Below are positions 1-32,000 of a stretch of 32,000 nucleotides of DNA, piece by piece (positions within the stretch are counted from its first letter, which is position 1; every line of letters begins with the position of its first letter). The stretch comes from Candidatus Electronema halotolerans (lineage in GTDB: Bacteria; Desulfobacterota; Desulfobulbia; Desulfobulbales; Desulfobulbaceae), in contig OW818675.1 in the NCBI GenBank assembly GCA_942493095.1, forward strand, positions 3,120,001 to 3,152,000, read 5' to 3'. The notes beneath the pieces are model-generated. The model did no database searches and was not told where the DNA came from. It saw only the letters and a list, made by a program, of their open reading frames with translations. The position numbers and the translations under genes are program-made.

Positions 1-481
1 CCGGGGCTTTGATTTGACTGCTGCTGATCAGCCAGTCTGTCTGATTGGCGGCGGCATGGGCATTGCTCCGCTGCTCTTTCTTGCCCAGGAGCTGCGCGGG
101 CCAAAATACGCCCTGCTCGGTGCGAGAAATCAGGAGGAGCTGGCCCCGTTGGCAAAACTGTTCGCTGAAATTGGCTGCGCTGTCCAGCTTGCCACGGACG
201 ACGGCAGCCTTGGTCATCACGGTTTTATTCCCGATTTGCTGGAGGCAGTGCTGCCGGAGGTGCAACAAGTCTGCACCTGCGGCCCCAGCCTGATGATGCG
301 CAGCGTGGTCAGCATAAGCCGTCAGGCCGGAACGTCCTGCCAAGTCTCGGTGGAAACTGCTATGGCCTGCGGTATGGGGGCCTGTCTTGGCTGCGTCATG
401 CCGGGCGCGGATGGGCGGCAGGTGCATGTCTGCACGGACGGCCCGGTCTTCAAGGCGGAGGAACTGGCATGGCAGCTTTGA
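1..481 (+). CDS. pyrK: Dihydroorotate dehydrogenase (class 1B) electron-transfer subunit PyrK, C-terminal fragment (5' end outside window)
   Basis: The frame is open to the window edge. It has a LIGGGMGIAPL reductase-type nucleotide-binding motif and a C-terminal 2Fe-2S cysteine cluster (MACGMGACLGC). The stop overlaps the pyrD start by 13 nt. Confidence 0.85.
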   Translation, partial: RGFDLTAADQPVCLIGGGMGIAPLLFLAQELRGPKYALLGARNQEELAPLAKLFAEIGCAVQLATDDGSLGHHGFIPDLLEAVLPEVQQVCTCGPSLMMRSVVSISRQAGTSCQVSVETAMACGMGACLGCVMPGADGRQVHVCTDGPVFKAEELAWQL

Positions 482-1401
482 AACCTGACATGCGGGTCAA
501 GCTCGGCCCGCTGGACTTGCAAAATCCGGTGCTGACCGCCTCTGGCACCTTTGGTTATGCCAAGGAATTTGAGCCGTTCGTCAATCTGAACCGGCTCGGC
601 GGCATCATTGTCAAAGGCATTTCCTTGGAGCCAAGACCCGGCAATCCACCGCCGCGCATTGTCGAGACGGCCTGCGGAATGCTCAACGCCATCGGCTTGG
701 AGAATGTCGGGGTTGACCGCTTCATCAGCGAAAAAATGCCCTATCTGCGAACACTGACCGCACCGCTGCTTGTCAATATTCTTGGCGATTCGCTTGATGA
801 CTACCGCGAGCTGGCCCGCCGATTGGACGAAGTGCCGGGAATCAGTGCGCTTGAGGTCAACATATCTTGTCCAAATGTGAAAAAAGGCGGAGCAGCCTTT
901 GGCGCATCGCCGGAGATGGCGGCAGCCGTGACAGCGGCAGTGCGCAAGGCTGCCCGGCTGCCGGTCATTGTCAAGCTCTCGCCTAATGTTACGGACATCA
1001 CCGTGATGGCAAAAGCGGTTGAAGATGCGGGCGCAGATGCGCTCTCGCTGATCAACACCCTGATCGGCATGGCCATTAACGCGAAGACGCGGAAGCCGCG
1101 CTTGGCAAATATCATCGGCGGATTGTCCGGCCCGGCGATTAAGCCGATTGCTTTGCGCATGGTCTGGCAGACGGCGCAGGCGGTTTCCATTCCGGTGATC
1201 GGCATTGGCGGCATCAGCACGGCAGAGGATGCGGTTGAATTTCTCCTCGCCGGGGCCAGCGCGGTGCAGGTCGGCACAGCCAATTTTTACGATCCCTCGG
1301 CAGCAGAAAAGATCGTCACTGGTTTGGAAGCGTATCTGCAAGAGCAGGGCGAGGAACGGATCAGCAATCTCATCGGCGCGTTGGATACGGGGAAGGACTG
1401 A
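469..1401 (+). CDS. pyrD: Dihydroorotate dehydrogenase catalytic subunit (class 1B)
   Basis: 310 aa with motifs typical of PyrD-B: ASGTFGY, GIIVKGISLEPR.GN, active-site NISCPNVKKGG and IGIGGI..AEDA.EFLLAGASAVQVGTA. Translationally coupled to pyrK. Confidence 0.93.
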   Translation: MAALKPDMRVKLGPLDLQNPVLTASGTFGYAKEFEPFVNLNRLGGIIVKGISLEPRPGNPPPRIVETACGMLNAIGLENVGVDRFISEKMPYLRTLTAPLLVNILGDSLDDYRELARRLDEVPGISALEVNISCPNVKKGGAAFGASPEMAAAVTAAVRKAARLPVIVKLSPNVTDITVMAKAVEDAGADALSLINTLIGMAINAKTRKPRLANIIGGLSGPAIKPIALRMVWQTAQAVSIPVIGIGGISTAEDAVEFLLAGASAVQVGTANFYDPSAAEKIVTGLEAYLQEQGEERISNLIGALDTGKD

Positions 1402-1491
1402 TGGAAGCAGGCAGGATTCGTCGTTCCATCGCTGGGGCATTTTTTTCACAACCAAGAGGAGGTATGTCATGCACGAGCACCGCACGGAACG

Positions 1492-1519
1492 GTAGGGGCG
1501 AAAAATTTTTCGCCCCTAC
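1492..1519. repeat. Perfect 28-bp palindrome GTAGGGGCGAAAAATTTTTCGCCCCTAC in the pyrD-aroD spacer
   Basis: Read directly: the 14-nt arms are exact reverse complements with no spacer. It lies 91 nt after the pyrD stop and 3 nt before the first possible aroD ATG. No T-tract follows, so it is not a canonical intrinsic terminator. Confidence 0.7.
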
Positions 1520-1521
1520 AA

Positions 1522-2226
1522 ATGACAATGATAACAATGAATACAATGGAATTAGGAAAAATTTGCGTTTCCCTGACTGGAGCAGATGCGGCGGCAATAC
1601 AAGAGCAGGCACAGCAGGTGCTGGATTCAGCCGACGTGCTGGAAATCCGCCTCGACTACATGACCGCGCCGGAGCCGGAAAAATGCTGTTCCCTCCTGCG
1701 CCAGCCGCTGCTTTTCACCAACAGGCCGCTCTGGGAAGGCGGCAGGTTTGCCGGAAGCGAGGAGGAGCGGCTTGAACCGCTGCTGGAGGCGGTGCGGCTG
1801 CGGGCGGAGTATGTTGATCTGGAGCTGCGGGCTGCTCTGCACAGCCGTCATTGCTTATTGGAGGCTATAGAGGGCAGCCCGACCAAGCTGATTCTCTCGT
1901 GGCATGACTTTAAGGAGACTCCGTCCGCAGCCGAGCTGACCAACCTGCTCCATCAGATGATTGCCAGCGGCGCGCATGTCGGCAAGATTGTCACCACGGC
2001 GCAGAACGCCAATGATGTGCTGCGGGTGCTGGCTCTGCAGGAAGAGGCGCGGGCCGCAGGCTTCTCGCTGATTTCCTTCTGCATGGGCGAGGCGGGCCGC
2101 ATCAGCCGCTTGGCCACGCTCTATCTTGGCGGCTATATGAGCTACGCCTGCCTGAGCGAAGAGCAGGCAACTGCTCCGGGACAGCTTTCTGTCCATCGGC
2201 TGCGCCAGCTGATTCAGCTCCTCTGA
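1522..2226 (+). CDS. aroD: 3-dehydroquinate dehydratase, type I
   Basis: Motifs ICVSLTG, LEIRLDY, SWHDF.ETP (catalytic His region), GKIVTTA (Schiff-base Lys region), ISFCMGE.GRISR and APGQLS align with AroD type I. The true start may be the ATG at 1546 (MELGKICVS...). Confidence 0.88.
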   Translation: MTMITMNTMELGKICVSLTGADAAAIQEQAQQVLDSADVLEIRLDYMTAPEPEKCCSLLRQPLLFTNRPLWEGGRFAGSEEERLEPLLEAVRLRAEYVDLELRAALHSRHCLLEAIEGSPTKLILSWHDFKETPSAAELTNLLHQMIASGAHVGKIVTTAQNANDVLRVLALQEEARAAGFSLISFCMGEAGRISRLATLYLGGYMSYACLSEEQATAPGQLSVHRLRQLIQLL

Positions 2227-2239
2227 TCAGGCTTTCGGA

Positions 2240-2275
2240 CAAAAAAAAGCGGCCTGCAACTAAATGCAGACCGCT
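2240..2275 (-). terminator. Rho-independent terminator downstream of tRNA-fMet
   Basis: On the minus strand: AGCGGTCTGCA-tttagt-TGCAGGCCGCT (11-bp stem with one G.U) followed by T8. It may also stop aroD read-through from the other side. Confidence 0.8.
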
Positions 2276-2287
2276 TGATCTCTTACA

Positions 2288-2364
<77 letters not shown>

Positions 2365-2377
2365 ATGTATGAGAGAG

Positions 2378-2406
2378 AGTATATCGTTATGCGGCTCGGC
2401 TGTCAA
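2378..2406 (-). promoter_or_regulatory. Sigma70-type promoter for tRNA-fMet
   Basis: Minus strand TTGACA (2406-2401) - 17 nt - TATACT (2383-2378), with the -10 hexamer ending 13 nt upstream of the mature tRNA 5' end. Confidence 0.6.
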
Positions 2407-2434
2407 GGGGAAAAAGCATATCTTTGATATTTGC

Positions 2435-3850
2435 CTATCCGACCCACTCGGTCAGCAGCCTGAACAGCTCTGGCTGCTGCTCGGCCTGACCATTGCTGAC
2501 TAATTCCTCCAAAAGCTGGCGGAAATGCTCCAAGGTCAGCTCATTGCCGAAATGCCCTTCCAGCAGACGGGCCTCGCAGAAATGCTGCCACTGCTCCAGC
2601 TCTTTGGCCACAAGGCTTTCCGGCCAGTTGCGCGCCCGGTAGCGGAAAAAGAGCGTTTGCAGGCGTTCATCGACAAAGGGCGGCTGCCAAGCGGCGAGCT
2701 GCTCCGGGCTTTTGTGCAGCAACTCGTTGCACAAGCGGCGGTCAGCATCAGTAATTATCCCTTCGTACAAGGCCGCGTCCGCATCCTGCGGCGGAAATTC
2801 CGGGCGGCGGCGATACAGCTCCTCCAGCCGCTGAGGCAGGGTCTTGTCTGCCAAAACCTGTAGGCGGTGCTGCGTGGCCTGCGGCCAGTCAATCTGCCAT
2901 TTCTCAGCCAGCTCCGGGGACAGCGTGTTCAGCGGTGCCACGACCGGCGACTTGTTGACATGCACCCCTTTCAGGGCCAGCCGCTCAAAATCTTCCGGCA
3001 TTTCCTCGCTGCGGGCGTAAAGATTTTCGGCCATTTCTGCCGGGGTCATGCTCAGAAGCATCTGCGGGTCTTGGCGCAGGTCATAGACTATGATCTCCCG
3101 CTGATTGAGCGGATGCCGGAGCAGGGGAATGACCGGAGCAATGCAGCCTTTCTTGGCCGGATACATGCCGCTGACATGAAGGACTATCTCCTGCCGCTTG
3201 AGGTCGAGCAGCTTGGCGGCCTCATCTTTCTGACGGAGATTAAAGCAATACTCATACAAACGCGGCTTGAGCCGTCTGATCAGGCGGGCCAGCTCCAGCG
3301 TGGCCTGGACATCGCCCAAGGCATCATGGGCCTTGTGGGCAATGCCATTGGCCTCAGTGAGCAGATCGAGCCGGAAACTGGTGCTGCCGTCCTCCTGCAC
3401 GGGCCAGCTAATCTCCTCTGGCCGGAGGGCATGGGCGGTGCGGACTAAGTCAATGATGTCCCAGCGCGAGCAGTCGTTCTTCCACTCGCGCTCGTAGGGA
3501 TCAATAAAGTTGCGATAGAAGCCAAAGCGGGTCAGCTCGTCGTCAAAACGGAGGCTGTTGTAGCCAACCCCGCAGGTGCCGGGCAGAGACAGCTCGCTAT
3601 GAACGTGACGGAAAAAGGCGGCCTCGTTCAGGCCCTTGCGCTCGGCCTCCTGCGGTGAAATGCCTGTGAGCATGACCGCTCTTGGGTCAGGCAGGGCATC
3701 GCCAGCCAAGCGGCACCAGAGCACGGTCGGATCATCGAGTTCGTTCAGCTCCAAATCCGTGCGCAGGGCCGCGAACTGGGCAGGCCGGTCTTTGCGCGGA
3801 TCAAGGCCCCAAGTTTCATAGTCGTGCCAAAGCAGAGTAATATCAGACAT
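2435..3850 (-). CDS. sbcB: Exodeoxyribonuclease I
   Basis: N-terminal TLLWHDYETWGLDPRKDRPAQFAALRTD (DEDDh exonuclease motif I) and H.A..DV motif III, with length and order as in ExoI. The ORF track extends to 3898, but the ATG at 3850 (MSDITLLWHDYE) fits the family N-terminus and avoids overlap with the upstream gene. Confidence 0.9.
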   Translation of the reverse strand: MSDITLLWHDYETWGLDPRKDRPAQFAALRTDLELNELDDPTVLWCRLAGDALPDPRAVMLTGISPQEAERKGLNEAAFFRHVHSELSLPGTCGVGYNSLRFDDELTRFGFYRNFIDPYEREWKNDCSRWDIIDLVRTAHALRPEEISWPVQEDGSTSFRLDLLTEANGIAHKAHDALGDVQATLELARLIRRLKPRLYEYCFNLRQKDEAAKLLDLKRQEIVLHVSGMYPAKKGCIAPVIPLLRHPLNQREIIVYDLRQDPQMLLSMTPAEMAENLYARSEEMPEDFERLALKGVHVNKSPVVAPLNTLSPELAEKWQIDWPQATQHRLQVLADKTLPQRLEELYRRRPEFPPQDADAALYEGIITDADRRLCNELLHKSPEQLAAWQPPFVDERLQTLFFRYRARNWPESLVAKELEQWQHFCEARLLEGHFGNELTLEHFRQLLEELVSNGQAEQQPELFRLLTEWVG

Positions 3851-3884
3851 TGCGTTCTTTAATGGAAGGTGGGAGGGACGGCTC

Positions 3885-4541
3885 TCAGTACAGGGCAAAG
3901 CGGACGTTCCAGCCGTTCCTGAGTATGGTGTTGAAGATTGGGGTTTTCAGCTCCTGCGGCTTGAAGCGCCAGTCCTCGGCAGGAGTCTGTTCAAAGCAGC
4001 TGATGCCGTACTGCTCGCCGCTGCGGACAAAGCAGTAAAAACGCGGCGAGGTCAGCAGGCCAGTGCGAATTTTCACCGGGCAGAGGGAGAAATCCACCGG
4101 CCTGATCCGATCCCGCATGGTCACGGTGCGCGTGGGCGCGTCAAAGCTCAGGGTCAGCTCGTACTGGCGGCGCAGTTCAGCCAAGGCCATTGGCCGACAC
4201 CAGTCCGGGGCTTGACAGTGCCAGCGCAGACGGATATTTTTTCCTTTCTTTTCCGCCTGCACCGGGTTGGGAATCTCGTTCACGCCAAGGAGCATCAATT
4301 CCAGCATTTCCTGCAAGACCGGCTCGCCCTTGCCGGGAAAAAACCAGACTTTATGAATGATGGCACGGAGAAAGAAGGGAAAAGGCAGAATGTGCAGGGC
4401 TGCCCAGACCGCCAGCGCAGGCAGCATGAATTTTAATTCGACGTGCGGCCAGACAATCAGCAGGGGCAGCAGGCTCAAGGCCCAGCCAAGCGGCATGAGC
4501 ATGAGCAGGGTCATGGTCTTGGCGAAGCGGGTGAAGAGCAT
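3885..4541 (-). CDS. Hypothetical membrane protein (two N-terminal TM helices plus a soluble C-terminal domain)
   Basis: 218-aa ORF whose start overlaps the ldcA stop by 1 nt (operon coaX-ldcA-this-sbcB). It has hydrophobic stretches LLMLMPLGWALSLLPLLIVW and LPALAVWAALHILPFPFFL. I recognise no family. Confidence 0.6.
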   Translation of the reverse strand: MLFTRFAKTMTLLMLMPLGWALSLLPLLIVWPHVELKFMLPALAVWAALHILPFPFFLRAIIHKVWFFPGKGEPVLQEMLELMLLGVNEIPNPVQAEKKGKNIRLRWHCQAPDWCRPMALAELRRQYELTLSFDAPTRTVTMRDRIRPVDFSLCPVKIRTGLLTSPRFYCFVRSGEQYGISCFEQTPAEDWRFKPQELKTPIFNTILRNGWNVRFALY

Positions 4542-5479
4542 CAGGGACTGGCACAGGTTTGGGGAAGAAATGCCAAGCTGCCGCTCAAGCTGTTCATCAC
4601 GGCTTCCATGCCAATAGGCAGAGCAAAATTTTCCTGCTGATGGCCGACAGGAAAGCCGCCCCAGATCGGAAAGCTGCTTGTCTCAGTCAGTTCCAAGACC
4701 CGCTGCCAGACCTGCTCGTTCAGGCGCAGGGTTGCCAAGCGGTCGTCATGGCCAAGATCAAAAAGACCGATGATCAGGCCGTTGATCTTGCTGAACAGAC
4801 CTGCGCAGGCAAGATGAGTCAGCATCCGGTCAATCTTGTAGAGCGGCTCGGCAGTGTCTTCAAGAAAGAGGATGCAGCCCTCAGTCTGCGGCTGCTGCGG
4901 CGTGCCGAGCAGATGACAAAGCGTGGTCAGATTGCCGCCCAGCAGCCGTCCTTGCGCAAGGCCGCCGCGCAGCACTTCCAAGCCAGCAGGCCGGGTGCAG
5001 GGCAAAAACCGGCCTGCCAGCACTTCCCGGAATCGCTCCAAAGAAAGCTGGTCAGCACGGGCCAAAGTGCTGATCATTGGGCCGTGCAGAGTGACAACAC
5101 CGCAGCGGGCGGTGATGCTGTTCAGGAGCACGGTCAGGTCGCTGAAGCCGATCAGCCATTTGGGCCGACGGCAGAGAAAATCCCAGTCCACATCGTTGAG
5201 CAGGCGCAGGCAGCCGTAACCGCCCCGCGCCGCAATCAGAGCCTTGACCTCCTCGTCCGCCCAGAGCCGGTGCAGTTCAGCCAGCCGCTGCTGGTCGTCC
5301 GCAGCCAGATAGTCCGGGCCGCTCTGCTCCGGCGGCTGGCAGCGGACATGCAGGCCCCAATCGCGCAGCACTTGCAGGCCCTTGGCAAAACCCTCTTCGT
5401 CCCGAATTGGCCCGGCAGGATGAATGATGCCGACCGTGTCGCCGGGCTGGAGACGCGGCGGCAGAATCACTGGCTGCAT
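4541..5479 (-). CDS. ldcA: LD-carboxypeptidase (peptidase S66, muramoyl-tetrapeptide carboxypeptidase-like)
   Basis: L.PGD.VGII.PAG, ARGGYGC.RLL and nucleophile-elbow GFSDLTVLL, with a C-terminal H-containing region. Typical S66 order and length (312 aa). Confidence 0.85.
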   Translation of the reverse strand: MQPVILPPRLQPGDTVGIIHPAGPIRDEEGFAKGLQVLRDWGLHVRCQPPEQSGPDYLAADDQQRLAELHRLWADEEVKALIAARGGYGCLRLLNDVDWDFLCRRPKWLIGFSDLTVLLNSITARCGVVTLHGPMISTLARADQLSLERFREVLAGRFLPCTRPAGLEVLRGGLAQGRLLGGNLTTLCHLLGTPQQPQTEGCILFLEDTAEPLYKIDRMLTHLACAGLFSKINGLIIGLFDLGHDDRLATLRLNEQVWQRVLELTETSSFPIWGGFPVGHQQENFALPIGMEAVMNSLSGSLAFLPQTCASP

Positions 5480-6291
5480 CAGCTGATCTCCTGACAGGTG
5501 CGTTCGTGGAGGATGCGCAGGCCGGTCAGAGTCAGGGCCAGATCAAGAAACTCCACTGCCGGACTGTAGGGCAGAATCAGTTCGGCCATGCCGCCAGTGG
5601 CGATGACGCTGATTTTGCCGTCCGCCGCTGCTGCGCCCCGCTCCCGCATTTCCTGCCCCAGCAGTTCGGTCATCCCGGTGATCAGGCCGCCAAAGCCGTG
5701 CAGCATCCCGGAGCGGATGGCCTCTGTCGTGCTTGCTCCGATCACTGCGGCAGGCTTTTCATTCAGCTCAATGCAAGGCAGCTTGGCTGTGCGTTCTGAC
5801 AAGGCCTCCAGCGAGATTCTCAGACCGGGATGAATGGTGCCGCCAAGGTATTCGCCTTTGTCGCTGACGCAGTCAAAGGTGATGGCTGTGCCAAGATCGA
5901 CCACAATTAACGCTGTGGCAAAACACTCCCACGCGGCAACAGCATTGACCAACCGGTCCGCGCCCAGCTCTGTCGGATTGGCCGTAAGAATGCGCAGGCC
6001 AGTGTCAAGCTGATGCGAGATTGCCAGCGGCGGCGAGAGCAGGCTGGTGAAATAGCGCTCGGCAAACTTGAGCCAGACCGGCTCCAAGGCAGGCACCACC
6101 GAGCAGACCACAAAGCCGGTGATGTCCTCCTTGCACAGATCGTCCAAGGCAAAAAGGGTGTGGCAGGCAAGAATCAGCTCGTCCGCAGTGGTGCGGCGGT
6201 CAGTCCGCAGCCGCCACTGATGAAACAGGGCCTGATTATAGAAAATACCAATGACAGTATGGGAGTTGCCGACATCAACGGCGAGAAGCAT
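5479..6291 (-). CDS. coaX: Type III pantothenate kinase
   Basis: MLLAVDVGNSHTVIGIF N-terminus, IVVDLGTAITFD and IATGG motifs of the ASKHA-fold CoaX. 270 aa. Confidence 0.9.
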   Translation of the reverse strand: MLLAVDVGNSHTVIGIFYNQALFHQWRLRTDRRTTADELILACHTLFALDDLCKEDITGFVVCSVVPALEPVWLKFAERYFTSLLSPPLAISHQLDTGLRILTANPTELGADRLVNAVAAWECFATALIVVDLGTAITFDCVSDKGEYLGGTIHPGLRISLEALSERTAKLPCIELNEKPAAVIGASTTEAIRSGMLHGFGGLITGMTELLGQEMRERGAAAADGKISVIATGGMAELILPYSPAVEFLDLALTLTGLRILHERTCQEIS

Positions 6292-6453
6292 GAGTTCACC
6301 TCTGCGGTGTTTTCATTGACAGAACGGTTGCGGGCCGGACAGCATGCCGGTCTTTGCAGAGATTGTAGCACCAAACCGGGGCAGGGGGCAATGCCCAGCA
6401 GGCCGGATGTGCGGAACGCAGAGGGACGTTCCTGCCTTGTTCAGAAAGCGCGT

Positions 6454-7062
6454 TCAGGCATTATAGGCCGCCATTGCCAGTAGGATGCCGATAATTTTGC
6501 CTGCATCTTCAATAAAATATTCATCCAGATCGATGAAGACATTCCACCCTTCCATTTTCAGGAAGCGCCAGGCCGTGCCAGTGGTGACTGCACCGTAAAT
6601 TCTGCTGAAGTCCGCATCACCCTCTTCTTTATTGAACAGTTTTGCCGCTGCCATTTCCGCGATGCAATGTCCCAGCTCGCTAATAATATCCTGATTTTTC
6701 GCCTCAACCACTGTAATGACCGGACTGTTGAGGATGAGCTGCTCCGGCGAGGCGCTGATGATGAAATCGCAGAGGCCGTCCAAGCCCTTTTCCTTGTCAA
6801 CATTGAACTCAATGCCGGAAAAGACGCTGATGTGGTGTTTGAGGATTTTCCGCACCTCAACCAGCACATTGGCAATGATCAGCTCGGAGCGGGCTTTCTC
6901 CGTGTTGATGGCGCGGGCCAGCGGAACGTTTTCGTGGAGAATTTCTTGAAAATGCGGGCTGACTGCGGTGCTGGGCACGGAAGCGAAAAGCCCTTCCTCT
7001 TCAAACAGACGGACACCGAGCTGCTGGGTGACGGCTCTCAGGTCAAAGTCTTTGTAGGACAT
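6454..7062 (-). CDS. PD-(D/E)xK nuclease-fold protein (HSDR_N-like), function unknown
   Basis: Probable start is MSYKDFDL at 7062; the ORF track extends to 7179 with an implausible leader. The motif GLCDFII...(18 aa)...ITVVEAKNQD matches D...(D/E)xK, followed by GAVTTG..WRFLK. It is a stand-alone gene, divergent from the prepilin peptidase gene. Confidence 0.55.
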   Translation of the reverse strand: MSYKDFDLRAVTQQLGVRLFEEEGLFASVPSTAVSPHFQEILHENVPLARAINTEKARSELIIANVLVEVRKILKHHISVFSGIEFNVDKEKGLDGLCDFIISASPEQLILNSPVITVVEAKNQDIISELGHCIAEMAAAKLFNKEEGDADFSRIYGAVTTGTAWRFLKMEGWNVFIDLDEYFIEDAGKIIGILLAMAAYNA

Positions 7063-7202
7063 GGATTTTTGGCGACAGCCATGCAGTTTTTCTGCCGAAA
7101 AAGAAACAAGCGCAAAATCGGGCGGCCAATTGCCCACTGTTAAAGTATAATACTCCGCACAGCCTTCTGATTCAAGCAAAACACTTCCCAGTTGAGGCAG
7201 AC

Positions 7203-7979
7203 ATGGACACTATTTATCTCATTTACAGCTTCATTTTTGGCGCATTAGTCGGCTCCTTTCTCAACGTGGTCATCTTCCGCCTGCCGGATGAAACCCAGTC
7301 AGTGGTTTTTCCCGCCTCGCACTGCCCCAAGTGCCAGACCAAGCTGCGCTGGTTTGAGAACATTCCCATTTTTAGCTGGCTGGCCCTGCAAGGCAAGTGC
7401 CGCACCTGCAAAGCTCCCATTTCGCCGCAGTATCCAGTGGTGGAACTGGCAATGGCCCTGCTGGCCGGAGCACTCTGCCGACACTTTGGCCCCTCCTTTG
7501 CCTTGGTGTATTATTTCCTCTTTGTCGCCGCCCTGCTGGCCGTCATCTTCATCGACCTCCACCATCAGATCATCCCGGACAAAATCAGTCTGCCCGGCAT
7601 TGTCATTGGCTTTCTCGGCTCCTTTTTCAATCATCCTTATGTCACTTGGCAGCAGTCTGGTCTGGGCCTGCTTATCGGCGGCGGGATACTCTATGGCGTG
7701 GCAGCGGGATACGTCCTGCTCACTGGCAAGGACGGCATGGGCGGCGGCGACATCAAGCTGCTGGCCATGATCGGAGCCTTTCTCGGCTGGCAGAGCCTGC
7801 TTTATGTGGTCTTTGCCAGCTCCCTTTCCGGTTCAATTATCGGCGGGGCCGCCCTGCTGGTGCAGAAAAAAGACCGCCAGACCCGCATTCCCTTCGGCCC
7901 CTTCCTGTCCTTAGCTGCCCTGTCATGGCTTTTCTTTCAGGATGGCATCTTGGCGGCTTGGCAATGGTATATCCGGTAA
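7203..7979 (+). CDS. pilD: Prepilin peptidase / N-methyltransferase (A24 family)
   Basis: GSFLNVVI.R.P, zinc-type CPKC...CRTC pairs, and GGGDIKLLAMIGAFLGW with the second catalytic Asp. Multi-TM, 258 aa. Confidence 0.9.
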   Translation: MDTIYLIYSFIFGALVGSFLNVVIFRLPDETQSVVFPASHCPKCQTKLRWFENIPIFSWLALQGKCRTCKAPISPQYPVVELAMALLAGALCRHFGPSFALVYYFLFVAALLAVIFIDLHHQIIPDKISLPGIVIGFLGSFFNHPYVTWQQSGLGLLIGGGILYGVAAGYVLLTGKDGMGGGDIKLLAMIGAFLGWQSLLYVVFASSLSGSIIGGAALLVQKKDRQTRIPFGPFLSLAALSWLFFQDGILAAWQWYIR

Positions 7980-8194
7980 TCTTTGGTCAGTTTCAAGGAC
8001 GAGCAGTCCGTTCAGACCTTTTGCAGAGCATAGGCTATGGCGACTGGAAAACATAGGTTAAGCTCGGCAAGAGCATAACCTGTGCTCTGATGCTGCCATA
8101 GGTTATGTTCTGGTGATGATGTAATCAGGCAAGAAAAATTGTTGAGGTGGAATGAGCAGTTAAACTGCTTGCGCTGTTGCGGAAAGGCGATTAG

Positions 8195-8222
8195 GGTTAT
8201 GATTCAATAATCAATCATAACC
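8195..8222. promoter_or_regulatory. 10-bp perfect inverted repeat GGTTATGATT-n8-AATCATAACC abutting the RBS of the TPM gene
   Basis: Read directly. The right arm ends 1 nt before AAGGAGAG (RBS), 13 nt upstream of the ATG at 8236. Related AGGTTATG/CATAACCT copies occur upstream (8053-8108). Confidence 0.4.
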
Positions 8223-8235
8223 AAGGAGAGTCCTC

Positions 8236-9063
8236 ATGATGAATTTGCGAACTGTCTTTCTGCGTGTTGTTCTCTTGCAGACACTGCTTTTCTTGCTGCT
8301 TGCCCCGCTTGCGCTGCGGGCAGCAACTCCGGCGGTGCCGTCCAGCCCTCCTGAGCGAGTGGTTGATCTTGCCAGCATCATTGACTCCACTTTGGAGGGA
8401 GAGCTTGCCTCGGCTCTGCGCGAGCTGGAAAAAAAGACAACCGCTCAGATGGCCATTCTGACGGTCAGCTCGCTGGACGGCCAGGATATTGAGTCGTTTT
8501 CGCTTCACGTTGCTGAACAATGGAAACTTGGTCAAAAAGGTAAGGACAACGGCCTGCTGCTCACCGTGGCCTTGAAGGAGCGGAAATATCGCTTTGAGAC
8601 CGGCTACGGACTGGAGGGTGCGCTGCCGGACAGCCTGCTGGGCAGCATCGGCAGAAAAAATATGGTGCCATTCTTCAAGAAAGGCGAATACGGCGAAGGC
8701 ATTGCAGCAGCGACCACGCAGGTGTTTGCTGTTCTTGCCAAGCATTATAACGTGCAGCTCGACGGCGTGAAGGAGCTGCCTGAATCTGAACCAAGTTTGA
8801 TTTATTCTATAGGCTGCAAGATTGTCAACTTTGGATTGAAGATTTTCATGTGGATTGCAATTGTGGTATTTATTGGTATTGTACTGACAATAATAATCCT
8901 CGCCATCTTCGATAAAGACAAAAGTTCTTGCTGTAGCAGATCATCCGACAATGATTCGTGGAGCAATAGCTCTGACAGCAGCTCATGGAGCAGCAGTTCC
9001 GACAGTGACTTCAGTGGTGGCGGTGGTGATTTTGGTGGCGGCGGTGATTCCGGCGACTGGTGA
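8236..9063 (+). CDS. TPM-domain protein (YgcG-like) with a TM helix and a Ser/Gly-rich tail
   Basis: Signal or TM N-terminus, then a TPM core (ILTVSSLDGQDIE.F...V.E.WKLGQKGKDNGLLL.VAL.ERKYR.ETGYGLEG.LPD), a TM helix (IFMWIAIVVFIGIVLTIIILAIF) and a GGGGDFGGGGDSGDW tail. The stop overlaps the upstream extension of the downstream lemA ORF. Confidence 0.85.
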   Translation: MMNLRTVFLRVVLLQTLLFLLLAPLALRAATPAVPSSPPERVVDLASIIDSTLEGELASALRELEKKTTAQMAILTVSSLDGQDIESFSLHVAEQWKLGQKGKDNGLLLTVALKERKYRFETGYGLEGALPDSLLGSIGRKNMVPFFKKGEYGEGIAAATTQVFAVLAKHYNVQLDGVKELPESEPSLIYSIGCKIVNFGLKIFMWIAIVVFIGIVLTIIILAIFDKDKSSCCSRSSDNDSWSNSSDSSSWSSSSDSDFSGGGGDFGGGGDSGDW

Positions 9064-9092
9064 TCAATCTTTCATTCAATGGAGCATATATC

Positions 9093-9671
9093 ATGAGCAA
9101 AGGCATCAAGGCTGTTCTGATCATCTTAGGAGTGCTTGCTGTTCTCTCGGCAGGCGTGGTCTTATTGGGCATCGGCCAATACAATAAGGCTGTGGCCTTG
9201 GACGAAGAGGTCAATAGCCGATGGGCGCAGGTGGAAAACCAGCTCAAGCGACGCTTTGATCTGATTCCCAACCTTGTCGAGACAGTCAAAGGCTATGCCA
9301 AGCACGAGAAGGATATCTTTGAAAATTTGGCCAAGGCCCGCACCAGTTATTTTCAGGCCGGTTCCATCCAAGAAAAGGCCGTTGCTGCGGGCGGACTGGA
9401 AAACGCCATCTCCCGGCTGCTCATGCTTCAGGAAAATTATCCTGATCTCAAGGCCAATGAATCCTACCTGAAGCTGATGGACAGCTTGGAAGGCTCAGAA
9501 AACCGGATTGCAGTGGAACGGAAACGGTACAATGAAGCGGTGCAGGCGGTCAACACGTACCGCCGAACTGTGATCGGGCGGATTTTTGCCGCGTTGGCTG
9601 GAGTTGAGGCAGCGGAATATTTCAAGCTGCCAGAAGGTGAGCAGGAAGTGCCGAAAGTAAAATTCGACTGA
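9093..9671 (+). CDS. lemA: LemA family protein
   Basis: N-terminal TM helix, then W.QVENQLKRRFDLIPNLVETVKGYAKHEK..F and YPDLKAN..Y..L...LEGSENRI.V.R..YN, which are hallmark LemA. The ATG at 9093 is preceded by GGAG; the ORF track start is 9060. Confidence 0.9.
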   Translation: MSKGIKAVLIILGVLAVLSAGVVLLGIGQYNKAVALDEEVNSRWAQVENQLKRRFDLIPNLVETVKGYAKHEKDIFENLAKARTSYFQAGSIQEKAVAAGGLENAISRLLMLQENYPDLKANESYLKLMDSLEGSENRIAVERKRYNEAVQAVNTYRRTVIGRIFAALAGVEAAEYFKLPEGEQEVPKVKFD

Positions 9672-9791
9672 AATTACTGGTTATAGTCGGCCTGCTGCCC
9701 GGCCCGCCGGATGAAGTGCGGGTTATTTACTGGTTCGACTGATGATTGCTGCAAAACAAAGAAACCGCTCTGACTGCTTGGAGATGCTGCC

Positions 9792-10964
9792 ATGAAAATC
9801 ATGCCCGCGCTGTTGCGCCGCCCTGTTGCCGGAATGCTGGCTGTGTTCCTCCTCACCGCCCTGCCAGCGGCGGCACTGATGCTGCTGCTGCAACGACCCT
9901 TGTTTGAAGCCCGCGCCCAGATTGCGGTCAGCAAGGGCACGGACCTGCCAACCATGCTGGCCCTGCTGCGCGGCAATGTGCTGGCGGAAAAAACACTGGC
10001 TGCGGTCGGGCCGGAGCAGCTTTTTCCTGCTTTGTCAGACAATGAGCGCATCCGCCAGCTACAACGGCAGCTTAACGTGCGCCTGCGCCGCAAGTCCCGC
10101 CTGATCGAGATCAGCTTCCGCCATTCTGATCAGAAGCTGGCTGCTGACACGGTCAATGCCTTGCTCCGTCTTGTCAATGCTCCCGGCGCAGCCGAAAACA
10201 GTGCGTTCAAGGAGCAGCTTGCCCAAGCGCAGCAGGAGGTTGTCCAAGCTGAAACCAAGCTGGCCATGCTGATGAAAAATGCTCCCCGAACTGTCAGTCA
10301 GCCAACAGCGGCAAGGGATGAGCAGCAGGCTGCAGCCGGGCTGGAGGAACGTCTGACAGCGGAACAAACAAAGCAGGAAAAATCAGCCGCTGCTCTGGCC
10401 GAATTGCGGCAGCGGTTCGCGGCCTTGGCTGGCGATGCGGAGGATAAGGACGATTTCCTCAGCCTGAAGCTCTATGAACAGGAGCTGCTGCGTAAATACG
10501 ATGAGTCGGAGCCGCTGGTCGCCTCAGTGCGGCGGCAGCTTGCCCAGATCACGGCCCGGCTGGAAAAAGGTTCTGCAACGGACAGTCAGGCTGTGGAGGA
10601 GCTGGCCAGGCAGGTGGTGCGGGCGGCTGCCGCTCTCAGCGCGCAGGAGGAGATAGTGGCGACAATGCAGCGGCAGCTCCATCAGCTGCAAGGCCGGAAT
10701 AAGGACGTGGCGGCAAAGCAGGAAATCAGCAGCAGCCGTTTGCAGGATGAACTTGCAGCCAGCAAGGCGCGGCTGGCCGCTCTGCTGAACCAGATGGACA
10801 CGCCCGGCCAGCAGGCAGGGCAGAGCACGATTGTTGAACGTCCGCTGCCGCCCCTGCAATCAGTCAGGCCGAACAAACTGCGCCTGCTGGTGGCGGCAGT
10901 CTGCTTCGGCCTGCTCTGCTGCCTGCTGCTGCATGTTTTGCGGCAGGAAAGCCGCCCGGCCTGA
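9792..10964 (+). CDS. Wzz/GumC-like polysaccharide co-polymerase-type protein (two TM helices flanking a long coiled coil)
   Basis: N-terminal TM helix, then F.A.AQI.V, L....VL..TL..VG and L.V.....S.LIEISFRH.D..LAA..VN.L, which resemble the Wzz/chain-length-determinant domain. About 250 aa of Q/A/E-rich coiled coil follow, then a C-terminal TM helix (LRLLVAAVCFGLLCCLLL). No kinase domain. Confidence 0.5.
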   Translation: MKIMPALLRRPVAGMLAVFLLTALPAAALMLLLQRPLFEARAQIAVSKGTDLPTMLALLRGNVLAEKTLAAVGPEQLFPALSDNERIRQLQRQLNVRLRRKSRLIEISFRHSDQKLAADTVNALLRLVNAPGAAENSAFKEQLAQAQQEVVQAETKLAMLMKNAPRTVSQPTAARDEQQAAAGLEERLTAEQTKQEKSAAALAELRQRFAALAGDAEDKDDFLSLKLYEQELLRKYDESEPLVASVRRQLAQITARLEKGSATDSQAVEELARQVVRAAAALSAQEEIVATMQRQLHQLQGRNKDVAAKQEISSSRLQDELAASKARLAALLNQMDTPGQQAGQSTIVERPLPPLQSVRPNKLRLLVAAVCFGLLCCLLLHVLRQESRPA

Positions 10965-11429
10965 TCAGGGCTGCTTCTGCTCCTTGTCTCCGCCGCTGTT
11001 CTCAAGCGGCTCCACAGACGGAGGAACAGGAGCGGGCGGCGGGGGCGCGGCAGCAGGAGCCGGTTTGACAGCCGGACTTGGCATGATGCTGAACCGCTGC
11101 TGCATCTCCTGCATGAAGCGGGTATCAGACAGGGTCTCTTGGATGGTCTGCTGCATGATTTTCATCAGCTTCTCATTGATGGAGGCCTGCACCGCCGGAT
11201 CGAGCTTGCCGACCGCGTCTGACATGGCCGATGCCATAGGATAGCTGCCAGGCTGCATCGGCGCAGGGTTCATGTTCAGCATCAAGTCAATGCTGTTGCG
11301 TATCTGCTGCTGGGCAGGGTTAAATGTTGCTGGCTCCTGCTCCTGCGCTCCTGCGGCGGCAGCCAACAGCAGGCAGCCTGCTGCTGCCAAGCAGAGCCGG
11401 ACTGCAATCCTCTTTTTTTTCATCTGCAT
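10965..11429 (-). CDS. Hypothetical secreted protein with a Pro/Ala-rich C-terminus
   Basis: Start chosen at MQMKKKR (GGAGA RBS upstream). It has a signal-peptide-like LCLAAAGCLLLAAAAGAQE, a Met/Gln-rich body and an APAAAPPPPAPVPP tail. I recognise no family. Confidence 0.5.
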   Translation of the reverse strand: MQMKKKRIAVRLCLAAAGCLLLAAAAGAQEQEPATFNPAQQQIRNSIDLMLNMNPAPMQPGSYPMASAMSDAVGKLDPAVQASINEKLMKIMQQTIQETLSDTRFMQEMQQRFSIMPSPAVKPAPAAAPPPPAPVPPSVEPLENSGGDKEQKQP

Positions 11430-11567
11430 TTTTTTCTCCTCTCTTTCAATCAATGCGCCGGATGCTGCAAACACCGCGCACGCTTCCTCTCCTGTAAGGG
11501 TACAGTGCCCCAAATTCAGTTGTCAATCGCTTTTTTTTCAGGACGGAGAGCGCAAGTCCGCTGTTGC

Positions 11568-12341
11568 TCACAGGGTGAACAGCTTGGTGGGCTGGTCCTG
11601 TCCGGCAATGGTGAAGGAGAAGTCGCGCTGGCTGGGCGGCAATTCCAGCTGAATCCGTTCCCGCACCAATTCAGGCCGGTTGTTTGCCCGGCTGAGATGG
11701 ACTAAGACCGCCTGCCGCACAGAGGAATCCGCTGCTAATTCGGCTAATAAAGAGGCTGCTTGACCATTGGCCAAATGGCCTTGACCGGAGCGCACCCGCT
11801 GCTGAATGTACGGCGGATAGGGGCCGTCAGCCAAGAGCTGCGGATCATAATTGGCTTCCAGAATCAGGGCGTGGCAGCGGCGGGCGTGCTGACGGAGCAG
11901 GCCGGTGATTCTGCCGGTGTCAGTGCAGCAGCAGAGCGCCTTGCTGCCGTCAGAAATGACAAAACCAACCGGATCAGCCGTGTCATGGCAGACCCGGAAG
12001 GGATGAACGGTCAAGCCGTTGATCGCAAAGTCTGTGCCGGTCTCAAACTCAGCCCGCTGATGCAGCCTGCCGAGCCGCGCTGCCGCCGCCTGATGGGTGC
12101 CGCTGTTGGCATAGACTGGCAGCCTGAGCTGCCGGGACAGTACTCCGGCCCCGCTGATATGGTCGCCGTGCTCATGGCTGATCAGGATGGCAGCAAGCTT
12201 CTCTGCGGAACGGTTGAGCAGAGCCAGCCGCCGCCGGATTTCCTTGCCGGAGAAACCAGCATCAAGCAGGAGCGCGGTGGAGCCGGACTCCACCAAGATG
12301 GCATTGCCTCTGGAGCCGGAGCCGAGGACGCAAAAATTCAT
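11568..12341 (-). CDS. MBL-fold metallo-hydrolase
   Basis: MNFCVLGSGSRGNA, LLLDAG and ILISHEHGDHISG (HxHxDH) motifs. The start at 12341 is preferred over 12407 because the terminator of the upstream gene occupies 12408-12438. Confidence 0.85.
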   Translation of the reverse strand: MNFCVLGSGSRGNAILVESGSTALLLDAGFSGKEIRRRLALLNRSAEKLAAILISHEHGDHISGAGVLSRQLRLPVYANSGTHQAAAARLGRLHQRAEFETGTDFAINGLTVHPFRVCHDTADPVGFVISDGSKALCCCTDTGRITGLLRQHARRCHALILEANYDPQLLADGPYPPYIQQRVRSGQGHLANGQAASLLAELAADSSVRQAVLVHLSRANNRPELVRERIQLELPPSQRDFSFTIAGQDQPTKLFTL

Positions 12342-12407
12342 GAACAGGCCATAGAAAAAAATTGCGGGCTGTTCAGCAAAACCAAGTGCGCCCTGTCTGT
12401 CAAGCAA

Positions 12408-12438
12408 ATAAAAAAGCAGGGAGCAAAGCTCCCTGCTT
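12408..12438 (-). terminator. Rho-independent terminator after the 12485-12961 gene
   Basis: Minus strand GCAGGGAGC-ttt-GCTCCCTGC (9-bp perfect stem) followed by TTTTTTATTT. Confidence 0.8.
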
Positions 12439-12484
12439 CAGCCACAGCCTGCCTGGCGGTTTGTTCTTGAACAGTCCTCCCTGT

Positions 12485-12961
12485 TCAAGCTCCGCTGTCG
12501 CAGTCCCCCTTTGTTGTCACCTGCACACCGGATTCTTTGACCGTGATATGGTCGCCAGTCGCGCAGGCTCCTCTTTTTTGCAACTCAGTGCCGCTGATCA
12601 GATCATGGGCCACGCAGGTCATGGACTGGCCCACCTCCAGATCAGTTGTTTGACAGTTGATGTTGGCGAATCGCTCGTCAATCACCCGGATATTGGTCAG
12701 CTTGACATTGCCGGTGTTGGTGATCTTGTAGGACCGGCGTTCAGTTTGCTGCGCATCCGCAGCAGCTATTGCCGCGCCGCCGCAAGCCATTTCAGTGCCG
12801 CCACAGGTGCCGCCGTTCTCGCTGACAATGGCAATATTCGGTTCAGCCGTTGTTGTTGCGCTCGTGCCACCGCACATCATCATTTCTCCAGCCGCAGAAG
12901 CGGAAACGAACAGAGCTGCTCCGACCAGCAGCGAGGCGGCGGCAACAAAAATATTCTTCAT
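12485..12961 (-). CDS. Secreted hypothetical protein (Cys/Gly-rich N-terminal part plus a DUF11/CARDB-like beta-sandwich segment)
   Basis: Signal peptide MKNIFVAAASLLVGAALFVSASA. Three CGG(T) motifs follow, then YKITNTGNVKLTNIRVID...L.VGQSMTC, which resembles 'conserved repeat domain' (DUF11-type) modules. It has its own terminator. Confidence 0.6.
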   Translation of the reverse strand: MKNIFVAAASLLVGAALFVSASAAGEMMMCGGTSATTTAEPNIAIVSENGGTCGGTEMACGGAAIAAADAQQTERRSYKITNTGNVKLTNIRVIDERFANINCQTTDLEVGQSMTCVAHDLISGTELQKRGACATGDHITVKESGVQVTTKGDCDSGA

Positions 12962-13073
12962 GGCTTTAGTCCTCCTTCTAAAATAAATTTCAGTCTGCCA
13001 TCAATTAACTCCTCAGTGTGTTTTCTTTATACTTTAGTTTTTTATATCCGTCAAGCCCTGAGTAAAAAAAATT

Positions 13074-14336
13074 TTACTCAAAAACATGTTCGCGCTGCTC
13101 CAGCCGCTGCAAAGCGGCTATTCTGGCCAAAAAAGGCGGATGGGAATACTCCAGAAAAACCTTGAACGGATGCGGAGTTAGGTTGACAAGATTGTCTGCG
13201 CCGAGTTTTTTCAGGCTGCTGATCAGCTCCTTGGTCCAGCCGGAGGCGGCGGCAAAGGCATCGGCCTGATATTCGCATCGCCGGGAAAACATATTGAGGA
13301 ACACGGAGAGCAGCAACTCAACCGGACTATAAAGAAAAACAAAGAAGGTCAGCCCGGCGTAAACCGAAATCTGCTCCATGCCAAAGGCGGCGTGGAGCTG
13401 CGGGCTGGCAAGTACCAAGGACAAAAAATAGAACATCAGGCCGGTGTGCGCAATCAAGGCAACGGTCATTTTGACGATATGCCGATGCCGCCAATGACCC
13501 ATCTCATGCGCCAGCACGGCGACAATTTCGCCCACAGTCAGTCTGCTGATCAGGGTGTCAAAAAAGACAATCCGCCGGAACCGGCCAAAACCGGCGAAAA
13601 AGGCGTTCAGTTTGGCCGAGCGTTTGGAGCCGTCCATGACATAGATGCCTTGGATGGCAAAGTTGTGGGCTTTGGCATAGTCAGCCACAGCCTGTCGCAG
13701 CTCGCCGTCCTCCAGCGGGTTGAATTTATTGAATAGCGGCATCAGCACTGCCGGGGCGAGAAACTGCATCAGCAGGCTGAAGAGCGTCACTGCGGCCCAG
13801 CACCAGAGCCAAGCCGCACTGCCTGCGCTCTCAAAGAACCAAAGCAGCAGGGCCAGCAGCGGCCCGCCGATCAGCACGGCCAGTGCTCCGGTTTTGAGCA
13901 GATCAAGGACAAAGGTCTTGGCCGTGGTTTTGTTGAAGCCGAAGCGTTCTTCAAGGACAAAGGTGCGGTATAAGGAAAAGGGCAACTCGGCAGCAGCAGA
14001 GAGCATTGCCAAGCTGCCGATGAAAAGCAGGCCGGTGCTGATGCTGTTCAGGCCAACACTTCGGATATGCTGATCAATCTGGCTGAAGCCGCCGAGCAGG
14101 ATGAACAGCAGCGTGGCCAGCAGTATGACTGTGCTGCGGACTTGGGTGAAAATCAGTTTGGCTTTGGTGTAGTCCTGGGAGCGGCGGTACTGCTCCTCAT
14201 CATAGATATCCCGGCCTTGCGCAGGCAGGGCGGGATGCAGAGCGCGCAGCTCCAGCAGGTCGGCGAGCAGATGCAGGAGCCAGGCCGCAATCAGGGCGGT
14301 GACAATAACAGCCAGATACCAGTTCATAAATATCAT
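13074..14336 (-). CDS. M48 family zinc metalloprotease (Ste24/CAAX-protease-like)
   Basis: Multi-TM N-terminal half, the Ste24-type segment RFGFNKTT...F..D, and the zinc site VLAHEMGHWRHRH (HExxH) with a downstream E...D. 420 aa. Confidence 0.85.
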   Translation of the reverse strand: MIFMNWYLAVIVTALIAAWLLHLLADLLELRALHPALPAQGRDIYDEEQYRRSQDYTKAKLIFTQVRSTVILLATLLFILLGGFSQIDQHIRSVGLNSISTGLLFIGSLAMLSAAAELPFSLYRTFVLEERFGFNKTTAKTFVLDLLKTGALAVLIGGPLLALLLWFFESAGSAAWLWCWAAVTLFSLLMQFLAPAVLMPLFNKFNPLEDGELRQAVADYAKAHNFAIQGIYVMDGSKRSAKLNAFFAGFGRFRRIVFFDTLISRLTVGEIVAVLAHEMGHWRHRHIVKMTVALIAHTGLMFYFLSLVLASPQLHAAFGMEQISVYAGLTFFVFLYSPVELLLSVFLNMFSRRCEYQADAFAAASGWTKELISSLKKLGADNLVNLTPHPFKVFLEYSHPPFLARIAALQRLEQREHVFE

Positions 14337-14449
14337 CCTTGGTCAGAGCGAGCAATCCTGTTTGACTTCTTATCACGGGCATTATACAGTGAAAACAGGG
14401 GGAGCGGCAATGCTCTCCTGAACCGCCCTGTTTTCTTCTGCTTTTTTAT

Positions 14450-17059
14450 ATGAAACCAACAGATATTGCAGATATTGACCTGAGGCAGTTTCGCTGCTGG
14501 TGCATGGCCTTCTTTGTCTTCTGGACCCTGCTCCTCAACAGCTCGTTCTGGCTCTTTGCCAAAAATGAATGGAACAATGTCAAGTTCATTGGCAAGCAGA
14601 TCGGCATGACCGCCATCCGCAAAGACTATGTCCATCAGATTTGGAATTCCAGCCACGGCGGCGTGCTCGGTGCGGCCAAGAACAGCTCCGGCCTGATCAA
14701 TCCGGCCCAGATGACCCGCGAGATTTACAGGATTGAGCAGGAGCGCGGCGACATCAGCGGCAACATCACCAGTCTGCGGCCCTTGGACGAGGAAAACCGC
14801 CCTGACGCATGGGAGGAGGCCGCCCTGAACAGCTTTGAGCATGGGGTGAAAGATGCGGCGAAACTTTTCACCAAGGGTGACAAAACCTTCATGCGGGTCA
14901 TGATTCCGGCGATCATGGATGCGTCCTGCCTCAAATGCCATGTTGAGCGGGACTACACAGTGGGCAGCATTCGCGGCGGGATCAGCATCACCCTGCCCAT
15001 GGACGATGCCGTGGCTTTGTTCCGCAGGCAGTTCAAAACCAGCCTCTTCTACCATGTTCTGATCTACCTGATCGGCTTGGCCGGGATGATCGTTTTTTAT
15101 CTCCAGAGCAGCAGCCAGATGCGCAGGCGGGCCGTTGCTGAGGGCAGGCTGCAGGCGCAGAAAAAGCATCTGCGCGGCATTGTTGAAAACATCTCCAACG
15201 GCATTGCCGTCTATGAGGCGGACGGACAGGAGTTCCTCGTCAAAAGCATCAATCCTGCGGGCAGGCGCATCGCCCGGCTGACGGCTGAGGATGATCTTGC
15301 CGGAAAAAAGGCGACAGATATTTTTCCCAGTCTGGCCGAATCAGGGCTGCTGGCCGTGTTTCAGCGGGTGGCTGAGAGCGGCGAGGCCGAGCATATCTCC
15401 ATCTCCTCCTGCACCAGCAAGGGCGCGGATCAGGAAAATCCCCCCCGCTGCCTTGAATTTTACGTCTATCGCCTGTCTGACAACAAGATTGTCGCAGTCT
15501 ATGAAGATGTGACGGCCCGGAAAAAGGCCAGAGAGCAGCTCCTGCGCAAGACAGCGGAATGGGAGAACACCTTTGACGCGATTCCTGATATCATCACCTT
15601 GCAGGACAAGGAAATGCGGATTATCCGGGCCAATCAGACCACCTTTGAGTTTTTTCAGAAAACGCCGGAGCAGCTGCTGGGCATGACCTGCCATAAGCTG
15701 TTCCGGGGCATGGACAAGCCTTGTCCCGGCTGTCCAGGAATCATGGCCATGAATGATTCAAGAAAGCACTGCACAGAAATGGAGCATAAATTGGTGGGCA
15801 GGACATATCATGTCTGCGCCGCGCCGGTCCTGAATGCGGAGAACGAGTTCCTCTATTTTGTCTATATCGCCCATGACATCACAGACAAGAGAAAGCTGGA
15901 AGAGGAGCTGTTCCAAGCCCAGAAAATGGAGGCCATCGGCACCTTGGCCGGAGGCATTGCCCATGATTTCAACAATATTCTCGCTGCGATCCTTGGCTAT
16001 GCCGAGCTGGCGAAAATGGAGCTGCCCGACGGCAGCAATTCCCGCGCTGACATTGATCAAGTGGTCATTGCCGGCAACCGGGCCACGGAATTAGTCAAGC
16101 AGATTCTCACCTTCAGTCGCAAGAGCGAGTACCGCAAGCAGCCCCTGCGCATCTATCTTTTGGTCAAGGAGGCGGTCAAGATGCTGCGTTCCTCGCTGCC
16201 CACCTCGATCAGCATCAGCACGGATATTGACGAGGACAGCGGCTTGGTTTTGGCTGATCCCAGCAATATTCAGCAGATTGTCTTCAACCTCTGCACCAAT
16301 GCCGCTCATGCCATTGGCGGCAGACAGGGCAGGATCGACATCAGCCTCAAGCAGGTCTGGCTGCCCCCCGAAAAGCTGGCTGACAGACCGCCCTGCCTCA
16401 AGCCGGGACTTTTCATCATTCTGAGTGTTGAGGATGACGGCGCAGGCATGGACGAGCGGACCATAAGCCGGATTTTCGATCCCTATTTCACCACTAAGGA
16501 GCAGGGGGCAGGCACCGGCTTGGGGCTGGCGGTCACGCACGGCGTGGTGGAAGACTGCAAGGGCTTCATTGAAGTGGCGAGCGAGCTGGGCAAAGGCTCA
16601 GTGTTTCATGTTTTTCTGCCTGTGCTGCCGGAGGAGAGCAAAGCACCTGCCGTGCCGGATGAGCAGAGTCCGCTGCCCAATGGCACGGAGCGGATTCTCT
16701 TTGTCGATGATGAGGATGCCATTGTCCATATCAGTCAGTCCATTCTCAGCGCGCTGGGCTATGCAGTGACTGCGGAGACCAACAGTCTGACTGCATTGAA
16801 GAAATTTCAAGAAAATCCGGCGGCCTTTGATCTGGTGATCACGGACCAGACCATGCCGGGCATGACCGGCTGCGAGCTGGCCAAGCTCATGCTGGAGACG
16901 CGGCCTGATCTGCCGGTGATTCTCTGCACCGGCTACACAGCCTCGTTCTCGGAAAAAGACGCGCTGGCCCTGGGCATCCGCCACTATGCGATCAAGCCGC
17001 TGACAGTGGCCAGGATGGCCCGGCTGATCAGAGATGTGCTGAACAGCAGGGGAGCTTGA
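14450..17059 (+). CDS. Hybrid sensor histidine kinase / response regulator with an N-terminal DUF3365 (Tll0287-like, CXXCH heme c) sensor and PAS domains
   Basis: TM helix, then a periplasmic-type domain ending in CLKCH (14927-14941), a second TM helix, two PAS-like segments, the H-box [10 protein letters not shown], the HATPase N/G boxes (NLCTNA, DDGAGM, GTGLGL), and a C-terminal receiver (RILFVDDE...[14 protein letters not shown]...K). Confidence 0.88.
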
Positions 17060-17080
17060 CACAGGGCGGAAGTGCTGGAT

Positions 17081-17716
17081 TCAGCCTCCTTGCCGCAGGA
17101 GATGCAGGAGAATGACTGCGGCAAAAACGCTGATGCTGAGAAAGGCGGCCAACCATGCCACACCTTTGAGCAGCCAGTTCCAGCGAGGATGACTGAGGCC
17201 CAGACTTTGGGTTAGCGACCAGAAGCCGTGGCTGATGTGCAGGCCGAGCGCGGCAAGACCGAGCGCGTATCCGGCTGCGGACAGGGGATTGGTCAAGGCC
17301 AGCCTAATTTTTTCGGCGGGCGGCAGGGCCTGACCAGTAAAGCGCACTGTGGCAAGATGGAGAATGAGAAAGGCCAGCACAGCGGCCCCGCTGAAGGGCA
17401 TGATGCGGCTGGGCCAGCCCCGCAGACCGGTCGCCGAGCGGCGGACCGCATAGGTGCGGCCTTTGGCGGTGCGGTTGGCTAGGGCAAGGCTGAGACCGGT
17501 GCTGATGTGGAGCAGGAAGACCGCCAGCAGGAATGCCTCCGCCGCTGTGAGGAGCGGGCCAAGGGAATGCAGATGTTCCGCGTACAGGGTGAATGCAGTT
17601 TTACTTTTGAATATCAGACTGTTGCCTGCGGCGTGAACCAGCAGGAAAGCAGTCAGCAGCAGCCCGGTCAGAGCCATGAGGTATTTTCTGCCCAGCAGGG
17701 AAAGGGAAAAGGACAT
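17081..17716 (-). CDS. Succinate dehydrogenase/fumarate reductase cytochrome b subunit, b558 family (orphan)
   Basis: 211 aa with five hydrophobic helices. The N-terminus GRKYLMALTGLLL..FLLVHAAGN and His residues in helices (LLHISTG, LILHLATV, GLHISHG) match diheme SdhC type B. No sdhA/sdhB gene is adjacent. Confidence 0.7.
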   Translation of the reverse strand: MSFSLSLLGRKYLMALTGLLLTAFLLVHAAGNSLIFKSKTAFTLYAEHLHSLGPLLTAAEAFLLAVFLLHISTGLSLALANRTAKGRTYAVRRSATGLRGWPSRIMPFSGAAVLAFLILHLATVRFTGQALPPAEKIRLALTNPLSAAGYALGLAALGLHISHGFWSLTQSLGLSHPRWNWLLKGVAWLAAFLSISVFAAVILLHLLRQGG

Positions 17717-17817
17717 AAGGTCTGCGGATGGAGGAAAGTTTGATTTTTTTTATTGTAACCAAGAATGCAAGATGCTGCAATTGCTGCTTAGACCGCTTGG
17801 GTACTAAAATTTTTACC

Positions 17818-17846
17818 TTGCCAGATTGACAGCAACGTTATATAAA
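17818..17846 (+). promoter_or_regulatory. Possible sigma70 promoter for the Cys-rich protein gene
   Basis: TTGCCA (17818-17823) - 17 nt - TATAAA (17841-17846), about 100 nt upstream of the ATG at 17947. Sequence match only. Confidence 0.3.
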
Positions 17847-17946
17847 CAGTAACGAGGTAACTCGCCCAATCTTCGTGTATTTGACACGTGGGAGGCTTGG
17901 CGCGCAAGCAGAAATGACTGAAACTGAAATGAAACAAGGAGCTGAA

Positions 17947-19050
17947 ATGAAAATTAAATTGTTGTCGCAGGCGGCGATGCTGCTGCTCTTGTCAGTAGCA
18001 ACAGCCGCCCATGCCGGAGGCAAAAAATACACCTGCGATGACTGCTCTGATGAATGTCTGCAAAATCCATATTCTAAGGGCTGCCCGGATATCTGCAAAT
18101 CTCCTGACTGCCGGACGAACTGCGACGACTGCACACCGGAGTGCCGCAGCAATCCCTACACGCCGGGCTGCCCGGATGTCTGCAAAAATGTTGAATGTCA
18201 GACTTGCAGCGACTGCTCGGATGAGTGCAAGAAGCATCCTGACGGCGCAGGCTGTCCTGACATCTGCAAGGATATCAGATGCTACAGCTGCGACGACTGT
18301 TCGGCGGAGTGCCTCCTCCATCCTGACGGGCCGGACTGTCCGCCAGCCTGCGGTGATCTGGACTGCAATATCTGCGACAAATATCCCTCAAACTGTCCTG
18401 CGGACTGCCGGGACGATGCGGCCAAGCCGGAAAACTGCCCGGATGAGTGCAAGGATGTTCCTGATCAATGCCTTCCTGAGCTTCCTGAAGAACCGCCAAA
18501 ACCTGTTGTCACCTGTGATGACTGCCCGGTGGAGTGCAAGGACAATCCTGAAAGCTGCCCGCAGGAATGCCAGACGCTGGACTGCTGGCCCGAAGAACCC
18601 AAAGTCGAATCCAAGCTCCGCTTCATCGGCGATCTTGGTTATTACAAGCAAACTGATCCGGCAGACTACGCCTTTGGCCGCGTCGGTGTTGAATATCCGC
18701 TTACAGAACGATTCTCCGTGCTGGGCATGGTCGGCGTGGCCGGTCAGGTCAAAGGGGATGACGGCGACGACGCGCTGATGCTGGATGTCATTGCCCAGTG
18801 CAACTGGAAGGCGGGCGATGTGAACGGCTTTGCCGGACTCGGTCTGGGCGGTTGGATCACCTCTGGTGATGTTGATGATGATTCCGGCGACACAGACATC
18901 GATATCATCGCCAATGTCGGCGCACGGGTCTATGGTGATCCAAAAGCCTTCAACGCCTCTGTCTTTTTGGAAATGCGGAGCGCAGTGGATGAATTCGACG
19001 GGCTGGCTGAGTACGGACGCTTTGGCGCAGGAGTCCGCTTCCAGTTCTGA
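17947..19050 (+). CDS. Secreted cysteine-rich tandem-repeat protein fused to a C-terminal outer-membrane beta-barrel-like domain
   Basis: AAGGAG RBS, then ATG at 17947 (the ORF track start of 17875 is unlikely). Signal peptide MKIKLLSQAAMLLLLSVATAAHA. Six roughly 29-aa repeats carry 6 Cys each (C-x2-C-x3-C-x7/8-C-x3-C-x4-C; 18034-18585), giving 36 Cys. The C-terminal ~145 aa have alternating hydrophobic strands and end in GVRFQF, a terminal aromatic typical of BAM substrates. Confidence 0.75.
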   Translation: MKIKLLSQAAMLLLLSVATAAHAGGKKYTCDDCSDECLQNPYSKGCPDICKSPDCRTNCDDCTPECRSNPYTPGCPDVCKNVECQTCSDCSDECKKHPDGAGCPDICKDIRCYSCDDCSAECLLHPDGPDCPPACGDLDCNICDKYPSNCPADCRDDAAKPENCPDECKDVPDQCLPELPEEPPKPVVTCDDCPVECKDNPESCPQECQTLDCWPEEPKVESKLRFIGDLGYYKQTDPADYAFGRVGVEYPLTERFSVLGMVGVAGQVKGDDGDDALMLDVIAQCNWKAGDVNGFAGLGLGGWITSGDVDDDSGDTDIDIIANVGARVYGDPKAFNASVFLEMRSAVDEFDGLAEYGRFGAGVRFQF

Positions 19051-19080
19051 TAAAAAAAACAGCAGGCTGCCTCTTTTGAG

Positions 19081-19113
19081 AAAAGGCGCGGGAGCAATCC
19101 TGCGCCTTTTTTT
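19081..19113 (+). terminator. Rho-independent terminator of the Cys-rich protein gene
   Basis: AAAAGGCGCGGGA-gcaa-TCCTGCGCCTTTTTTT: a GC-rich stem with one mismatch followed by a T7 run. Confidence 0.8.
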
Positions 19114-19413
19114 ATGCCGAGCTGGCGGCGGCCCTGTTCTCTTTTTTTCACGATTCCGATTCGGACGCATTTTTTTCTTGAAAAGCGGTCAATGACATAA
19201 TATAACTGCGCGGCAGATAAACTTGTCCGAAACGGCGGCAAGTTGCGGACAAGGCGGCAGCAGGAGCGGTGTGTTTTCCCAAGGCGGAAATTTAACATAA
19301 TGTTATTTAAAATCCCTCTGTTGAGTGCTTATTGACTTGGCAATGCCGAGGGGCCACTGACGGCGCAAGCAATTTAACATATTAATTTTTCATACAAACT
19401 AAGGAGAGGAAGC

Positions 19414-20340
19414 ATGTACATGTATCTGCCTGTCGCTCTCACCAGCGTGAATTTTCTGCTGGTGACTGCGCTTGGACTCACGGTCGGCCTGCTGTCCGGC
19501 CTCTTCGGCGTGGGGGGCGGCTTTCTCATGACCCCACTGCTGATGATGATCGGCATTCCGCCGACCATTGCCGCAGGAACGGATGCGAACCAGATTGTGG
19601 CCGCCTCCACCTCCGGCATGTACACCCACTGGCGGCTGGGCAATGTTGACTACAAGATGGGCCTGTTCCTGCTCCTGGGCGGCTTTTTGGGCGGCTTGGG
19701 CGGCGTGCAGCTCATCAAGGTGCTCCGCGCCACAGGCGGGGCTGATTTCCTGATCAAGATCACTTATGTGGTCATGCTGGGCATAGTCGGCTCCTTCATG
19801 TTTGTTGAGAGCCTGATGGCCATGAAAAAGGCCAAAAGCGGCGCAGTCAAGGCTGAGGCGGCCAAGGAGGGGGAAAAGAAAAAAGGACTGTTCGCCAAGC
19901 TGCCTCTCCAAATTCACTTTGAAAAGTCAGGAGTTTCCTTTTCCGCATTTGTTCCCTTTGGTCTGGGACTTTTTGTCGGTGTGCTGGCCGCGATCATGGG
20001 AGTGGGCGGCGGCTTTCTGATGGTGCCGGTGATGATCTACATGCTCAGGATGCCCATGCACGTGGTGGTCGGCACCAGCCTGTTTCAGATTCTCTTCACC
20101 TGCATTGAAGTCACCTTTCTCCAAGCCTATTACAACCGGACGGTTGATTTCCTGCTGGCCCTGCTTCTGCTCGTGGGTTCAGTCTTTGGCGCGCAGATCG
20201 GCACCATTCTGGGCCGCAAGCTGCACGGTGATCAGCTCAAGATATTGCTCTCCATCATTGTCTTGGTCGTGACCGTGAAATTAGTTTTTGACCTTGTTCT
20301 CCAGCCTGCCAATCTTCTTTCTTACGCCGGAGGACACTGA
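19414..20340 (+). CDS. Sulfite exporter TauE/SafE family permease (DUF81)
   Basis: Two internal repeats, each with a G.GGGFLM.P motif (LFGVGGGFLMTPLLMMIGIP and IMGVGGGFLMVPVMIYML). About 8 TM helices, 308 aa. GGAGAGGA RBS. Confidence 0.85.
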   Translation: MYMYLPVALTSVNFLLVTALGLTVGLLSGLFGVGGGFLMTPLLMMIGIPPTIAAGTDANQIVAASTSGMYTHWRLGNVDYKMGLFLLLGGFLGGLGGVQLIKVLRATGGADFLIKITYVVMLGIVGSFMFVESLMAMKKAKSGAVKAEAAKEGEKKKGLFAKLPLQIHFEKSGVSFSAFVPFGLGLFVGVLAAIMGVGGGFLMVPVMIYMLRMPMHVVVGTSLFQILFTCIEVTFLQAYYNRTVDFLLALLLLVGSVFGAQIGTILGRKLHGDQLKILLSIIVLVVTVKLVFDLVLQPANLLSYAGGH

Positions 20341-20341
20341 C

Positions 20342-21112
20342 ATGAAAATGATGCACGCACTCATCCCAGCCTGCGCGGCACTGTTTCTTGTCGTCTTTTT
20401 CGCCCGGCCAAGCGCGGCAGTGACCACGCAGGCCTCACCTGCCAGCATAGATATCAGCCTGTTTTATCACGGCATGCCGGTTGAGATCAGCGGCAAGGGC
20501 AATCCCGGCGATGATGTCATCATCCAAGTCACTGCTGCCCCGGCAGAAATGCACCTGAAGTACAAGGGCAAGGCGGCGGGCCTCTTCTGGATGAAGCTCG
20601 GCACCCTGATCTTTGAACATCTGCCTGGAACCTATCTTGCAGCCACGTCCGGCCCTGTGGACAAGGTGCTGACTCCAACTGCTCAGGATGCGGAGGGCGC
20701 AGGATTCAAAGCTCTTCAGAAGCGGGCCGTGATCAAAGCGGAAGAAGGCAAGGAGATGCCTGCGGGCGACTGGTTTCAGGAGTTCATCGACTTCAAGCAG
20801 CAGGAAAAGCTCTATGCCTTTGAGGAGGGCGGGGTCAAGGTTGAGGCCGACGGCAGCTACCACTACACCCTGAACTGGCCTTTCCAAGCCCCTCCGGGCA
20901 CCTACACAGTGGAGACGATCACGGCCAGAAATGGCCAAGTGACTGACCGCTCTGCAACTCAAATCACCGTGCAGATGACCGGCGTGGTTGCCAAGCTGGA
21001 GAAGATGGCCTCTGACAACCGGGCTGTGTATGGTATCCTTGCCATTTTGGTGGCCCTTGCCGCCGGTTTCGGGGTCGGCATGATCTTCAAGAAGGGCGGC
21101 GGCGCGCACTGA
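20342..21112 (+). CDS. TIGR02186-like (Alph_Pro_TM) membrane-anchored protein, the usual partner of TauE-type permeases
   Basis: Start is 1 nt after the tauE-like stop. Signal peptide MKMMHALIPACAALFLVVFFARPSAA. The segments I.ISLFYHG..V.ISG, KGKAAGLFWMK, LY.F.E and PPGTYTVE...NG, plus a C-terminal TM helix (VYGILAILVALAAGFGVGMIF), fit my recollection of this family. Confidence 0.6.
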   Translation: MKMMHALIPACAALFLVVFFARPSAAVTTQASPASIDISLFYHGMPVEISGKGNPGDDVIIQVTAAPAEMHLKYKGKAAGLFWMKLGTLIFEHLPGTYLAATSGPVDKVLTPTAQDAEGAGFKALQKRAVIKAEEGKEMPAGDWFQEFIDFKQQEKLYAFEEGGVKVEADGSYHYTLNWPFQAPPGTYTVETITARNGQVTDRSATQITVQMTGVVAKLEKMASDNRAVYGILAILVALAAGFGVGMIFKKGGGAH

Positions 21113-21135
21113 GCAACTCTGCGCATATTGCCCTG

Positions 21136-21173
21136 AAAAAACGCGCCTGCCGACAGCAGGCGCGTTTTTTTTT
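21136..21173 (+). terminator. Rho-independent terminator after the tauE-like operon
   Basis: AAAAAACGCGCCTGC-cgaca-GCAGGCGCGTTTTTTTTT: a 10-bp perfect GC-rich stem plus T9. Confidence 0.9.
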
Positions 21174-21337
21174 CTGCTGAATCGGCTGGACAGTGCTTAC
21201 AGGCTGTTGAATCACCCGCAGATGGAAATCTGCCTTCATCGCCCTCGCCCGCCGCACCAGACTGTGGACTTTTCCCCTGTTTTGCGCTTAAATACCGCCT
21301 GCTGAATTTACGATCAACTTTCATCGACAGGAACACC

Positions 21338-22780
21338 ATGAATCGCGATATTTATCAGGAGCCTTTGGTCAGCCGCTACACCAGCCAATCAATGCAGGAG
21401 CTGTTCTCGGAACGTTTCAAGTTCAGCACGTGGCGTAAGTGCTGGATTGCCTTGGCTGAGGCGCAGCAGGAGCTGGGCTTGGCAATGGTCAGCCAGGAAA
21501 TGGTCGATGAGCTGAAGGCTCATGCTGAGGACATCGACTTTGCGGCGGCAGCGGCCAAAGAAAAGGAAATCCGCCATGATGTCATGGCCCATGTTTACGC
21601 CTACGGCCTGCAATGCCCCAAGGCGGAGGCGATTATTCATCTTGGCGCAACCTCGCAGTTTGTGGTCTGCAACACGGATTTGATTATTCAGAGACGCGCC
21701 TTGCGGCTGATCAAGAAAGCCTTGGTCAACGTCATTGCCAACTTGGCCGCCTTCTGCCGCACGTACAAGGACATGGCAACGCTCGGCTTCACCCATTATC
21801 AGCCTGCCCAGCCGACCACGGTCGGCAAGCGCAACACCCTGTATATCCAAGACCTGCTCATGGATTTGGACTATGTGGAGCTGCTGGAGCAGCAGGTCAA
21901 GGCGCGGGGCGCAAAAGGCACGGTCGGCACCCAGGCCACCTTTCTGGAGCTGTTTCAAGGTGATCACGCCAAAGTGCGCGAGCTGGACCGGCTGGTGGCG
22001 GCCAAGCTCGGCTTTGCCCAAGTTTTCCCGGTCACAGGTCAGACCTATCCGCGCAAATTGGACATGAAAACTGCCGAGACCTTGGCAGGAATCGGGGCCT
22101 CAGCACACAAGTTTGCTGTTGATCTGCGCCTGCTCTCCAACCTCAAGGTGCAGGAGGAGCCATTTGAGCAGAAGCAGGTCGGCAGCTCGGCTATGGCCTA
22201 CAAGCGCAACCCGATGCGCTCCGAGCGGATGACCGGTCTGGCCCGCAAGCTGATGGGCCTGCCTGCCAACTTTGCCGCCACTGCCGCCAATCAGTGGTTT
22301 GAGCGGACGCTGGACGACTCAGCCATCCGCCGCATGGACATGGCCCAAGCCTTTCTGCTCACAGATGCGATTCTCAAACTGTACGTCAACATCACCAGCG
22401 GCATGGTGGTCTATCCCAAGCAGATTGAGCGGCATCTGCGGGCCGAGCTGCCCTTCATGGCAACGGAAAAAATCCTCATGGCCTGCGTCGGTCTGGGCGA
22501 AAGCCGCCAGGAAATGCACGAGGTCATCCGCGAGCATTCAGTGGCCGCCGGTCTGGCGGTCAAGGAGGAAGGCTTGGACAACGACCTGCTCGTCCGCTTG
22601 GCCAAAGATCAGCGCATTCCTTATTCAATTGACGAGCTGGAGGAGCTGATCGGCAATCATCAGGAATTTGCTGGCCGCGCTCCGCAGCAGACCGAGGAAT
22701 TCCTTGATGAGGCAGTTGCGCCGGTGCTGACGAAATATCAGGATTTGCTTGGCGGGGTGGATGCCTCGCTCAAGGTTTGA
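21338..22780 (+). CDS. purB: Adenylosuccinate lyase
   Basis: 480 aa with N-terminal PL.SRY.S..M...FS....F..WR..W..LAEAQ, the fumarate-lyase signature GSSAMAYKRNP, and the THYQPAQPTT motif. Confidence 0.93.
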   Translation: MNRDIYQEPLVSRYTSQSMQELFSERFKFSTWRKCWIALAEAQQELGLAMVSQEMVDELKAHAEDIDFAAAAAKEKEIRHDVMAHVYAYGLQCPKAEAIIHLGATSQFVVCNTDLIIQRRALRLIKKALVNVIANLAAFCRTYKDMATLGFTHYQPAQPTTVGKRNTLYIQDLLMDLDYVELLEQQVKARGAKGTVGTQATFLELFQGDHAKVRELDRLVAAKLGFAQVFPVTGQTYPRKLDMKTAETLAGIGASAHKFAVDLRLLSNLKVQEEPFEQKQVGSSAMAYKRNPMRSERMTGLARKLMGLPANFAATAANQWFERTLDDSAIRRMDMAQAFLLTDAILKLYVNITSGMVVYPKQIERHLRAELPFMATEKILMACVGLGESRQEMHEVIREHSVAAGLAVKEEGLDNDLLVRLAKDQRIPYSIDELEELIGNHQEFAGRAPQQTEEFLDEAVAPVLTKYQDLLGGVDASLKV

Positions 22781-22786
22781 ACCGCT

Positions 22787-23014
22787 GTGCGCACCTTGTA
22801 TCTCCGCATCCGGCCTGACCGGATCAGCCTGCTGCGGTTTCTGCTGGAGGGCTACGAGGGCTTGGCCGTGCTCTCGACTGTGGATATGCGGATAGGCTTG
22901 GTCAAGCTGCTTGTGCCTGCTTCGCGGCAGGCCGAATTATGGGGTCTGCTGACGGCGATCTGTGAAGAATTGGTGCAGGACGAAGATAAGCTTGTTGCAA
23001 CCTATCGAGAATGA
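22787..23014 (+). CDS. DUF4911 domain protein
   Basis: 75 aa. The segment YLRI.P..I.LLRFLLEGYEGLAV.STVD...G.V.L resembles the DUF4911 proteins I recall following purB in deltaproteobacterial-type genomes. GTG start 6 nt after the purB stop. Confidence 0.65.
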   Translation: MRTLYLRIRPDRISLLRFLLEGYEGLAVLSTVDMRIGLVKLLVPASRQAELWGLLTAICEELVQDEDKLVATYRE

Positions 23015-23343
23015 GCATGAAAAAACTGATTGAATTTGAGCTGGATGGCCAGCCGGTCTATGTTGAGGCGGAGGTGTCCGAGGCGGAAGGAATGCGCCGG
23101 GTGAGCCGAGGCGGCGGCGATGAGCCGGAAAGGGCTGAGTCCCGCTTTGTTGAGGCCGTGGCCCGGATCAAGCCTGCCGCTGAGGCAGTGCTGAACGCCT
23201 TCCGGGAGATGAACACCCCGGATGAGATCGCGCTGGAATTCGGCCTGAACTTTTCCGCCAAAGCGGGCGTGGTCTTTGCCGCGACCGACAGCTCGGCCAC
23301 CTTCAAAGTTTCGCTGAAATGGAAGAACGAGCGGCAGTCCTGA
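23011..23343 (+). CDS. Trypco2-like (trypsin co-occurring domain 2 / CU044_2847-like) small protein
   Basis: 110 aa. The ATG overlaps the DUF4911 stop (ATGA); an alternative ATG is at 23017. The N-terminus IEFELDG.PVYVEAE and the C-terminal core IALEFGLNFSAKAGVVFAATDSSATFKVSLKWK fit the Trypco2 pattern as I recall it. It sits 7 nt upstream of a trypsin-STAND gene, the context that defines the family. Confidence 0.65.
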   Translation: MSMKKLIEFELDGQPVYVEAEVSEAEGMRRVSRGGGDEPERAESRFVEAVARIKPAAEAVLNAFREMNTPDEIALEFGLNFSAKAGVVFAATDSSATFKVSLKWKNERQS

Positions 23344-23350
23344 TGCGGCC

Positions 23351-26300
23351 ATGCGTTCCCTCTCCTTAGATTCCGCCCTTGTCCGCATCCTGATTGACGA
23401 CCGCAGCCCGCGTGAATCTAAAGGTGCGGGCTTTCTCGTCACGCCGCAGCATGTCATCACCTGCGCCCATGTAGTGAATGATGCTCTTGGCCTCCCGCAG
23501 CGTGCTGTAGAGCAGCCTGATCTTCCGCTTCTTTTTGATTTCCCTCTGCTGGCCGGACAGCCTTTCGTTCAAGCCAAAATTCTGCGCTGGTTTCCGGTGC
23601 AGGAGGATTCTGCCATCGGCGAGCTGGAGGACATTGCGGTGCTGGAGTTGCTGCCGGACAGCCCTTTGCCTGCCGGAGCGCAGCCTGCACCGCTGGTTGT
23701 GCCTGACGAAAAGGAGCACGTCTTTTTTGCGTGGAAAGTGCGCATGTTCGGCTTTCCGTCCTTTGCCCCGGACGGCACCTGGGCCAATGGCGTTTTGCAG
23801 GGGTTGACAGGCAAAGGCTGGGCAGAAATCCATCATGCGGACAGCGGCAGCGTTGCGCCGGGCTTCAGTGGCACAGCGGTTTGGTCAGTGCGAGAGAATG
23901 CGGTCTGCGGCATGACTGTGAGCAGTTTGAGCAGCGCAGCCTCGTACATGATTCCGGCTGCCGCGCTGATTCAAGCCTTTCCTGAGATGGACAGGTTCAG
24001 CCGCCCGGCCAATCCCTACCGAGGCATGGAAGCGTTCCGGGAAAAGGATGCCCGTTTCTACTTTGGCAGGGAGGCGGATGCGGACACGCTGAAAGAGAAA
24101 ATCGACACGCAGCCCTTTACTGCCGTTATTGGCGCGAGCGGCAGCGGCAAGTCTTCGCTCGTCTTTGCCGGACTGCTGCCCATGCTGCGACAGAGCGGCG
24201 ACTGGCTGATCTGTGCCTGCCGTCCCAAGCAGCAGCCTTTTCACGAGCTGGCCGCCTGTCTGATTCCCATGCTCTACGAGGACGAACTGGAGCGGATCAA
24301 GAAAAGCAGGCTCTGCGCTGCTGATCTGCGTTCCGGCGACATGCTGCTCTCTGACCTGCTCCGGCGGATTGCTGACCGAAACGACTGCCGCCGTCTGCTT
24401 CTGCTGGTTGATCAGTTTGAGGAACTCTACACCCTGAACACGGACAGAGCTGCGGCCCGCGCCTTTGTCAGCCTGCTGCTGGAGGCGAAGCAGGCCGAAG
24501 GTTTCAGGGCGGTCATCACCTTGCGGGCGGATTTTCTCGAAGCCGCGCTCGGTGATGCAGGCTTTGCCGAGACCCTGAACGCCTGCCCGCCGCTGCTCCT
24601 GTCGCCGATTGACAGCCACGGGCTGCGGCAGGCGGTGGAGCAGCCTGCAAAGCTGCTCGGCATCCGTTTTGAGGCTGGGTTAGTTGATCTGATTGTTACG
24701 GATGTGGGCAATGAGCCGGGCAGTCTGCCGCTGCTGGAATTTTGCTTAACCCAGCTCTGGGAGCAGCAGACCTTCCGGCAGATCAGTCATGCGGCCTACA
24801 AGGACAGCGGCGGAGTGCAGCAGGCTCTGGCCCGTCATGCTGAGGCGGTGTATGCCGGATTTGCGGCAACGGAGCAGGAATCTGTCCAGTTGATTTTCCT
24901 TAAGTTGGTGCGGCCTGGTCAAGGCACGGAGGACACCCGGCAGGTGGCGGCCTTGGCGGATTTTCAGGAAGAGCAGCGCGGACTGATCAAGCAGCTTGCT
25001 GATCAGCGGCTTTTGGTCACGTCCGGGGATAAGGCCGGGCAGCAGGTTGAGGTGGTGCATGAGGCTCTGATTCGGCATTGGCAGACCTTGCGCAAATGGG
25101 TGGATGCGGAGCGGGAGTTTCTTGTCTGGCAGGAGAAACTGCGGGTTTTGCTGCGGCAGTGGCAGGAAAGCGGCCATGATGAAGGAGCGTTGCTGCGTGG
25201 TTTGCCGTTGGATGAAGCGTTGCAGTGGCGGGGCAGTCATGCAGGGTATTTGGGAGAAGAGGAGCTGGGTTTTGTCAGGGAGAGTGAGGAGGCGCGGAAG
25301 AAGCAGCGGAGGCGGAAAGGCATTGCTGCTGCGGCAGGAATGCTGCTTGCTGCCGTGGTGATGGCGGTGTTTTTTGTGCTGTGGCAGGATGCGGAGCGGC
25401 AGAAGATTGTTGCTGATCAGGAAAGGCGACACGCTGTTGAGCAAAGAGGAATTGCTGAACAGCAGACGCTGGCATCCAATTACAATCTTGCCAAGGCGTT
25501 TGAGGAGAAGGCGTTGACTGCGTTGAAAACAGCCAATGGACAAGGCGATGTCGAATACAAAAAGGCAGTACTCTTTGCCTCGGCGACGCTAGCCCAAAAA
25601 ATTCCAGAGACTGCAACCGCGATGGAATCTCCCTACATAGGCAGCCTTTTCTCACTTGTAGTCTTCCATTCTGGGTTGGCGGAACTGGCCGTGCTCAGAG
25701 GGCATGAGAATTCTGTCAGCAGTGCGGCCTTCTCGCCGGACGGGGAAAAAATCGTTTCCGTTTCTGACGACCATACCGTGCGGATTTGGGATGCGGCAAG
25801 CGGCAAGCAAGTCGCTCTGCTCACAGGCCATGAGTATCCTGTCACCAGCGCAGCCTTCAGTCCTGATGGCAAAAAGATCGTTTCAGCTTCTGAAGACAAT
25901 ACCGTACGGATTTGGGATGTCGACAGCAGCAAAGAACTGGCTGTCCTCAAAGGTATTTCCTACATGTCTGGCTTCAGTCCTGATGGCAAAAAAATAGTTT
26001 CAGCCTCTTGGGATACTGTACGGATTTGGGATGTCGACAGCGGCAAAGAACTGGCTGTCCTCAAAGGACATGAGAGTAGTGTGAACAGCGTGGCCTTCAG
26101 TCCTGATGGCAAAAAGATCGTTTTAGCTCCTGAAGACAATACCGTACGGATTTGGGATGTCGACAGCAGCAAAGAACTGGCTGTCCTCAAGGGACATGAG
26201 AGTAGTGTGAACAGCGTGGCCTTCAGTCCTGACAACAGCAAAATAGTCTCCGCTTCCGACGACAATACGGTGCGGATTTGGGATGCAGCAAGCGGCCAGC

Positions 26301-27775
26301 AAGTTGCTCTGCTCACAGGCCATGAGAATTCTGTCCGCAGCGCAGCCTTCAGTCCTGATGGCAAAAAGATCGTTTCAGCCTCTTGGGACCGTACCGTACG
26401 GATTTGGGATGTCGACAGCGGCAAAGAATTAGCTGTGCTCAAAGATATTTCCTACATGTCTGGCTTCAGTCCTGATGGCAAAAAAATAGTTTCAGCCTCT
26501 TGGGATACTGTACGGATTTGGGATGTCGACAGCGGCAAAGAACTGGCTGTCCTCAAAGGACATGAGAGTAGTGTGAACAGCGTGGCCTTCAGTCCTGATG
26601 GCAAAAAGATCGTTTCAGCTTCTGAAGACAATACCGTACGGATTTGGGATGCGGACAGTGGCAAAGAGCCGCTCATACTCAAAGGGCAGGAAAAAACTGT
26701 CCGCAGCATGGCCTTCAGTTCTGACGGCAAAAAAATAGTTTCAGCATCCGAGGACTATAAGGACTATACCATACGGATTTGGGATGCGGACAGCGGCAAA
26801 GAACTATCCATTCTCAAAGGACATGTGAAAACTGTCAGACGCAGCAGAGTGAGAAGGTCAAGAAGACGCATTTCCCTGCCCCCTGATGATAAAGAAAATG
26901 TTTCAGCTTCCGATGAGGACAAGGACAATACCGTGCGGGTTTGGAATGTGACCAGTGACAAAGAACCTGCCTTTCTCAAAAAAAATGAGGAAAGCGTCCT
27001 CAGCCCAGCCTTCAGTCCTAATGACAAACAAAACGTTTTAGCTTCCGAGGATAAAGGTTATGAGGAACCTGCACGTATCCTCAGCGTGGCCTTCAGTCTT
27101 GACAGCAAAAAAATAGTTTTAGCTTTGGAGGGTAATACCTTGCAGATTTGGGATGCGGACAGTGGCAAAGAATTAGCCAATCTCAAAGAGCATGAAAAAA
27201 CTGCCCCCAGTATAGACTTTGACAGTGGATATAAAAAAATAAGTCGTGTAGAGTTTGGAGAAACATCCTCTAGGATTTGGGATGTCAATAACAAAGAATT
27301 GGCTATTCTGAAAGGTAATGAAAAAACTCTCAGCAGAATAGCTTTCAGTCCTGATGACAAAAAAATTGTTTCCACTTCAGAGGATAATACCGTACGGATT
27401 TGGGATGCAGCCAGTGGCAAAGAATTAGCTGTGCTCAAAGGTATTGCCTACATGGCTGGCTTCAGTCCTGATGGCAAAAAAATCGTTTCCCCTTTTAGCG
27501 ACCATGTGCGAATTTTGGACTTGAAATGCTACCAACTTTTCCTCCAAAACTATGCCAAACCCACCCCCCTCTACCGCACCTTCATCCAAGCCGTAAAATT
27601 CCTCTGGCAATTAGACGTGCAGGGCCTTGAAATCGTGCATAAGGAACGCAGCCCAGCAGACATGGAACGCTTCGGCAGCCTGCTTGCACCCCCGCCGCCC
27701 GGCCAAAGCAAATTCGACCAAGTGCTGGAATGGGCAGAAAAGCAGCAGGGCGGTAGCGGACAACAAGCTGATTGA
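23351..27775 (+). CDS. Trypsin-like serine protease - STAND (nSTAND1/NACHT-like) P-loop NTPase - TM helix - WD40 beta-propeller fusion protein (1474 aa)
   Basis: Protease triad contexts: ITCAH40VV, D94IAVLEL and GFS173GTAVW. STAND entry motif NPYRGMEAF.EKDA.FYFGRE. Walker A is GASGSGKSS (24131-24157) and Walker B is LLLLVDQFEE (24395-24424). A helical/winged-helix-type region reaches about 25300. A hydrophobic helix GIAAAAGMLLAAVVMAVFFVLW follows RKKQRRRK (25319-25384). About 15 WD40 blades occupy 25700-27520. It is a single uninterrupted ORF. Confidence 0.9.
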   Translation: MRSLSLDSALVRILIDDRSPRESKGAGFLVTPQHVITCAHVVNDALGLPQRAVEQPDLPLLFDFPLLAGQPFVQAKILRWFPVQEDSAIGELEDIAVLELLPDSPLPAGAQPAPLVVPDEKEHVFFAWKVRMFGFPSFAPDGTWANGVLQGLTGKGWAEIHHADSGSVAPGFSGTAVWSVRENAVCGMTVSSLSSAASYMIPAAALIQAFPEMDRFSRPANPYRGMEAFREKDARFYFGREADADTLKEKIDTQPFTAVIGASGSGKSSLVFAGLLPMLRQSGDWLICACRPKQQPFHELAACLIPMLYEDELERIKKSRLCAADLRSGDMLLSDLLRRIADRNDCRRLLLLVDQFEELYTLNTDRAAARAFVSLLLEAKQAEGFRAVITLRADFLEAALGDAGFAETLNACPPLLLSPIDSHGLRQAVEQPAKLLGIRFEAGLVDLIVTDVGNEPGSLPLLEFCLTQLWEQQTFRQISHAAYKDSGGVQQALARHAEAVYAGFAATEQESVQLIFLKLVRPGQGTEDTRQVAALADFQEEQRGLIKQLADQRLLVTSGDKAGQQVEVVHEALIRHWQTLRKWVDAEREFLVWQEKLRVLLRQWQESGHDEGALLRGLPLDEALQWRGSHAGYLGEEELGFVRESEEARKKQRRRKGIAAAAGMLLAAVVMAVFFVLWQDAERQKIVADQERRHAVEQRGIAEQQTLASNYNLAKAFEEKALTALKTANGQGDVEYKKAVLFASATLAQKIPETATAMESPYIGSLFSLVVFHSGLAELAVLRGHENSVSSAAFSPDGEKIVSVSDDHTVRIWDAASGKQVALLTGHEYPVTSAAFSPDGKKIVSASEDNTVRIWDVDSSKELAVLKGISYMSGFSPDGKKIVSASWDTVRIWDVDSGKELAVLKGHESSVNSVAFSPDGKKIVLAPEDNTVRIWDVDSSKELAVLKGHESSVNSVAFSPDNSKIVSASDDNTVRIWDAASGQQVALLTGHENSVRSAAFSPDGKKIVSASWDRTVRIWDVDSGKELAVLKDISYMSGFSPDGKKIVSASWDTVRIWDVDSGKELAVLKGHESSVNSVAFSPDGKKIVSASEDNTVRIWDADSGKEPLILKGQEKTVRSMAFSSDGKKIVSASEDYKDYTIRIWDADSGKELSILKGHVKTVRRSRVRRSRRRISLPPDDKENVSASDEDKDNTVRVWNVTSDKEPAFLKKNEESVLSPAFSPNDKQNVLASEDKGYEEPARILSVAFSLDSKKIVLALEGNTLQIWDADSGKELANLKEHEKTAPSIDFDSGYKKISRVEFGETSSRIWDVNNKELAILKGNEKTLSRIAFSPDDKKIVSTSEDNTVRIWDAASGKELAVLKGIAYMAGFSPDGKKIVSPFSDHVRILDLKCYQLFLQNYAKPTPLYRTFIQAVKFLWQLDVQGLEIVHKERSPADMERFGSLLAPPPPGQSKFDQVLEWAEKQQGGSGQQAD
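25700..27520 (+). repeat. In-frame tandem array of ~15 WD40-coding repeats (126-nt units plus 114-nt short variants)
   Basis: Consensus blade: GHExSVxSxAFSPDGKKIVSASxDxTVRIWDxxSGKELAVLK. Segment 25954-26159 matches 26446-26651 with 2 mismatches, including a 170-nt perfect run. Blades 9-13 are degenerate. Confidence 0.9.
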
Positions 27776-27835
27776 CCGCCTGCGCAACTGAAAACATGCC
27801 GCATCTGATGCGAAGGAAATTTTACATAATTTCCA

Positions 27836-29821
27836 TCATAATCCCGGCAAAACCGGCGCAGATTCGGCCTCCTTCCTCGGCTGGCCAGTGATGTCCGTCA
27901 CCTTGCGCACAGCCCGGCTGCTGACCCGCTTGCCTTGGGCCGCCTCGCCCTTGATCAGATATTCGTCAAAATCAATCTCCAAGGCATTGCTGCGCGCCCG
28001 TGCTGAGGGCGCAAGGCTGACCCGCGCCCGGATGCCGCTCTCACCCACGGCCAGCATCTGGATGAGCGAACGCTTATGCTCCTCAAAGAGCCGGTATTCC
28101 TTGTTCAGGATGAACTTGGGAGCGCGAAAGCGTTTGACGTAGCTCAGATTGACTGCCCCGGCCCGATAAATGATGTTGAAGACCAAATCCTTGCGCAAGG
28201 CCCCGGCCCAGATCAGCTCGCTGCCGACAAAGAGCTTGTCCGGCACTGGAATCACCTTGTAGAGGCCGTCGCGGAAGATGAGCAGGAGACGGTCCAGTTC
28301 TGAGCAGGGGTCTTCAAACTCTGGCTGGGCCGTGCTCACCTTATGGCCAAGAAAACCTGTAGCCCGGTCATAGACTGCCAGCAGATTGGAGATGGCCGCC
28401 TCCCGCGCATCGACTTGATCAAAGGCTTTCAGCTCACTCTTGCGCGGATGCTGCGGTCCGTATTTGTCGAGCAGACTGCGCAGGCAGTTTTTCGCAAAAA
28501 GCGTCACATCCTGCAAATGGCGGTCGATCTTGGCAATGTCCTGCTCCAGCTTGCGGATTTCCTTTTCCTGCTTGGCAAGGTCATAGCGGGAGATGCGCTT
28601 GATGCGAATATCTAAAAGCCGCTCAATGTCCTCCTTGCTCGGCTGGCGGATCAGCCGCGCCGCAAACGGTTCCAAGGCATGACGAACCGCCTCTGTCACG
28701 GCCTTGGCGCTGCCTTCCTCCTCAATCCGCTTGTAGAGCCGCTCCTCGATGAAGATTTGCTCCAGCGTGCAGGCATGGAGGCGGTCAAGCAGGCGGCCCC
28801 GCTCAATGCGCAGCTCCTCTTCCAGATCACGGCGTAGCTTGTCCGTGTTGTGGCGCAGCACCTCCTCCACGCCCATAATGCAGGGCATGTTGTCCTTGAT
28901 CAGGACCAAGCTGGGCGAGACGCTCAGTTCGCAGTCGGTGAAGGCATAAAGGGCTGCCGCTGCCTCTTCCGCATGCACACCACGCGGCAGCTTGATCTCA
29001 ATCTCCACCTTTTCGGCGGTGTAGTCGCTGATTGAGGTGATCTTGATCTTGCCTGCCTTGGCCGCCCGCTCAACTGAGTCAATCAGGGCCTCAGTGGTGA
29101 GACTGGCGGGCAGCTCAGTGATGGTGATGGTCTTGTCAGCCAGCTTCATCCGCGCCCGGCAGCGCAGACGGCCATTGCCGTGGTCATAGTCAGTCGCATC
29201 AACAATGCCGCCGCCGGGAAAATCAGGCAGGATGATGAAGTCCTTGCCTTCCAGATAGTCAATCTGTGCTTGGAGCAGCTCGCCAAAGTTATGCGGCATG
29301 ATCTTGGTGGCCATGCCGACGGCGATGCCTTCCGCACCGAGCAGCAGGAGCAGGGGCAATTTGGCAGGCAGGGTGACTGGCTCCTGCATCCGGCCATCAT
29401 AGGAATCAACAAAGGAGGTCAGGTCAGGATTGAACAGGGTCTCACGGGCCAGCGGGGTGAGGCGGCATTCAATATAGCGGGCCGCGCTGGCTTGGTCGCC
29501 GGTGAAGACATTGCCAAAGTTGCCCTGCCGGTCTATCAGCAGCTCTTTGTTGGCCAGATTGACCAAGGCGGCAAAGATGGACTGGTCGCCGTGCGGGTGC
29601 AGCTTCATGGTCTCGCCGACCACGTTGGCCACCTTGTGATAGCGACCATCATCCATGTTGCGCAAAGTCTGCAAGATGCGCCGCTGCACCGGCTTCAGGC
29701 CGTCGTCAATGTCTGGGATGGCCCGCTCGCGGATGACGTAGGCGGTGTAGTCCAGGAAGTTGCGGTCAAAGAGCCGATGCAGGCGGCTTTGGGGATGCTC
29801 AGGGGCTGTGATGTCAGTCAT
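27836..29821 (-). CDS. parC: Type IIA DNA topoisomerase subunit A (ParC-like, short form)
   Basis: [26 protein letters not shown]...[13 protein letters not shown] and the catalytic-Tyr context [10 protein letters not shown]. At 661 aa it is shorter than typical GyrA/ParC because the C-terminal domain is reduced. Convergent with the STAND gene. Confidence 0.85.
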
Positions 29822-29860
29822 GCGTTTCTCAATCGGATCGCATTATTTTTGCGGGTAAAT

Positions 29861-30034
29861 TCAAGTTCTTGCTATACGCTTTGACTCGTCTGCATATTCC
29901 CTTGCAAACAAGACAGACTCATCGGCAAACACAATTTTAATTTTGCGGTAAAATCCACCTGCCCATCTTCTGTATTCCTGAATCTCGTATCTGCTTATCC
30001 AATTTTCTGAGTCAAGCAATCTCAAAATTTCCAT
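29861..30034 (-). CDS. Small ORF (57 aa) below the ORF-track cutoff, overlapping the upstream 88-aa ORF by 23 nt; possible toxin-antitoxin-like partner
   Basis: Translated by hand from ATG (30034-30032) to TGA (29863-29861): MEILRLLDSENWISRYEIQEYRRWAGGFYRKIKIVFADESVLFAREYADESKRIART. It lies in the same AT-rich patch as the 88-aa ORF. I recognise no family. Confidence 0.3.
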   Translation of the reverse strand: MEILRLLDSENWISRYEIQEYRRWAGGFYRKIKIVFADESVLFAREYADESKRIART

Positions 30035-30278
30035 GCTTGACCTCTTCGATTTTTCCGCAAAGCTCGTTGAATATTTTCATCTGCGCTTTCCATTCAATGT
30101 AATCATCCCACTGTGAAAAATCATCTTGCGCGGCATGTTCAACCTGCTGTTTGAACTCGCTCCACGGCTGGTTGTATTTTTGCTCAAAAAGACGTATTTT
30201 TTCGCGCACCGTGTGCAGGGCAGCATGATATTCCATCAGGAGCCATTCTGCAATTTCCTGCTTATACACTGTAATCAT
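30012..30278 (-). CDS. Small acidic hypothetical protein (88 aa), antitoxin-like in size and context
   Basis: MITVYKQEIAEWLL...IRLFEQKYNQPWSEFKQQVE..AQDDFSQWDDYIEWKAQ. It is predicted helical, acidic and Trp-rich, preceded by GGAGGTGAAGAG (RBS), and located in an AT-rich (~43% GC) patch between two GC-rich genes. Confidence 0.5.
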   Translation of the reverse strand: MITVYKQEIAEWLLMEYHAALHTVREKIRLFEQKYNQPWSEFKQQVEHAAQDDFSQWDDYIEWKAQMKIFNELCGKIEEVKHGNFEIA

Positions 30279-30437
30279 GTCTCTTCACCTCCAATGAATG
30301 CGTGATCGCAACAAGCCATCCCCATGCTGGAAGTAAAAAAAATACAGCTAAAATGGGATGCTGTCAAACCAAAACAGCCCGAACTGCTTCTGCAATCCGG
30401 GCTGATCACTCTCCGCATCACAACGAAACCGCCAGCG

Positions 30438-31925
30438 TTACACCGTCGCAGGCTCCTTCACTTCCTCACCAAAGGCGTGAATCTGAGCCATGATGCCGTT
30501 CATAGTGAAGCGGCCCATGTCAATGGCCATAGTCGGACAGCGGGCCGCGCACACGCCGCAGCCCTTGCAGGAGGCGGTGATGGTGCGGGCCTTGCGCTTG
30601 CCGTTGTCATCCTTATAGATATCAATGGCCTTGTACGGACAGAAGCTCTCGCAGGCTCCGCAGCCGATGCACTGCTCCGCGTCGATCTGAGAGACAATCG
30701 GGGCCGGAGTCACCGAGCCTTTGGCTAACGGATGACTGGCCCGGCCTGCTGCCGCCTGGGCCTGAGCCACAGTCTCGTCCATCGAGCGCGGCGAATGGGC
30801 CAGACCGCAGACAAAAGTCCCGTCCACCGGCAGGTCAACCGGCTGGAGCTTGACATGCGCTTCCAAGAAGAATTTTTCCGCCGTGACCGGCACTTTCAGC
30901 ATCTTGGCCAGCGCGGTCGGGTCTTCCGGGACTATGCCGGTTGACAGAGCGAGCAGATCGGTATCCGCTTCCAACTCCTCGCCGAGCAGCGGGTCAAAGT
31001 AGCGCACCTTAACCGCATCGCCATCGACACTGACTTCCGGCTTGCGCTCCAAGCTGTAGCGGGTGAAAATCACGCCGAGTTGGCGCGCTTTGCGGTAATC
31101 ATCTTCCATAAAGCCGTAGGAACGCATGTCTCGGTAAAGAATCACAATCTGCATTTCCGGCTGAAGAGCCTTGAGGCGCAGGGCGTTCTTCAGAGCTTGG
31201 CCGCAGCAGACCCGGCTGCAATAGGTCAAATCCTCGTCCCGCGAGCCGACGCACTGAATCATCACCGCCCGTTTGGCCGCCTTGAGGCCGTCCTGCTCCG
31301 CAACCAGCCGCTGCTCCAGCTCAAGCTGGGTGACGATCTTCGGTGACTGGCCGTAGCAATATTGCGTCGGCTGATAAGGATTGCCGCCTGTCGCTAAAAC
31401 CGTCACTCCGTGGTGAATCAGCTCGCTCGCGCCCTTGCTTTCTACCGTGGTGGTGAAGTTGCCGACATAGCCGGAACAGGCCGTCACCTGCGCCTCGGTA
31501 TGCACAGTGATGCGCGCATGACTGTTGACCCGATCAATCACCGACTGCACGGCCTGCTTGGGATCATTGCCGCGCCGGTCAGCCGTGAGCAGCAGGGCCT
31601 TGCCGCCGAGCTGAGTTCCGCGCTCGATCAAGGCGACATCAAAGCCCTGATCAGCAATGGCCAAGGCTGCTGTCATGCCTGCCAAGCCGCCGCCGACCAC
31701 CAGTGCCGAGGGCGTGACCGGGAGCTGCATCTCTTGCAACGCGGTCAGATGACAGGCTTTGGCCACGGCCATGCGCACAGCATCTTTAGCTTTCGCAGTC
31801 GCCCGCTCCGGCTCGTGTATATGCACCCAAGAACATTGGTCGCGGATATTGGCCATCTCAAAGAGCGGAATCCGTTGTTCTTGATAGATAGAGAATATCG
31901 ATCTATAATAAACAGGTAAGCACAT
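30438..31925 (-). CDS. HdrA-like FAD/FeS oxidoreductase (heterodisulfide reductase subunit A family), apparently lacking the N-terminal domain
   Basis: LFEMANIRDQCSWVH..PE.AT.KAKD.VRMAVAKA, FAD fold VVGGGLAGMTAALAIADQGFDV.LIE....LGG, the HdrA cysteine motif CVGSRD....YCSRVCC, and a C-terminal 2x[4Fe-4S] ferredoxin (CIGCGACESFCP and CKGCGVCAARCP). In HdrA proteins as I recall them, about 90 aa precede the FE.ANIR segment. Here only 22 unrelated codons do. Confidence 0.75.
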   Translation of the reverse strand: MCLPVYYRSIFSIYQEQRIPLFEMANIRDQCSWVHIHEPERATAKAKDAVRMAVAKACHLTALQEMQLPVTPSALVVGGGLAGMTAALAIADQGFDVALIERGTQLGGKALLLTADRRGNDPKQAVQSVIDRVNSHARITVHTEAQVTACSGYVGNFTTTVESKGASELIHHGVTVLATGGNPYQPTQYCYGQSPKIVTQLELEQRLVAEQDGLKAAKRAVMIQCVGSRDEDLTYCSRVCCGQALKNALRLKALQPEMQIVILYRDMRSYGFMEDDYRKARQLGVIFTRYSLERKPEVSVDGDAVKVRYFDPLLGEELEADTDLLALSTGIVPEDPTALAKMLKVPVTAEKFFLEAHVKLQPVDLPVDGTFVCGLAHSPRSMDETVAQAQAAAGRASHPLAKGSVTPAPIVSQIDAEQCIGCGACESFCPYKAIDIYKDDNGKRKARTITASCKGCGVCAARCPTMAIDMGRFTMNGIMAQIHAFGEEVKEPATV

Positions 31926-31960
31926 CAGCCATATCCAAAATATTTGCCAAGGAAAGCATC

Positions 31961-32000
31961 ATGGAACAAATAGATAAAATATCTGACAACGAATTGGTCC
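31961..32000 (+). CDS. 5' end of an unidentified ORF running out of the window
   Basis: AGGAAA RBS 6 nt before the ATG at 31961, giving MEQIDKISDNELV... It is AT-rich. Too short to classify. Confidence 0.25.
   Translation, partial: MEQIDKISDNELV

Follow-up and report, generated by a model that had tools for sequence, protein, structure and literature searches.

The question raised by this locus is whether a short reading frame and the giant gene directly behind it form one functional unit and, if so, what that unit would sense and how it would act. The multicellular cable bacterium Candidatus Electronema halotolerans is the source of the window, which is the whole 32,000-nt stretch of DNA that was analyzed. 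The original prediction had read the two genes as a sensor–switch–effector system of the conflict type described by Kaur and coworkers in the Aravind lab. Both the reading and the assignment are upheld by family matches, catalytic residues that are invariant among ∼120 homologues, model folds, and conserved adjacency of the two genes. We consider it probable, if well short of certain, that the two genes make up a protease–effector conflict module, a cell-death or immunity switch of the Trypco1–trypsin–nSTAND1 type that is receptor-like and membrane-anchored and in which Trypco1 is cleaved to a toxic effector. The module is genuine, yet nothing out of the ordinary within its class, a very common group of bacterial cell-suicide/immunity systems that had been catalogued before, and its architecture is already covered by Pfam and NCBIfam models with thousands of homologues.

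The gene pair

Two reading frames are found on the plus strand at 23011..23343 (110 aa) and 23351..27775 (1474 aa), separated by 7 nt, which reproduces the coordinates and gap first reported for them. The in-frame ATG at 23011, from which a 110-aa product would be read, shares nucleotides with the stop codon of the DUF4911 gene just upstream. An identical protein is on public record with a length of 108 aa (NCBI [quoted passage not shown], 100% identity), so the small gene probably starts at the ATG at 23017. The two genes are annotated as follows.

23017..23343, plus strand: Trypco1 gene, 108 aa from the annotated ATG at 23017 (PF19493, NF041216)
23351..27775, plus strand: giant gene, 1474 aa, encoding a trypsin-like protease, an nSTAND1 NTPase, a transmembrane helix, a WD40 array, and a C-terminal tail

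The four-part layout proposed for the large frame holds, with each domain part backed by Pfam and one strongly hydrophobic helix at aa 657-678. The motifs quoted for it were found at aa 37 (TCAHVV), 94 (DIAVLEL), 171 (GFSGTAV), 221 (NPYRGMEAF), 236 (FYFGRE), 261 (Walker A, GASGSGKSS), and 349 (Walker B, LLLLVDQFEE).

The small protein is a Trypco1

The Aravind lab defined Trypco1, Trypco2, and nSTAND1 by computational analysis (Kaur et al. 2020, eLife, PMC7159879; Kaur et al. 2021, eLife, PMC8195603). The two small families co-occur with trypsin-like peptidases and are mutually exclusive (Kaur et al. 2020, PMC7159879), and they were introduced mainly within vWA–MoxR (VMAP) ternary systems (PMC7159879; PMC8195603). 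The small protein matched Pfam PF19493 (Trypco1) with 93.3 bits (cut-off 24.6; E 1.5e-26) over profile positions 5-98 of 98, and NCBIfam NF041216 (CU044_2847 family) with 69.7 bits (cut-off 23; E 2.5e-19). The label "Trypco2-like" given to it earlier is thus replaced by Trypco1, as no match to the Trypco2 HMM (PF19631) appeared even at E up to 10. When Trypco1 profiles were aligned by hhalign with SsPepco and with a 91-sequence Trypco2 profile, the probability was 0.2-1.5% (∼1.4% for profile against profile), and it stayed within 0.2-1.7% with circular permutation included; at the level of sequence, the two families are without detectable homology. The adjacency to a trypsin-like peptidase gene that defines the family is present, with the Trypsin_2-containing frame lying 7 nt away.

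The locus shares PF19493, PF13365, PF20703, gene order, a multicellular bias, and variable C-terminal repeat or lectin sensors with the trypsin–nSTAND1 systems of Kaur et al. Nothing essential differs from these; the pair is a cable-bacterium instance with a transmembrane helix and a 14-blade WD40 array. In contrast to the VMAP context, no MoxR/vWA neighbor lies beside the pair, and protease and nSTAND1 are joined directly in one protein.

Protease and NTPase domains

The catalytic features of the giant gene are listed below.

23423..23914, plus strand: Trypsin_2 protease domain (S1, chymotrypsin fold), aa 25-188, PF13365
23468-70, 23630-32, and 23867-69, plus strand: protease triad H40, D94, and S173, from homologue conservation
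24014..25183, plus strand: nSTAND1 NTPase, aa 222-611, PF20703, E 3e-115
24131-24157, plus strand: Walker A, aa 261-269, with K267 in 119/119 homologues
24395-24424, plus strand: Walker B, aa 349-358, with D354 (in 120/120 homologues) and E357/E358

Trypsin_2 was matched with an E value of 5.6e-12 and 47 bits (cut-off 27.6). The His/Asp/Ser context had been called intact, and indeed the triad is essentially invariant in ∼120 homologues (H40 in 112/112, D94 in 115/115, and S173 in 117/119). An AF2 model of aa 1-640 (pLDDT 88.9) combines an S1-protease fold with an AAA+/STAND-like fold. The protease part matches Esp, HtrA1, and DegS with target-length normalised TM-scores of 0.65-0.71, and the NTPase part matches the AAA+ proteins PAB2304, SSO1545, and Orc1/Cdc6. 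The nSTAND1 match covers profile positions 1-378 of 379 with 386-390 bits (cut-off 27.1), the value of 390 being that of the region scanned alone, and the Walker motifs GxxGxGK267SS and D354-Q-F-E-E are kept across 119-120 homologues. The protease–nSTAND1 core as a whole has more than 2,500 homologues.

The effector–STAND NTPase–repeat sensor layout resembles that of Apaf-1, Avs, and bNACHT. WD40 propellers as ligand sensor are shared with Apaf-1, and a protease output is common to Apaf-1 (caspase-9) and protease-type Avs. The protease is fused here, however, and not recruited. The NTPase clade also differs, being nSTAND1 here: NACHT (PF05729) scored 16.9 bits, under its cut-off of 26.7, and no Avs1-5 HMM of PADLOC matched even at E up to 10. 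A PADLOC search, which had been proposed as a check, turned out against a known system, since none of the v2.0.0 defense models recognized Trypco1 or the giant protein; the only matches were weak ones of the P-loop to mads models and of the protease to RT-Protease_XI. This lowers the claim that the pair is a catalogued defense system, not the claim that it works like one.

The WD40 array

The repeat region and the tail behind it comprise the following features.

25670..27520, plus strand: WD40 array, 14 blades (aa 774-1390) plus one partial, PF00400, E 9e-116, 10 stretches
25746..26759, plus strand: four-blade 492-nt block duplication, TRF 2.1 copies, 88% matches
27521..27772, plus strand: C-terminal non-repeat tail, aa 1391-1474, GC3 0.62

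About 15 blades had been counted; the array is present, but its count is 14 complete blades and one partial blade embedded within blade 11. The units are 38-45 aa long with GH…WD signatures, three of them (b3, b7, and b14) being short blades of 38 aa, and the predicted 14 blades fit two seven-bladed propellers. TRF periods of 126 and 492 nt were obtained. Blades 1-8 are near-identical, and the DNA identity of the duplicated blades is 89.7% for b2/b6, 95.6% for b3/b7, and 98.4% for b4/b8. Read from the DNA, the four-blade block duplication is recent. Blades 9-14 are diverged and irregular: b10 carries an Arg-rich insertion, b11 a partial duplication, and b12 follows the consensus poorly. Given this irregularity, the sensor may be partly degenerate.

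A stronger version of that statement, that the whole copy is decaying or non-functional with its distal blades degenerating and its sensor dead, is in our judgment very improbable. It would accommodate the irregular blades, the strongly atypical GC3 of the giant gene (down to 0.36, back to 0.62 in the tail), the fragmented copies at the related loci L030, L022, and L026, and the absence of the exact 1474-aa product from the protein collection. Nevertheless, the 4.4-kb frame is uninterrupted, every catalytic residue is intact, the oddity in b10 is not a frameshift given that the other frames hold stops, and the 14 blades fit two complete propellers. Short-read contigs stop precisely where the repeat array begins, which accounts for the missing record. 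The tail, aa 1391-1474, has no significant match to a Pfam family.

Transmembrane helix and predicted topology

A single transmembrane helix separates the catalytic half of the giant protein from the WD40 array.

25319..25384, plus strand: transmembrane helix, aa 657-678, GIAAAAGMLLAAVVMAVFFVLW, Kyte-Doolittle 2.66 over 19 aa

The original prediction had noted the helix itself but missed its meaning for the location of the sensor. The helix is preceded by the basic stretch RKKQRRRK, and its flanks hold 8 K/R upstream vs 4 downstream. A helix occurs at the equivalent place in 53 of 90 long homologues, and the N-side is the more basic one in 57 of the 62 homologues that bear a transmembrane helix. 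Based on the positive-inside rule, here and in those 57 homologues, the giant protein is predicted to be oriented with its N-terminus in and its C-terminus out, which would place the WD40 propellers outside the cytoplasmic membrane. The sensed ligand would then probably be periplasmic or extracellular, unlike that of Avs or bNACHT. Extracytoplasmic-type sensor domains are also found in sister proteins (CHASE2, periplasmic-binding-protein, Reg_prop, and FGE/lectin). None of the cytosolic Apaf-1, Avs, and bNACHT proteins has a helix that moves the sensor across the membrane, as is predicted here. Receptor kinases that are bitopic and bear an extracellular β-propeller, such as PknD of M. tuberculosis, share the order of cytoplasmic catalytic module, single transmembrane helix, and extracytoplasmic β-propeller sensor; this is an analogy of topology only, as the output is a kinase there and a STAND-controlled protease here and the sequences are unrelated.

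A sensor on the outer side of the membrane could also belong to a pair that is not anti-phage but serves receptor-type signaling or quality control in the filament, turning a periplasmic or envelope cue (damage, non-kin, developmental) into regulated proteolysis, e.g., cell death or fragmentation. The phage proteins sensed by Avs (terminase, portal) are absent from that side, and in sister proteins the WD40 array is replaced by signaling-type histidine-kinase, CHASE2, PAS/GAF, or periplasmic-binding-protein domains. The surroundings of the pair are housekeeping genes outside any defense island, and it is tightly packed downstream of purB–DUF4911 with neither a promoter nor a terminator predicted in between. 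Enrichment in multicellular bacteria is likewise compatible with developmental or kin-recognition roles, as in fungal HET/NWD proteins (Kaur 2020). However, the position is not conserved, with purB, DUF4911, or topoisomerase neighbors shared by 0 of 46 loci of other genomes; copy number is variable, with several pseudogenised or split copies (L030, L022, L026); the repeat array turns over fast; and toxin–antitoxin cassettes are inserted at several related loci. Variability of this kind marks conflict systems and would be atypical of core developmental genes, and a signaling or quality-control role in place of anti-phage immunity strikes us as quite unlikely.

Co-evolution of Trypco1 and the protease

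Recurrent association of the small frame with trypsin-STAND genes, which the original prediction had put forward for checking, was observed. At 50% identity, Trypco1 falls into 2,542 clusters. Among 41 informative loci taken from diverse genomes, 32 have a gene for a trypsin-like protease immediately downstream of Trypco1, and further loci pair it with a divergent protease (three) or a caspase/CHAT-like protease (one, L029). The distances of Trypco1 and protease correlate (r = 0.83; 0/2000 permutations), and paralogues within one genome co-segregate as Trypco1–protease pairs. By these sequence comparisons, Trypco1 and the protease co-evolve.

Adjacency and co-evolution are equally expected of an inhibitor–protease pair. 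Trypco1 could accordingly regulate the protease, whether by stoichiometric inhibition (as an "antitoxin") or as a chaperone or adaptor, with the protease itself being the effector that degrades proteins of the cell or the invader after the STAND switch has fired. It has been called an "adapter" domain (Doré et al. 2023/2024), it contains no enzymatic motif and no C-terminal tail, and effector-less caspase-like proteases still give defense (Evans et al.). What leads us to regard a regulator as unlikely is that all protease-linked small partners that have been tested (Trypco2, EACC1, MBL, α/β-hydrolase, gasdermin) are cleaved latent toxins. Furthermore, the mutual exclusivity of Trypco1 and Trypco2 beside one type of protease suggests equivalent roles, and the pairing with a caspase/CHAT-like protease at L029 is easier to reconcile with a modular effector than with a specific inhibitor.

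Trypco1 as a candidate latent effector

The reading of Trypco1 as a cleaved effector draws on the Pepco module of Streptomyces subrutilus, in which Trypco2 (SsPepco) is cleaved by the adjacent trypsin–Avs4 and then kills as a β-barrel pore (Evans et al. 2025, bioRxiv 10.1101/2025.11.14.688446). The small protein characterized there matches Pfam Trypco2 with an E value of 5e-18. Evans et al. group Trypco1 and Trypco2 as "Pepco" and name transmembrane STAND ATPases among the Pepco-linked sensors. Pepco is a constitutive nonameric/decameric β-barrel, hydrophobic on its outside and charged in its lumen, with an amphipathic helix at its base, and its C-terminal charged or Pro-rich tail is cut off after a conserved Ile (10.1101/2025.11.14.688446). 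The earlier statement that no trypsin-STAND/Trypco pair had been characterized therefore fails for Trypco2–trypsin–Avs4 and stands for Trypco1 and nSTAND1–TM–WD40, as the searchable literature holds no experimental work on Trypco1 or on an nSTAND1–TM–WD40 sensor.

Both modules place a ∼110-aa gene immediately upstream of a giant gene for a trypsin-like protease, a STAND NTPase, and a C-terminal sensor, and the logic from sensor to oligomerisation, protease, cleavage of the small partner, and cell death would be alike, as proposed here. They differ in the NTPase (nSTAND1 vs Avs4), in the sensor (WD40 predicted outside the membrane vs a cytoplasmic portal-binding domain), and in the small partner, for which no homology between Trypco1 and Trypco2 is detectable. 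The low-confidence AF2 monomer of Trypco1 (pLDDT 50.7) is predicted to consist of one helix and four amphipathic strands whose alternation is strict, in the order hairpin–loop–helix–hairpin, whereas Trypco2 has an N-terminal helix, strands, and a tail. In this model, the amphipathic strands would be as suitable for an ordinary α/β sandwich as for a pore barrel.

23077..23145, plus strand: Trypco1 charged loop, predicted disordered, aa 21-43, AF2 pLDDT < 50 at residues 21-39
23089-23109, plus strand: semi-conserved island G25-x-x-R28-[VA]29-[SGA]30-R31, the only such island in the loop

A cleaved C-terminal tail of ∼20 aa, as in Trypco2, is absent from 60 diverse Trypco1 members: the protein ends 2-8 residues past the invariant W102, and residues beyond position 105 are present in only 25-39 of the 60. 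The conserved Ile-Arg-Arg motif (A[RK]I|RR) was also not found in Trypco1. Without detectable Trypco2 homology or a cleaved tail, the pore mechanism is not simply transferable. We hypothesize that cleavage is, without such a tail, more likely in the disordered charged loop, where per-column information rises from 0.5-1.3 bits to 1.7-2.7 bits in the island; the island G-x-x-R-V-S-R is perhaps a candidate recognition or cleavage site of the protease.

Proposed mechanism

For the protease–effector module that we favor, five steps can be envisioned. First, the giant protein would be bitopic in the inner membrane, with the protease and nSTAND1 in the cytoplasm and the double WD40 propeller outside, a topology predicted from the helix and the positive-inside rule and conserved as a prediction across the family. 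Second, a periplasmic or extracellular ligand would bind the variable top surface of the propellers and lift autoinhibition, by analogy with Apaf-1, Avs, and NLR proteins. Third, nSTAND1, with its Walker A and B motifs intact, would bind NTP and presumably oligomerise. Fourth, the N-terminal trypsin-like domains, whose triad is intact and whose fold is seen in the model, would be gathered and become active; activation by proximity is suggested by the tetramers that Avs2 and Avs4 proteases form (Evans et al. 2025, 10.1101/2025.11.14.688446). Fifth, the protease would cut the co-encoded Trypco1, putatively at the loop island, so that the small protein, latent until then, becomes a toxic effector and the cell is killed or arrested, as suggested by strict adjacency, co-evolution, mutual exclusivity with Trypco2, and the demonstrated fate of Trypco2. 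In a filament of cable bacteria, a cell that is infected or damaged would thus be sacrificed. Most carriers are multicellular or filamentous bacteria (cable bacteria, Marithrix, Parabeggiatoa, Thiothrix, filamentous cyanobacteria, and actinomycetes), in agreement with the pattern described by Kaur et al.

A more specific proposal, possible but on the doubtful side, is that Trypco1 is a distinct, non-homologous counterpart of Trypco2, a latent effector cleaved in an internal disordered loop (at the island G-x-x-R-V-S-R) in place of loss of a C-terminal tail, under a transmembrane outside-in STAND receptor whose diversifying WD40 array surveys the periplasm. If true, this would be an NLR-like death switch fired from outside the cytoplasm; to our knowledge, such triggering has so far been shown for no STAND immune protein. 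The periplasm surveyed in this way is, in cable bacteria, continuous along the filament.

Identity and domain content of the gene pair

Both open reading frames described in the original prediction are present in the window, on the same strand and separated by a gap of 7 nt. The features of the pair are as follows.

23011-23343, + strand, small ORF, 110 aa
23351-27775, + strand, giant ORF, 1474 aa
giant protein, aa 25-188, Trypsin_2 (E 5.6e-12, profile search)
giant protein, aa 222-611, nSTAND1 (E 3e-115; 390 bits with the region scanned alone)
giant protein, aa 657-678, one single, strongly hydrophobic helix
giant protein, aa 774-1390, WD40 array (E 9e-116)

Profile-HMM searches recovered the Trypsin_2, nSTAND1 and WD40 domains proposed for the giant protein, and the motifs quoted for the protease (TCAHVV at aa 37, DIAVLEL at 94, GFSGTAV at 171) and for the NTPase (NPYRGMEAF at aa 221, FYFGRE at 236, GASGSGKSS at 261, LLLLVDQFEE at 349) are all in place, as is the single helix. 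The WD40 array itself was likewise found, and the original estimate of about 15 blades became 14 parsed blades plus a partial one embedded in blade 11. The small ORF had been read as Trypco2-like, an assignment that was discarded: its only Pfam matches are to Trypco1 (PF19493, 93 bits, E 1.5e-26; NCBIfam CU044_2847 family), with no Trypco2 match even at a permissive threshold. Since an identical protein at NCBI, from Candidatus Electronema halotolerans, is annotated as a 108-aa 'Trypsin-co-occurring domain-containing protein', the true Trypco1 start is probably the ATG at 23017. The general logic of the original prediction was therefore retained, with Trypco1 as the partner family and a more modest view of its novelty. 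The gene pair is a real feature of a kind that has already been described computationally and partly characterized.

In an alignment of ∼120 homologues, the active-site residues of protease and NTPase are intact and essentially invariant. The catalytic residues H40, D94, and S173 are kept in 112/112, 115/115, and 117/119 sequences, respectively, the Walker A K267 in 119/119 and the Walker B D354 in 120/120; E357 and E358 are also conserved. That the window holds a decaying copy of such a module is, next to these figures, very improbable. Because sequence searches of the PDB with the protease and NTPase parts gave no significant match, a fold search was carried out with an AlphaFold2 model of aa 1-640 (47 sequences), which is confident (pLDDT 88.9, pTM 0.79). 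In Foldseek comparisons with the PDB, the modeled N-terminal domain resembled the S1 proteases Esp, HtrA1, and DegS (TM-scores 0.65-0.71, target-length normalized), and the modeled NTPase part resembled archaeal Walker-type ATPases and Orc1/Cdc6. By profile the NTPase is an nSTAND1; the NACHT model reached 16.9 bits, below its cut-off of 26.7. PADLOC, proposed as a check of a defensive role, matched the giant protein to neither Avs nor any other defense model.

Coupling of Trypco1 to its protease

At E ≤ 1e-3, the Trypco1 family comprises 2,542 clusters at 50% identity, nearly all of them stand-alone proteins of 100-130 aa. Most trypsin–nSTAND1 genes of cable bacteria, sulfur-oxidizing filaments, and many cyanobacteria are paired with Trypco1. 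The recurrent adjacency anticipated for the small gene was borne out in a survey of 46 Trypco1 loci from GTDB species genomes. A same-strand trypsin-like protease ORF lies directly downstream of Trypco1 in 32 of the 41 loci with enough downstream sequence, and 17 of these proteases are fused to nSTAND1; in three further loci, a divergent protease lies upstream. Distances between Trypco1 proteins correlate with those between the adjacent protease domains (r = 0.83, 29 loci, 0/2000 permutations). Shared phylogeny adds to this correlation. Despite that contribution, where a single genome carries two paralogous loci, these fall into two lineages in which Trypco1 and protease co-segregate, which indicates that the two evolve as one unit.

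Several loci depart from this layout. In one (L029 3911-5836, a Binatia MAG), the trypsin-like protease downstream of Trypco1 is replaced by a caspase/CHAT-like protein with an HFAGHG…NAC signature recognized by eye, which suggests that cysteine proteases can also be partners of Trypco1. Small toxin–antitoxin-like cassettes separate Trypco1 from the protease–STAND gene in several loci of cable bacteria and Marithrix (L006 8321-9261; L008 3759-4529; L014 8327-9151; L016 8324-8797; L027 8312-9081). By eye, these look to be of RelE/ParE-like type with an RHH partner, PIN/VapC-like, AbrB/VapB-like, and MazF/PemK-like type with an RHH partner. The protease–nSTAND1 gene beside Trypco1 is broken into many short ORFs at L030 9171-10945 and split in two at L022 8197-10353 and L026 8197-11326; such copies are probably pseudogenes or products of misassembly, in keeping with a rapid turnover of the module. 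In a 7,917-aa protein (P0293), 23 separate stretches match Trypco1 profile positions 2-46, the N-terminal hairpin, and the protein may be a giant repeat protein of Trypco1-like hairpins or a compositional artifact.

Trypco1 is distinct from Trypco2

Kaur et al. 2020 (PMC7159879) defined Trypco1 and Trypco2 as families that neighbor trypsin-like peptidases within NTP-dependent conflict systems and exclude each other. The name nSTAND1 comes from Kaur et al. 2021 (PMC8195603), where trypsin is one of the N-terminal effectors given for it. Evans et al. 2025 (bioRxiv 10.1101/2025.11.14.688446) introduced 'Pepco' as a joint name for Trypco1 and Trypco2 and dissected a sister module by experiment. 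Its small partner from Streptomyces subrutilus, SsPepco, forms SDS-resistant β-barrels (9- to 10-mer); the adjacent trypsin–Avs4 cuts it after Ile97 with loss of a 2-kDa C-terminal tail, and the truncated protein kills E. coli. SsPepco is termed 'Trypco2 β-barrel' in the supplementary legends of that study, and its sequence, taken from the supplementary table, matches Pfam Trypco2 (E 5e-18).

Profile comparisons with hhalign gave no support for homology between Trypco1 and Trypco2 or for a circular permutation, every comparison yielding a probability of ≤1.7%. The close Trypco1 alignment scored 0.24%, the diverse alignment scored 1.4% whether set against SsPepco by itself or against a Trypco2 profile of 91 sequences, and a circularly permuted version of the diverse alignment scored 1.5-1.7% locally and 0.1% globally. 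The sole aligned part is an 18-column β-hairpin motif. A Trypco1 profile search of PDB sequences returned spurious helical matches only (e.g., syntaxin, E above 0.02). Moreover, whereas Trypco2 in the form of SsPepco has its C-terminal tail cleaved off, Trypco1 has no counterpart of that tail, since family-wide its C-terminus lies 2-8 residues past the invariant W102.

The predicted layout of Trypco1 is hairpin–disordered loop–helix–hairpin; the AlphaFold2 monomer (29-sequence alignment) is poor (pLDDT 50.7). The only conserved feature of the loop is the island G25-x-x-R28-[VA]-[SGA]-R31, which we infer to be a candidate protease site. The predicted strands show strict hydrophobic/polar alternation, which suits a pore barrel and an ordinary α/β sandwich equally. 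The Pepco pore mechanism was demonstrated on Trypco2, to which Trypco1 has no detectable kinship and whose cleaved tail it lacks, and the pair in the window is a direct test case for the mechanism of Trypco1. A different division of labor, in which the protease is the real effector and Trypco1 its inhibitor or adaptor, is in our estimation unlikely.

Predicted membrane topology

The basic stretch RKKQRRRK lies N-terminal to the transmembrane helix of the giant protein, and the 15-residue flanks of the helix hold 8 K/R on the N-terminal side vs 4 on the C-terminal side. This topology signal is conserved. With a strict hydrophobicity cut-off, 53 of 90 long homologues have a helix at the equivalent place, ∼400 aa past Walker A, and the N-terminal flank is the more basic one in 57/62 helix-bearing homologues (mean K/R 5.5 vs 2.8). 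Application of the positive-inside rule to these flanks, in the window protein and in the 57 homologues, predicts that protease and NTPase are cytoplasmic and that the sensor lies outside the membrane. In sister proteins, CHASE2, periplasmic-binding-protein, Reg_prop, or FGE/lectin domains take the place of WD40, which agrees with the predicted orientation. The prediction also has precedent, as Evans et al. 2025 named 'transmembrane STAND ATPases' among Pepco-linked sensors and the sensor domains of some related STAND proteins were predicted by Doré et al. to be periplasmic. The topology, predicted family-wide, implies a large group of STAND switches that would sense extracytoplasmic signals.

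In three close cable-bacterial/Desulfogranum relatives of the nSTAND1 core (P0122, P0125, and P0131), a C-terminal histidine-kinase module (HisKA/HATPase) replaces the helix and WD40 sensor. No transmembrane helix was detected in these three proteins, and P0131 also has no Trypsin_2 match. The swap links the nSTAND1 switch with two-component-type signaling.

The WD40 sensor and its codon composition

Blades 1-8 of the array are near-identical and include a recent duplication of a 492-nt block of four blades, with DNA identities of 98.4% (blades 4 and 8), 95.6% (3 and 7), and 89.7% (2 and 6). The regular blades vary mainly in the residues that immediately follow the GH dipeptide and within the S-x-D-x-T turn, spots that we take to be top-face loops of the WD40 fold. 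Blades 9-14 are irregular, the distal propeller being far less regular than the proximal one. Three blades of the array are short, at 38 aa each. Two distal blades carry insertions or internal duplications.

26786-26947, + strand, blade 10, Arg-rich insertion RRSRVRRSRRRISLPPDD
26948-27154, + strand, blade 11, partial internal blade duplication

A frameshift artifact as the origin of the Arg-rich stretch was ruled out by stops in the other two frames. Across orthologues and paralogues, the blade number ranges from ∼5 to 18.

The 1474-aa product was absent from the protein collection in an exact look-up, because short-read contigs break where the array starts. Two same-species short-read assemblies end exactly where the WD40 repeats begin, at window positions 25562 (L001) and 25875 (L002), and through the core both are 100% identical to the window save one mismatch in L001. 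As these independent assemblies stop at the same feature, WD40-array genes of this type are systematically truncated in metagenome catalogues.

GC3 shifts sharply along the giant gene, between the core (23017-25270, counted from the Trypco1 start) and the sensor (25271-27772).

GC3 of the gene pair by segment and of host genes in the window
purB, DUF4911, TauE, histidine kinase, parC-like, and hdrA-like genes: 0.68-0.75
Trypco1: 0.74
Protease: 0.65
nSTAND1: 0.71
Transmembrane helix and linker: 0.56
Blades 1-8: 0.52
Blades 9-11: 0.48
Blades 12-14: 0.36
C-terminal tail: 0.62 (recovers)

Core GC3 exceeded sensor GC3 in 12/12 full-length relatives examined (among loci L004-L027). Swapping of sensors, an AT bias of mutation in arrays that recombine, or relaxed selection on codons could account for the difference. 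The low-GC3 signature and the recent block duplications suggest that the sensor half evolves fast and under a regime of its own.

Proposed mode of action and genomic context

Taken as a whole, the following sequence of events is the reading we favor, with somewhat better than even confidence. A ligand would be bound by the extracytoplasmic WD40 sensor, leading to NTP-dependent oligomerization of the cytoplasmic nSTAND1. Proximity would then activate the fused trypsin-like protease, which would cut Trypco1 as its substrate, and cleaved Trypco1 would be the toxic effector, presumably causing cell death or growth arrest. Candidatus Electronema halotolerans, of the Desulfobulbaceae, is a cable bacterium and as such a multicellular filament. 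If cable bacteria do sacrifice single cells of an electrically coupled filament in this way, the module would be relevant to the containment of infection or damage in multicellular prokaryotes. As a single instance, the pair adds little to the Pfam and NCBIfam models, the thousands of homologues, and the published framework; the mechanism of Trypco1, the outside-in topology, and the composition of the sensor are questions for the whole family and not for this locus. A literature search on cable-bacterial defense systems returned nothing specific to the Trypco1–protease–nSTAND1–WD40 module.

Two genes immediately precede the pair.

21338-22780, + strand, purB (adenylosuccinate lyase)
22787-23014, + strand, DUF4911 gene (E 3e-16), next after purB

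The DUF4911 stop codon overlaps the upstream in-frame Trypco1 ATG (ATGA at 23011-23014), and promoter and terminator consensus scans around the gene pair performed no better than on shuffled sequence. As no promoter- or terminator-like site separates DUF4911 from Trypco1, the gene pair may share a transcript with a purine-biosynthesis operon. The purB–DUF4911–Trypco1 arrangement is specific to Candidatus Electronema halotolerans; none of the other genomes in the 46-locus survey has purB, DUF4911, or parC-like neighbors beside Trypco1, and the chromosomal position of the module is not conserved. A defense-island context was ruled out, the rest of the window consisting of housekeeping genes. We regard a non-immune receptor, serving signaling or quality control in the filament, as quite unlikely, and keep the sensor-to-Trypco1 cascade as the preferred reading. 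Elsewhere in the window, at 8236-9671 (+ strand), an unrelated pair consists of a TPM-domain protein, whose C-terminus is YxzE-like, and a LemA-family protein next to it.
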